Source of the DNA: Rhodobiaceae bacterium
GTDB taxonomy: Bacteria; Pseudomonadota; Alphaproteobacteria; Rhizobiales; TMED25
Direction: 5' to 3'
NCBI GenBank assembly: GCA_018651345.1
Contig: JABIEF010000050.1
Coordinates: 27,895-91,894 of the forward strand
Length of the DNA stretch: 64,000 nt
The notes beneath the pieces were generated by a model that saw nothing but the letters and a program-made list of their open reading frames with translations, was not told the DNA's origin and did no database searches. This document shows positions 1 to 64,000 of the stretch, one piece after another. Both the position numbers and the translations under genes were made by a program. Within the stretch, counting starts at the first letter, position 1; the number at the start of each line of letters is the position of its first letter.

Positions 1-168
1 CATTTTCGGTAACGAAAATTTTTATTATTTCTCTATTTTTATTTTTTAGCGCATGTACGCATGCGTGCATACCATAAATTTCAATATTTTCAGTCATTTA
101 ATTGATTTCCTTCTAGCTTTTTATAATGCTTTAGTGTAAGTGTGTACACATTGAAATATAATTAGCTG

Positions 169-199
169 TTGACATACGCCATTTATAGCATGATATAGG
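169..199 (+). promoter_or_regulatory. candidate sigma70-type promoter of the tRNA-Tyr/tRNA-Gly/tuf unit
   Basis: TTGACA at 169-174, then an extended -10-like TGaTATAGG at 191-199, about 60 nt upstream of tRNA-Tyr. Motif match only. Confidence 0.3.
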
Positions 200-262
200 C
201 GAAAAAGTTTCGTGGTACCTTTTGGTTCCCATGACTGATATTGTCCGAATTGATAATATTTT

Positions 263-347
263 GGAGGGGTGCCCGAGTGGTTAAAGGGGACGGGCTGTAA
301 ACCCGTTGGCTTAGCCTACGTTGGTTCAAATCCAACTCCCTCCACCA
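263..347 (+). tRNA. tRNA-Tyr (anticodon GTA), type II with long variable arm, CCA encoded
   Basis: Hand-folded cloverleaf. Acceptor GGAGGGG/TCCCTCC, anticodon arm ACGGG-CTGTAAA-CCCGT, T arm GTTGG-TTCAAAT-CCAAC, terminal CCA. Confidence 0.93.
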
Positions 348-373
348 TTTTGTGGTGTAGTCATGATTGTTGT

Positions 374-447
374 GCGGGTGTAGCTCAAAGGTAGAGCAGC
401 AGCCTTCCAAGCTGAGGACGAGGGTTCGATTCCCTTCACCCGCTCCA
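374..447 (+). tRNA. tRNA-Gly (anticodon TCC), CCA encoded
   Basis: Acceptor GCGGGTG/CACCCGC, D arm GCTC-AAAGGTA-GAGC, anticodon loop CTTCCAA, T arm GAGGG-TTCGATT-CCCTT. Confidence 0.93.
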
Positions 448-497
448 AACGCTAATTGGAAACAAGTTATTTTTTTATGGTGTTTTTTTTAAATTTA

Positions 498-527
498 AAT
501 TATATAGGTAATTATATAGGTAATTAT
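498..527. repeat. tandem 12-bp repeat AATTATATAGGT, 2.5 copies, upstream of tuf
   Basis: Direct reading gives two perfect copies at 498-509 and 510-521, plus a partial AATTAT copy. Confidence 0.8.
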
Positions 528-563
528 TAACAAAATTAGTTTTTTAAAGTGAGATAAAGTATT

Positions 564-1754
564 ATGGCTAAAGAAAAATTCGATCGTTCAAAACCACATT
601 GTAACATAGGAACTATTGGTCACGTAGACCATGGCAAAACAACATTAACAGCTGCGATTACTAAGGTATTGGCTGAATCAGGCGGAGCTGAATTTTCAGC
701 TTACGATCAAATTGATAAGGCTCCAGAAGAAAAAGCACGTGGAATAACCATTTCAACGGCACACGTTGAATACACAACCGCAAACCGGCATTATGCTCAC
801 GTTGATTGTCCAGGTCACGCTGATTATGTTAAGAACATGATAACAGGTGCAGCGCAAATGGATGGAGCTATATTGGTAGTTAATGCAGCAGATGGTCCAA
901 TGCCACAGACTAGAGAACATATATTATTAGCAAGACAAGTTGGCGTTCCTTCTCTTGTTGTTTACTTGAATAAAGTTGACCAAGTTGATGATGAAGAATT
1001 GTTAGAATTGGTTGAAATGGAGGTAAGAGAATTACTTTCATCTTACGATTTTCCAGGCGATGATATACCTATTGTAAAAGGTTCCGCTTTAGCCGCTCTT
1101 GAGGGAAAAGATGATGAGATTGGTTCTAAATCAATTCTCGCATTAATGGAAGCTGTTGATGCTTATATTCCCCAACCAGAAAGAGCAAAAGATTTACCTT
1201 TCTTAATGCCGATTGAAGACGTGTTCTCAATTTCAGGACGTGGAACTGTTGTTACAGGGCGTGTAGAAAGAGGTGTTGTTAAGGTTGGCGAAGAGCTTGA
1301 GCTTATAGGTATTAAAGATACTTCCAAAACGACATGCACAGGCGTAGAGATGTTTAGAAAACTTCTTGACCAAGGAGAAGCTGGTGATAATGTTGGTGTG
1401 TTGCTAAGGGGTACAAAAAGAGAAGAGGTTGAGCGCGGACAGGTCCTTGCTAAACCTGGATCAATAACTCCTCATGCAAAATTTAAGGCAAGTGCTTATA
1501 TTCTAACTAAAGATGAAGGCGGAAGACATACTCCATTCTTTACAAACTATAGGCCACAATTTTATTTCCGTACAACTGATGTGACTGGGGTGGTAACACT
1601 CAACGAAGGTACAGAAATGGTGATGCCTGGTGATAATATTGAAATGAATGTAACTTTAATAGTTCCAATAGCAATGGAAGATAATTTACGATTTGCTATT
1701 CGTGAAGGCGGAAGAACTGTTGGTGCTGGTGTGGTTTCTTCTATCATAGAGTAA
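564..1754 (+). CDS. tuf: elongation factor Tu
   Basis: 396-aa ORF with GTPase motifs [14 protein letters not shown] and NKVD. Full-length EF-Tu-like sequence. Confidence 0.98.
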
Positions 1755-1794
1755 CTTAACCTAGCACTCCAATATTACCTATTGTCATTATATT

Positions 1795-1870
1795 AGGAGT
1801 GTAGCTCAACTGGCAGAGCGTCGGTCTCCAAAACCGAAGGTTGGGGGTTCGATTCCCTCCACTCCTGCCA
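1795..1870 (+). tRNA. tRNA-Trp (anticodon CCA)
   Basis: Acceptor AGGAGTG/CACTCCT, anticodon arm TCGGT-CTCCAAA-ACCGA, T arm GGGGG-TTCGATT-CCCTC. Conserved position before secE. Confidence 0.93.
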
Positions 1871-1923
1871 TAAGATGTTACAATGGTGTTGGAATACTTG
1901 TAAATTATTAATTAGGATAATAG

Positions 1924-2121
1924 ATGGCAAAGACTAGTCCGATAAAATTTGTACAGCAAATTAGAGCTGAGGCTAAAAAAGTTACCTGGCCTTCGCGCAG
2001 AGAAACTACAGTAACAACCATAATGTGCGTTATATTCGTATTCTTTGCTGCTGTATTTTTCTTGATTGCGGATCAGATTCTCAGCTGGCTAGTAGGTCTA
2101 GTTCTCGGAACTGGAAATTAG
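1924..2121 (+). CDS. secE: preprotein translocase subunit SecE
   Basis: 65-aa ORF with one C-terminal TM helix. Sits in the conserved tRNA-Trp/secE/nusG arrangement. Confidence 0.9.
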   Translation: MAKTSPIKFVQQIRAEAKKVTWPSRRETTVTTIMCVIFVFFAAVFFLIADQILSWLVGLVLGTGN

Positions 2122-2130
2122 GAGTTAAAA

Positions 2131-2661
2131 TTGGCTTATCGTTGGTACATAGTTCACGCTTATTCAAACTTTGAAAAACAAGTGGCTAGTTCTATAAGAG
2201 AGCAAGCTATGTTAAGGGGTATTGATAAACTTTTTGAAGAGATAATGGTGCCTGTAGAAGAGGTAATTAACGTTAAAAAAGGAAGAAAAGTATCATCGGA
2301 AAGAAAGTTTTTTCCAGGATATGTCCTTGTTAAAATGGAAATGACAGACCAAGCTTATCATTTGATAAAAAATACTGCTAAAGTTAGTGGATTTTTAGGA
2401 TCAAATAATAAACCGATGCCAATAAGTGAATCTGAAGCTATGAGAATTATACAACAAGTTCAGGAGGGCGTTGATCGACCTAAGCCATCTATTACATTTG
2501 ATATAGGTGAACAAGTTAAGGTTTCTGATGGTCCTTTTGCATCATTTAACGGCATGGTTGAAGAGGTAGATATTGAGAGATCTAGATTAAAAGTTGCTGT
2601 TTCAATTTTTGGAAGAGCTACTCCAGTAGAATTAGAATATGGTCAAGTAGAAAAGTTATAA
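2131..2661 (+). CDS. nusG: transcription termination/antitermination factor NusG
   Basis: 176 aa with an NGN domain start (WYIVHAYSNFEK) and a C-terminal KOW region. TTG start. Confidence 0.95.
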   Translation: MAYRWYIVHAYSNFEKQVASSIREQAMLRGIDKLFEEIMVPVEEVINVKKGRKVSSERKFFPGYVLVKMEMTDQAYHLIKNTAKVSGFLGSNNKPMPISESEAMRIIQQVQEGVDRPKPSITFDIGEQVKVSDGPFASFNGMVEEVDIERSRLKVAVSIFGRATPVELEYGQVEKL

Positions 2662-2728
2662 GATTTTTATTATTTTAGAATTTGCTTTTTATGAATATTA
2701 ATAATATTTATAAAAAAAGGAGTTACAA

Positions 2729-3157
2729 ATGGCAAAAAAAATTAGTGGTTATTTAAAATTACAAGTTCCAGCAGGTAAGGCTAATCCTTCACCTCCAATA
2801 GGCCCAGCTTTAGGGCAAAGGGGCTTGAATATAATGGAGTTTTGTAAATCTTTTAATGCAGCTACGCAAGATCTTGAAGCGGATATGCCAATACCAACAT
2901 TAATAACTATATATGCAGATAAAACATTTTCATACGTAACAAAAACTCCGCCCGCATCTTTTCTTTTGAAAAAAGCTGCAAATTTAAATAAAGGTAGTGC
3001 AACGCCTGGTATTACTGTTAGTGGAAATGTAACGCCTAAACAAGTTAGAGAAATAGCTGAATTAAAAATGAAAGATTTAAACACAACGTCTTTAGATCAA
3101 GCTGAAAAAATCATCGCAGGGTCCGCAAGGTCTCTGGGTTTAGTGGTACAGGAGTAA
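2729..3157 (+). CDS. rplK: 50S ribosomal protein L11
   Basis: 142 aa with motif [22 protein letters not shown]. Operon position. Confidence 0.97.
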
Positions 3158-3163
3158 AATACG

Positions 3164-3865
3164 ATGGTTAAAATATCAAAAAGATTTAATTCTATTAGAG
3201 AAAATATTGATAAAGATAAATCTTATGAGCTTAATGAGGGTGTTAAATTAATTAAAGGTAATGCATCTGCAAAATTTGATGAAACAATTGAAATAGCTGT
3301 AAATCTTGGTGTTGATCCAAGGCATGCAGATCAAATGGTAAGGGGTGTATGTCAATTACCTGAAGGTACAGGAAGAGATGTAAGAGTTGCTGTGTTCGCA
3401 AAAGGTGATAAGGCTAAAGAAGCAAAAGATGCTGGTGCCGATATCGTTGGTGATGAAGATTTGTCTGCTAGTATATTAAATGGTGAATTAAACTTTGATA
3501 GAGTTATATCAACGCCTGATTTAATGGCAATAGTTGGTCAATTGGGTAAAGTTTTAGGTCCACGTGGATTGATGCCAAATCCAAAAGTAGGAACCGTAAC
3601 AAATGATGTTTCTGCTGCTGTGAAAGCTGCTAAAGGTGGTGCTATAGAGTATAGAGTTGAAAAAGCTGGAATTATTCAAGCGGGTATTGGTAAAGCTAGC
3701 TTTACTGAAAAGGCCTTAATCGCTAATATAAAGGCGCTCGCAAGTGCTATACAAAGTTCAAAACCAAGTGCTACTAAAGGAACATATATTAAAAAAATTA
3801 CATTATCTTCAACAATGGGAGTTGGTGTAAAAATAGATCCTGCCACAATTTTTGCGGCAGTATAA
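3164..3865 (+). CDS. rplA: 50S ribosomal protein L1
   Basis: 233 aa, L1-like sequence ([16 protein letters not shown]) directly after rplK. Confidence 0.97.
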
Positions 3866-4118
3866 TTATCTGGTCTTTACATTTCCAGATAAATGGCATA
3901 AATATCTAGTATTTATGTTTACCTGTCCGAGATTATAGGTGCTTTATGCTTAAACATCCTATATGAGACGGTTTTTCTAATGTTAGCACATTAGAATTTT
4001 GACTTACGAGCTGGTTATTATTACTAGCGGGCAGGGTTATATCCGTACAATTTATTTTGTACTGAAATATGAACGTGGCTTTGTATTTTTGCTTAAGTCA
4101 CAATATAAGGAGAACGCT
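3866..4118 (+). promoter_or_regulatory. rplJ 5' leader: candidate L10/L12 autoregulatory leader with attenuator-like hairpin
   Basis: A 253-nt non-coding gap, unusually long for this compact window. Paired segments 3927-3929/3969-3971 and 3934-3939/3958-3963 are followed by TTTTT at 3972-3976. A second hairpin is TAATGT 3978-3983 / ACATTA 3988-3993. The position matches the known L10 leader of other bacteria. Confidence 0.4.
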
Positions 4119-4637
4119 GTGGATAGAGTTAAAAAAGAAGAGTTTGTATCAGATCTTAATAAAACTTTTAATACTGCATCTGTTGTACTAATTGCGCAGA
4201 ATTCAGGGTTAACCGTTGCTGATATGAATGAGCTAAGAAATGGTATGAGGGAATTAGGTGCTGTTGTTAAAGTAACAAAAAACAGACTTACAAAGATAGC
4301 TCTTAAAGAGACCCCTGTATCTGGTTTAGATGAATTCTTAAAAGGTCCAACTCTAATAGCTTATTCAGATGATCCTATATCTGCACCTAAGGCGGCTGTA
4401 AAGTTTGCCAAAGATAATGAAAAATTCATTGTTTTAGGTGGTTCAATGTCTGGAACAATGTTAAATACTAATGATGTAAAATCATTGGCTAGTTTACCGT
4501 CTCTAGATGAGTTACGAGGCAAGATAATTGGACTCATAACTTCACCAGCAGCAGCTATAGCTCAGATTGTAAATGCACCAGGATCTCAAGTAGCTCGAGT
4601 TATCAACGCGTATTCCGATAAAAATCAAGCAGCATAA
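4119..4637 (+). CDS. rplJ: 50S ribosomal protein L10
   Basis: GTG start preceded by AAGGAGA. VDRVKKEEFVSDLNKTF is a typical L10 N-terminus. The track's 3999 TTG start adds a non-homologous extension. Confidence 0.93.
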   Translation: MDRVKKEEFVSDLNKTFNTASVVLIAQNSGLTVADMNELRNGMRELGAVVKVTKNRLTKIALKETPVSGLDEFLKGPTLIAYSDDPISAPKAAVKFAKDNEKFIVLGGSMSGTMLNTNDVKSLASLPSLDELRGKIIGLITSPAAAIAQIVNAPGSQVARVINAYSDKNQAA

Positions 4638-4685
4638 TAATAACCAAACTTAATAAGTTTAAAATTTAATAAAGGAAAGTTTAAA

Positions 4686-5057
4686 ATGGCAGATTTAGAA
4701 AAAATAGTAGAAAGTTTATCAAATTTAACAGTGTTAGAAGCATCAGAATTATCAAAATTATTAGAAGAGAAGTGGGGCGTTTCAGCAGCAGCTCCAGTTG
4801 CAGCAGCAGCGGCAGCAGTTTCATCTTCAGAACCTGTTGAAGAAAAAACTGAATTCAATGTCATTTTAGCGTCCATGGGTGATAAAAAGATAAATGTAAT
4901 TAAGGAAGTAAGGGCAATCACTGGACTAGGTTTAAAAGAAGCCAAAGACCTTGTTGAAGCAGCTCCTGCGACAGTTAAAGAAGGTGTAACAAAAGATGAA
5001 GCAAGTAAAATTAAAGAACAACTTGAAGGAGCCGGCGCTACTTGTGAAATTAAATAG
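4686..5057 (+). CDS. rplL: 50S ribosomal protein L7/L12
   Basis: 123 aa with an Ala-rich hinge and a conserved C-terminal domain ([12 protein letters not shown]). Confidence 0.97.
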
Positions 5058-5170
5058 AGGGTAGTTTTAGACTTAATTTAACTATATTACCGTGCAGATG
5101 ATGTAGAAAAATTAAATTTAAATACAAACTTAGTTTAAAATTTTTTATTTAATATCAAAATGAGGGCCAA

Positions 5171-8100
5171 ATGGCACAATCTTATGTAGGTCGCAAACGA
5201 ATTCGTAAATATTTCGGTAAAATCCGTGAAGTTGCGGAAATGCCAAATCTTATTGAAGTTCAAAGAATTTCATACGAGTATTTCTTACAAGCTAAGGAAC
5301 CTGTTGAAGGGAGAATAAATAATGGAATACAAGCAGTATTTTCATCAATTTTTCCAATTACTGACTTTAGTGAAAATTCTGTATTAGAATTTCTTAAATA
5401 TGATTTCGATGTACCTAAATATGATACTGATGAGTGTCAACAGAGAGGCATGACTTATTCTGCACCAGTGAAGGCCTACCTTCGTTTAATTGTCTATGAA
5501 ACTGATGAAGAAACAGGTGCTAAATCTGTTCAAACTATCAAAGATCAGTGGGTGTATATGGGTGATATGCCGCTAATGACAGGTAACGGTACTTTTATTG
5601 TGAATGGTACCGAAAGGGTTGTTGTTAGTCAAATGCACAGAAGTCCTGGAGTTTTTTTCGATCACGATAAAGGAAAGTCTCATTCAAGTGGAAAAATTTT
5701 ATATGCTGCAAGAATTATTCCGTACAGAGGATCTTGGCTTGACTTCGAATTTGATGCTAAAGACCTTGTATATTCAAGGATCGATAGAAAACGTAAGCTC
5801 CCAGTAACAACTGTATTATATTCTTTAGGTTTGAGCTCTGAAGATATTTTAGATTATTTCTATAATAGTTTCTCTTTTAAAAAGAATAAATCTGGATGGG
5901 TTACGGAATTTAATTCAGAAAGATTTAAGGGGATAAAATTACCTAAAGATCTAATCAATGCTAAAACTGGCGAAATTGCTGTTGAAGCTGGTAAAAAGCT
6001 TACGCCTCGATTAGCTACCAAGTTAATTGAATCTGGTTTAACCGAAGTTCTGTATAGTGATGAGGACTTAATAGGTCAGTATCTTTCAGAGGATATTGTT
6101 AACATGGATACGGGTCTTATTTATGGTGAAGCTGGCGATGAGATAACTCAAGAATTTCTTGATCTATTGGCATCAAAAGGTATTAAGAATTTATCAGTGC
6201 TTGATATAGATCACGTAAATGTTGGAGCCTTTATTAGAAATACTCTTGCAGCAGACAAAAATGAAAATAAGGATCAAGCGTTACTTGATATATACAGAAT
6301 TATGCGTCCTGGAGAACCTCCAACAGTAGAGACCGCAGAATCTTTATTCAATAGCCTTTTCTTTGATGCAGATAGATATGATTTATCTGCAGTTGGTCGT
6401 GTAAAATTAAATATGCGATTAGATCTTGATGTGGAAGATACCCATGGAACGCTCAGAAAAGAAGATATTCTTGCGGTTGTAAGGCATTTGGTTAATCTAA
6501 GAGATGGCAAAGGTGAGATCGATGATATAGATCATCTAGGTAATAGAAGGGTTAGGTCAGTTGGAGAACTAATGGAGAATCAATATCGTATTGGTCTCTT
6601 GCGTATGGAAAGAGCAATAAAAGAAAGATTAACATCTGTCGATGTAGATACTGTTATGCCTCATGATCTTATCAACGCAAAGCCGATTACTGCGGCAATT
6701 AGAGAATTCTTTGGCTCTTCTCAACTTTCTCAATTTATGGACCAAACGAATCCATTATCGGTGATTACACATATACGAAGAGTTTCAGCTCTAGGGCCAG
6801 GTGGACTAACAAGAGAAAGAGCTGGATTTGAAGTTCGTGATGTTCATCCAACCCATTATGGCAGAATATGCCCTATTGAAACACCTGAAGGTCCTAATAT
6901 TGGTCTTATAAATTCTCTCGCAACATTTGCTCGTGTTAATAAATATGGATTTATTGAAAGCCCATATAGACGTGTACTTGATTCAAAAGTAACAGATGAA
7001 GTTATTTATCTTTCTGCTATAGAAGAAGGTAAATATACGATTGCACAGGCTAATGCACAATTAGACTCTTCTTCTGCATTCACTGACGAATTGATTAATT
7101 GCAGGGTATCTGGGGATGTTCAGCTTATTCCATCTGATAAAGTAGATTTTATGGACGTTTCTCCTAAGCAGCTTGTTTCTGTTGCTGCAGCATTAATTCC
7201 TTTTCTCGAGAATGATGATGCTAACCGAGCATTGATGGGGTCAAATATGCAAAGACAAGCGGTCCCATTGTTGAAAGCAGAGGCTCCATTTGTTGGAACC
7301 GGTATGGAGGCTGTGGTTGCTCGTGATTCTGGTGCAGCTGTATCAGCTAGAAGATCAGGAGTTGTTGATCAAGTTGATGCCAGTAGAATAGTTATTAGAG
7401 CTATAGATGAAAAGGATGCATCTAAGTCAGCCGTTGATATATATAATTTAAGTAAGTTTCAACGATCAAATCAAAATACATGTATTAATCAGAAACCTTT
7501 GGTTAAAGCAGGTGAATTTGTTGATAGCGGCGATATCATTGCAGATGGACCTTCAACAGATTTGGGTGATCTAGCTCTTGGTAAAAATGTTCTTGTGGCT
7601 TATATGCCATGGAATGGATACAATTATGAAGATTCTATCTTAATATCAGAAAGAATTGTAAGAGATGATGTATTTACATCAATACACATTGAAGAGTTTG
7701 AAGTTATGGCTAGGGATACTAAGCTTGGGCCTGAAGATGTTACTCGTGATATTCCAAATGTTGGTGAAGAAGCGCTGAGGAATCTGGATGAAGCTGGAAT
7801 TATTTATATTGGTGCAGAAGCTAATCCAGGTGATATCCTAGTTGGAAAAATTACACCAAAAGGTGAAAGCCCGATGACTCCAGAAGAAAAATTATTAAGA
7901 GCAATATTTGGAGAAAAGGCATCTGATGTTAGAGATACCTCTTTAAGATTACCTCCTGGTGTTAGCGGGACTGTTGTTGAGGTAAGGGTGTTTAATAGGC
8001 ATGGTGTAGAAAAAGATGAACGTGCTATGGCAATAGAACGTGAAGAGATTGAAAAGTTATCAAAAGATAGAGACGATGAGGTAACTATTCTTGACAGAAA

Positions 8101-9304
8101 TGTTTATGCAAAATTAATGAGTACGATGCTTGGAAAAGAGTTGTTGGTTTCTGGTGACGTTAAAAAGGGAAGTAAATTAACGGAAGATTCACTTAATAAT
8201 ATTCCACGTAAAGATTGGTGGGATATAATTCTGAAAAACGATAAAGTTATGGGCGAAATCGAGGCTATAAAGAGTCAGTATGAAAGTTCTAAAAACCTCC
8301 TCGAAGAAAAGTTTATTGATAAGGTTGAAAAATTACAACGTGGAGATGACCTTTTGCCTGGAGTGATGAAGATGGTTAAAGTATTTGTTGCCATAAAAAG
8401 AAAACTACAGTCAGGCGATAAGATGGCTGGTAGGCATGGTAATAAAGGTGTGGTTTCACGTATCATGCCTCAGGAAGATTTACCTTATCTCGAGGATGGG
8501 ACCCCCGTTGACGTGGTTCTTAATCCTCTAGGTGTACCTAGTCGTATGAATGTTGGTCAGATTTTGGAGACACATCTTGGCTGGGCATGTCGTGGGCTTG
8601 GTAAATTAATTGGTGATGCAGTTGTTGCCGTTAGAAAGGGTGAAAATGAAACTGTATTACGTAACCAACTTAAAGAAGTTTATGGTGACGATAATAAGGT
8701 TGTTAATTCATTAGAAACTGAACAATTACTTGAATTGGGTGAAAATTTAAAAAAAGGAGTCCCAATTGCAACTCCTGTTTTTGATGGAGCTCATGAGAGT
8801 GATATTAACATTTTACTCGAGAAAGCTGGGTTGGATAAAACAGGCCAAGTAACTTTGTATGATGGAAGAACAGGCGAAGCTTTTGATAGAAATGTTACTG
8901 TAGGATATAAATATATCTTAAAACTTCACCATCTTGTTGATGACAAAATACACGCAAGGTCTATTGGTCCTTATAGTTTGGTTACACAACAACCTCTTGG
9001 CGGAAAGGCTCAGTTTGGCGGTCAAAGATTTGGTGAAATGGAAGTTTGGGCATTAGAGGCTTATGGAGCTGCTTACACTCTTCAAGAAATGCTTACTGTT
9101 AAATCCGATGATGTGGCGGGAAGAACTAAAGTTTATGAATCAATTGTCAGAGGGGATGATGCATTTGAAGCAGGTATCCCTGAGTCATTCAATGTTCTGA
9201 TCAAAGAGATACGATCTCTAGGGTTAAATATGGAACTTAAATCGGATAAGTTGCAGCCAGATTCAAGCGGTAAGAAATTACCTGAATTACGAGCCGATAA
9301 ATAG
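5171..9304 (+). CDS. rpoB: DNA-directed RNA polymerase subunit beta
   Basis: 1377 aa with hallmark beta-subunit blocks ([28 protein letters not shown]). Confidence 0.98.
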
Positions 9305-9391
9305 TGATTAATAGGATTATTTTAATCATAAATATAATTTGTAATACGATTCCAGCAAATAATATATTTGCAAATATAGAAGGATAAAAGT

Positions 9392-12300
9392 ATGGACCAA
9401 GAGGTAATGAGTGTTTTTAATCCAAGTTCCCCTCAATCGCAGGCGTTTGATCAAATAAAAATATCCATAGCTCCACCGGAGAAAATTCTTGCATGGTCTT
9501 TCGGTGAAATTAAGAAACCAGAAACAATTAATTATAGAACATTTAAGCCTGAGAGAGATGGGTTATTTTGTTCTCGTATTTTTGGCCCTATCAAGGATTA
9601 TGAATGCTTGTGCGGTAAATATAAACGTATGAAATACAGAGGTGTTATCTGTGAGAAATGTGGAGTTGAGGTAACTCTATCAAAAGTTCGTAGAGATAGA
9701 ATGGGGCACATAGAACTTGCTTCTCCTGTTGCGCATATATGGTTCTTGAAATCTCTACCTTCTAGAATAGGTTTGTTGCTAGATATGAAATTGAAAGATT
9801 TAGAGAGAGTTCTTTACTTCGAAAATTTCATAGTTATGGAACCTGGTTTAACTTCTTTAAAGGAATTACAATTATTAACAGAAGAAGAGTTATTAGAATA
9901 CCAAGATGAGTATGGCGATGATAGTTTTACTGTGGGAATTGGTGCTGAAGCAATTAGAGACCTATTGGCCGCAATGGATCTTGTTAAAATAGCCGATGAC
10001 CTTAGGGTAGAAATAGCTGAATCAACTTCAGAATTAAAGCCAATTAAATTAGCAAAAAGATTAAAAGTTGTAGAAGCATTTATAAATTCAGGAAATCGTC
10101 CAGAATGGATGATTATGACAATAATACCGGTTATTCCGCCAGAACTTAGACCATTAGTTCCATTAGACGGAGGTAGATTTGCAACTTCTGATTTAAACGA
10201 TCTATACAGAAGGGTTATTAATAGAAATAATAGATTAAAAAGACTTATGGAGTTGAAGGCGCCAGATATTATCATTCGTAATGAAAAAAGAATGTTACAA
10301 GAATCTGTAGATGCATTATTTGATAATGGCAGAAGAGGTAGAATTATTACGGGAGCAAACAAGAGGCCTTTAAAATCTCTATCAGATATGCTCAAAGGTA
10401 AGCAAGGACGTTTCAGACAAAACTTATTAGGGAAGAGAGTTGATTATTCCGGTAGATCTGTAATTGTTACTGGCCCTACATTAAAATTACATCAATGTGG
10501 GCTGCCAAAAAGGATGGCATTAGAATTATTTAAACCTTTTATATATTCAAAATTAGATGCAAAGGGGCTTGCAACAACAGTAAAGCAGGCAAAGAAACTT
10601 GTTGAAAAAGAAAAGCCAGAAGTTTGGGATATTTTAGAAGAAGTTATCAGGGAGCACCCTGTTTTATTGAATAGAGCACCAACTTTACATAGATTAGGAA
10701 TTCAAGCATTTGAACCTATACTGGTTGAGGGAAAGGCAATACAATTACATCCATTAGTTTGTTCGGCTTTTAATGCAGATTTTGATGGTGACCAAATGGC
10801 CGTCCACGTCCCTCTTTCGCTTGAAGCTCAGTTAGAGGCTAGAGTTTTAATGATGTCGACTAATAATATATTACATCCAGCAGACGGCACTCCAATTATA
10901 GTTCCAAGCCAAGATATGGTTTTAGGGCTTTATTATCTTTCTCTGGTAAAAGATAACGAACCTGGAGAAGGAATGCTTTTTGGTAATATTAATGAATTAC
11001 ATCACGCTATATATACCGGAACCACTACATTACATGCAAAAATAAAGGGTCGATTTGCAACTGTAGACGAAGAAGGTAATGAAGTTAGAAAAATTTATGA
11101 TACAACTCCCGGTAGATTAATAATGGGAGAGTTGTTGCCAAAAAATAAAGCTATCAGTTACAGCTTGGTTAACAAGATAATGACAAAAAAAGACATATCG
11201 AAAATGATTGATGAAGTTTATAGGCATTGTGGTCAAAAAGATACTGTGATTTTCTGTGATAGAATAATGGCCCTTGGTTTCCATCATGGATGTAAAGCTG
11301 GAATCTCTTTCGGTAAGGATGATATGGTTATTCCAGACACAAAACTTAAGTTAATAGACGAAACAAATGTATTGGTTAAAGAGTATGAGAGCCAATATAT
11401 TGATGGGCTGATAACTAAAGGTGAAAAGTATAATAAAGTAGTTGATGCGTGGGCTAAATGTACAGATAAAGTTGCCGACGAAATGATGTCTAGAATTCAA
11501 GTGGTTGAGTATGATGATAACACAAAAAGGCAGAAGGATATAAATTCTGTCTACATGATGTCACACTCAGGTGCTAGGGGATCTCCAGCTCAAATGAAGC
11601 AATTGGCTGGAATGAGGGGATTGATGGCTAAGCCGTCTGGTGAAATCATCGAAACACCTATAATTTCAAATTTTAAAGAAGGATTGTCAGTTCTTGAATA
11701 CTTTAACTCTACGCATGGAGCTAGAAAAGGCCTTGCTGATACAGCACTAAAAACAGCTAACTCTGGTTATTTAACACGACGTTTAGTAGACGTTGCACAA
11801 GATTGTATTATAACAGAGAAAGATTGTGGTACTAGCAAAGGTATAACATTAAATCATGTAATGGATGGCGGAGATGTCGTTGTTCATATAAGTAAAAGAT
11901 TGCTTGGCAGATGTGCGTGTGAAGATATTATTAATCCTAAGACTGGAAAATTAATCTTAAAACATTCTGAAATTATAAATGAGCAGAAGGCAATTGAATG
12001 TGGAGAAGCCGGTATTGAAACAATGAAGGTTAGATCTGTTCTAACCTGTGAATCCAAGATAGGAGCTTGTGCAAATTGTTATGGTAGGGATTTAGCTCGC
12101 GGAACACCCGTAAATGTTGGTGAAGCTGTTGGTGTTGTTGCCGCACAATCTATAGGAGAACCTGGTACTCAACTGACCATGAGAACTTTCCACATTGGTG
12201 GTACGGCTCAGGTTGTAGATCAATCTTTTGTTGAAAGCGCTTTTGATGGCAAGGTTTTGATTAGAAATCGTAATGTAGCTAAAGATTCAACAAAGAGACT

Positions 12301-13621
12301 TGTTACTATGGGAAGAAATTCTTCAATAGTAATTTTAGACGAAGATAATAATGAAAAGTCTATATATAAAATTCCATACGGAACTCATTTAAGTGTTGAT
12401 GATGGAGATATGGTTAAACGTGGTGAGAGAATAGCTGTTTGGGATCCTTATACTAGACCTATTATTTCGGAAGCAACAGGAGTTGTGCAATTTGAAGATT
12501 TAGTAGAAGGTCTTTCGGTTGATGAAAAATTAGATGAATCAACCCATATTACACAAAGAGTTATTTTAGATTGGAGGAGCTCGCCAAGAGGTGCTGATTT
12601 AAAGCCATCTGCTATTATTAATGACAAAAATGATAAAATTATAAAATTGGATAGGGGGGTCGATGCTAGGTATCCATTCCCGCCAAATGTTATTCTTTCT
12701 GTTGAAAATGGAAGTAAAGTGCATGCAGGTGACGTTATAGCCCGTATACCAACGGAGAGTGCAAAAACAAAAGATATCACTGGTGGACTTCCAAGAGTTG
12801 CCGAATTATTTGAAGCAAGACGTCCAAAAGACCATGCTATTATTGCAGAGGCTGATGGAAAAATAGAATTTGGAAGAGATTTTAAGAACAAGACTAGAAT
12901 TAGAATTATACCAACAGATATTACTATAGAGCCGTTTGAATATATGATACCGAAAAATATGCATCTTGATGTTCAGGATGGAGATTTAATTGAAAAAGGT
13001 GAGTATATTTTAGATGGAAATCCTGCCCCTCATGACATACTTGCAATTAAGGGTGTTGAAGAACTAGCAGCTTATCTTGTAAGGGAAGTTCAAGATGTTT
13101 ATAGGCTTCAAGGAGTTACAATTAGTGATAAACATATTGAGGTTATTGTAAGTCAAATGCTTAAGAAAGTTGAAATAATCGATCCTGGTGATTCTGGTTT
13201 ACTTCCTGGAGAGCAAATTGATAAAATTGAATATAATCAAATTTTAGAAAAATTGTCTTCTAAGAAAAGCAAGGGAATAACTGTCAAACCTATTTTGCTG
13301 GGTATTACTAAAGCAGCTCTGCAAACTAGGAGCTTTATATCCGCTGCATCATTCCAAGAAACAACTAGAGTTCTTACTGAGGCAGCAATGAATGGTAAAT
13401 CAGATACGTTAGAGGGCTTAAAGGAAAATGTTATTGTTGGAAGATTAATTCCAGCCGGAACAGGTAGTGCTATCAACTTATTGAGACAAGTATCAACTCA
13501 TAGAGATGATTTGATACTAAAAGAAAGAAATGAGAACAAAGCCCTTCTCGAATCAAAAGAAGAAGCTGTAATTGAAAATGATATAGAGGAGACAAATATT
13601 GCTGATGCTAACAGCCAATAA
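9392..13621 (+). CDS. rpoC: DNA-directed RNA polymerase subunit beta'
   Basis: 1409 aa with the catalytic [12 protein letters not shown] motif and an N-terminal zinc-finger Cys cluster. Confidence 0.98.
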
Positions 13622-13693
13622 ATAGGGTTAATGTAGTAAAATAGGAAATATTAATAATATTTTCGTGTATAATTATTTTATTATTATTAAGAC

Positions 13694-13722
13694 TTGACTA
13701 GGGCTTATGGTAACAGTATTGT
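13694..13722 (+). promoter_or_regulatory. candidate promoter of the str operon (rpsL-rpsG-fusA)
   Basis: TTGACT at 13694-13699, a 17-nt spacer, then TATTGT at 13717-13722, in the 247-nt gap after rpoC. Motif match only. Confidence 0.35.
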
Positions 13723-13868
13723 CGAAAAATCTTTGATTGGTAGGCTGTAGAAATCTCTAAACGCTACTAACAAAATTATAATTAATTATTTTAAGAGTAA
13801 AAAAATTACATAACTTATTAATGTTATGGTTATGTATAAAAGTTTTTGTAAAAAAGGGAATGGCAAAG

Positions 13869-14240
13869 ATGCCGACAATAAATCAGTTATTAAGAAGACC
13901 TAGGCAACCTCAAATAAAGAGAAATAAGGTGCCTGCTATGGAAGCCTGCCCTCAAAAAAGAGGTGTGTGTACAAGAGTGTATACAACTACTCCTAAAAAG
14001 CCAAATTCAGCATTACGTAAAGTTGCAAGAGTTAGACTTTCTAATGGATTTGAAGTTACAAGTTATATACCTGGAGAAGGGCATAATCTACAAGAACACT
14101 CCGTTGTCTTAATAAGAGGTGGTCGTGTTAAAGATTTACCTGGCGTAAGATATCATGTAATTAGAGGTGTGCTTGATACGCAAGGTGTATCTGACAGAAA
14201 ACAAAGGCGTTCTAAATATGGCGCTAAGAGACCAAAATAA
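13869..14240 (+). CDS. rpsL: 30S ribosomal protein S12
   Basis: [12 protein letters not shown] start gives a 123-aa S12. The track ORF start at 13821 is an upstream in-frame extension. Confidence 0.96.
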
Positions 14241-14723
<483 letters not shown>

Positions 14724-14736
14724 TTTAGGATAAAAG

Positions 14737-16812
14737 ATGTCAAGAACTACACCAATTCAAGATTATAGAAATATCGGTATTATGGCGCATATTGACGCTG
14801 GAAAGACCACAACTACCGAACGTATTCTTTATTATACCGGAAAGAGTCATAAAATTGGCGAAGTTCATGATGGTGCCGCAACTATGGATTGGATGGAGCA
14901 AGAGCAAGAAAGAGGTATTACAATAACATCTGCAGCTACTACAACATATTGGAAAGATAAACGTATTAATATTATTGATACACCAGGCCATGTTGATTTT
15001 ACTATTGAAGTTGAAAGATCGTTGCGTGTATTAGATGGTGCCATAGCTTTATTAGATGCAAATGCAGGTGTGGAACCACAAACCGAAACAGTTTGGAGGC
15101 AAGCAGATAAATATAATGTCCCTAGAATGATATTTGTTAATAAAATGGACAAAACTGGAGCAGACTTCTACAGGTCAGTCGAGATGGTAAAAGAGCGTCT
15201 TGGAGCTAAGCCATTAGTTATGCAATTACCAATAGGTGCTGAAACTGAATTAAAAGGTATAGTCGATCTTATTAGAATGAAAGCTGTTGTATGGGATAAC
15301 GAAGCTCTTGGAGCAAATTTTCATGATGAAGATATTCCATCAGACTTACAAGAGGCAGCAGAAGATTACAGGAATCAATTAGTTGAAACCTTAGTTGAGC
15401 TTGATGAAGGCGTAATGGAAAGATATCTTGATGGTGAGGATATAAACGAAGAAACACTGATGTCATTAATAAGAAAAGGTACATGTGAAGTTTCTTTCTT
15501 TCCTGTTTTTTGTGGATCTGCCTTTAAAAATAAAGGTGTACAGCCTTTACTAGACGGAGTTGTCGATTATCTACCTTCGCCTCTTGATGTTCCTGCTATA
15601 AAAGCTATCGATTTTAAAACAGAAGAAGATATTACGGTACTTCCGTCAGATGATGTAAGCGCTGCACTTCTTGCATTTAAAGTTATGAATGATCCATTCG
15701 TAGGATCTCTGACTTTCTGTAGAGTGTATTCAGGCAAGGTTGAGAGCGGTACGCAGTTATTGAATTCTATTAAAAATAAAAAAGAGAGAATAGGTAGAAT
15801 GCTACTAATGCATTCAAATTCAAGAGAAGATATAAAAGAAGCATATGCTGGAGATATCGTTGCAATAGCTGGTCTTAAGCTATCAACTACAGGCGATACA
15901 TTATGCGATGTTTCAAATCCAGTAATATTAGAAAGAATGATTTTCCCTGAACCTGTGATTGAAATTGCTGTTGAGCCAAAAACTAAGGCAGACCAAGAAA
16001 AGATGGGCGCTGCTTTATCAAGGCTAGCCCAAGAAGACCCTTCATTTAGAGTATCTTCTGATGATGAATCAGGGCAAACTATTATCAAAGGAATGGGTGA
16101 GCTTCATTTGGATATAATTGTAGATAGAATGAAAAGAGAATTTAAGGTTGAGGCCAATATTGGTGCTCCACAAGTTGCTTACCGTGAAACTATTACACGA
16201 TCATCCGATGTTGATTATACGCATAAAAAACAATCAGGTGGTTCCGGTCAATTTGCTAGAGTTAAAATGACAGTGTCACCTGGTGAACCTGGTACAGGAT
16301 TTGTTTTTACAAATAAAATCGTTGGAGGCTCAATTCCTAAAGACTATATACCTGGCGTTGAAAAAGGAATTGCTTCCGTTCTAGATAATGGTATTTTAGC
16401 TGGTTTCCCTTTGCTAGATATCGATGTTATATTGAATGACGGTGCTTATCATGATGTCGATTCATCTGTAATGGCATTTGAAATTGCCGGTAGAGCTGCA
16501 TTTAGAGAAGCTGCACAAAGTGCTGCCCCAAAATTGTTAGAGCCAATTATGGATGTTGAAGTTGTTACGCCTGAAGATTATATGGGTGATGTTATTGGAG
16601 ATCTTAATTCAAGAAGAGGTCAAATATCAGGAACAGAAGCAAGGGGTAATGCAACAGTAATTAAATCAATGGTACCGTTAGCTAATATGTTTGGCTACGT
16701 AAGTCATTTAAGGTCAATGAGTCAAGGAAGAGCACAATTTACAATGCAGTTTGATCACTATCAACAAGTGCCTGAAGCTGTATCGCAAGAAGTTATAGCA
16801 AAGTATGCTTAA
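14737..16812 (+). CDS. fusA: elongation factor G
   Basis: 691 aa with G-domain motifs [14 protein letters not shown] and NKMD. Confidence 0.98.
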
Positions 16813-16869
16813 AATAAAAGGTAAGTATCTATGTTGTTTTTAAATATTAAATTTGAAGGGGTTGTTTAA

Positions 16870-17178
16870 ATGATTGGTCAAAATATTAGGATAAGGCTTA
16901 AGGCCTATGATCATAGATTACTTGACAGCTCAACAGCTGAAATTGTTAATACTGCAAAAAGAACTGGTGCTAGCGTTAGAGGCCCAATTCCATTACCTAG
17001 AAGAATAGAAAAATACACTGTTTTACGCGGTCCACACATTGATAAAAAAAGCAGAGAACAATTTGAAATAAGAACACATAAAAGGTTACTTGATATAGTA
17101 GATCCTACACCTCAAACAGTTGATGCATTGATGAAGTTAGATTTATCATCTGGTGTTGATGTTGAAATAAAATTATAG
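16870..17178 (+). CDS. rpsJ: 30S ribosomal protein S10
   Basis: 102 aa, [14 protein letters not shown] start. First gene of the S10 operon. Confidence 0.97.
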
Positions 17179-17189
17179 AAAGAATAAAG

Positions 17190-18002
17190 ATGCGTACCGG
17201 ACTGATAGCAGAAAAATTAGGCATGATGAGAATGTTTACTGATAAAGGTGTACATGTTCCTGTAACTGTATTGTCATTAGAAAAATGCCAAGTTGTTAGT
17301 CACAAAACAATTGAGACTGATGGCTACAATGCAATTCAAGTCGGAGCGGGTGATATTAAAGTAAAGAATGTTACAAAGCCTATGAGAGGTCACTATGCTA
17401 AGACTAAGGTTTTACCAAAAAGAAAATTAACTGAATTTAGGATTGATGCAGAGAATTTTCCTGATATTGGTTTATTTTTTAAAGCAGATCATTTTACACC
17501 AGGACAAAAAGTTGATGTTTCAGCTACTAGTATCGGTAAAGGTTTCGCTGGAGCAATGAAAAGGCATAATTTTAGTGGTTTAAGAGCATCACATGGTGTA
17601 TCCGTTAGTCATAGAAGCCATGGTTCTACCGGCCAATGTCAAGATCCAGGTAGGGTATTTAAAGGTAAGAAAATGGCAGGGCATATGGGTGCGGCAAGAG
17701 TTACTACACAAAATTTAGTACTTCATGCTGTAGACTTAGATAGAGGTTTATTGCTCATAAAAGGTTCAATTCCTGGACCAAAAAGCGGATGGGTAACAGT
17801 ACGAGATGCTGTAAAGCTTAATAGAATTCCTGAAAACGCTCCAACTCCCGGAAGTTTTAAAATTAGCGATGGTCCAGAAATAGATAATAATCCCGTAATA
17901 GAAAACAATGTTGAAGCTGCTGTTGAAGAAAAAATTATTGAAGCTGTTGTTGAAGAAAACATTGTTGAAGCTGCTGTAGATGGTATTGAGGAGGAAAAAT
18001 AG
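17190..18002 (+). CDS. rplC: 50S ribosomal protein L3 with repeat-built acidic C-terminal extension
   Basis: 270 aa. The L3 core runs to ...VTVRDAVK, followed by a 61-aa tail. See the repeat at 17913-17993. Confidence 0.96.
17913..17993 (+). repeat. three in-frame 27-nt tandem repeats inside the rplC 3' end
   Basis: GAAGCTGCTGTTGAAGAAAAAATTATT / GAAGCTGTTGTTGAAGAAAACATTGTT / GAAGCTGCTGTAGATGGTATTGAGGAG encode EAAVEEKII / EAVVEENIV / EAAVDGIEE. Confidence 0.85.
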
Positions 18003-18632
18003 ATGAAAACTTCTGTTATAGATCTAACGTCGAAGAAAGCCGGTTCTGTAGAGTTAGGTGAAAATATTTTTGGATTAATACCTAGAAAAGATATATTACA
18101 CAGAATGGTAGTTTATCAATTAGCTAAGCGAAGAGCAGGTACACATAAAGTTAAAAATAGAGCTGAAATTAATGCTACAACTAAAAAAATGTATAATCAA
18201 AAAGGCACAGGTAGCGCTCGTCATGGTTCAAAGAAAGTTCCACAATTTCGTGGTGGTGGTAGAGCATTCGGACCTCATCCGCGAGATCATTCAATCAAAT
18301 TAACAAAGAAATTTAGAAGTTTAGCTTTAAGGCATGCTTTATCTGCTAAATTGTCAGATAAGAATTTAATTATATTAGATGAAGCGAAGTTAGATATGCC
18401 AAAAACATCGATGTTAGTTAGTTGTTTTTCTAAAATGTCTATTAAATCTGCTTTAATCATTGATGTTAATGATATTCAAGATAATTTTTACTTGGCTGCG
18501 CAAAATATACCACAGATTGATGTGTTATCTGTCGATGGTATTAATGTTTATGACATACTTAAACGCGACAAACTAATTATTACAAAAGCTGCATTAGAAA
18601 AAATTGAAGGACGTTTCAATGAAAGAAGTTGA
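18003..18632 (+). CDS. rplD: 50S ribosomal protein L4
   Basis: 209 aa, L4-like ([11 protein letters not shown]). Starts immediately after the rplC stop. Confidence 0.97.
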
Positions 18633-18915
18633 TTTATATGATGTTATACGGAATCCAGTGATAACAGAGAAAGCTACTATTGTATCAGAAAGCGATCAAG
18701 TTATATTCAATGTTTCAATGTCAGCAACAAAATTTGAAATAAAACAGGCTGTTGAATCTTTGTTCGAAGTTAAAGTGCTTTCGGTAAATACTCTTGTAAG
18801 AAAAGGTAAAGTTAAAACATTTAAGGGTAAAGTTGGCAAAAGAAATAATACTAAAAGGGCGTTCGTTAGACTTGCCGAAGGCCAAACCATAGATTTCACT
18901 ACAGGATTGAGTTAA
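18619..18915 (+). CDS. rplW: 50S ribosomal protein L23
   Basis: ATG at 18619 gives [20 protein letters not shown], a typical L23 start. The track TTG at 18604 is a possible alternative. Confidence 0.93.
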
Positions 18916-18919
18916 GAAA

Positions 18920-19759
18920 ATGGCATTAAAAAAATATAAACCAAATACCCCCAGCCAAAGAGGCCTTGTCCTTGTTGCAAGGGATCAGCTATGGTCAGGA
19001 AAACCTATTAAAACCCTTACTGTTGGTTTAACAAAAACAGGTGGTAGAAATAATAATGGTAGGGTTACAGCTAGAAGACGCGGTGGTGGTCATAAACGTT
19101 TATACAGAGAGATTGATTTTAAAAGACGTAATTTCGACATGCCTGCGGTAGTAGAGAGAATTGAGTACGATCCAAATAGATCAGCATTTATTGCGCTAAT
19201 TAAGTATGAAGATGGAACTTTAAATTATATTCTTGCTCCTCAAAGATTATCAATAGGAGACACGGTTATTTCTGGGAATAATGCTGATATTAAGCCAGGA
19301 AATGCTATGCCACTTTCATCGATGCCAATTGGAACAATCATCCATAATGTAGAATTGAAGGCAGGTAAAGGTGGGCAAATTGCAAGATCAGCAGGCACAT
19401 ATGTACAACTTGTTGGAAGAGATCAAGGGTACGCTATACTGAGGTTAAATTCTGGAGAGACTAGAATGACGCGTTCTGAATGCATGGCTACAGTTGGTGC
19501 TGTTTCTAATCCGGATAATAAGAATATAAAATTAGCAAAAGCTGGTAGATCTAGATGGCTAGGAAAACGGCCTTCTGTTCGTGGCGTAGCTATGAATCCT
19601 GTAGATCATCCTCATGGTGGCGGTGAAGGTAAAACTTCAGGTGGTCGTCATCCAGTAACTCCTTGGGGTAAACCAACAAAAGGTAAACGTACAAGATCAA
19701 ATAAAGTTACTGATCGTCTAATAATACGTAGTAGGCATTTACGGAAGAAAAGGAAGTAA
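18920..19759 (+). CDS. rplB: 50S ribosomal protein L2
   Basis: 279 aa with motif [25 protein letters not shown]. Confidence 0.98.
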
Positions 19760-19762
19760 TTT

Positions 19763-20041
19763 ATGACAAGATCTGTATGGAAGGGTCCGTTTGTTGACGG
19801 GTATATGTTAAAAAAAGCTGAAAATAGCCGTGCTTCCGGTCGCAATGATGTGATAAAAATTTGGTCTAGGAGGTCAACTATTTTGCCTCAATTCGTTGGT
19901 TTAACATTCGGCGTACATAATGGTCGAAAACATATCCCTGTTATGGTAACTGAAGATATGGTAGGACGGAAATTTGGTGAATTTTCTCCAACTAGAACAT
20001 ACTTCGGTCATTTAGCTGACAAGAAGGCTAAGAGGAAATAA
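19763..20041 (+). CDS. rpsS: 30S ribosomal protein S19
   Basis: 92 aa with SVWKGPFVD start and HNGRKHIPV. Confidence 0.97.
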
Positions 20042-20043
20042 TA

Positions 20044-20439
20044 ATGACAAAAAATATTACTATTGAAGGACAAGCAAAAGCAATAACTAAAATGATTCGA
20101 GTTAGCCCTCAGAAGCTCAATCTTGTTGCAGCAACAATTAGAGGTAAAAAAGTTGAAAAAGCTATTAATGAACTTAAATTCTCAAGAAAAAGAATATCAC
20201 TAGATGTTATGAAAACTTTACAATCAGCAATTGCAAACGCAGAGAATAACCACGAACTGGATGTTGATGAATTATTCGTATCGGAAGCATATGTTGGTAA
20301 GAATATAGTATTAAAACGTTGGAGGGCTCGTGCGCGTGGTAGAGTTGGAAAAATACAAAAACCATTTTCTCAATTAACAATAGTTGTTAAACAAAATGAT
20401 AAAACTGAACAAAGTGATATAACTGAGGAGGCTCAATAA
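20044..20439 (+). CDS. rplV: 50S ribosomal protein L22
   Basis: 131 aa, L22-like. Operon position. Confidence 0.96.
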
Positions 20440-21149
20440 TGGGACAAAAAGTTTCACCAGTAGCTTTTAGACTTGGAGTAAATAGAACATCGGATTCTCG
20501 TTGGTTTGCTAATAAAAATGAGTTTCCAAAATTATTACAAGAAGATCGTTTAATTAGGCAAACTGTACTAAAAATGCATTCAACTGCAGCGATATCCAAA
20601 GTTGTAATTGAAAGACCTCATAAGAAATGCAGAGTAACAATACATTCTGCTAGACCTGGTATCTTAATTGGTAAAAAAGGTGCTGATATTGAAGTTGTTA
20701 AAAATAAAGTACAAAAATTAACGAATAGCGAAGTCTCTATCAATATTGTTGAGGTTAGAAAACCTGAAATTGATGCTACTTTAGTAGCAGAAAATATAGC
20801 CCAGCAGCTAGAAAGAAGGATAGCATTTAGACGTGCAATGAAAAGATCAGTGCAGTCTGCAATAAGATTAGGTGCTCAAGGTATTAGAATAAATTGTGGC
20901 GGTAGACTTGGTGGGGCTGAAATAGCTAGAACCGAATGGTATCGTGAAGGCAGAGTTCCTCTTCAAACATTACGTGCGGATATTGATTATGGTGTTGCAA
21001 CTGCACACACAACATATGGCACTATTGGTATTAAAGTTTGGATTTCTAAAGGTGAAATTATGGAACATGATCCTATGGCTCATGAAAAAAGAGCAACAGA
21101 ATCGCCAGAAGGTAATAGGCCTAGTGCTAGACGTGATAGAGGAAATTAA
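20439..21149 (+). CDS. rpsC: 30S ribosomal protein S3
   Basis: 236 aa, [13 protein letters not shown] start with KH domain. TAATG overlap with rplV. Confidence 0.97.
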
Positions 21150-21160
21150 GGAATAAAAAG

Positions 21161-21580
21161 ATGCTGCAACCAAAAAGAACTAAATTTAGAAAGCAACATA
21201 AAGGCAGAATTAAAGGCGTTGCAAAGGGTGGATCTTTATTGAACTTCGGTGCATACGGTTTGAAGTCGCTTGAACCGTCTCGCGTAACAGCCAGACAAAT
21301 TGAGGCAGCAAGACGTGCAATGACAAGACATATGAAAAGAGCGGGTAGAGTTTGGATTCGTATCTTTCCTGATGTTCCTGTTACAAAAAAACCAACTGAA
21401 GTTAGGATGGGTAAAGGCAAGGGTTCTGTTGAATTTTGGGCAGCAAAAGTAAAACCGGGTAGAGTTATGTTTGAAATAGATGGTGTTTCTGGAACTATTG
21501 CTAGGCAAGCTTTTGAGTTAGCGGCTGCAAAATTACCAGTTAAATGTAAAATTATAGTTCGACCTGGTGATAATGGATAA
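21161..21580 (+). CDS. rplP: 50S ribosomal protein L16
   Basis: 139 aa, [16 protein letters not shown] start. Confidence 0.97.
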
Positions 21581-21592
21581 TGGATAAGTGAT

Positions 21593-21796
21593 ATGAAGAT
21601 TCAAGAAATAAAAGATATGAGCGTAGATCAGTTAAATCAAGAATTAGTTAAGTTTAAACGTGAACAATTAAATTTAAGATTTCAAGTTGCCTCAGGACAG
21701 TTAGACAATACCTCAAGAGTTAGGTTTGTAAGAAGAACAATCGCTCAAATTAAAACTGTTCAACATAATAAAATAAATTCTGTTAAAGGAGCTTAA
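21593..21796 (+). CDS. rpmC: 50S ribosomal protein L29
   Basis: 67 aa, L29-like coiled sequence. Operon position. Confidence 0.94.
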   Translation: MKIQEIKDMSVDQLNQELVKFKREQLNLRFQVASGQLDNTSRVRFVRRTIAQIKTVQHNKINSVKGA

Positions 21797-21802
21797 TGAA
21801 AA

Positions 21803-22042
21803 ATGCCAAAGAGAATATTAACAGGTATCGTTTTAACGGACAAATCTGATAAAACAGTTGTGGTGAAAGTTGAAAGAAGATTTATGGATCCTCTTCTTAA
21901 AAAAACTATTAAAAGATCAAAAAAATATCATGCGCATGATGAGGGTAATCAATATAAAGTTGGAGATAATGTAAAGATACAAGAGTGTAAGCCATATTCT
22001 AAATTAAAAAGATGGACCGTTCTAGAAAACGCTTCAAATTAA
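21803..22042 (+). CDS. rpsQ: 30S ribosomal protein S17
   Basis: 79 aa with [19 protein letters not shown]. Confidence 0.96.
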
Positions 22043-22066
22043 TATAAAACATAGAAGAGATAAATA

Positions 22067-22435
22067 ATGATACAGATGCAAACAAATTTAGAGGTAGCCG
22101 ATAATTCAGGAGCTAAACGGGTTCAATGCATTAAAGTATTGGGCGGATCAAAACGTAAGTATGCTGGTGTTGGTGATATAATAGTAGTAACTATTAAGGA
22201 GGCTATTCCAAGAGGTAAGGTAAAAAAAGGTGATGTAATGAAGGCTGTAGTAGTGCGTACAGCGAAAGATATTCAACGTAATGACGGCACTGTTATTAGG
22301 TTTGATGGAAACGCAGCGGTATTAATTAATGCCCAAGGGGATCCTATAGGTACACGAATATTTGGTCCTGTAACAAGGGAATTAAGAGCTAAAAGCCATA
22401 TGAAAATAGTTTCATTGGCACCAGAGGTATTATAA
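22067..22435 (+). CDS. rplN: 50S ribosomal protein L14
   Basis: 122 aa, [17 protein letters not shown] start. Confidence 0.98.
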
Positions 22436-22753
22436 ATGGCAGCAAGAATTAAAAAAGGCGATAAAGTTACTGTTTTAGCAGGTAAAGATAAAGGAAAAAC
22501 TGGTGAGGTTTTACTTGTGATTCCTGAAAGAGATCGCGTACTCGTTCAAGGTATTAATTTGGTAAAAAAACATCAGAAACAAACCGCCTCTGAAGAAGCT
22601 GGTATTAAGCAAAAAGAGTTAAGTATTCATGTTTCTAATGTAGCAATTATTGATTCAGAAACTTCTAAGCCTACTAGAATTGGATTTAAATTCTTAGATG
22701 ATGGTAAAAAAGTAAGATATGCAAAAAAATCAGGAGAGGTTATCGATGGTTAG
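22436..22753 (+). CDS. rplX: 50S ribosomal protein L24
   Basis: 105 aa with KOW motif ([20 protein letters not shown]). Confidence 0.96.
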
Positions 22754-23303
22754 TAAAATATATACACCTCGTATTAAAGAGCTTTACGAATCAACTATCG
22801 TTGATAAGTTAACAGAAGAATTTAAATATACAAATTCTATGCAAGTACCACGTCTTGATAAAATTGTAATAAATATGGGTGTTGGGGAGGCTGCAGCTGA
22901 TTCAAAAAAAATTAATCTAGCGGTTGAGGAACTAGAAGCTATTTCAGGTCAGAAGCCTGTAATCACTAAAGCTAAAAAGTCTATAGCTAACTTTAAATTA
23001 CGTGAAGGTATGGCTGTGGGAACAAAAGTAACATTAAGAAAAATAAGAATGTATGAATTTATAGATAGGTTAATTACAATTGCTCTGCCTAGAGTAAGAG
23101 ATTTTAGAGGTTTAAGTGTTAAGAGTTTTGACGGAAATGGTAATTATGCTCTAGGAATTAAAGAGCATATAATATTTCCTGAAATTAATTACGACAAAGT
23201 TGAATCTATTAGGGGTATGGATGTTATCATTTGCACTACGGCAAATACTGATGATGAGGCCAAAGCCTTACTTAGAGAACTTAATTTTCCTTTTAGGAAT
23301 TGA
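22746..23303 (+). CDS. rplE: 50S ribosomal protein L5
   Basis: ATG at 22746 gives [15 protein letters not shown], a typical L5 start, with an 8-nt overlap on rplX. The track start at 22719 is a likely over-extension. Confidence 0.94.
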
Positions 23304-23327
23304 TTTTATTAATTATAGAGGTGAATA

Positions 23328-23633
23328 ATGGCTAAGGTTAGCTCAGTAGAAAGAAATAAAAAACGTACTTTACTAGTTGCAAAATATGCTTCTAAAAGAA
23401 TAGCGTTAAAGAATATGGCTTCTGATAAGTCATTAACTATGGAAGAAAGATTTTCAGCCAGACTTAAATTGGCTAAACTTCCAAGAAATTCAGCTGCGAA
23501 TAGAATAAGAAATCGTTGTGTTGTTTCAGGAAGGCCGAGAGGTTTTTATAGGAAATTAGGTATTTCTAGAATAGCTTTGCGTGATTTGACTGCGCAAGGG
23601 CAAATTCCAGGAATGGTAAAATCAAGTTGGTAA
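23328..23633 (+). CDS. rpsN: 30S ribosomal protein S14 (long, non-zinc form)
   Basis: 101 aa ending [11 protein letters not shown], with no CxxC pairs. Confidence 0.96.
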
Positions 23634-23645
23634 GGTAATTATATT

Positions 23646-24041
23646 ATGATGACAGATCCATTAGCAGATATGCTGACACGTATTAGAAACGCTTTGATGC
23701 GTAATAAATCTAATGTTGTAACTCCGGCATCTAAATTACGTCAAAGAGTTTTGGACGTTTTAGAATCAGAGGGATACATTAGGGGTTATGCTAGAGTTGA
23801 GCAAGAGGGTGATTTTCCTGTATTTGAAATAGAGCTTAAGTACCATGAAGGTACACCTGTTATTAAAAATATAGAAAAAGTCTCAAAACCAGGAAGAAGA
23901 GTTTATTCATCTGTAGATAATCTACCACGTGTATTTAATGGCTTAGGAATTTCAATATTATCAACATCTAAAGGCGTTATGTCTGATGTTAATGCTAGAG
24001 AAGAAAATGTTGGTGGTGAAGTACTTTGTAAGGTATTTTAA
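23646..24041 (+). CDS. rpsH: 30S ribosomal protein S8
   Basis: 131 aa, [13 protein letters not shown] start. Confidence 0.97.
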
Positions 24042-24066
24042 AGTTATAAATTTAGGAATTTTATTG

Positions 24067-24600
24067 ATGTCAAGAATTGGAAAAAAACAAATTACAATAC
24101 CAGGTGGTGTAAATGCTACTCTGGAGGGCAACATCCTTAGTATTGTTGGGCCAAAGGGTACTCTTAGCACTGAATTGGTAAGTGATGTTAATCTGGAAAT
24201 TAGTGATAATGAAATTAATGTTATACCAAAAGATTTAGGTAAGCGTAGTCGTTCAATGTGGGGGTTAACTAGAACTCTTGTTAGCAATTTAATCGTTGGT
24301 GTCACTGATGGTTATAAAAAGACGCTAGAAATTCAAGGTGTCGGTTACCGTGCGCAAGTTCAAGGAAATATATTACAATTAGCTCTTGGATTTAGTCATG
24401 ACGTTAAATATGAAATTCCAAAAGAAGTAACGATTAATTGCGTTAAGCCTACTGAAATCACTGTAGAGGGTATTAATAAACAATTAGTTGGTCAGACAGC
24501 CGCTGAAATTAGAAGATATAGACCACCAGAACCTTATAAAGGTAAGGGTGTTAGATATCAGGGTGAATTTGTATTCCGTAAAGAAGGTAAGAAAAAATAA
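24067..24600 (+). CDS. rplF: 50S ribosomal protein L6
   Basis: ATG at 24067 gives [12 protein letters not shown] (177 aa). The track start at 23986 overlaps rpsH and is rejected. Confidence 0.95.
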
Positions 24601-24610
24601 AGGCATTGAT

Positions 24611-24967
24611 ATGAGTGGAAGATTTAAAACAGAATTAAAGAGAAAATTAAGAGTACGAAGAGCTATTAAGAATAGGTCTGGCGATAAGTGTAGGCTTAGT
24701 GTTTTTCGGTCATCAAAAAATATTTATGCCCAAATAATTGATGATAAAAATGGGATTACTTTGGCATCTGCATCAACTTTAGAGAAAGATTTAAGATCTG
24801 AAAAAGGTTCTGATAAAACTGCAGCTGAAAACATTGGAAAGCTTATAGCCGAAAGAGGTAAAAAAGCTGGAATTGAGAAGGTAGTATTTGATAGAGGGCC
24901 ATATTTATTTCATGGTCGCGTAAAAGCGTTAGCAGAGGCCGCACGTAATAGCGGCTTAGAATTTTAA
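24611..24967 (+). CDS. rplR: 50S ribosomal protein L18
   Basis: ATG at 24611 gives a 118-aa L18 ([18 protein letters not shown]). The track start at 24488 lies inside rplF. Confidence 0.95.
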
Positions 24968-24978
24968 AAGGAAAAAAA

Positions 24979-25536
24979 ATGGCTCGTAGTCCTGTAAAAT
25001 CAAAAGATGAAAAAGATAGTGAATTTATTGATAGATTAGTGCATATTAATCGTGTTGCTAAAGTTGTTAAAGGCGGAAGAAGATTTGGTTTTGCTGCTTT
25101 AGTGGTTATCGGTGATCAAAAAGGAAGAGTGGGTTATGGTCATGGTAAGGCAAAAGAAGTTCCTGAGGCAATTAAAAAAGCTACAGACGATGCAAAGCGT
25201 TCTATAATAAGAGTTCCTTTAAGAGAAGGTCGTACCTTACATCATGATGTTGAAGGTTCACATGGTGCAGGCAAAGTAATATTGCGTGCTGCGCCTTCTG
25301 GTACAGGTATTATAGCAGGAGGGCCAATGAGAGCTGTCTTTGAAACTTTAGGAGTTCAGGATGTCGTGACAAAGTCTCAAGGAACGTCGAATCCATATAA
25401 TATGATACGTGCAACATTTGATGCATTGTTAAAAGAGCAAAGTCCAAGAACAGTTGCCGCTAGAAGAGGTTTAAAAGTTAGTGACATTGTTTCTCGAAGA
25501 CGAGATGGATCAACAGAAATTGATAAAGTAGGTTAA
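24979..25536 (+). CDS. rpsE: 30S ribosomal protein S5
   Basis: 185 aa with [26 protein letters not shown]. Confidence 0.97.
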
Positions 25537-25537
25537 A

Positions 25538-25732
25538 ATGTCTAAAGAAAAAATAATGATAACCGTAGAACAAACTGGAAGTCCAATTAGAAGACCGGCT
25601 GACCAAAAAGCAACTTTAATTGGTTTGGGTTTGAGGGGTATAAGATCTAGGAAGACTTTAGAAGATAATCCATCTACCAGAGGAATGATAAGAAAAATTC
25701 AACATCTTGTAAAAATAGTTGAAGATAAATAA
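25538..25732 (+). CDS. rpmD: 50S ribosomal protein L30
   Basis: 64 aa, L30-like ([12 protein letters not shown]). Confidence 0.94.
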
Positions 25733-25752
25733 GATAAAATTTGAGGTTGGTA

Positions 25753-26250
25753 ATGAAACTTAATGAATTAGCAGATAACCCTGGATCAAGGCCGACAAAA
25801 AAACGCGTCGGTAGAGGTATTGGATCAGGAAAAGGTAAAACAGCTGGTAGGGGCGTGAAGGGTCAAAAGTCACGTTCTGGCGTAGCTATAAAAGGATTTG
25901 AAGGCGGGCAGATGCCTTTGCATAGAAGATTACCTAAGCGTGGCTTTGTTAATATATTTAGAAAAGAATATAATGCTATAAATTTAGATAGAATCCAGGA
26001 TTTTATTGATAGTGGAAAAATAGATATTACTAAGCCAATTAATACTGAAAGCTTACTTGAAGCGGGTGTAATTGTTAAAGAAAAGAATGGAATACGTTTG
26101 TTAGGTAGAGGTGAATTAAAGTCTAAAGTTACTTTTGAAGTTACCGGAGCGTCAAAAAGAGCTATCGAGATAATTGAAAATTGTGGCGGTAAAATTCAAT
26201 TATTAGGTACTTCTACTATAAATAAAGATACAATCGATGATAAAAAATAA
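25753..26250 (+). CDS. rplO: 50S ribosomal protein L15
   Basis: ATG at 25753 gives [13 protein letters not shown]. Gly/Arg-rich N-terminal region. Confidence 0.95.
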
Positions 26251-26302
26251 TTAACTATAAGAATAAATTATAGTTTTTTATTGTATTATTAGGAGATATT
26301 AA

Positions 26303-27637
26303 ATGGTTTCAGCCGCTGAACAATTGGCTTCTGGTCTAAATTTTTCAACATTCGCTAAGGCTAAAGACCTAAAGCAGAGAATATTATTTACATTAGGTAT
26401 ATTGTTAATATACAGACTTGGTACATATATTCCGTTGCCAGGTATTAACACCGACGCATTAGCCCAGCTATTTCAGCAGAATCAAAGTGGTATAATAGGC
26501 ATGTTTGACATGTTTGCTGGTGGTGCTGTTGGAAGAATGGCTATTTTTGCATTAAACATTATGCCATATATTTCAGCTGCAATAATTATGCAATTAATGG
26601 TAGCAGTTTCCCCTCACCTTGAACAATTAAAAAAAGAAGGTGCGCGTGGAGCAAAACAAATCAATCAGTATACAAGATACGGAACCGTTTTCTTAGCAAC
26701 TTTACAGGCATATGGTATATCAGTTGGCTTAGAAGGTGCGGGTAACATCGTTGAAAATCCTGGTTTATACTTTAAATTATCAGCCGTAATTACTCTTGTC
26801 GGAGGCGTCATGTTCTTGATGTGGATAGGCGAACAAGTAACAGCAAGAGGAATTGGCAATGGAATTTCATTGATAATTTTCTCTGGTATTGTTGCAGAGC
26901 TTCCGTCGGCAATTATTAATACGCTTGAGTTAGGTAGACAAGGGGCGATATCAACTTGGTTAATATTAACTATTTTCATATTGGCAATAGCAGTAATTGC
27001 TTTTATTGTTTTTATGGAAAGAGCGCAAAGAAGATTGCTGGTTCAATATCCTAAAAGACAACAGGGAAATAAAATGGTTGGCGGCGATAGTTCGCATTTA
27101 CCTCTTAAGTTAAATACTGCAGGTGTTATTCCTCCAATATTTGCTTCTTCTTTGCTTTTATTACCGATGACTGTAGCTAATTTTAGTACAGGGCAGGGAC
27201 CAGATTGGTTGGGTACGGTAACAGCATTATTAGGACGAGGGCAGCCTCTTTACCTAAGTTTGTATATTGGAGGTATAGTATTTTTTGCTTTTTTCTATAC
27301 TGCTATAGTATTTAATCCAACAGACACAGCTGATAATTTAAAAAAACAAGGTGGTTTTATACCTGGTATTCGACCTGGTGATAAAACTGCGGAGTATATA
27401 GATTATGTTTTAACTAGAGTGACTTGTGTAGGAGCTTTGTATTTAGCTGCCGTTTGTATTCTTCCAGAAATACTTATGTCCTATGCAGCGGTACCTTTTT
27501 ACTTCGGTGGAACATCGTTATTAATCATTGTTAGCGTTACAATAGATTTGATTTCACAGGTTCAAAGTCATTTATTAGCCCATCAGTACGAAGGGTTAAT
27601 AAAGAAATCACGCTTAGGTGGGAAGAGAGCTAGATGA
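26303..27637 (+). CDS. secY: preprotein translocase subunit SecY
   Basis: 444 aa, 10-TM profile, SecY-like blocks. Position after rplO. Confidence 0.97.
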   Translation: MVSAAEQLASGLNFSTFAKAKDLKQRILFTLGILLIYRLGTYIPLPGINTDALAQLFQQNQSGIIGMFDMFAGGAVGRMAIFALNIMPYISAAIIMQLMVAVSPHLEQLKKEGARGAKQINQYTRYGTVFLATLQAYGISVGLEGAGNIVENPGLYFKLSAVITLVGGVMFLMWIGEQVTARGIGNGISLIIFSGIVAELPSAIINTLELGRQGAISTWLILTIFILAIAVIAFIVFMERAQRRLLVQYPKRQQGNKMVGGDSSHLPLKLNTAGVIPPIFASSLLLLPMTVANFSTGQGPDWLGTVTALLGRGQPLYLSLYIGGIVFFAFFYTAIVFNPTDTADNLKKQGGFIPGIRPGDKTAEYIDYVLTRVTCVGALYLAAVCILPEILMSYAAVPFYFGGTSLLIIVSVTIDLISQVQSHLLAHQYEGLIKKSRLGGKRAR

Positions 27638-28215
27638 ATATTATTATATTAGGACCTCCTGGAGCAGGAAAAGGTACGCAGGCTTTAATGATAAAAGATT
27701 CATTTAATTTTGTTCAATTTTCTACTGGAGATATTTTGCGTGAAGCTGTTGACGCAAAAACTAGTATTGGTTTAAAAGTTAAAGATATTATTGCAAAAGG
27801 AGATCTTGTAGCAGACGAATTAATTTTAGAAATAATATCCCAAAAGATTGCTGATAATAAAAGCGAGAAAGGAATCATATTTGATGGATTCCCGAGAACT
27901 ATATTGCAGGCAGATGAGTTATTGAAGGTTCTGTCTGATTACAAAATGAAGTTAGATCTTGTTATAGAACTTGCAGTTGATGATAATATTTTATTAGGTA
28001 GAATTGAAACTAGAGCTGCAGAAAATTCTGAAAACGTAAGAGATGATGATAACAAAAGCGCTTTAAAGAAAAGACTGTCCGTTTATCATAAGCAAACAAG
28101 GCCATTAATCGATTATTACAAGAAGCATTCCGATTTTGTTTCAGTAGATGGTATGATGGAAATTAATGAAGTTAGTGAAAATATTATTAGTATTTTAAAT
28201 AAAAGGTTAAATTAA
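27634..28215 (+). CDS. adk: adenylate kinase (short-lid form)
   Basis: 193 aa with P-loop GPPGAGKGTQ. ATGA overlap with secY. Confidence 0.96.
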   Translation: MNIIILGPPGAGKGTQALMIKDSFNFVQFSTGDILREAVDAKTSIGLKVKDIIAKGDLVADELILEIISQKIADNKSEKGIIFDGFPRTILQADELLKVLSDYKMKLDLVIELAVDDNILLGRIETRAAENSENVRDDDNKSALKKRLSVYHKQTRPLIDYYKKHSDFVSVDGMMEINEVSENIISILNKRLN

Positions 28216-28349
28216 TAATATTAATTTGCAGAAGTGCTTTACAATTTATGTTAATGATAATAGTTAATATAATATATATTTAAATATTTAATTATACGAT
28301 CGTTGTTCGGTCTTATTTTTTGGTAGTAATTGAAAAGGGAGTGTGTTCA

Positions 28350-28718
28350 GTGGCTCGTATTGCAGGTGTTAATATACCGACTAATAAACGTGTTTTGATA
28401 GCTTTAAGAAGTATCCATGGAATTGGACCAGCTAAGGCTATAGAAATATGCAATAAAGTAAATATTGAAACTACAAAAAGGGTTAATCAGCTATCTGATT
28501 CAGAGGTTATTCAAATCCGTGAGGCTATTGATGCTGACTATATTGTTGAAGGTGACCTAAGACGTCAAGTTTCTATGAATATAAAAGGTATGATGGATTT
28601 AGGTTGTTACAAAGGTTTAAGGCATAGAAGAGGCTTACCAGTAAGAGGTCAGAGAACTAGTACCAACGCAAGAACTAGAAAAGGGCCAGCTAAAGCTATT
28701 GCAGGCAAAAAGAAATAA
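28350..28718 (+). CDS. rpsM: 30S ribosomal protein S13
   Basis: GTG at 28350, after AAAAGGGAG, gives (M)[14 protein letters not shown], 122 aa. Confidence 0.95.
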
Positions 28719-28739
28719 GATAACTTTGAAAGAATAATT

Positions 28740-29129
28740 ATGGCTATAGATAAAACAAAAGTTCGTAAAAAAGAGCGTAAAAATATTACATCAGGTGTTG
28801 TGCATGTAAATGCTACATATAATAATACTATGGTTACAATTACAGATGCTCAAGGTAATGCAATATCATGGTCTTCTGCTGGTGGTATGGGATTTAAGGG
28901 TTCGCGTAAGTCTACTCCATATGCAGCACAGGTAGCAGCTGAAGATGCTGCAAAAAAAGCAATGGAACATGGCATGGTAACGGTTGAAGTGTTGGTTAAG
29001 GGACCGGGATCAGGAAGGGAATCTGCCCTAAGATCTCTACAAACAACAGGATTTACTGTTACGTCAATTAAAGACGTAACACCAATTCCACATAATGGAT
29101 GTCGCCCTCCTAAAAGGCGTAGAGTTTAA
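28740..29129 (+). CDS. rpsK: 30S ribosomal protein S11
   Basis: 129 aa ending [15 protein letters not shown]. Confidence 0.97.
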
Positions 29130-29232
29130 AAATTTAAAAGTTTAAATTTTTTTTTGGTATTTAATAATAAATATCTTTACTTAAAATTATACCATTAATT
29201 TATTGGTAGATAATAAATACAAGAGGTAACAA

Positions 29233-30249
29233 GTGATTGAAAAAAACTGGCAGGAATTAATTAAGCCAAATAAGCTTGAAATTAAAGATGACCATAGTAA
29301 TGAAAATACTGTTTATTTGGTTGCAGAGCCATTAGAACGTGGTTTTGCCCTAACTCTAGGTAATGCATTAAGAAGGGTTCTTTTATCATCTCTTCAAGGT
29401 AGCGCTATTACATCAGTAAAAATTGATGGAGTTTTGCATGAGTTTTCATCAATTGCAGGTGTTAGAGAAGACGTTACGGATATAATATTGAACATAAAAG
29501 ATATTGCAGTAAATGTTCAGACTGAAAATCCTGTCAAGATGACACTTAGTAAGTCTGGTCCATGTGTTATTACAGCTGCTGATATTGAAACAACAGCTGA
29601 TATTGAAGTTTTAAACCCCGAAATAGTAATCTGTACTCTCGATAAAGGTACAGATATCCATATGGAGTTCATTGCAAAAACTGGCAGAGGGTATGTTTCT
29701 GCTGAGAAAAATAGGGGCGAAGACGAACCAATTGGGCTTATTCCTATTGATAGTTTATTTTCTCCTGTTAAAAGAGTCTCTTATAATGTTGAGAATACCC
29801 GTGAAGGTCAAGTATTGGATTATGATAAATTAACCCTAATAGTTGAAACTGATGGTTCTGTTCGCCCTGAAGACGCAGTAGCTTTTGCAGCTCGTGTATT
29901 ACAGGATCAGCTAGATATTTTTGTTAATTTTGAAGAACCAGTAGCAGCAGTCGTTGAAGATAAAACCCCTGAATTAACATTCAATCCTTCATTATTGAAA
30001 AAAGTAGATGAATTAGAATTATCTGTTAGATCAGCGAATTGCCTTAAAAATGATAATATTGTTTATATTGGTGATCTGATCTTAAAATCAGAATCTGAAA
30101 TGTTAAGAACACCTAATTTTGGACGTAAGTCTTTAAATGAGATAAAAGAGGTTCTCGCGCAAATGGGGTTACATTTAGGTATGCATATACCAAATTGGCC
30201 GCCTGAAAATATTGATGAATTAGCAAAAAGATACGAAGAACATTTTTAA
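29233..30249 (+). CDS. rpoA: DNA-directed RNA polymerase subunit alpha
   Basis: 338 aa with NTD ([11 protein letters not shown]) and CTD ([11 protein letters not shown]). GTG start. Confidence 0.97.
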
Positions 30250-30295
30250 TTTTTTAATTATAATATAATAATACAAACACAGTAGGAGAAGTTAA

Positions 30296-30742
30296 ATGCG
30301 TCATAGAAAATCAGGACGTAAATTAAATAGAACGGCAAGTCATAGGAAAGCAATGTTTGCAAATATGGCTGTTGCTCTACTTAAGCATGAGCAAATTATT
30401 ACTACATTGCCAAAAGCCAAGGAATTAAGACCTATTGTTGAAAAGCTTATTACATTATCAAGAAAAGAAAGTCTTCATGCAAGAAGGTTGGCCGTTTCAA
30501 AGTTACAAGGTGATAAAACTGTAGTTACTAAATTGTTTGATACACTTGGGCCAAGGTATTTGAACAGAAGTGGTGGATATACAAGGATTATAAAAGCTGG
30601 TTTTAGATTTGGTGATTCTGCGCCGATGGCGGTTATAGAGTTTGTAGATAGAGATGTTAGTGCAAAAGGTAAAGATTCTGGCCCCGTGCAAGTAAAAACA
30701 GTTGAGGCTGAAGACGAAGGCAATGTGAATGCTATAGCATAA
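30296..30742 (+). CDS. rplQ: 50S ribosomal protein L17
   Basis: 148 aa, [21 protein letters not shown] start. Confidence 0.97.
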
Positions 30743-30801
30743 TTGTTTTTGAACTTTTATTATAACCTTGAGCCTTATGTATATTTTACGGATTAAAGGT
30801 A

Positions 30802-31182
30802 ATGAAAAGTTTGCTGATAGTTGGTTTTGGTGGTTTTCTTGGTGCTATTAGCAGGTATTTAATAAATATTTTCATGTTAAAAATTGTCAGTTCATCTTTT
30901 CCCTGGAGTACTCTCTTAATTAATGTTCTTGGTTCTTTTTTAATGGGAGCTTTAGTTGAAGTTTTTTCTCAGAAAATCAACTTTTCTTATGAATTAAAAC
31001 TATTACTTTTTGTTGGTTTTTTAGGAAGTTTTACAACTTTTTCAACTTTTTCATTAGATGCAGTTTCAATGTTTGGGAGAGGCGAAAATCTTTATTCTTT
31101 TCTATATATAAGCTTGTCCGTCTTATTGTCTGTTGGTTCCCTAATTTTCGCTATGCATATTATGAAAAGTTATATTCTATGA
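30802..31182 (+). CDS. crcB: fluoride ion channel CrcB/FluC
   Basis: 126 aa, 4 TM, with GFLGSFTTFSTF motif. Confidence 0.9.
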   Translation: MKSLLIVGFGGFLGAISRYLINIFMLKIVSSSFPWSTLLINVLGSFLMGALVEVFSQKINFSYELKLLLFVGFLGSFTTFSTFSLDAVSMFGRGENLYSFLYISLSVLLSVGSLIFAMHIMKSYIL

Positions 31183-32141
31183 AAGATGTTAAGTTTTTTT
31201 ATGTTAGCTCTAAGGATGAAGGATTAAGGATTGATAGATGGATTTCTGAAAATCTACAAGATATAAATTATGTGCATGCTCAAAAACTGATTAGATCAGG
31301 GCAAGTTAGAATAGATGGTTCTCGTGTAAAGGCAAATGTAAGGCTCATTGAAGGTCAAAAAATAAGAATACCTCCTCACGAAGAATACATAAACCCAATT
31401 TCTCTAGTTAGGTCGATACCTGATAATCAAAAGAACTTTATAAAATCATTAGTCATATTTGAAGATAATAATATTATGGTTTTGAATAAGCCTTATGGGC
31501 TTGCAACTCAAGGGGGGCAGGGCATTGATAATCATATTGATAAACTATTGTCAACTTGGGATAAAGAAGGTGAAGATAGATATAAGCTAGTTCATAGATT
31601 GGATAAAAATACCACAGGAATTTTAGTAGTAGCTAAAAATAGGAAATCAGCTAATTTTTATGCAAATTGCTTTAAAGATAGATCTGTTAAAAAAATATAC
31701 TGGGCAATTGTATTTGGTGTTCCTGATAATAGCATGGGTAAGATTGATTTGCCGGTTAACGAGAGGTCCAAGAAATATAATGAACCTGGAGATAAACATA
31801 AAACACAACATGCTATTACCAAGTATAAGGTTATAGACTTTGCAGGAAAGTCATTTTCATTGTTACATTTACAGCCTATTACTGGCAGGAAACATCAATT
31901 AAGAGTTCATCTATCTTCTATGAATAATCCTATTTTAGGTGATGAAAAATACTCACTTAGTGATTATTCTGTTCCAAGTGAATTAGATAATCTTATGCAT
32001 TTGCATGCTAAGTCTATTCTGATACCAAGTTTATCGGGACAGATTTTAACTATAGACGCTCCGATTCCAAAACACTTTGTTTCTACTATTAAATATTTAG
32101 GTTTAAATTATGACGATTATATGCCAGAAGATATATTTTAA
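31179..32141 (+). CDS. RluA-family 23S rRNA pseudouridine synthase (RluC/RluD-like)
   Basis: 320 aa with an N-terminal S4 domain and the catalytic HRLDKNTTGILVVAKN motif. ATGA overlap with crcB. Confidence 0.88.
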   Translation: MKDVKFFYVSSKDEGLRIDRWISENLQDINYVHAQKLIRSGQVRIDGSRVKANVRLIEGQKIRIPPHEEYINPISLVRSIPDNQKNFIKSLVIFEDNNIMVLNKPYGLATQGGQGIDNHIDKLLSTWDKEGEDRYKLVHRLDKNTTGILVVAKNRKSANFYANCFKDRSVKKIYWAIVFGVPDNSMGKIDLPVNERSKKYNEPGDKHKTQHAITKYKVIDFAGKSFSLLHLQPITGRKHQLRVHLSSMNNPILGDEKYSLSDYSVPSELDNLMHLHAKSILIPSLSGQILTIDAPIPKHFVSTIKYLGLNYDDYMPEDIF

Positions 32142-32159
32142 TTAGAGTGAGGTTTTGAT

Positions 32160-32861
32160 TTGGCTGGTAATATCAAAAGATTCTACAAAGACGTTTCTAT
32201 TAAGAATACGCATGGACAATATACAATTTTATTGGATGGAAGGGAAATTCTTACACCAAAGAAAAATATATTAGTCTCGCCTTCTCTATATTGTGCTAAG
32301 AGAATACTAGTTGAATGGGAATCGCAGGAGAAGTTCGTAGATTACAATAATATGCCTATTACAAGAGTTTGTTTTGCTGCAACAGATATTAATAAATCTG
32401 AATTGGAAGAAATTATTAGCAATATAATATACACTCTTAAGGCTGATCTGATTTTATATAGAGCTAGCCATCCAAAAGAATTGAACTTAAGACAAAGAGA
32501 AAACTGGGACCATATAGTCGATTATCATTATAAAATTAATGGTTATAAATTTAACAAAACAGATAGCATTCAATATGTTTTGCAACCAGAGAGTAGTATT
32601 TCTGGTATAACTAAGATTTTAAATAATTACTCTGATATTGAGAATATTTTAATACATAACTGCACAAAAATTCTAGGGTCGTGTCTAATAACATTGGCAT
32701 GCAAAGATAATTATATCAATCCAGAAAAATCTTGGGAAATTGCAAATATCGATGATACTTGGCAGGAAGAGAAATGGGGAAAAGATGATGAAAAGATTAA
32801 ACGACAAACGCTTTTAAAAAAGGACTTTTTAACTTATATAGAACTCATTAATCAAATTTAG
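32160..32861 (+). CDS. ATP12-family F1-ATPase assembly chaperone
   Basis: 233 aa with KRFYKDVSI...LDGREILTPKKN, the N-terminus typical of ATP12/Atp12p homologues of alphaproteobacteria. TTG start. Confidence 0.8.
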   Translation: MAGNIKRFYKDVSIKNTHGQYTILLDGREILTPKKNILVSPSLYCAKRILVEWESQEKFVDYNNMPITRVCFAATDINKSELEEIISNIIYTLKADLILYRASHPKELNLRQRENWDHIVDYHYKINGYKFNKTDSIQYVLQPESSISGITKILNNYSDIENILIHNCTKILGSCLITLACKDNYINPEKSWEIANIDDTWQEEKWGKDDEKIKRQTLLKKDFLTYIELINQI

Positions 32862-33525
32862 CTCTATTAACCATCTCAATTGTTTGATTTTCTTTTGAAA
32901 ATATATCCAGAAAATTTTTATACAAATAGGCATCAAAATCATGCATAGAAACTTTTTTTCCTAAATTATGCAAACTTGTAACTCCGTAACTTGAAATTCC
33001 GCATGGCACAATACTATTAAAATGATCAATGTCAGGCGATATATTAATAGATATTCCATGGTAGCTTATCCATTTTCTTACTCTCAATCCTATGGCAGCT
33101 ATTTTTTCTTCTTCTTTATTTTCATTGTAAACCCAAATACCAATTCTATCTTTTCTAGTAAATCCTTCTACCCCAATATCATGAAGGGTATTTATTATTA
33201 AAAGTTCAAGTTTATTTATAAATTCTCTTATATTTTTTTCATGATTTTCTAAGTTTAACATAAAATAAACAATTCTTTGTCCAGGTCCGTGGTAAGTATA
33301 TTGGCCACCTCTTCCAGTCTTATAAACAGGAAATCTATCTTTCTCAATTAAGTCTTCATCCTTAGAGCTTGTTCCAGCCGTATATATAGACGGGTGCTCT
33401 AATAGCCAAACTAATTCATTCGCATCTTTATTGATTATATTATTAACTCTTTCTTCCATAATATTACAGGCAACTTCATAATCTGTAAGATTTGTGCTAT
33501 TAGCCCACTCAATAATTTTTTTCAT
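32848..33525 (-). CDS. lipB: octanoyltransferase LipB
   Basis: 225 aa with GRGGQYTYHGPGQ and a catalytic PCG motif. Confidence 0.93.
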   Translation of the reverse strand: MKKIIEWANSTNLTDYEVACNIMEERVNNIINKDANELVWLLEHPSIYTAGTSSKDEDLIEKDRFPVYKTGRGGQYTYHGPGQRIVYFMLNLENHEKNIREFINKLELLIINTLHDIGVEGFTRKDRIGIWVYNENKEEEKIAAIGLRVRKWISYHGISINISPDIDHFNSIVPCGISSYGVTSLHNLGKKVSMHDFDAYLYKNFLDIFSKENQTIEMVNRAKFD

Positions 33526-33625
33526 CCGATAATTGCTTTTGTAATTATTAAACTGATTTACTATAAAATAATATTATATATATTAGCATTAATTGTATTA
33601 TTTAATATAATTGTTTTAATGTTAT

Positions 33626-33712
33626 GCGGTCGTGGCGGAATTGGTAGACGCGCAGCGTTGAGGTCGCTGTGGAGGAAACTCCTTGGAAGTTCGAGTCTTC
33701 TCGACCGCACCA
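33626..33712 (+). tRNA. tRNA-Leu (anticodon GAG), type II, CCA encoded
   Basis: Acceptor GCGGTCG/CGACCGC, anticodon arm CAGCG-TTGAGGT-CGCTG, long variable arm, T loop TTCGAGT. Confidence 0.92.
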
Positions 33713-33940
33713 TATTTTATCTTTGTAACTTAAGCTGGCGGTAGTAATACTGATACAGATGTTCCTGAAAGTTTTAGTAGCGCACCCTTTGCTGGATATT
33801 TTACTGTAACAAGTAATTAGCTCTTAAGTTATTCTAGTATAACTTTAAGATTGACCATGTATATATATTTTAAATTTTTTTTTAAATATCTATTCATAAT
33901 AATATGCTAATAATTTTTTTTATCAATTTAAAAGATAATT

Positions 33941-34393
33941 ATGCAAGAATCGATCGATAAATTTAATATTGTAAAATTAGCTGTTGGAATAAAAGATATT
34001 GAGATATTGATTAATCGTCAAATATCAAACGGTCTCTTGTATTCAAATGATGATCACTTATTAAAAATGTGTTTTACGACAAGAAATACTCCTAAATTAA
34101 TAAACGAAATAATTGATTCGGATGAAGGTTCAATATATTGGGTTATTGCTGGCAAGATTGCGCTTAGGCAAAAAATAATTGGTTCGTTTAATTTAGAATT
34201 AAAAGAGCAGAAAAAGATCTGTGTAATAGGTTTGTCTGATAAATTATTTTTAACCCAAAGAATACCAAAAAGACCATTTCAGGGCTGGCGATACTTAAAG
34301 AATAATGATACACCGCGAGATATTGGGCTTTACTCTAAGGGCGATGTTAGTAATACTGTATTAGAAGAGCTTGATCGATTGAGTTTACTATGA
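33941..34393 (+). CDS. DUF1489-family protein
   Basis: 150 aa with IVKLAVG...RPFQGWRYL motifs recalled from the alphaproteobacterial DUF1489 family. Function unknown. Confidence 0.65.
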   Translation: MQESIDKFNIVKLAVGIKDIEILINRQISNGLLYSNDDHLLKMCFTTRNTPKLINEIIDSDEGSIYWVIAGKIALRQKIIGSFNLELKEQKKICVIGLSDKLFLTQRIPKRPFQGWRYLKNNDTPRDIGLYSKGDVSNTVLEELDRLSLL

Positions 34394-34430
34394 ATACGAT
34401 GTATCTCATATTTAAGAGTGTGATGTTTAA

Positions 34431-34781
34431 ATGATCTATTTATTTATTTTAATTATTGTTCCCTTGTTACTATTTTTTGCAAAAATCAAGGTACTTGGCT
34501 CGTTATTTTATTTTTTACCGTTTTTGATCCGCAATATTTCTTTTTTTATAAAAAAAAATAAGACAAATAATTCACAAAGAAAAAGTACTAGTTCAGTTTA
34601 TACTTTAGATGAGGCAGCAGAAATACTTGGAGTAAGTATTGATGCAAGTGCCGATGAAATTGAGTTAGCTTATCGACGATTAATGAAAAAAATTCATCCT
34701 GATAACGGTGGAAGCAATTATCTTGCTGTAAAGGTAAATGCTGCTCATGATTTGATGTTAAGTAGGTTTAAGGCTAAGTAA
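34431..34781 (+). CDS. membrane-anchored J-domain (DnaJ-like) protein
   Basis: 116 aa with an N-terminal TM segment and a C-terminal J domain carrying the HPD motif (KKIHPDNGG). Confidence 0.8.
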   Translation: MIYLFILIIVPLLLFFAKIKVLGSLFYFLPFLIRNISFFIKKNKTNNSQRKSTSSVYTLDEAAEILGVSIDASADEIELAYRRLMKKIHPDNGGSNYLAVKVNAAHDLMLSRFKAK

Positions 34782-34810
34782 AATATTATATAATTTTTTT
34801 GTATCAAGAT

Positions 34811-35797
34811 TTAATTATATGGAACTAGGTTTATTATCCTATTAACTTTTAATTTAATTTTATCGAAATAAGAATTTTTATCTACTCTGCTTTTGATTTG
34901 AGGAAGATAGTTTGCATTTTCTGTTTTATATGGATTTTTTATCGGTAATTTCATTGTTTTAGATAATTTTGGAAATGATTTATTTAAAACTTTGATCATA
35001 TTATAATCTCTAGCACTTCCTGTGTTTCCTCCCATAACAACTGCTATGGCATGCTTGTTATCTTTTTGTATTGAAGTAACAATATTAAATCCAGATGCGT
35101 TAGTAAAGCCAGTCTTGATACCATTTGCTCCTTCGTAACTAAATAATAATTTATTATGACTGATATATTTTTTATTATCATAGGAAAAGGATTTTAGTCC
35201 AAATACATAATACTCATTAGGAAAGTCATTCTTAATTCTTAACCCTAATATTACCATATCATAGGGTGTTGTTAATTGTTTACTGTTAGGCAGTCCTGAG
35301 GCGTTTTTAAAAACCGTATTTTTCATTCCTAGTGTCTCTGCTGTCATGCTCATTTTGTTTGAGAATAGTGTTTCTGTTCCAGAGATATGTTCTGCGACCG
35401 CGGTAGCCACATCATTTGCAGACTTTATTGCCAATGCTTTTATAGCACTATCTACTGATATCGATCCTCCTGAAGGAATACCTAGTTTTGATGGTTGCTT
35501 ATTTGAGGCATTTCGTGAAAAATATATTAAATCAGTTTTTTTTATTGAACCTCTTTTTATTTCATCAAATAATATATACAGTGTCATCATTTTTGTTAAA
35601 GATGCAGGGTATCTTTTTTTGTATCCATTTACGTGATGTATTATTTCTCCAGTTTTTGCATCCATTACAAGCGATGAATATTTGCTATTAGTTGCTGAAA
35701 ATGCATTGTTAGCGTAGCTAATATTAGTAATTATAAGCGCAGTAATTAATATTATTATTTTTAGGTTAATAAGGATAATTCTATTTAATGTTTTCAT
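34811..35797 (-). CDS. D-alanyl-D-alanine carboxypeptidase (peptidase S11, PBP5/6-like)
   Basis: 328 aa with signal/TM start, active-site SLTK, SGL (SxN-type) and KTG motifs. Confidence 0.88.
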   Translation of the reverse strand: MKTLNRIILINLKIIILITALIITNISYANNAFSATNSKYSSLVMDAKTGEIIHHVNGYKKRYPASLTKMMTLYILFDEIKRGSIKKTDLIYFSRNASNKQPSKLGIPSGGSISVDSAIKALAIKSANDVATAVAEHISGTETLFSNKMSMTAETLGMKNTVFKNASGLPNSKQLTTPYDMVILGLRIKNDFPNEYYVFGLKSFSYDNKKYISHNKLLFSYEGANGIKTGFTNASGFNIVTSIQKDNKHAIAVVMGGNTGSARDYNMIKVLNKSFPKLSKTMKLPIKNPYKTENANYLPQIKSRVDKNSYFDKIKLKVNRIINLVPYN

Positions 35798-35951
35798 ATT
35801 GCCAGGCTGTACTGTTTGTAGATTATATAATTTATTATAATTAAATGTAATGAGTTACATTTTAGTTAAGAATACCCTTTACTCCACAGAATTGTTAATA
35901 GTTTTATTTTAAATTATTTGATTTATGAGATTTAGTAACCAAATATATATC

Positions 35952-36278
35952 ATGAGTAAAAATACAAGCAATTTTAAAAACAATACAAATACTGATGAAC
36001 TTGTTTCTTCAAAGAAGAAAGTAAAAAAACCCAGTAAGTATAAAGTGGTTCTTTTAAATGATGATTACACTCCAATGGAATTTGTTGTTGAAGTTCTTAC
36101 CATGTTTTTTTCTAAAAACGAAGAAGAGGCGATGAAGATAATGCTTCATATCCATCAGAAAGGTCTCGGATTATGTGGATTTTATTCTTTCGATGTTGCC
36201 GAGACTAAGGTAACACAAGTTATGGCTTATTCTATTAGGCATAATCACCCCTTGCAATGTAAAATGGAAAAAGATTAG
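35952..36278 (+). CDS. clpS: ATP-dependent Clp protease adaptor ClpS
   Basis: Motif [20 protein letters not shown] at 35952 chosen; the track start at 35925 is possible. Confidence 0.92.
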
Positions 36279-36286
36279 GAAACAAA

Positions 36287-38641
36287 ATGCCAACATTCTC
36301 AAAAGGTCTAGAAACAGCTCTTCATAAGGCCCTCTCTTTTGCAAAAGAAAAAAAACATGAATATGCAACGCTTGAACATTTGTTGTTTGCATTAACAAGT
36401 GACGAGGATAGCAGAGATCTTATGAAAGCTTGTTCTGTTGACATTGATATATTGAGTCTAAGTTTAACCGATTATATAGACAACGATCTTCGGGATTTAA
36501 TAACCAAAGAACTAGAGGACCCTAAGCCGACTACAAGCTTTCAAAGAGTTGTCCAAAGAGCTGTGATACATGTCCAGTCTTCAAATAAAGATGAAGTAAC
36601 CGGTGCAAATATATTGATAGCTATTTTTGCAGAAAGTGAAAGTTATGCTGCTTATTTCTTGCATCAACAAAATATGACTCGCTATGATGCTGTTAGTTAC
36701 CTCAGCCATGGTCTGTCTAAAAATCCTATGAATGACGATGACTCTGAAATAGAGCTAGGAGATTATTCTGATACTGACGCTAAGTCTTCTGCTATATTAA
36801 AATATTGTTCAAATCTTAATCAAAAAGCAATAGATGGTAAAATTGATCCAGTTATAGCAAGGGATCCAGAGATAATTAGAATTAGCCAGATTTTGTGTAG
36901 AAGAAGAAAAAATAATCCACTTCTTGTTGGAGATCCTGGTGTTGGAAAGACTGCTATTATTGAAGGACTAGCATTAAAAATTGTTAAAAAAGAGGTATCT
37001 GAATCTTTATTTGGAGCTCAAATATATCAGCTAGATATGGGACGTTTATTAGCAGGAACCCGATATAGAGGAGATTTTGAAGAAAGGCTCAAAGATGTAG
37101 TTCAAGAAATTGAATCTATAGATAAATCGATTTTATTTATAGATGAGATACATACAATTATTGGCTCCGGATCTACATCCGGTAGCACTATGGATGCTGC
37201 AAATCTATTAAAACCTTCGCTTCAGTCTGGCGCTTTAAGTTGCATTGGTTCGACGACCTATAAAGAATATAATCAATATTTTGAAAAAGACCGTGCTTTA
37301 GTTAGAAGGTTTCAAAAGATTGATATTGAAGAACCTAATCAGCAGGATAGTATAAAAATATTGTTAGGTCTTAAGCCTTATTTTGAAGATTTTTATAATA
37401 TAAAATTTAGCGATGAATCAATTGAAACAGCTGTAGAATTATCATCTAAATACATGCATGAAAAAAGACTCCCTGACAAAGCTATTGATGTAATCGATGA
37501 AACTGGTGCAAGTCAAATGATTCTGCCAAAAAATAAAAGAGTTAAAACAATTGGTGTGAAGGAGATAGAAAAGACTCTAGCTGTAATCGCAAGAATTCCA
37601 TCAAGAACTATTTCTAAAAGTGATAATAATTTACTTAAAAACCTTGAATCCAACCTAAAGCAACAAGTTTTCGGACAAGATGCTGCTATAAAGATGTTGG
37701 CATCTTCAATTAAATTGTCTAGATCTGGATTAAGGGATGAACAAAAACCTATAGGGTCATATTTGTTTTCTGGACCAACCGGCGTCGGCAAAACAGAATT
37801 AGCAAAACAATTAGCTGATATATTGGGAGTTGAGCTTTTAAGGTTCGATATGTCTGAGTATATGGAAAGACATACTGTCTCAAGGCTCATTGGAGCCCCA
37901 CCAGGGTACGTTGGATATGATCAGGGTGGATTATTAACCGATGGCATAGATAAGTCGCCCTATTGCGTCCTCTTACTTGATGAGATAGAAAAGGCCCATT
38001 TTGATTTATTTAATATATTATTACAAGTAATGGATTATGGCACGTTAACAGATCATAATGGCAAAAAAATTGATTTTAGAAATGTTGTTTTAATCATGAC
38101 GACTAATGCAGGGGCTGAGGACTTAACGAGAGAGAAAATTGGTTTTTCATCACAATTAAGCGAATTGAATGATGAGAATGAAGCAATAAAAAAATTATTT
38201 ACACCAGAATTTCGTAACCGTTTAGATTCTGTAATATCGTTTAATAAATTATCCCTCAATGTTATGAGACGTGTTGTAGATAAATTTATCATAAACCTTG
38301 AAAATCAACTGGATAAGAAGGGTGTTACAATAACCTTAAAACAAGAAGCTCACGATTGGTTTGCATTAAATGGTTGCGATACTAATTATGGGGCAAGACC
38401 ATTAGCAAGGCTAATAGATAAGCATATAAAGAAGCCGCTTGCAGACCACTTGCTTTTTGGCAAATTAAAAAAAGGTGGAAATGTTGAGGTGTGTCTGAAA
38501 GTTACAGGAAAAGCAAATTCAGAGATATTTATTAAAATCTCAGATCAAAAAGAGGTAGTGAAAAGAGAATTGGAGAATAAAAAGAAAACTTCTGATAAGA
38601 AATCCTCTTTAAAGAAAGTGGAAATAATAAATACAAATTAA
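36287..38641 (+). CDS. clpA: ATP-dependent Clp protease ATP-binding subunit ClpA
   Basis: 784 aa with two AAA+ modules (GDPGVGKTA and GPTGVGKTE Walker A), directly after clpS. Confidence 0.97.
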   Translation: MPTFSKGLETALHKALSFAKEKKHEYATLEHLLFALTSDEDSRDLMKACSVDIDILSLSLTDYIDNDLRDLITKELEDPKPTTSFQRVVQRAVIHVQSSNKDEVTGANILIAIFAESESYAAYFLHQQNMTRYDAVSYLSHGLSKNPMNDDDSEIELGDYSDTDAKSSAILKYCSNLNQKAIDGKIDPVIARDPEIIRISQILCRRRKNNPLLVGDPGVGKTAIIEGLALKIVKKEVSESLFGAQIYQLDMGRLLAGTRYRGDFEERLKDVVQEIESIDKSILFIDEIHTIIGSGSTSGSTMDAANLLKPSLQSGALSCIGSTTYKEYNQYFEKDRALVRRFQKIDIEEPNQQDSIKILLGLKPYFEDFYNIKFSDESIETAVELSSKYMHEKRLPDKAIDVIDETGASQMILPKNKRVKTIGVKEIEKTLAVIARIPSRTISKSDNNLLKNLESNLKQQVFGQDAAIKMLASSIKLSRSGLRDEQKPIGSYLFSGPTGVGKTELAKQLADILGVELLRFDMSEYMERHTVSRLIGAPPGYVGYDQGGLLTDGIDKSPYCVLLLDEIEKAHFDLFNILLQVMDYGTLTDHNGKKIDFRNVVLIMTTNAGAEDLTREKIGFSSQLSELNDENEAIKKLFTPEFRNRLDSVISFNKLSLNVMRRVVDKFIINLENQLDKKGVTITLKQEAHDWFALNGCDTNYGARPLARLIDKHIKKPLADHLLFGKLKKGGNVEVCLKVTGKANSEIFIKISDQKEVVKRELENKKKTSDKKSSLKKVEIINTN

Positions 38642-38649
38642 TACCAAAG

Positions 38650-39060
38650 TTAACTTTGAAGGTATTTTCTTAAAATTTTTGCCTGCTCCTCTGCAGCTTC
38701 ATTGGCTATGAAGTTTTTGTTCTCTTCTTTATAAAAAGGTATGATGTGTACATGTGTGTGGAATACAACTTGGCCTCCAGCTTCTTCACAGTTGTGTTGT
38801 ATTTTTATTCCATCAGCTTTAAAAGCTATCTTTTGTGCTTGTGCAATTTTTTGTACGATTAACATTAGTTTTGTTAGATCGTTTGTTTTTATATCAGTAA
38901 TATTTCTTGATTTATTCTTGGGTAGCACAAGAACATGTCCAGGAGCAATTGGAAAGGCGTCCATAATTGCTATTGTGTTTGTATCTTCGTAAACTTTAAT
39001 GAAAGGTATTTCATTTTTAATAATTTTTAAAAAAATATTTCTTTCATCATATTTAATCAT
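38650..39060 (-). CDS. HIT-family (histidine triad) nucleotide hydrolase
   Basis: 136 aa with the HTHVHIIP histidine-triad motif. Confidence 0.9.
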   Translation of the reverse strand: MIKYDERNIFLKIIKNEIPFIKVYEDTNTIAIMDAFPIAPGHVLVLPKNKSRNITDIKTNDLTKLMLIVQKIAQAQKIAFKADGIKIQHNCEEAGGQVVFHTHVHIIPFYKEENKNFIANEAAEEQAKILRKYLQS

Positions 39061-39069
39061 TCTGTTTCC

Positions 39070-40125
39070 TTATAATATTTTTTTGTAGGGCAGGCTATTT
39101 TCTAATTCTTCAAGATTTGAATTGTTTAGCTCACGTTCTTTTGTCAAATAATCCTTAATAACAGAATGTATCTCAGGAATATTCATGTAATGCGCTGAAT
39201 AAGTTAAAATAGGCACATAACCTCTTGATATTTTATGGTAACCGCCAGCTCCAGCTTCAATATATTGTAATTTATTTCTAATAGCATATTCAATAGCCTG
39301 ATAGAAACACAGCTCAAAATGTAAAAAACTATCATGTTTCTCACCGCCCCAGTATCTCCCGTAGAGTCTATCTTCTCCAATTATATGCAAACTTGAAGCA
39401 ATATAATTCAATCCATAGCGAGCTAATACCAACATCATTTTACTAGACATTTTTTCTGCAATTAAATTAAAGAATTCCCTGCTCAAATAAGCGTGTCCCC
39501 ATTTCCTATTACAGGTATCTTTGTAGAAGTTATAGAAAATATCAAGGTATTCTTCTGTAATATTTTTTCCTGATATTATTTCTATTTTGATGTCATTGTT
39601 TTCAACGTGTTTCCTTTCTTTACGTATCATTTTTCTTTTTCTGGAAGTTAGGTTTTCTAAAAAATTATCAAATGTCTGGTAGTTATTATTTTCCCATCTG
39701 AATTGTTGGCTTGTTCTTTGCAAGAAATTATTTGTTTGCAAAATATCTATCTCATTTTTTGTACAGAATGTGATATGAGCACTTGATAAACGCTCATTAT
39801 TTACAATAGATTTTATTGATAAAACTAATTGATTTATATCTGCATTATTTGCATCTTCGCTTAATAATAACTTGTTACTTGTAACAGGAGTGAATGGGAT
39901 GCAGGACTGTAATTTAGGATAATAATTTAGGCCAAGTTTGTCATAGAATTCAGCCCATGATTGATCAAATACATACTCACCATATGAATGTGATTTTATA
40001 TAAGAAGGCACGATTCCTAAGATTTTATTTTCATTATTCTTCATTATTATATGCTGTGTATTCCAACCTGTTTCCTTCGATACGCAGCCTGATTCTTCCA
40101 GCGAGCTTATAAATTCATATGACAT
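39070..40125 (-). CDS. FemAB-like/DUF482 (COG3146) GNAT-fold protein. True start probably upstream of the first ATG.
   Basis: 351 aa from the first ATG. The family-typical N-terminus (W...NPF.S.EF..LEESG) begins about 16 codons upstream of that ATG, in an open frame with no ATG/GTG/TTG (open to 40230). See findings. Confidence 0.8.
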   Translation of the reverse strand: MSYEFISSLEESGCVSKETGWNTQHIIMKNNENKILGIVPSYIKSHSYGEYVFDQSWAEFYDKLGLNYYPKLQSCIPFTPVTSNKLLLSEDANNADINQLVLSIKSIVNNERLSSAHITFCTKNEIDILQTNNFLQRTSQQFRWENNNYQTFDNFLENLTSRKRKMIRKERKHVENNDIKIEIISGKNITEEYLDIFYNFYKDTCNRKWGHAYLSREFFNLIAEKMSSKMMLVLARYGLNYIASSLHIIGEDRLYGRYWGGEKHDSFLHFELCFYQAIEYAIRNKLQYIEAGAGGYHKISRGYVPILTYSAHYMNIPEIHSVIKDYLTKERELNNSNLEELENSLPYKKIL

Positions 40126-40233
40126 GAATGGATTTTTAATTTTTAACCGATTCCATTCGACAGCTTCTATATTAGAAGCGCTATCTTCTATTGTAATTTT
40201 ATTAATTGTAATATTTTTTTCCTTAATTTTTTA

Positions 40234-40446
40234 TCATAGAATTTCAAATATTGCGTCAATTTCAACAGAGGCGTCAAGGGGTAGGGAATGGCAACTTATA
40301 GCTTACCATCAACAATTGCTAGCCGCCCTGATATAAATAATAAATTTCCTGATATATTGTAAGGCCTTATAAAGGCCGATAGATTTTTGAGAAATAGGTA
40401 ATTTAATTCCTTTTTTTTCTAATTTTTTTACTATTCTATCTGACAT
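40234..40446 (-). pseudogene. decayed RidA/YjgF-family gene (frameshift plus large internal deletion)
   Basis: Minus-strand translation gives MSDRIVKKLEKKGIKLPISQKSIGLYKALQY. A +1 shift gives SGNLLFISGRLAIVDGKL*. A third frame gives AISCHSLPLDASVEIDAIFEIL*. Only the N- and C-terminal blocks of a ~150-aa RidA protein remain. Confidence 0.7.
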
Positions 40447-40531
40447 AAAAATTTACTTTTCTTTGCTCTTGGTAATTTTATTAAATATTAATTATTTTAT
40501 AGGTATTTTAAAATATATTTTATATCTGTTT

Positions 40532-40576
40532 GTATTATTATACAAATATCTAAAATATATATTTGTATAATAATAC
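40532..40576. promoter_or_regulatory. 16-bp perfect inverted repeat with 13-bp spacer upstream of divK
   Basis: GTATTATTATACAAAT at 40532-40547 and ATTTGTATAATAATAC at 40561-40576 are exact reverse complements, 52 nt upstream of the divK ATG. Confidence 0.55.
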
Positions 40577-40628
40577 CATTTAGATAACCCGTGCTATGAA
40601 ATATTAACTTAAATTAAATGAAAATTAG

Positions 40629-41003
40629 ATGTCTATAAAAAATAGAAAAGTTCTTATTGTTGAAGATAATGAACTTAACATGAAACTATTTAACGATCTT
40701 TTAGTTACAATAGATTGCGAGGTAATACAATGCTTAGAGTCTCTTGCTGCTTTTAATCTCATACAAGTTAATATGCCAAATTTAATACTTATGGATATAC
40801 AATTACCAAAAATATCTGGTCTTGATATTATAAAGTGGGTTAAAGAAGACAGCAGTTTATCTCATATCCCTATTATAGCAATAACAGCTTTTGCCCTCCA
40901 AGAGGATAAAGATAAAATTCTTGCCTTAGGATGTGAAGGTTACATGTCCAAACCGATATCAATGCAACCTTTCTTAGATAAAGTTAATGAATATTTAGGT
41001 TAA
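40629..41003 (+). CDS. divK: single-domain response regulator, DivK-like
   Basis: 124-aa receiver-only protein. KVLIVEDNELNMKLF...LILMDIQLP.ISGL...KW.KED...HIP..A.TAFA...SKPIS closely follows my recollection of Caulobacter DivK. Confidence 0.75.
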   Translation: MSIKNRKVLIVEDNELNMKLFNDLLVTIDCEVIQCLESLAAFNLIQVNMPNLILMDIQLPKISGLDIIKWVKEDSSLSHIPIIAITAFALQEDKDKILALGCEGYMSKPISMQPFLDKVNEYLG

Positions 41004-41063
41004 AATTAAGAATTTTATATTTAATTAAATAAAAAGTTTTTATTTTAAACCTTATGTATTATA

Positions 41064-41093
41064 TTGCATCTAGAAATTTATTTTTTTTATAAA
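41064..41093 (+). promoter_or_regulatory. candidate promoter of the GC-rich RNA element
   Basis: TTGCAT at 41064-41069, an 18-nt spacer, then TATAAA at 41088-41093. This would start transcription at about 41097-41101, the base of helix P1. Confidence 0.35.
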
Positions 41094-41096
41094 TTT

Positions 41097-41240
41097 AATA
41101 ACCAACTTCTGTTTTTAAGGGTTTCCCTACGGAGTTGCTCAGGTCCGCCGCATCTCCTGGGTCCGTGGGGTTTAGGGTTGGTTGTTTGTAATTGTACATG
41201 GCCTCCTCCATAAGAAGATTGCATGCAACCAGCCAACTAT
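41097..41240 (+). ncRNA. candidate structured small RNA, unclassified (GC-rich island with CCUCCUCC motif)
   Basis: Helices 41097-41106/41177-41186 (10 bp), 41125-41133/41162-41170 (9 bp) and 41138-41143/41156-41161 (6 bp). Three G.U pairs fit the plus strand only. An alternative pairing is 41177-41184/41230-41237. CCTCCTCC lies at 41202-41209. Confidence 0.4.
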
Positions 41241-41276
41241 TTCAATTATAAATTGAGGTTCATAATTTAAAGAAAA

Positions 41277-41444
41277 TTATTTAATTTTTGTTTCTTTGAA
41301 TTCAACGTGTTTTCTTGCAACTGGGTCATATTTTTTTACAACAAATTTCTCAGTTAATGTTCTTGAATTCTTTTTTGTTACATAAAAATATCCAGTACCT
41401 GCGGTACTTTCTAATTTAATTTTAATGCTTGCTGCTTTAGCCAT
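41277..41444 (-). CDS. rpmG: 50S ribosomal protein L33 (non-zinc form)
   Basis: Hand translation gives [55 protein letters not shown] (55 aa). Absent from the ORF track, which lists nothing this short. Confidence 0.92.
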
Positions 41445-41508
41445 TATTATATCCACATTTAATTTAACTAATTATATGTAATAAAGTAGATTGCCTATAT
41501 ATGTCAAG

Positions 41509-42183
41509 CTAACGCTGTAACCATTTTACTTTTTTTTTGTTTTTACTGGTGTAATATAAAGGGATGCTAATATTTCTATAATTACGCTCTTCCGATATTC
41601 TAATATTAATTTTAAGTAATTTTAATATTCGCTTTGTAATAGGAGGGATATCAAGGTTTATCGCCTTGTCCAAGTTGTACCAGTCAATATCAAGTAATTC
41701 ATTAGAATTAACACGACTATACTTTGTTATATATTTTGAATTTACAAGGAAAAATCTATTATCAAAGCGTATCCTGGAATGAGGGGGTGTAATTGCCCTA
41801 GCTATTAATTTAATATTACCTACGCGAGGATAATCTGATAATTTTCTTAATTTATTATTATCATCGTTAAGAAAACTATAATTGTCACAACCGATAATTA
41901 CACCCGTCTCTTCGTAAGCTTCTCTTAGCGCACAAAAATAATGAGCGAGATGATTTTTTAATTGAATATCTGAGGAAAGTAATTTTTTAAATTCTGGTAG
42001 TTTTTTTACTTGATTGCTTACCTTTACATCAATTTCATCTAACTTCCCGCCGGGGAATACTATTTTATTGGGCATAAATTTATGGAAAGAGTTGCGTTTT
42101 CCCATAAGAATTTCTATTGAATTGCTATTTTTTCTTATTACTATGAGGCTTGCTGATTCTCTTGGTATAACATCTGCATCCAT
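41509..42183 (-). CDS. NUDIX-family hydrolase with interrupted Nudix box
   Basis: 224 aa. FPGGKLDEID ... ALREAYEETGVI are the two halves of the Nudix box, separated by extra residues. Confidence 0.75.
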   Translation of the reverse strand: MDADVIPRESASLIVIRKNSNSIEILMGKRNSFHKFMPNKIVFPGGKLDEIDVKVSNQVKKLPEFKKLLSSDIQLKNHLAHYFCALREAYEETGVIIGCDNYSFLNDDNNKLRKLSDYPRVGNIKLIARAITPPHSRIRFDNRFFLVNSKYITKYSRVNSNELLDIDWYNLDKAINLDIPPITKRILKLLKINIRISEERNYRNISIPLYYTSKNKKKVKWLQR

Positions 42184-42187
42184 TGTG

Positions 42188-44680
42188 TTATTTCTTCTTT
42201 TTGATTGCTTTTTTCTCTTCTATCAACTTCAAAGCTTCCTCGAGCGTAATTAATTCGGGTTCTATATTTTTAGGAATGGTTACGTTGGTTTTATCAATTT
42301 TTATATAAGGGCCGTATTTTCCTGTCATTACCGTTATAATAGATTTACTAACAGGATGTTCGCCAAGGCTTTTGATTTCATTTTTTTTCCCTTTTTTCTC
42401 TTTTTCTGCCAATAATGAAATTGCATGATTTAGTCCGACAGTAAAAACATCATCTATACTAGCTAACGATGCAAAAGTTCTATTTGTTTGTACATAAGGT
42501 CCATATTTTCCGATGGCTGCTAAAATAGGGTTCCCGGTTTCAGGATTTATTCCAACTGTTCGTGGTAAGGATAATAATAACAAAGCTCTTTCAATTGTCA
42601 TTTTATCGAGATCTTCATTTTTCGGTAGGCTTGCTCTTTTTGGTTTTACATCTTCATCTTCGTTGCTAATTTCTAAATATAACCCATATCTTCCTTTTTC
42701 TAAAGTTACCTCCTTACCGGTATTTGGATCTATTCCGATAATTTTATTTCCCAATATTTCGTCACCATTTTTATTTGACAGGGGTTGCAGGTGTTTGCAT
42801 TCTGGATAATTGCTACAACCTACAAAAGCTCCATTTTTAGAAGTTCTTAGACCAAGTTCACCATTGCTACAGGCAGGACATGCTCTCGGATTTGTTTTGT
42901 CTGCTGGGAATATATAAGGTTCTAATTTATCATTTAATTTATCTAATACAGCAGTTATTCTTACATCTGCTATTTCTTTGACATCAGCCTCTAAGCCGTT
43001 CCAAAATTCATTAAGCAATTCCAGTCTTGTATAATCACCATTTGAAATTAAATCTAATTTTTCTTCTAATTCTGCCGTAAAGTCATATTCTACATATTTA
43101 TTGAAGAAGCTTTCAAGGAATGCTGTAACAAGTCTTCCATTGCTTTCTGGTATGATTCTTTTTTTATCAATTGTCATATAATTTCTTGCAATTAATTTTG
43201 ATATAATGCTTGCATATGTGGATGGTCGTCCTATGCCTATTTCTTCCATATTTTTTATTATACTAGCTTCACTATATCTTGCAGGTGGCTCTGTGTAGTG
43301 TTGTGTACTTAAAATTTCTTTAGACTCCAAGGTTTCATCTTTTTTAAAGATCGGTAAGATTTTTTCGTCACCATCTTCATCACTTTCTATATTCTCGTTA
43401 TACACAGATAGAAATCCATCAAACAATATAACTTGACCGCTTAAACGAAAAATATTTTTAATTTTATCATTACCGATAATTTCTATATCTACGGTAGTTC
43501 GCTCGATTTCAGCATTTTGCATTTGACTTGCTAATGTTTTTTTCCAAATGAGTTCGTATAATTTGTACTGATCTGAATCAAGATGAATTTTTATAGATTC
43601 TGGACTTCTGTTTATTACCGTAGGCCTTATAGCTTCATGTGCTTCCTGAGCATTTTTTGCTTTTGTTTTGTATATATTCATTTTTTCAGGAATATATTGT
43701 TTTCCGAAGCCATTTTCGATTTCTTTTCTTATATTTGATACTTCGTTTGCATCTATTTGAACGCCATCAGTCCTCATATAAGTTATAAGACCTTCTGTTC
43801 CATTGACACCTTCATATAATCGTTGGGCTATCTCCATTGTTCTTGTTGCACTAAACCCTAATTTACGTGAAGCTTCTTGTTGAAGTGTAGATGTGGTAAA
43901 TGGAGGTTTGGGGTATCTTTTAACCTTTTTATTTTTAATATCATGCACACTAAAGTCTTTGCCAACTAAAGTGTCAGTTATATTTTCAGCGTCTTCTTTA
44001 TTTTTTATATCAAATTTTTCAAGTTTATTTTGATTTCTAGATACCAAAATCGATTTAATATAGTTTTTTGATTTTCCATTTTTTAAAAAGGCTTCAATTG
44101 TCCAATATTCTTCTTTTTTGAAAATATCAATTTCCATCTCGCGTTCGCAAATTAACTTTAGCGCAACTGATTGCACTCTTCCCGCTGATTTAGTTCCTGG
44201 TAATTTTCTCCATAGGACTGGAGATAGAGTGAATCCAACTAAATAATCTAAGGATAATCTTGTTTTATAGGCTTCAACGAGATTAATATCAATTTCCCTT
44301 GGCGCTTTCATTGCGCTTAAGACGGAATCTTTTGTTACGGCATTAAAAACAACACGTTCTACGGGTTTGTCTTTTAGGGTTTTTTTCTTTTTTAAGATTT
44401 CAAGAATATGCCATGAAATAGCCTCACCTTCGCGGTCTGGATCCGTTGCTAAAATTAATTTTTCTGCTTTTTTTAAGCTCTCATTTATTTCATTAATTGT
44501 TTTTATTTTCTTTGGATCGGTTTTCCATTTCATTTCAAATTCATTTGTAGGAACAACAGAATCATTTTTAGAAGGTAGATCGCGAACGTGACCAACAGAG
44601 GCTATAACCTTGTATTTTGATCCAAGATATTTGCTTATCGTCTTGGCTTTAGCAGGTGACTCAACTATTACTAATATCAT
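42188..44680 (-). CDS. topA: DNA topoisomerase I
   Basis: 830 aa with a Toprim start (ILVIVESPAKAKTI), the catalytic Tyr region (GLITYMRTD), and a C-terminal Cys4 zinc ribbon. Confidence 0.97.
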   Translation of the reverse strand: MILVIVESPAKAKTISKYLGSKYKVIASVGHVRDLPSKNDSVVPTNEFEMKWKTDPKKIKTINEINESLKKAEKLILATDPDREGEAISWHILEILKKKKTLKDKPVERVVFNAVTKDSVLSAMKAPREIDINLVEAYKTRLSLDYLVGFTLSPVLWRKLPGTKSAGRVQSVALKLICEREMEIDIFKKEEYWTIEAFLKNGKSKNYIKSILVSRNQNKLEKFDIKNKEDAENITDTLVGKDFSVHDIKNKKVKRYPKPPFTTSTLQQEASRKLGFSATRTMEIAQRLYEGVNGTEGLITYMRTDGVQIDANEVSNIRKEIENGFGKQYIPEKMNIYKTKAKNAQEAHEAIRPTVINRSPESIKIHLDSDQYKLYELIWKKTLASQMQNAEIERTTVDIEIIGNDKIKNIFRLSGQVILFDGFLSVYNENIESDEDGDEKILPIFKKDETLESKEILSTQHYTEPPARYSEASIIKNMEEIGIGRPSTYASIISKLIARNYMTIDKKRIIPESNGRLVTAFLESFFNKYVEYDFTAELEEKLDLISNGDYTRLELLNEFWNGLEADVKEIADVRITAVLDKLNDKLEPYIFPADKTNPRACPACSNGELGLRTSKNGAFVGCSNYPECKHLQPLSNKNGDEILGNKIIGIDPNTGKEVTLEKGRYGLYLEISNEDEDVKPKRASLPKNEDLDKMTIERALLLLSLPRTVGINPETGNPILAAIGKYGPYVQTNRTFASLASIDDVFTVGLNHAISLLAEKEKKGKKNEIKSLGEHPVSKSIITVMTGKYGPYIKIDKTNVTIPKNIEPELITLEEALKLIEEKKAIKKKK

Positions 44681-44697
44681 TTTTCTACTTTTAAATT

Positions 44698-45336
44698 TTA
44701 TTGTTTGTTAAATTTATCTTCTTCTTTGTTCAGCAATCTAATTATATTATCATAATGCCTATATATTAAAATTATGGCCATGAATATAGAAAATGTCATA
44801 AAAACATAAATTTCTTTATAAGTGTGTAAATTATATAAGTGCAGTAGAAGGATACTTGAAGGAATGCTTATAGATGCTAATATGCTGGAAAGAGAAGAGT
44901 ATCTGTGGATCTTGAAGATAACAATCCATAGCGCAATAAAAATTATTGCAGAATAGGGGTTTAGCACAATAAATACCCCTAAGAATGTAGCGACTCCCTT
45001 TCCGCCTTTAAATTTTAACCAGACTGGAAATAAATGGCCAATAAAGGCTAAAAATCCAAGAAATATCGCAAAATCTGGCAGGTATATTAGGCCAATTAAT
45101 GCAGAAGCTGAACCTTTTCCTATATCTAAAATCAATGTAATTATTGCTAGGGATCGATTTCCAGTTCTTAAAACATTTGTAGCGCCAATATTACCCGAAC
45201 CTATTGACCTGATATCAATGTTAAAGAAAAATTTTGATAATATTAAGCCAAATGGCATTGATCCCAATAAATAACAAAATAAGAAAACATATAAAGTATT
45301 TAAATTGAGTATTTGATTTAAGAGATTTTCAAACAT
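44698..45336 (-). CDS. plsY: glycerol-3-phosphate acyltransferase PlsY
   Basis: 212 aa, polytopic, with the GSGNIGATNVLRTGN motif. Confidence 0.93.
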   Translation of the reverse strand: MFENLLNQILNLNTLYVFLFCYLLGSMPFGLILSKFFFNIDIRSIGSGNIGATNVLRTGNRSLAIITLILDIGKGSASALIGLIYLPDFAIFLGFLAFIGHLFPVWLKFKGGKGVATFLGVFIVLNPYSAIIFIALWIVIFKIHRYSSLSSILASISIPSSILLLHLYNLHTYKEIYVFMTFSIFMAIILIYRHYDNIIRLLNKEEDKFNKQ

Positions 45337-45341
45337 AAAAT

Positions 45342-46646
45342 TTATTTAGCTTCGTATATTATTTTACCATTAACCATGGTCATAACAACCTTCCCCTGCA
45401 TTTTCTTTTTCTCAAATGCTGTATTTCTGCATTTAGAGATAAGATTTTCAGCTATTACAACCCATGGGGTATCCGGATTAAATAATACAATATCAGCTGG
45501 ATAGCCTTTTGCTATTCTGCCTGTATCTAATTTAAGTATTTTTGCTGGGTTAATTGTCATCTTTTCCAATAACTTTGGCAAGGATATAAGGTTTTCTTGA
45601 TAAATTGATAATGCTGCTGGTAATAACGTCTCAAGCCCAACTGCTCCGTAACCAGCCTCAATAAAGGGTCTTCTTTTAGTTTCTGTATCTTGAGGATCAT
45701 GACTTGAAATAATAACATCCAAGAGGTCGCTATTGGATAGCGCTTCAACCATAGAAACTCTGTCTTCTTCTGTTCTGAGAGGTGGTCTTAGCTTATGGAA
45801 AGTTCTGTAAGCACCTATATCGTTTTCATTTAACATTAAATTATTAATCGAAATTCCAGTGGTTACGTTAAGTTGTAATTCTTTAGCTTTCTTAATCACA
45901 TCCAAAGAACCTCTCGTTGAGATTGATAAGGCATGATATCTCGATTTTGTTAGTTCTAGTAATCTAAGATCACGCTCAAGTGATATTATTTCTGAAGCAG
46001 CAGGTGATCCGGGTAATCCTAATCTCAGAGAAACTTTCCCTTCGTTCATCACGCCATGATCGGATAAATCTTTATTTTGATTATGTTGCATAATTAGGGC
46101 ATCGAAATTTTTTGCGTAGATAAGCGCATTTCTCATAACTCTAGCATTCTTGATTTCATTATATCCATCTGAAAACGCTAGAGCTCCAGCTTCAGATAGT
46201 AGCCCTATCTCAGTCATTTCAATTCCTTTAAAACCTTTTGTTAGAGCAGCAATTGGATGAATATTTATAAGAGATTTTTCTTTCGCTCGTCTTTCTATGT
46301 AGTCAACTAACGCAACATCATCAATTATTGGATTAGTATCAGGCCTACAAACTAATGTTGTTATTCCTCCTGATGCAGCAGCATGACTAACGCCCTCGAG
46401 TGTTTCAATGTGCTCGTAACCAGGTTCTCCTGCAAATACCCACATATCAATTAAACCTGGTGAGAGGACATTGCCTTTGCAGTCAATGACTTTACTTTCG
46501 TTATCTGACTTTGGATATAACTCGCCAATTTTTATATCGTTTATTATACCGTCTGTAACAAGTAGGCTTCCCATTTTATCAAGGTTTGTTAAGGGGTCTA
46601 TTAATCTAGCATTATGAAAAACAATATTAGAATATCTTTTATCCAT
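45342..46646 (-). CDS. pyrC: dihydroorotase-like protein, probably non-catalytic (PyrC'-type)
   Basis: 434 aa aligned by eye to class I DHOase. The metal-binding D-x-H-x-H is replaced by IDMWVF, HxxH by YHALS, and DHAPH by SHDPQ. Adjacent to pyrB. Confidence 0.8.
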   Translation of the reverse strand: MDKRYSNIVFHNARLIDPLTNLDKMGSLLVTDGIINDIKIGELYPKSDNESKVIDCKGNVLSPGLIDMWVFAGEPGYEHIETLEGVSHAAASGGITTLVCRPDTNPIIDDVALVDYIERRAKEKSLINIHPIAALTKGFKGIEMTEIGLLSEAGALAFSDGYNEIKNARVMRNALIYAKNFDALIMQHNQNKDLSDHGVMNEGKVSLRLGLPGSPAASEIISLERDLRLLELTKSRYHALSISTRGSLDVIKKAKELQLNVTTGISINNLMLNENDIGAYRTFHKLRPPLRTEEDRVSMVEALSNSDLLDVIISSHDPQDTETKRRPFIEAGYGAVGLETLLPAALSIYQENLISLPKLLEKMTINPAKILKLDTGRIAKGYPADIVLFNPDTPWVVIAENLISKCRNTAFEKKKMQGKVVMTMVNGKIIYEAK

Positions 46647-46650
46647 AATT

Positions 46651-47607
46651 TTAATCCCTGTTATTCGATAAGGTTAGAGCTTCTAAAACCGCCATTCTAA
46701 CAGCCACTCCATTTTCAACTTGATCTATTATTACGCTTTGCGTATTGTCAGCTACCTCACTATCAATTTCAACCCCTCTATTCATTGGACCAGGATGCAT
46801 AACTATGGCATTTTTATTGGCTTTTGATAATTTATCACTTGTAAGACCAAAGTATTTAAAATATTCCCTTGCAGAAGGTAAATAACATCCGCTCATTCTC
46901 TCGTTTTGCAATCTAAGCATCATTATAACGTCTGCATCCTTAATTCCCTCTTCCATGCTTGTATATATTTTTGCACCATATGATGACATATAATCAGAAA
47001 GGAGCGTTAATGGAGCGACCAGGCTAACTTCAGCTCCTAATTTTGAAAGAAGAAGTAAGTTCGATCTTGCAACTCGACTATGAAGAATATCACCGCAAAT
47101 TGATATTTTCAGACCTTCTATTTTCCCTTTATTCCTTTTAATTGTTAATGCATCAAGAAGGGCCTGTGTAGGATGTTCATGAGATCCATCGCCTGCATTA
47201 ATAACCGAACAGTCAACTTTTTGTGATAATAATTCAGCTGCACCAGCTGCAGCATGTCTGATAACAAGTATATCTGGCTTCATGGCGTTTAATGTAATTG
47301 CAGTGTCAATTAAAGTTTCACCTTTTGTCACAGAGGATTGACTTATTGACATGTTGATGACATCTGCACCTAACCTTTTCCCGGCCAATTCAAACGAGCT
47401 TTGTGTTCGAGTAGAGGGCTCAAAGAATAGATTTATTTGCGTTAGACCCCTAAGAGTTTCGTGTTTTTTCTTAGATTTTCTACCAATTTCAAGCCATTTT
47501 TCAGATAATTTTAGGAGATAATTAATTTCATCTAATGAGAGATTTTCAACTCCAAGCAAATGCCTAGAATTAAAATTTATAGGTTCTATTTTTAATGTAC
47601 TTTCCAT
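46651..47607 (-). CDS. pyrB: aspartate carbamoyltransferase catalytic subunit
   Basis: 318 aa with the STRTQ(S)SFE carbamoyl-phosphate motif, and HPxQ and HPGP motifs. Confidence 0.96.
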
Positions 47608-47729
47608 TAAAAATATAGTTTATAACCATCCTGTGAAAATTCTGCAACATTTTTATTTTATTTTATTTTCCTTATATATATTTGTATTATATAATTTTTT
47701 AATTAATAAATTAAATTTTTGCATGGAAA

Positions 47730-48704
47730 GTGAATAATATTATGTCTATTGGTATTGCGATAATTGGTACTGGAAGAATAGCTGAAGTTGGATTTATACC
47801 AGCTATTTCAAAGGCTAATGGCGCTAAGATTGTCTCTATTTTAAGTAGAGATATGCTTAGAGGTGAAAAGTTTGCAAAAAAACATGGCATAAATTCCGTA
47901 TATACCGATATTGATCTTTTGTTAAAAGACCCCTTAGTAGACGCTGTTATAGTTTGTACCCCTGATGCAATGCATGAATCACAGGTTATAAAAGCTTGTC
48001 GCTCTGGAAAACATGTATTATGTGAAAAACCTATGTCAACATCAGTAAACAGTTGCTTGGAAATGATTGCTGAGATTGAAAAATCTAAAATTATTTTTGC
48101 AATGGGTTTTAACAATAGATTTAATGCGGGTCTAAAATATATAAAAAATATTATAAAAAATAATGAAATTGGACAGATTAGATATGCCAGAGCTTTTGTT
48201 ACAACACCTCAAAACGATCCAAATGGTTGGAGAGCTATAGGAAAACAGTCAGCTTTTTGGGCTTTAAGCGCTACAGGAACCCATATGATAGATATATGGA
48301 GGTGGTATTTTGGTAACCCTTCTTCTATATGTGCAAGCTATACCTCACCATTATATGGAGGGCCAAATGATGAAATTAGTAATATTATTTTTGAATATAA
48401 AGATAAATTACTCGCAGAAATCACCGCAGCTGCGATTTTGCCAAGAGCTAATAGGATTGAGGTATATTCTGAAACAGAGAGCATTGTAGGAGAAAATGTT
48501 TTTGGAATTGTTACAGATGAGATCATTTTTAGAAATGGTAAAAAAGTTGATATAAATCCATGCGATTCTTTTTTTGAAGAGGTCAGTGATTTTATTGATT
48601 CCATTAACCGCAATGCAGAGCCAAATTCGACTTATAAAGATGGACTTGAAAATTTAATGATTATGGAAAAAAGCAGAGAACATAACTTTCCTGTTGACTT
48701 GTAA
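47730..48704 (+). CDS. Gfo/Idh/MocA-family NAD(P)-dependent oxidoreductase
   Basis: 324 aa with the N-terminal Rossmann motif IGIAIIGTGRIA and an EKP motif. GTG start (ATG at 47742 is an alternative). Confidence 0.85.
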   Translation: MNNIMSIGIAIIGTGRIAEVGFIPAISKANGAKIVSILSRDMLRGEKFAKKHGINSVYTDIDLLLKDPLVDAVIVCTPDAMHESQVIKACRSGKHVLCEKPMSTSVNSCLEMIAEIEKSKIIFAMGFNNRFNAGLKYIKNIIKNNEIGQIRYARAFVTTPQNDPNGWRAIGKQSAFWALSATGTHMIDIWRWYFGNPSSICASYTSPLYGGPNDEISNIIFEYKDKLLAEITAAAILPRANRIEVYSETESIVGENVFGIVTDEIIFRNGKKVDINPCDSFFEEVSDFIDSINRNAEPNSTYKDGLENLMIMEKSREHNFPVDL

Positions 48705-48705
48705 G

Positions 48706-49179
48706 TCATTTTCTTTGGAAATAATTGAGCCTATCAAGCGCCCCTTGCAGAATATATGTTGCAGCCATCTTGTCTATCAGCAATTGCCTTCTTTTTCTGC
48801 TGACATCAGCTTCAATAAGCACCTTCTCGGCTGCAACTGTAGAAAGCCTTTCGTCCCAAAAAATAATTGGTAACGCGATTGATTTTTCTAAATTTCTTGC
48901 GAATGCTCTCGTTGCTTGGGTTCTCGGGCCTTCTGTTGAATTCATGTTTAGTGGCCACCCTAAAATAATTCCGCAGATATTAAATTTATTGATTATCTCT
49001 TGTAATTCAATTAAATTCTGAGAGAATTTAGTCCTTTTAATAACTTTTAATGGACTCGCTATTGTCATCGATTGATCAGATAAAGCGACACCTATAGTTT
49101 TCGATCCTAAGTCTAATCCAATTACCCTGTTATGGGGTTTTAAATGTATTTTTGCTTCTTCTATAGATTCGATTATCAT
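48706..49179 (-). CDS. ruvX: YqgF/RuvX putative pre-16S rRNA nuclease (Holliday junction resolvase-like)
   Basis: 157 aa with VIGLDLGSKTIGVALSD and WDERLST motifs. Confidence 0.92.
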   Translation of the reverse strand: MIIESIEEAKIHLKPHNRVIGLDLGSKTIGVALSDQSMTIASPLKVIKRTKFSQNLIELQEIINKFNICGIILGWPLNMNSTEGPRTQATRAFARNLEKSIALPIIFWDERLSTVAAEKVLIEADVSRKRRQLLIDKMAATYILQGALDRLNYFQRK

Positions 49180-49334
49180 TTTTTTTAATTTTACGTTTAA
49201 TTTTATACGATAATATTATATACAATTTATATTGTAAGTTTTATTAAAAGCATTCTAAGCCGTTTAATAATAATTTGTCTTTATTAATTTAAAATTATTT
49301 AACATTAGCTGACAGTAAACTAAATGAGAATATT

Positions 49335-49622
49335 ATGTCCATAGATGAAAAGATAGTAAAAAAAATAGCTACTCTTTCTCGTATTACAATATCAGAAAAT
49401 GAGATCACTAAATTAAGCTCTGAGCTTAATTCGATTATCAAGTGGGTTGAACAGCTGAATGAAATAGATACTACTGACGTTGTTCCAATGACAAGCAACG
49501 TTAACAATACTTTGCATTTAAGAAAAGATGTTATTAGCGATGGAAATATAGTAGATGATATTTTATCGAACGCACCAATGACTGAGGATGGATTTTTTCT
49601 TGTTCCTAAGGTGATTGAGTAA
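49335..49622 (+). CDS. gatC: Asp/Glu-tRNA amidotransferase subunit C
   Basis: 95 aa, GatC-like. First gene of gatCAB. Confidence 0.93.
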
Positions 49623-49627
49623 CCGTT

Positions 49628-51109
49628 ATGATAGATATTAAAAATCTAAATTTGAAGCAAATTAGAGATGGCCTTCAAAATAAATCATTCAAAGCGATAG
49701 AGCTAACAGAAACTTATCTTAATGAAATAGATAAAGCTAAAGCATTAAATGCTTTTATTACCGTTACTCCTGATAAAGCTATTTCTATGGCTAAAGAGAG
49801 TGATAATAGAATATCAAAAAATGAATCTCGTAATCTAGAAGGAATACCTCTTTCCATAAAAGATTTATATTGTACAAAAAATGTCAGAACAACAGCCGGT
49901 AGTAAAATATTAAAAAACTTTATTCCAACCTACGAGTCAACGATAACCAATAATTTGTGGAGCGATGGTTGTGTGATGTTAGGTAAGCTAAATAACGATG
50001 AGTTTGCTATGGGTTCGTCGAATGAGACTAGTTATTTTGGCCCATCAATTAATCCTTGGAAAAGAAAAAATGACGACATGCCGTTGGTACCTGGGGGTTC
50101 TTCAGGTGGATCAGCTGTTGCTGTTTCTGGATCTTTAAGCGCCGCAACTACTGCTACCGATACAGGAGGGTCTATTCGTCAACCTGCTTCTTTTACAGGT
50201 ACCGTAGGTATGAAAGCAACTTATGGAAGATGTTCAAGGTGGGGGGTTGTTGCATTTGCATCTTCATTGGATCAAGCGGGCCCAATTACAAAAACAGTTG
50301 TCGATTCAGCGATTATGTTAAAAAGTATGGCTGGCTATGATGTAAAAGATTCCACAAGCATAGATTTATCTGTTCCAGATTATGAAACGAATATCAATAA
50401 AAATATAAAAGGCAAAAGAATCGGAATTCCAGGAGAATATAAAATAAAGGGTTTAGACGCTGATATAGAAAAAAATTGGGAGGATGGTATAAGTTGGTTA
50501 AAAAGCGAAGGGGCGGAAATAATTGACATTTCTCTCCCCCACACAAAGTATGCCTTACCTGCTTATTATATAATTGCGCCTGCTGAAGCTTCATCTAATC
50601 TTGCTAGGTATGATGGCGTTAGATATGGAGAGAGGGTCCACCGTAAAGATCTAGATGAAATGTATTCAGATTCAAGGTCAGACGGTTTTGGCGAAGAAGT
50701 AAGAAGACGTATATTGATGGGAACTTATGTTTTGTCTGCAGGTTATTATGACGCATATTACTTGAAAGCACAAAAGACACGAAAACTGATCTCAAATGAT
50801 TTTGATAACGCATTTAATACCGTCGACGCAATAATGACACCAACAACTCCAACTACAGCATTTAATATTGGAAAAAAGTTTGATGATCCAGTAACAATGT
50901 ATTTAAATGATATGCTTACTGTACCTGTGAACATGGCAGGTTTGCCTGCTATATCTATTCCAAGTGGTCTTGACAAAGATGGTTTGCCGATGGGTCTACA
51001 ATTAATTGGAAAGCGATTTGGTGAAGACGATCTTTTCTCAATAGGTTCTGTTATTGAAGACTGCAGGGGAACATTTCCTAACCCTGCTCAATGGTGGATT
51101 GAGAAATAG
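49628..51109 (+). CDS. gatA: Asp/Glu-tRNA amidotransferase subunit A
   Basis: 493 aa with the amidase signature [11 protein letters not shown]. Confidence 0.97.
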
Positions 51110-51137
51110 ACTATTAATGTTAATTAACGGATGAAAT

Positions 51138-52619
51138 ATGTCAGAAATAATAACTACAAATGAAGTAAGGCACCTAGTACAAGGAGGAATAGATTCATGG
51201 GAAATAATTATTGGATTAGAAATCCATGCCCAGGTTGTTTCAAATTCCAAGTTATTTTCAGGGTCCTCAACATCATTTGGATCTAATCCAATGTCACAAG
51301 TAAGCCTGGTTGATGCTGCTATGCCGGGTATGCTTCCTGTAATTAACGAAGAATGCGTCAGGCAGGCGGTAAAAACAGGCTTAGGGCTGCAAGCAAAAAT
51401 TAATAACACTTCTGTTTTTGATAGAAAAAATTATTTTTATCCTGATTTACCGCAAGGATATCAGATCTCTCAATTCAAATATCCAATTGTTGGAGAGGGT
51501 GAAGTGGCTGTAGATTTTAAAGACAAAGAATCAATTGTTGTTAACATAGAAAGGCTCCATTTAGAGCAGGATGCTGGAAAATCAATTCATGATCTAAGCC
51601 AAGATTATTCATATATTGATTTAAATAGATCAGGCGTCGCTTTAATGGAAATTGTTACAAAACCAGACCTTAGGAGTGCAGAGGAAGCTAAGGCCTTTGT
51701 TACGAAATTAAGAACAATTCTTCGTTATCTAGGGACGTGTGATGGAAACATGGAACAAGGATCTTTGCGTGCAGATGTTAATGTCTCTGTTCGAAAACCA
51801 GGTGACGCTTTGGGTATAAGATGTGAAATAAAGAACGTCAACTCAATAAGGTTTATTGGTCAGGCTATTGATTATGAGGCAGGACGACAAATTGATATTT
51901 TAGAAGAGGGTGGGATCATTAATCAAGAGACTCGTTTATTTGATTCCGCTACAGGGAAAACAAGAGCTATGAGAAGTAAGGAAGAGGCGCATGATTATAG
52001 ATATTTTCCAGATCCAGATTTATTACCTTTATATTTGAGCGATGATTTTATAAAACAAGTAGCAATTGAATTACCTGAATTACCTGATCAAAAGAAAGCA
52101 CGTTTTATAAACGATTATGGTTTAACTTCTTACGACGCAAGTATACTGGTTGCAGATAGAGTTTCTTCTGAGTTTTTTGAAGGAGTTGCTAAGGGAAGGG
52201 ACATTAAATTAGTTGTAAATTGGATTACTGGTGAATTATTTGCCTCTTTAAATAGATTAAGTCTTGATATTGCAAATTCACCAATTACCATTGAATCCTT
52301 AGGTCAATTGATAGATCTTATTAGTGACAAGACATTGTCCGGCAGGTTGGCTAAAGATGTATTTGAGATTATGTTAGATACAAAAGAGATGCCAAAGAAG
52401 ATAGTTGAAGAAAAAGGTTTAAGTCAAATAACAGATATGGCTTCAATTGAAGTTGTGGTTGATAAAGTTATCTTAGAGAATCCTGATAAAGTTGCTGAAT
52501 TGCTAGAGAAACCAAAATTAATTGGATGGTTTGTTGGTCAAATTATGAAAGAGACTGCAGGAAAAGCTAACCCAGCTAATGTAAATAAAATTTTAAGAGA
52601 TAAATTAAAATTAGGATGA
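51138..52619 (+). CDS. gatB: Asp/Glu-tRNA amidotransferase subunit B
   Basis: 493 aa, GatB-like ([26 protein letters not shown]). Confidence 0.97.
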
Positions 52620-53492
52620 CTTGAATATTTTTAAAATTCTACCGTCAACTAGTAATAGTCCTATTAAAACAAGTATTAAACCAAATATATGTTGGTATTG
52701 AAGTTTTTCATTTAGAAATATTATTGCCATTAATATAGCGCTTATAGGCATTAGGAGCGTTACAAGCATAACGTTAGAACCAATGCTGGCAATTAATTTA
52801 TAGAAAATTATATAGGCAATAGCCGTTGAAAGAATTGATAGTCCGAGTAATGGAATTATAGTTTGTTGGTTTATTTCAATAAGGAAAGGGTTTTCAATCA
52901 TTAATACAATTGGTAGGAAAAATATACTTGAAGCAGTCAACATGCCTGCTGCAGCTAAAATTGGGTTTATTGATCTTAATTTCTTTCCCACTAATGCAGA
53001 GAATGCATACGATATCGCTGCTACTAGTATGGCTGATTGGCCTAATACAGAGTTACTCATATCGCTCATATTAAATCCTATTAACACTGTAACGCCAATT
53101 ATACCGAGCAAAACACCACTAATTCTAGCGATAGTAGCTTTTTCGCCATTTGGCCAATAATTTGCCACAATAACGGTAAATAGGGGAGTTGTTGCATTTA
53201 ATATAGAGCTAACGCTTGCAGTTGTTTGGGTTTGCCCCCAAGCGATTAAATTGAAAGGTATTACATTATTTAATAGACCCATAATAAAAAATATTATTAT
53301 TAAGTCTTTGTTTAAATTTAATTTTATTTTTGTTATCACACAGAATATTATAAGGCAAATAGCTGCAACGGATATTCTAATAAATACAATAGATACAGGT
53401 GATGTGCTAACTAAGGCTAGTTCGATCCATATATAAGATCCTCCCCACAAGAGAGATAGGAATACCAGTCTAAGCCAATCTATTGATTTCAT
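52611..53492 (-). CDS. EamA/DMT-family transporter
   Basis: 293 aa, about 10 TM, with the duplicated EamA-domain pattern. Confidence 0.85.
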
Positions 53493-53607
53493 TTAATTCC
53501 TAATGATTATTCATTATATCAATTTCTGTATTTAAAAACGATTAACATTAATTATTAATAATGTATAATAATATTATTAAATAATATAAACGAAAGACAA
53601 AGATACC

Positions 53608-54315
53608 ATGACCGATTATTCAGATAAAAAACCTGTAGAATTATATTATTGGCCTACTTCAAATGGATTTAAGATTAGTATTTATTTTGAAGAAACAGGA
53701 TATCCTTATAATTTAAATTATGTGAATATAGGGAAGGGGGAGCAATTTACAGAAAGTTTTTTAAAGATTTCTCCAAACAACAGAATGCCAGCAATTGTAG
53801 ACCCAGACGGACCGGATAACCAAGGCATATCAGTATTTGAATCTGGAGCAATATTACAATACATGGGAAGAAAAACTGGTAAATTTTATCCATCTGACGA
53901 GAAAAAAAAAGTAGAAGTTGACCAATGGCTTTTCTGGCAAGTGGGAGGATTAGGCCCTATGGGAGGGCAAGCTCATCATTTTAGAAATTATGCTTCAAAT
54001 ACATTAGATTATGCAGTAGAACGTTACACTGATGAAGTTAATAGACTTTACGGTGTTATGGATAAAAGATTAGCAGATAGAGAGTATCTTGCAATTGAAT
54101 ATTCTATAGCAGATATGGCCTGTATTGGATGGGTATTAAATCCAGAACGTAAAGGTCAAAATCTAGATGATTTTCCTAATCTAAAGAAATGGTCTGAATT
54201 AATGTTAAGTCGTCCTGCGGTTCAAAGAGGAATTAACTTAGGTAAAGAAAGAAGGCATGATTTATCCAAGGATAAAGAGGCACAAAAGATTTTATTTGGT
54301 CAAAAATCTAGATAA
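53608..54315 (+). CDS. Nu-class glutathione S-transferase (YfcG/YghU-like)
   Basis: 235 aa with ISPNNRMPAIVD, FESGAILQY and WLFWQVGGLGPM blocks, as in E. coli YfcG. Confidence 0.85.
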   Translation: MTDYSDKKPVELYYWPTSNGFKISIYFEETGYPYNLNYVNIGKGEQFTESFLKISPNNRMPAIVDPDGPDNQGISVFESGAILQYMGRKTGKFYPSDEKKKVEVDQWLFWQVGGLGPMGGQAHHFRNYASNTLDYAVERYTDEVNRLYGVMDKRLADREYLAIEYSIADMACIGWVLNPERKGQNLDDFPNLKKWSELMLSRPAVQRGINLGKERRHDLSKDKEAQKILFGQKSR

Positions 54316-54357
54316 AATTAAGTTTAATTAAATTAATAGTGAAGAAGGAATTATGAG

Positions 54358-55560
54358 ATGACATACGCTTATATATGTGGGGGTACTAGAACCCCGATTG
54401 GAAGATTTGGTGGAGCTCTATCAACCGTAAGGCCAGATGATTTGGCTGCGCATGTAATAAGAGAATTAATGGCTAAAAATAAACAGATTGATCCAGAAAA
54501 AATTGATGATGTAATATTGGGCTGTGCAAATCAAGCGGGCGAGGACAATAGAAATGTTTCAAGAATGGCTATTCTTTTGTCAGGATTACCTTCTACCGTT
54601 ACGGGTAATACTGTTAACAGATTATGCGGATCAGGGCTTGATGCAATATTAATAGCTTCAAGATCGATAATAGCAGGCCAATCTGATTTAATTATTGCTG
54701 GTGGGGTTGAAAGTATGACTAGGGCTCCATTTGTTATGGCCAAGGCTCAGACCGCTTTTAGTAGAGTTAATAATATAGAAGACACAACAATTGGATGGCG
54801 TTTCATTAATAAAAAGCTGCAAGCAATGTATGGAACTGAATCAATGCCTGAAACAGCTGAAAATGTTGCAGAACAATTTAATATATCACGCATAGATCAG
54901 GATAAATATGCCTTAAGAAGTCAAGAAAAAGCAAGCTTTGCAAAAAATAATGGCCGTTTTGAGCTTGAGATAACCCCAATATCTATTCCTCAAAGAAAAG
55001 GTGAAGATATAATATTCGCTGATGATGAGCATCCTAGAGAGACTACTCTTGATAAACTATCGTCTTTACCTGCGCCATTTAAAAAAGGTGGATCAATTAC
55101 CGCAGGCAATGCTTCAGGCGTGAATGATGGAGCTGCTGCGCTGATAATAGCATCGGAGGATGCGGTTAAGAAATATTCATTAAATCCTCTTGCCAGAATA
55201 TCTGGAGGAGCCACTGCAGGTGTAGACCCTCGTATTATGGGTATAGGTCCTGTGTCAGCAACAAATAAACTTCTTAAAAGGCTAAACATGAGTATAGGTG
55301 ATATTGACTTAATTGAGTTAAACGAAGCATTCGCAGCACAGTCACTGGCTTGTTTGAGTTTGCTTGGCGTAGAATCTGATTCAGATAAGGTAAATCCAAA
55401 TGGTGGCGCAATTGCACTTGGCCATCCTCTTGGAATGTCTGGAGCTAGGATTGCACTTAGTGCCGCGATTGAGATGTCAGAAAAAGGTTACAATAACGCA
55501 TTGTGTACAATGTGTATTGGTGTTGGCCAAGGAATATCAATGATCATTGAAAAACCTTGA
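54358..55560 (+). CDS. acetyl-CoA C-acyltransferase / 3-oxoadipyl-CoA thiolase-like (PcaF/PaaJ-like)
   Basis: 400 aa with the active-site Cys region VNRLCGSGLDA and C-terminal GGAIALGHPLG and CIGVGQG motifs. Confidence 0.9.
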   Translation: MTYAYICGGTRTPIGRFGGALSTVRPDDLAAHVIRELMAKNKQIDPEKIDDVILGCANQAGEDNRNVSRMAILLSGLPSTVTGNTVNRLCGSGLDAILIASRSIIAGQSDLIIAGGVESMTRAPFVMAKAQTAFSRVNNIEDTTIGWRFINKKLQAMYGTESMPETAENVAEQFNISRIDQDKYALRSQEKASFAKNNGRFELEITPISIPQRKGEDIIFADDEHPRETTLDKLSSLPAPFKKGGSITAGNASGVNDGAAALIIASEDAVKKYSLNPLARISGGATAGVDPRIMGIGPVSATNKLLKRLNMSIGDIDLIELNEAFAAQSLACLSLLGVESDSDKVNPNGGAIALGHPLGMSGARIALSAAIEMSEKGYNNALCTMCIGVGQGISMIIEKP

Positions 55561-55562
55561 AC

Positions 55563-56582
55563 TTAGTAATCTTTTAGATATTTCATGTTACTAGGATCTG
55601 GTTTTAATTCACCATTCTTAATTTTATTTGTAAGATCGGAAACTAGTTTATTCGCAGGACAATGTGCATTTAACCTAAGTCCTTCTTCAGCAACTAAGCC
55701 ATTAATTAAATCGACCTCGCTATACCTACCCTTGAGGTGATCATGAAGTACGGCATCTTTTGCATGTGGTCCAACATCTTTAACTATTTTGTCTAATAAA
55801 GTCTCTAACAATCGATTGGAGCCTTCAATATCTTCCCTCTTTAATCCAAATATTGGTTCAACTGTATAGCCCAATTTTTGACCAATATTTAATGCTTCTT
55901 CTCCACACTTTAGAGCAAGATCTCTCATACCATCGAGTTCCATTGCTTCCATTGCTTTAAGTCCAACTAAAGATCTTGGCCCCATAGTCATTGCGTTTAC
56001 AATAAGTTTCATCCATTTGGCAGATAATATGTTTTCGGTTATCGAAACCTTTCCAGAAAATTTTAAGATCTCAATAACCTCTGATTCTCTACCTTTTGTG
56101 AAATCTGACATACTGCCAATGCCAAACCAGGTACCGGTTGGTGGCGTATTCCTTTTAACTTCTCCTGGTATAAATATTTCTGATGATAATTCTACCACAG
56201 CTGCAAGGGTTCTCTTTTCACCGACTATGCTCTCAATATCTTTTGCTGTCATTCCATTCTGAAGACCTATGGCTAATCCATTTTCTGATAGATAAGGTTC
56301 TATCAGCGAACATATCCATCGCGTATCATATGCTTTTACAATTATAAAAATATAGTCAAATTTCTCATTTAATGTACACACATTACATAAATTTATAGCT
56401 TTAACTTTTGTTTCAAGAATTTCATTAGGCATAGTAATCTTAAGTCCGTCAGCTTGCATTTTTTTTACATGCTCTGGCCACTGATCAATTAATGTTACAT
56501 CCAAGCCTGCATTTGTTAAATCCGCAGCTATGCAACTGCCATTTGCACCAGTACCAATAATTGCTATTTTCATATTATGCAT
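55563..56582 (-). CDS. ketopantoate reductase (ApbA/PanE)-family oxidoreductase
   Basis: 339 aa with N-terminal MKIAIIGTGANGS Rossmann motif and a family-typical C-terminal helical domain. Confidence 0.8.
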   Translation of the reverse strand: MHNMKIAIIGTGANGSCIAADLTNAGLDVTLIDQWPEHVKKMQADGLKITMPNEILETKVKAINLCNVCTLNEKFDYIFIIVKAYDTRWICSLIEPYLSENGLAIGLQNGMTAKDIESIVGEKRTLAAVVELSSEIFIPGEVKRNTPPTGTWFGIGSMSDFTKGRESEVIEILKFSGKVSITENILSAKWMKLIVNAMTMGPRSLVGLKAMEAMELDGMRDLALKCGEEALNIGQKLGYTVEPIFGLKREDIEGSNRLLETLLDKIVKDVGPHAKDAVLHDHLKGRYSEVDLINGLVAEEGLRLNAHCPANKLVSDLTNKIKNGELKPDPSNMKYLKDY

Positions 56583-56604
56583 ACCTTTCTAGTTCGATTT
56601 ATAA

Positions 56605-57735
56605 TTATTCAGTTAATCCGCCCATTAAATCATAGGCACTTATAGGAAAAGTAATCTCTTTCCCTAATTTCGCCGATAAGTCCATCGCCATTGTTAACAT
56701 TAGATTTCTATGGCCATCTTCTGCAGAGGCATGTGGTGTTGCTTTATCGCAACATATTCTCTGGAGCCAAGAAAATGTTTCTTCTTTCATAGGCCCCCAT
56801 AATTCTCCGTTATACATATCTCCAGGTGGAAAACTTGTTAGAAAATCTACATTTCTTGTAACCTCAGACTCCCTTCCTTCTGGTCTATATATTTTTCCTT
56901 GGTCATATTCGCTTGCAATTATAACATCTCTATGGGTATCTTCAATGTCAATAACACCTTTAGTGCCAACAAGCCCAATTTCTAGACCATAACTTGCTCC
57001 TGGCCAAATTTTAGGTAAGGCCCAGGATATATTCATGCTCCATATAGCTCCACTAGCTAGTGTAAAGATTCCACATGTAGCATCTTTTGTACCTGAATCG
57101 AATAGAATTTTATCAGATGATTTTGCATAAACTGAAATTGGCATGTCGTCCATTATCCATAATGCCATATCTAGGCTATGGGTACCAGAAACAACCATTG
57201 GCGTTAAAAACCTTCTATCTTGAGTAAGTCGTGTTTCGTTAAGAGGGGCCATCGAATTCATAAAAGCTCTTGTAAAAGCGCAGCTAATATCTCCAATTTG
57301 ACCTGTTCTTACACGTTCTCTAACAGCCATGAAGCGTCTACGAAACCTTTGAGTATAACCAAGGCAAGCATCAATTTTATTTTCTTGTATTAATTTTAAT
57401 AACTCTAATGATTGAATTGCATCTGTCGCCATAGGTTTTTCTATAAATAATTTCTGTTTGTTATCTATAGCTATCAATGTAGGTTCGTAATGACTCCAGG
57501 TTGAGGTTGCAATAATTACTGCATCAACTTCCGACCTATTAATTAAATCAGAGTAATCAGTTGTAAAATAATCTGCTGAAATATCTTCTTTTAACTTTTC
57601 TCCTACTTTTTTGTTTGTATCACAAAGGCCAATCCAGGATATACCTGGAAATTCACTGGCAATCTTGCCGCGCATTCTGCCGACTCTTCCGCAGCCTATA
57701 ATTGCAATTCCTATATTTTTATTATTTTTTGGCAT
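56605..57735 (-). CDS. Gfo/Idh/MocA-family oxidoreductase
   Basis: 376 aa with IGIAIIGCGRVG Rossmann motif and an EKPMA motif. Confidence 0.85.
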   Translation of the reverse strand: MPKNNKNIGIAIIGCGRVGRMRGKIASEFPGISWIGLCDTNKKVGEKLKEDISADYFTTDYSDLINRSEVDAVIIATSTWSHYEPTLIAIDNKQKLFIEKPMATDAIQSLELLKLIQENKIDACLGYTQRFRRRFMAVRERVRTGQIGDISCAFTRAFMNSMAPLNETRLTQDRRFLTPMVVSGTHSLDMALWIMDDMPISVYAKSSDKILFDSGTKDATCGIFTLASGAIWSMNISWALPKIWPGASYGLEIGLVGTKGVIDIEDTHRDVIIASEYDQGKIYRPEGRESEVTRNVDFLTSFPPGDMYNGELWGPMKEETFSWLQRICCDKATPHASAEDGHRNLMLTMAMDLSAKLGKEITFPISAYDLMGGLTE

Positions 57736-57785
57736 AATTTTTTGTTAAATATGTTTTTTTTGAATCAAATTATCTAAAATTAGAT

Positions 57786-57820
57786 AAAAAAAACCCGGTA
57801 GTTAAAAACTACCGGGTTTT
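57786..57820 (-). terminator. rho-independent terminator of the SBP gene (bidirectional hairpin)
   Basis: On the minus strand, CCCGGTAGT-TTTTA-ACTACCGGG is followed by T8. The 9-bp GC-rich stem is 57794-57802/57808-57816, 23 nt after the stop at 57843. Confidence 0.85.
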
Positions 57821-57842
57821 CTTAGACTAGATGTATATAGAA

Positions 57843-58907
57843 TTAACCTAATACTTTGTCAGGATTTGCAGCCTTCCAACGTTCGATTACGTCTATAACT
57901 TCTTTTGTTTCCCAGTCACTTGCTCTATCGATGAAACGATGATCAACAAATGTTGCTGGATCAATGTAGCCGTCAATTTCGCCTAGGCCAACATATGGAC
58001 CTTGGATTTTTGACCACACCCAGTTACGAGGCTCACCGTATTTATTAGTACGACGAAGCTGATAAATGTAAGCAGATGAGTTTATTAAGCCAGAACCAGT
58101 TTTCATATTTTCAAATAATTCTGGTGTAGCTACAGCACAAACACTGATAACAAATTTAGTATCTAAAACACCCATGTGTTGAGCCATTGCCCAAGCACGT
58201 AGGAAACCAGCAGTAGGTGTATCTAATTCGTCCATACGTGAGTTCCACATAGCGAATGAGTTACCTGGGTTTTCAGACACAGCCATTGGTGTAATGTTAC
58301 GGATTGCAACGCCACCGGCTTGTATGTTAGCACGGTCAGATGAACCGCCAGCAAAACCATCGATTTTACCAGAAGTTAATGCGTTAACCATAACTGGACC
58401 CGCGTCACCAACAACAACAGTTGTTATTGAATCTGCTGGTAAACCAACTGAGTCAAGAGCAATCATTGTAGTGATTTGGTCACGGTCAGATGCTAGACCA
58501 ATTGTAGTACCTGGTAGATCTGCTAGGCCTTTAATTGGGCTATCAGCAGGAACAACGATGCCTTCTGAAGCAAAGTTATATGCTTCATAAACAACTGAAC
58601 CTGGTTGACCTGAGTTAGCCATTTGTAGTACTTGAGCTGAATCAAGCATAACATACTCTGCATCGCCTGTATCTAGGAATGCAACGTAAGGAATAGTAGT
58701 TTCTGAGTTAAGTAGATCTACGTCAACGCCGTTATCTTCGTTTAAGCCAGTAAGACGAGCAACGTGCTGTGCATAAATAGAGCATGAGCCATTGTTCGCT
58801 GTAATGACGTTAAGGTCAGTAAGCGCAGAAGCAGGTGTAGTAGAAACCATTGATAATGCTAGACCGCCAAATGCAGCGCCAAGCACTAGTTTTGTAGTGG
58901 ATTTCAT
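57843..58907 (-). CDS. secreted periplasmic solute-binding protein, orphan (NMT1/SsuA/TauA-like type-2 PBP; substrate unknown)
   Basis: 354 aa with the signal peptide MKSTTKLVLGAAFGGLALSMVSTTPASA and a strong SD GGGAGGA. No adjacent permease or ATPase. The family assignment is a recollection-level guess. Confidence 0.7.
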   Translation of the reverse strand: MKSTTKLVLGAAFGGLALSMVSTTPASALTDLNVITANNGSCSIYAQHVARLTGLNEDNGVDVDLLNSETTIPYVAFLDTGDAEYVMLDSAQVLQMANSGQPGSVVYEAYNFASEGIVVPADSPIKGLADLPGTTIGLASDRDQITTMIALDSVGLPADSITTVVVGDAGPVMVNALTSGKIDGFAGGSSDRANIQAGGVAIRNITPMAVSENPGNSFAMWNSRMDELDTPTAGFLRAWAMAQHMGVLDTKFVISVCAVATPELFENMKTGSGLINSSAYIYQLRRTNKYGEPRNWVWSKIQGPYVGLGEIDGYIDPATFVDHRFIDRASDWETKEVIDVIERWKAANPDKVLG

Positions 58908-59270
58908 ATTATATCCTCCCTAAGGGTTAAAATTAAACTTACACTAGTGTGTTTGACAAAATTTCCTTCATTAGAAACTATGCCAGATGACTTTTATTCA
59001 ACATTAGAATCAAACTGTCAATTATTTTTTAACCTCTTGGTAACTTTTATAAAATATTTTTTTTTATTTTCATTTATTTTTTTTTGTGTTTTATAGAAAA
59101 ATATAATATATAAATACTATTTTCCAATTTAAATACAATTACTTATTATATTTATTAAATTTATTAAATTAATTATAATATGAGATTGTTATCTGTTTTA
59201 TTGGTATTAATTTAATATATATTTTTTTTAATATTTTAGATAAAATTTTATCAAATCTATAACTTTTGGA

Positions 59271-59303
59271 CATATTTTGGTCATATTTTTGTAATATTTT
59301 TGT
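59271..59303. repeat. three tandem 11-bp T-tract repeats (helically phased)
   Basis: CATATTTTGGT / CATATTTTTGT / AATATTTTTGT, read directly from the 515-bp AT-rich intergenic region. Confidence 0.75.
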
Positions 59304-59434
59304 CAGATTATTTTTAATTTTTTACTTTTATAGTTCAAATTTCTTTACTGATAATCTTATAAAAGATATAAGGATCTGGAATTAGATGCGTATATCCTTA
59401 TTATTAGATATTATTTATATGTGGGAGAACTCAA

Positions 59435-60634
59435 TTGACTAATAATAACTTACCTTTATCAAAATATAAAGTTTTAGATTTAACTATAGCGAGAGCCGGA
59501 CCAACTGCTGCAAGAGTTATGGCTGATTGGGGGGCGGATGTTATACAAGTTAGTCCGCCAGATAGACCTGGTCAAAAAGGTGGAAATATAACAGGTCACA
59601 GGGATGGATTTGACTTTCAAAATTTACAACGGAATAAAAGAAGTATAACTATTGATTTAAAAAATCCAGAAGGTTATGAATTGTTTGTGAATCTTGCTTC
59701 AAAAGTCGATGTGATTATTGAAAATTATAGAGCGGATGTAAAACATCGCCTTAAAATTGATTATGAAACAATAAAAAAAATAAACCCCAATATTATATAC
59801 GGAAGTATATCTGGGTTTGGTCAAGATGGGCCCTATAAAGATAGACCTGGGTTAGATCAAATAGCTCAAGGTATGGGTGGGTTGATGTCTATTACAGGAG
59901 TCCCTGAGACTGGGCCTGTTAGAGTAGGTATACCTATTAATGACCTGTGCGCTGGAATGTTTTTGGCCCAAGGTTTGTTGTTAGCTCTTTTAAATAGAGA
60001 AAATACAGGTGAAGGTCAGTGGGTACATACATCATTGTTAGAATCTGCTATATTCATGTTAGATTTTCAAGCTTCGAAGTGGTTACAAAAAGGTGAAATT
60101 CCAATTCAAGCAGGGAATAACCATCCAACTGGGATACCGCAAGGTTGTTATATGACATCTGATAAGAGTATTAACATATCAGCTGTTGGAGACAAGTTAT
60201 TCTCTAGATTTTGTAAGTCTGTAGAAGCACAATATCTTTTAGATGATAGTCATTATAAAGATGATGAATCAAGGTTAAAAAATCGTGACATGTTAAACGA
60301 TGAAATAAGTAAAATAATTATTAAACATAAAGCTGAATATTGGATTGAGAAGTTGAATAAAGTCGGGGTACCTTGTGGTCCTGTAAATAATATTGCTCAA
60401 GTTTTTGAAGATCCTCAGGTTCAGTACCTTAGCATGACACATAAAGTTAAACACAAACGTTTAGGAGATTTAAGTGTTGTTCGTCAGCCAATAAATTTAT
60501 CTAATGCAGATCAGCCAGAAAATTTTAGATATCCGGCGCCAGAACTTGGAGAGCATCTTGAAGAAGTTTTAAAGGAGTTTGGTTACAGTAATAAAGATAT
60601 TGATAAATTAAAAACAAATAATGCAATAGCTTAG
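59435..60634 (+). CDS. family III CoA-transferase (CaiB/BaiF-like)
   Basis: 399 aa. KVLDLTIARAGPTAARVMADWGADVIQV is a typical N-terminus. TTG start after GGGAGAA. Confidence 0.88.
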   Translation: MTNNNLPLSKYKVLDLTIARAGPTAARVMADWGADVIQVSPPDRPGQKGGNITGHRDGFDFQNLQRNKRSITIDLKNPEGYELFVNLASKVDVIIENYRADVKHRLKIDYETIKKINPNIIYGSISGFGQDGPYKDRPGLDQIAQGMGGLMSITGVPETGPVRVGIPINDLCAGMFLAQGLLLALLNRENTGEGQWVHTSLLESAIFMLDFQASKWLQKGEIPIQAGNNHPTGIPQGCYMTSDKSINISAVGDKLFSRFCKSVEAQYLLDDSHYKDDESRLKNRDMLNDEISKIIIKHKAEYWIEKLNKVGVPCGPVNNIAQVFEDPQVQYLSMTHKVKHKRLGDLSVVRQPINLSNADQPENFRYPAPELGEHLEEVLKEFGYSNKDIDKLKTNNAIA

Positions 60635-60654
60635 GTAAGGTAGAGGTTAATATA

Positions 60655-61449
60655 ATGATACTAGAAACAGATAAAATTATTGCTAAAAAAGAAAATGGAA
60701 TTGGTTGGTTAATTATTAACAATCCTGAAAAAAGAAACGCGATGTCTCTTAGTATGAGAGAGGCGATGGCAGTTGTTTTTGAGGAATATAATTCTGATCC
60801 TGAGGTAAGAGTTCTTATTCTAAAAGGAAATGGAGGCAAGGCATTCATATCTGGTGCAGATATCTCAGAGTTTAAAAATAATCGTAACAACCATGATGCG
60901 GAAAAAATTTATGCTGAAGCATCTGCTAAAGCAACTGTAGCTATGCAAAATTTCAGAAAACCGATTATCGCAATGATTGAAGGATTTTGTGTTGGTGGAG
61001 GGGTTGCTACTGCAATTTCCGCTGATATACGCATAGCTTCTGAAGATTCACAATTTGCTATACCTGCTGCAAAGTTAGGATTAGCTTATAATTATGAAAA
61101 TTTAAAGTGTCTTAACGATCTAGTTGGTCCCGCTTATGCAAAACAAATTTTGTTTACAGGTGATAAGTTTGATGCATCAAAAGCCTTAGAAATTGGATTG
61201 GTCAATAAGGTTGTTAAAAATAAAGATCTTGAAGATGCAACAATAGAGTTGGCACAAAAAATATCTCAAAATGCTCCGCTTACTATAATGACAGCAAAGG
61301 AAACAATTTCACAGATTAGCAAAGAAGACGCGGAAAGAAATTTTATAAAATTAGATACCATGGTAAAAGAATGTTTTGACAGTGAGGATTATAAAGAAGG
61401 CAGGGAAGCTTTTATGCAAAAAAGAAAACCTATCTTTAAAGGGTGTTGA
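60655..61449 (+). CDS. enoyl-CoA hydratase/isomerase (crotonase) family protein, CaiD-like
   Basis: 264 aa with oxyanion-hole segments (FISGADI, GFCVGGG). Confidence 0.88.
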   Translation: MILETDKIIAKKENGIGWLIINNPEKRNAMSLSMREAMAVVFEEYNSDPEVRVLILKGNGGKAFISGADISEFKNNRNNHDAEKIYAEASAKATVAMQNFRKPIIAMIEGFCVGGGVATAISADIRIASEDSQFAIPAAKLGLAYNYENLKCLNDLVGPAYAKQILFTGDKFDASKALEIGLVNKVVKNKDLEDATIELAQKISQNAPLTIMTAKETISQISKEDAERNFIKLDTMVKECFDSEDYKEGREAFMQKRKPIFKGC

Positions 61450-61572
61450 GCTAAATTTACTATTTTAAATACTTTGGTTTATATTATGTACAAGCTATTC
61501 ATAATATCTTAACCATATAAATACATAAATTGTTAATCTTAACAAGCAGAATAGAATAGAAGTAAAGTAATT

Positions 61573-62535
61573 ATGGCGAATTTTATTGTTTTAGATAATT
61601 TAAGAAAATCTTTTGGAAATATTGTTGCTGTGAACGGTATATCCATGACAGTAGATAAAGGAGATATTCTAGGATTTATAGGGCCCAATGGTTCCGGTAA
61701 GTCGACAACAATGAAAATGGCTACAGGTTTTTTAACTCCTGATATGGGTACATCTCATATTTGCGGTATTTCAATGAATAAACATCCAAAAGAAGCAAAA
61801 AAATTGATTGGATATTTACCCGAAGGAGCTCCTGCTTATGGAGAGATGACTACTATTGGTTTTTTAAACTTTATTGCGGATGTGAGGAGATTAAGCGGCA
61901 AAGAGAGAAGTTTGAAAATAAGCAAGGCAATTGACAGAGCTCAAATCAAACATGTATTGAATCAACAAATAGATACTCTTTCTAAGGGTTTTAAAAGAAG
62001 AGTAGGTCTCTCTCAGGCTATAATGCATGAGCCAAAGGTACTAATTTTAGACGAACCTACCGACGGACTCGACCCTAATCAGAAACATCACGTTAGGCAA
62101 TTAATAACTGAAATATCTAGAGATACAGCTGTTATTGTGTCAACTCATATATTAGAAGAGGTCGATGCTGTGTGTTCCGGTGTTATTCTTATTAACAAAG
62201 GTAATGTTGTATTAAATGGTTCCGCAAAAGACTTAAGATCTAAGTTAGCAAACCATAATGCTGTGAATATAAAACTAAGACCTGAAAATCTAGAAAACTG
62301 CAAAAGATTATTGTTAACATTGTCGTCAATAAGTAAAATTGAAGTTCACGAAGAAACCCAACACAATGTTAATCTTAAGGTTCTACCAAAAGAAAATATG
62401 ATAATTATTACAGATGTTGCAAAGGTTATTGCGGATAATAAATTGCCAATCAGCGATATCTCGGTTGACCAAGTAAGACTTGATGATGCTTTTAGAAAGC
62501 TCACTACAAATGAAATTGGAATTTCAAATGAATAA
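61573..62535 (+). CDS. ABC transporter ATP-binding protein (ABC-2/GldA-like)
   Basis: 320 aa with Walker A GPNGSGKST, signature LSKGFKRRV and Walker B LILDEPTDGLD. Confidence 0.92.
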   Translation: MANFIVLDNLRKSFGNIVAVNGISMTVDKGDILGFIGPNGSGKSTTMKMATGFLTPDMGTSHICGISMNKHPKEAKKLIGYLPEGAPAYGEMTTIGFLNFIADVRRLSGKERSLKISKAIDRAQIKHVLNQQIDTLSKGFKRRVGLSQAIMHEPKVLILDEPTDGLDPNQKHHVRQLITEISRDTAVIVSTHILEEVDAVCSGVILINKGNVVLNGSAKDLRSKLANHNAVNIKLRPENLENCKRLLLTLSSISKIEVHEETQHNVNLKVLPKENMIIITDVAKVIADNKLPISDISVDQVRLDDAFRKLTTNEIGISNE

Positions 62536-63262
62536 TATAGTTATAATTGCTAAGAGAGAAGCGAAAGCGTATTTCTCTACACCTCTTGCTTATATCTTTA
62601 TCTCTATTTTTTGTGGCCTTACTGCTGCTTTTACATTTTATTTAGGAGCTTTTATTGAAAGAGGACAGGCAGACCTTGCGCCCTTCTTTGAAAGTCACCC
62701 ATGGTTATTGGTTTTATTAGTACCTTCAATTTCAATGAGGCTATGGGCTGAAGAAAGAAAAACAGGATCGATAGAACTTTTAATGACTCTGCCAATTACA
62801 TCCCTGGAAGCGGTTATTGGAAAATTTATTGCAGCTTGGTTAATGATAGCAGTTGCGCTTATTCTTACTTTTCCAATATGGGTTACTATTAATATATTAG
62901 GTAATCCGGATAATGGTGTTGTAATTTCAAGTTATCTAGGAAGTTGGTTATTGGCTGGTCAATTTTTAGCCATTGGATCCGCGTTATCTGCTATGACAAA
63001 AAATCAAGTTATTGCATTCGTAGTTAGCACAGCTGCTTGTTTTGTATTCGTTATGAGTGGGTTGGAAACGGTTACACAAGCGCTTGAAGGATGGATGCCG
63101 AGCTACATTTTATTAGCAGTAGATACTATGAGTTCTCTTGATTATTTTGAAGAATTCACAAAGGGTATAATTGATGCAAGGGCTATTGTTTTTTATATTA
63201 CCACAATAGTTTTTTGGTTATTTATTAATGTAGTGGTAATAAATTTAAAAAAAGCAAAATAG
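62528..63262 (+). CDS. ABC-2 type permease (GldF-like)
   Basis: ATG at 62528 (MNNIVIIAKREAKAYFSTP), with an 8-nt overlap on the ATPase gene. 6-TM profile. Confidence 0.85.
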   Translation: MNNIVIIAKREAKAYFSTPLAYIFISIFCGLTAAFTFYLGAFIERGQADLAPFFESHPWLLVLLVPSISMRLWAEERKTGSIELLMTLPITSLEAVIGKFIAAWLMIAVALILTFPIWVTINILGNPDNGVVISSYLGSWLLAGQFLAIGSALSAMTKNQVIAFVVSTAACFVFVMSGLETVTQALEGWMPSYILLAVDTMSSLDYFEEFTKGIIDARAIVFYITTIVFWLFINVVVINLKKAK

Positions 63263-63277
63263 ATATTGGCGTAGATT

Positions 63278-64000
63278 ATGAAAAGTATGTTTAATAAATC
63301 AATTTATGTTTGGGGCGCAATAATTAGTGCAATTATTATTGTTATAAGTTTAAATTCTTTGGTAGGAACTTATTTAAGTTCTCAGAGGATAGATTTAACT
63401 CAAGAAAAACTCTATACAATTGCTGACGGTACTATTGAAACATTAAAATCTATCGATGAGCCAATAAAAATTAAGGTTTATTATTCTCAAAAATTAGGAG
63501 AAAACTATCCTCCATTTAAATTGTATTACGAGAGGTTAAGAACTCTATTAAAAAGGTATCAAGAAATATCGGGAGGAAAGCTTATTGTTTCTTTTTATAA
63601 TCCTGAACCATATTCTGAGGTGGAAGAAAGAGCAATAGCTGATTATATTAGAGGTATCCCCTTAAATGAACATGGAGAATATGGTTATTTCGGCCTGGTT
63701 GCGAATAATATCATTGATGATATTGAGGTAATGCCTTTTATGGATTTGGATAGAGATCAATTTCTAGAATATGATATCACTTCAAGAATCTTTAGTTTAG
63801 CAAATTATAACAAACCTGTTGTTGGTTTTATATCAGGTTTAGGAATTGATGGCGTAATTGACTCACAAGGTGGGGCAACTCCGCCTTGGAAGATAATGGG
63901 TCAAATAAGAGAATTTTTTGATATTGAAACCCTTGTAGATTATAGAGAAAACAATGCTAAGCTTGAAAAAATTCCAGATAATATAGATGTACTTTTCATT
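63278..64000 (+). CDS. GldG-like ABC-transporter auxiliary protein, 3'-truncated by the window end
   Basis: Hand translation from ATG 63278 gives MKSMFNKSIYVWGAIISAIIIVISLNS...RIDLTQEKLYTIADGT...IKIKVYYS. The frame stays open to position 64000. Absent from the track because no stop is reached. Confidence 0.75.
   Translation, partial: MKSMFNKSIYVWGAIISAIIIVISLNSLVGTYLSSQRIDLTQEKLYTIADGTIETLKSIDEPIKIKVYYSQKLGENYPPFKLYYERLRTLLKRYQEISGGKLIVSFYNPEPYSEVEERAIADYIRGIPLNEHGEYGYFGLVANNIIDDIEVMPFMDLDRDQFLEYDITSRIFSLANYNKPVVGFISGLGIDGVIDSQGGATPPWKIMGQIREFFDIETLVDYRENNAKLEKIPDNIDVLFI

Follow-up and report, generated by a model that had tools for sequence, protein, structure and literature searches.

An EcpR1-family small RNA gene between divK and rpmG in an A/T-rich, uncultured marine alphaproteobacterium

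In the window, by which we mean the whole 64-kb stretch of DNA that was analysed, the G+C-rich element between the convergent genes divK and rpmG is a member of the EcpR1 small RNA (sRNA) family; it lies on the plus strand, has a covarying structure and a conserved locus, and is accompanied by an antisense open reading frame (ORF) that is not conserved. EcpR1 is known from alphaproteobacteria as an sRNA slowing the cell cycle in response to stress. It is very probably the ecpR1 gene itself, encoding a trans-acting base-pairing sRNA of the EcpR1/Atu_C6/SmelC291 family (RF02500). When the whole window was scanned against all 4227 families of Rfam 15 at their curated thresholds, RF02500 (Atu_C6/EcpR1) matched positions 41122-41239 on the plus strand with 72.6 bits relative to a gathering score of 60 (E = 3.4e-8 for the whole window), the match spanning model positions 1-113 of 113, and the only other matches in the window at these thresholds were three tRNAs. 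The earlier note had described the element as unclassified, possibly an orphan, and had named an Rfam scan as the check on its novelty. The scan returned a confident match to a known family, at the published EcpR1 locus, and because this curated-threshold match names the element, its novelty as an unknown RNA is removed. SRP RNA and tmRNA, which had already been excluded by eye, gave no Rfam match, nor did other housekeeping RNAs, and a further scan of 40950-41350 at E ≤ 10 returned RF02500 plus two chance-level matches only. The features of the locus are as follows (sub-lineages are defined below).

40629-41003, plus strand: divK, single-domain cell-cycle response regulator of 124 aa (Pfam PF00072).
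41064-41093, plus strand: candidate sigma-70-like promoter TTGCAT-N18-TATAAA, with hexamers conserved in sub-lineage A.
41095-41211, minus strand: ORF of 38 aa (ATG at 41211) or 34 aa (ATG at 41199), judged non-coding.
41122-41239, plus strand: EcpR1 sRNA core, comprising SL1, SL2 and a short tail (Rfam RF02500; 110.5 bits with the clade model R1).
41125-41170, plus strand: SL1, with lower stem 41125-41132/41163-41170 (8 bp) and upper stem 41137-41143/41156-41162 (7 bp).
41144-41155, plus strand: SL1 loop UCCGCCGCAUCU, 12 nt, the presumed mRNA-pairing seed, same as the S. meliloti loop motif.
41176-41234, plus strand: SL2, with basal stem 41176-41185/41225-41234, middle stem 41187-41193/41217-41223 and apical stem 41198-41201/41208-41211.
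41202-41207, plus strand: SL2 apical loop CCUCCU, anti-Shine-Dalgarno-like, inside the conserved GGCCUCCUCC.
41242-41256, no strand assigned: weak A/U hairpin UCAAUU-AUA-AAUUGA of the minimum free energy (MFE) fold, in the 42-nt spacer ahead of the rpmG stop codon.
41277-41456, minus strand: rpmG, ribosomal protein L33 (Pfam PF00471), of 55 aa (ATG at 41444) or 59 aa (GTG at 41456).

As published, EcpR1 sRNAs consist of two stem-loops, SL1 with the loop UCCGCCGCAUCU and a block from C16 to G36 that is identical in all members, and SL2 with a variable stem and a "less conserved motif UCCUCG" in its loop, and the gene is sited between the divK-pleD operon and rpmG (PMC4414408). Members are further characterised by expression as a separate transcript of about 100-170 nt, and the literature describes the family as spread across the Rhizobiales and probably present in the ancestor of that order (PMC3927594, PMC7143759). 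Within the window, CAGGUCCGCCGCAUCUCCUGG is the same as in other homologues, in keeping with the identical C16-G36 block, the upper stem flanking the SL1 loop is also identical to the published invariant block, and UGCUCAGGUCCGCCGCAUCUCCUGGGUCC agrees letter for letter with the RF02500 consensus. The second helix of RF02500 corresponds to SL2 with GGCCUCCUC in the loop; SL2 has the variable stem and the UCCUC loop motif of the family, reading UCCUCC rather than UCCUCG. The locus shows the published arrangement in reduced form, with divK, the sRNA and the convergent rpmG and without pleD. The divK product, labelled "cell cycle response regulator DivK" by one source, is 52-59% identical to DivK of Caulobacterales and Hyphomicrobiales among the matches listed. 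In GC-rich relatives the pleD position is occupied by a second receiver-domain gene after divK; pleD is absent from the window locus and from all AT-rich marine sub-lineages. In nearly all homologous loci, rpmG directly follows the sRNA in convergent orientation.

The divK and rpmG stop codons are separated by a spacer of 273 nt, in which the element is central. The G+C-rich island that had been noticed in this A/T-rich spacer was confirmed, with 53% G+C in 41122-41235 compared to 14% and 17% in the flanking parts. On the plus strand, 41095-41262 folded with -54.8 kcal/mol (z = -3.48), and none of 200 dinucleotide shuffles was as stable, whereas the minus strand of the same region folded with -35.6 kcal/mol (z = +0.11). 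Folding better than that of the shuffles was thus seen on the plus strand only, as the earlier preference for a plus-strand RNA would have it. Two helices drawn from the letters alone, P2 and P3, are real, being present in the MFE fold as the lower stem (8 bp) and the upper stem (7 bp, closing the 12-nt loop) of SL1, and the G·U pairs 41128/41167 and 41139/41160, which had been cited as strand evidence, are equally real and recur in relatives. SL1 was present both in the MFE fold and in the ensemble with a mean pair probability of 0.96, and SL2 showed a stability of -26.4 kcal/mol with a pair probability of 0.99 for its basal stem. The segment AUGG-CCUCCU-CCAU had been read correctly at 41198-41211, and its C-rich motif does lie in a hairpin loop. 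A repeat or mobile-element remnant was rejected as a candidate, the core being single-copy within the 64-kb window.

Comparison across homologues supported both hairpins. All 41 distinct sequences carrying the exact motif folded individually into SL1 and a long SL2, with UCCGCCGCAUCU invariant throughout. The motif GGCCTCCTC in SL2 was nearly invariant across homologues, and the SL2 stem sequences were unrelated between lineages, with CCUCCU(C) always apical. RNAalifold predicted SL1 from the sequence-only alignment of the 41 sequences; this MAFFT-only alignment recovered SL1 and scrambled the length-variable SL2, yielding no RNAalifold consensus for SL2, which was handled instead by per-sequence folds and covariance-model alignment. 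Across 53 distinct sequences, helices 1 and 2 (SL1) were 98-99% paired. In the model-based alignment of 53 distinct sequences (A4), 94.7% of the cells were paired, a percentage inflated by the fitting of the alignment to the model, compared to 40-50% with the partners slid; changes on both sides were observed in 22 of the 30 pairs, and in helices 3 and 4, the main SL2 helices, this held for all 12 pairs. A4 had a covariation score of 0.40 compared to 0.04-0.08 in the slid controls, and none of 500 shuffles reached the observed values. Since A4 was fitted to the model, the count was repeated with A2, an alignment of the AT-rich clade made from sequence alone, in which 96.3% of the cells were paired (30-50% when slid) with a covariation score of 0.139 compared to 0.006-0.058 in the slid controls; both-side changes were seen in 3 of the 30 pairs, the A2 sequences being closer together than those of A4, with fewer double changes. 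Two neighbouring SL1 pairs switched between U·G/A-U and U-A/G·U, alternatives that allow pairing on the plus strand only. The G+C-rich SL1 block of about 45 nt was essentially unchanged in genomes of 30% to 72% G+C, an invariance that is real but has already been noted for the family.

Matches to the window came from metagenome contigs of marine and environmental origin and from a single NCBI MAG (GCA_018702455.1). Proteins identical to the DivK of the window are filed by NCBI as "Rhodobiaceae bacterium" (Hyphomicrobiales); a look-up in protein clusters recovered this DivK exactly, but neither TopA nor the FemAB-like protein. Among the matches listed, the nearest DivK was that of an OCS116-cluster SAG (67% identity, locus with 33% G+C), followed by that of a "Hyphomicrobiales bacterium" MAG (65% identity, locus with 31% G+C); the OCS116 cluster is placed by NCBI in Alphaproteobacteria incertae sedis. 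The host lineage is uncultured and marine, with about 30-34% G+C. In a divK-anchored scan of one genome per GTDB species, covering at least 600 stretches, the exact 12-nt loop followed divK in the two AT-rich genomes as well as in at least 22 GC-rich loci, which belong to Hyphomicrobiales, Parvibaculaceae and Rhodobiaceae. A one-base insertion (GGAGTTGCTCAGG) is common to the AT-rich copies, and of the 20 contigs that a metagenome scan for this variant yielded, 17 had 30-36% G+C. Contigs and genome matches taken together, the AT-rich copies form at least five sub-lineages:

Sub-lineage A: the window and the loci L095 and L107.
Sub-lineage B: the OCS116 SAG type.
Sub-lineage C: the L012 type.
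Sub-lineage D: L094, a Tara Oceans scaffold.
Sub-lineage E: L106.

These sub-lineages are deeply diverged, since the TopA proteins of A and of B-E share only 47-55% identity. A clade covariance model built from the AT-rich marine sequences alone gave full-length matches at the same locus in at least 54 loci with 30-72% G+C, including Devosia, Pelagibacterium and Hyphomicrobium (all without the exact 12-mer), Parvibaculum and Rhodobiaceae, and no match in the sampled divK loci (loci, not whole genomes) of Caulobacterales, Sphingomonadales, Emcibacter and Pacificispira. The Rfam model at its curated threshold agreed with this distribution, which fits the literature account of a Rhizobiales-wide family. 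Across the AT-rich clade the Rfam scores were 61.7-73.5 bits (73.5 for L095 and 72.0 for L107); L094 fell below the RF02500 threshold, yet it reached 126 bits with the clade model.

Upstream of the core, the hexamers of TTGCAT-18-TATAAA stand exactly at 41064-41093, where the earlier note had placed a promoter. The -35 hexamer reads TTGCAC in L095 and TTGCAT in L107, TATAAA is present in both, and the spacer varies; in sub-lineage B, TATAAT-like boxes lie 12-18 nt ahead of SL1. A consensus promoter scan did not flag the site, which was missed because TATAAA lacks the final T. From these hexamers we infer that TTGCAT-N18-TATAAA drives transcription, and with a start near 41100, about 22 nt of leader would precede the core, a length comparable to the 29 nt of the processed leader in S. 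meliloti. At the other end, the A/U hairpin at 41242-41256 is a candidate bidirectional terminator; a similar hairpin is present in L095 and absent from L107, and a terminator scan flagged no site after SL2.

The source of the transcript is the point on which the strongest rival explanation turns, namely that the element is an EcpR1 homologue without its own promoter, a 3'-UTR-derived sRNA processed from divK read-through. Its location agrees with such an origin, as the sRNA begins 59-213 nt past the divK stop codon on the same strand in the AT-rich lineages and the scan found no terminator-like site between divK and the sRNA; in S. meliloti, moreover, the dominant EcpR1 5' end is itself made by ribonucleolytic processing (PMC4414408). 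However, ecpR1 of S. meliloti is transcribed as a unit of its own from a functional sigma-70 promoter (PMC4414408), the upstream -35/-10-like hexamers are kept in sub-lineage A, and TATAAT-like boxes are present in B, so that we regard derivation from divK read-through as unlikely and favour an ecpR1 gene transcribed on its own.

The earlier note had also proposed a switch, in which the 5' leader pairs as P1 (41097-41106/41177-41186) and the 3' strand of P1 alternatively pairs further downstream, which would make the element riboswitch-like or an attenuator alternating between leader and SL2. The complementarity of P1 is true and perfect over 10 bp, its 3' strand is common to SL2, and the CCAAC box of the leader is retained in L095 and L107. 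P1 is nevertheless weak, at about -7 to -8 kcal/mol compared to -26.4 for SL2; its ensemble probability is near 0, it excludes SL2, and the supposed alternative helix proved to be the conserved SL2 itself, drawn 3 nt out of register. In relatives, P2 and P3 are conserved and paired, whereas the leader that forms P1 is found in sub-lineage A only, the leaders of sub-lineages B-E and of the GC-rich homologues being unrelated. Furthermore, rpmG is convergent, leaving no downstream gene on the plus strand to regulate, and the 5' leader of S. meliloti is dispensable for the phenotype (PMC4414408). A switch of this kind is therefore very improbable.

Least probable, to the point of being barely credible, is that the minus strand encodes a small protein, a peptide of 34 or 38 aa translated from GGAGGAGG-cc-ATG. 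The window does contain the ORF, the strong Shine-Dalgarno-like GGAGGAGG and the well-spaced ATG (the earlier note was right about the start at 41199, about the peptide and about the 34 codons, 17 of which end in G/C), and one gene caller placed a 45-aa ORF in this spacer on contig L002. However, GGAGGAGG is simply the conserved RNA motif CCUCCUCC in reverse complement, the minus-strand ATG is confined to sub-lineage A, and sister lineages read CCAAATTTAG or CCAAGTAAGT after the motif, where a stop codon in frame follows after at most a few codons. Of the 16 AT-rich variants listed, 9 lack any minus-strand ORF spanning SL1, and the GC-rich homologues have minus-strand ORFs inconsistently in all three frames. 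Conservation tracks pairing rather than codons, SL1 being invariant at every position and SL2 changing by compensatory pairs and indels, and the GC3 of the ORF is 0.50 compared to 0.15-0.27 in neighbouring genes. With the ORF not conserved and the RNA pairs covarying, the earlier preference for RNA structure over coding holds, and the ORF is judged a non-coding, antisense by-product of the RNA gene.

Set beside S. meliloti EcpR1 (SmelC291/SmrC10/Sra33/Atu_C6), the window element shares the two hairpins, the identical SL1 loop and upper stem, an SL2 with variable stem and UCCUC loop motif, the position downstream of divK and convergent with rpmG and, if the predicted promoter is used here, a 5' leader of about 20-30 nt. 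It differs in that the host's family, Rhodobiaceae by NCBI's label, is not among the five families given in the literature, pleD is missing from the locus, the SL1 internal loop carries the one-base insertion (GAGUUGC compared to GAGUGC), SL2 is rich in A/U and ends in a tight CCUCCU loop of 6 nt that G-C pairs close, an obvious GC-rich terminator hairpin is lacking, and the Rfam score is near the threshold. A resemblance to the alpha-r14/cuckoo sRNAs (CcsR, NfeR1) had been suggested on account of the C-rich loop, and the two do have in common a C-rich, anti-Shine-Dalgarno-like CCUCCUC exposed in a hairpin loop. However, no such family appeared in the Rfam scan even at E ≤ 10, those sRNAs have repeated hairpins with CCUCCUCCC loops whereas the window element has a single CCUCCU loop (SL2), the experimentally defined seed of EcpR1 is the unrelated SL1 loop (PMC4414408), and the genomic context differs. 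GspR (SmelC775) of S. meliloti is likewise a trans-acting sRNA induced by stress or growth phase that represses a cell-cycle master regulator; unlike EcpR1, it has ctrA and cspA5 as targets, which it reaches through different domains, it probably does not occur outside Sinorhizobium, and neither its sequence nor its locus is related to the window element.

In S. meliloti, the SL1 loop of EcpR1 is needed for function and pairs with the gcrA and dnaA mRNAs (PMC4414408), at sites far upstream of the start codon in gcrA and at the ribosome-binding site in dnaA, which lowers the expression of both (PMC4414408, PMC7143759). There, ecpR1 is induced via ppGpp in stationary phase and under stress, cells that overproduce the sRNA elongate and carry additional copies of the genome, and deletion leads to lower competitiveness (PMC4414408, PMC7143759). 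By homology, the RNA of the window is most likely a trans-acting repressor of cell-cycle mRNAs acting via the SL1 loop. The gene would be transcribed on the plus strand from a promoter of its own between divK and rpmG, with a start probably near 41100, the alternative biogenesis being that the sRNA is cut from divK read-through transcripts. The transcript is predicted to fold into the two hairpins, of which SL1 would present the 12-nt loop UCCGCCGCAUCU for pairing with G+C-rich sites in target mRNAs, and SL2 would act as a stabilising hairpin that may aid termination and displays the conserved CCUCCU loop. Expression, stress induction, transcript ends and targets in the window organism are thus ascribed to it by homology only.

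Possible targets were sought with the complement of the SL1 loop (GAUGCGGCGG-like). Allowing up to 2 mismatches to the 12-mer seed complement, the 64-kb window held one chance-level match, inside rpoC on the wrong strand. Among 65 translation-initiation regions, the best duplex with the SL1 seed reached -15.0 kcal/mol, which 29% of shuffled queries equalled, and 215 kb of related AT-rich DNA contained no perfect seed complement as long as 9 nt, and shuffled seeds gave more 8-mers there than the true seed. This null result is uninformative because gcrA and dnaA of the lineage are absent from the DNA searched.

Collectively, the finding extends the EcpR1 family to uncultured, A/T-rich, streamlined marine alphaproteobacteria with a reduced, pleD-less locus. 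A routine Rfam search suffices to name the element, and what is mildly new is the host lineage, the pleD-less locus and the near-threshold marine copies. As these copies score near the threshold, and L094 below it, standard annotation under-calls EcpR1 in marine metagenomes, which would be cured by adding marine sequences to the RF02500 seed alignment. G+C-rich 12-mers being rare at 30% G+C, streamlined marine hosts would also be unusually clean for predicting the conserved EcpR1 targets, provided that complete genomes are used. Tentatively, and as a possibility rather than the likelier outcome, EcpR1 may have been kept among the core regulators of marine bacterioplankton with streamlined genomes (OCS116-like or "Rhodobiaceae" MAGs), with pleD lost and the SL1 block resisting strong A/T mutation pressure across lineages whose TopA is only about 50% identical. 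If so, EcpR1 would be among the very few trans-acting sRNAs conserved at the order level or beyond, SL1 would be constrained beyond its 12-nt seed, for instance through having several essential targets or through binding a protein, and SL2 would offer a second functional site in its near-invariant CCUCCU loop.

The curated Rfam model of EcpR1 (RF02500) under-calls this family in A/T-rich marine genomes, since one clear copy falls below its gathering score and the other AT-rich copies barely exceed it. The former, on the Tara Oceans scaffold L094 (9817-9934, plus strand), lies at the divK-rpmG locus and reaches 126 bits with R1, the covariance model built from AT-rich clade sequences alone, yet scores under the RF02500 gathering score. 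The remaining AT-rich copies clear that score by only 2-13 bits, and two Hyphomicrobium copies (L086 and L059) likewise fall below it.

Among the compared homologues, clear departures from the near-invariant CCUCCUC motif in the apical loop of SL2 were confined to three contigs. Two of them, the 60% G+C metagenome contigs L092 (8983-9089, minus strand) and L103 (623-729, plus strand), carry the AT-clade SL1 insertion GAGUUGC and have AGCCUCUUCC in place of GGCCUCCUC in the SL2 loop; the third, L064, has GGUCUCCUC.

The interval between divK and the sRNA contains no pleD in any of the AT-rich marine sub-lineages or in L098 (window 41004-41121; contigs L011, L012 and L091-L107), and at these pleD-less loci the sRNA starts 59-366 nt past divK. 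In GC-rich Hyphomicrobiales and Parvibaculum, compared at the loci L016, L029, L043, L082, L085, L088 and L092, a second receiver-domain gene is retained at the pleD position, within a gap of about 1.5 kb. The AT-rich lineages thus appear to have lost pleD from the divK-sRNA locus, a statement that concerns this locus only.

On the other side of divK, the 5' spacer (window 40126-40628, about 500 nt) is unusually long. It includes a G+C peak of 0.41 at 40250-40349, is 78-85% identical in nucleotide sequence to L095 and conserved in part in L107, and gave no Rfam match at the gathering threshold. Gene calling placed one ORF within the spacer and a larger gene beside it:

40309-40446, minus strand, called ORF of 45/49 aa
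39070-40125, minus strand, FemAB-like/acetyltransferase gene

The small ORF is probably non-coding, because its similarity to L095 is divided between two frames. On near-identical contigs the FemAB-like/acetyltransferase gene is called at 351, 402 and 324 aa, its predicted extent being altered by a T-run near window position 40214 that has 7 T in the window and contig L006 and 8 T in contig L003. This difference may represent an assembly indel, a population indel or a phase-variable start.

At the start of the window, the Rfam scan identified three genes:

263-344, tRNA gene
374-444, tRNA gene
1795-1867, tRNA gene

After these tRNAs, window 1-35000 looks like a tuf / secE-nusG / rplKAJL / rpoBC / rpsLG-fusA / S10-spc-alpha ribosomal protein cluster, a reading based on ORF sizes and order. 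This putative cluster would provide phylogenetic markers for placing the host lineage.
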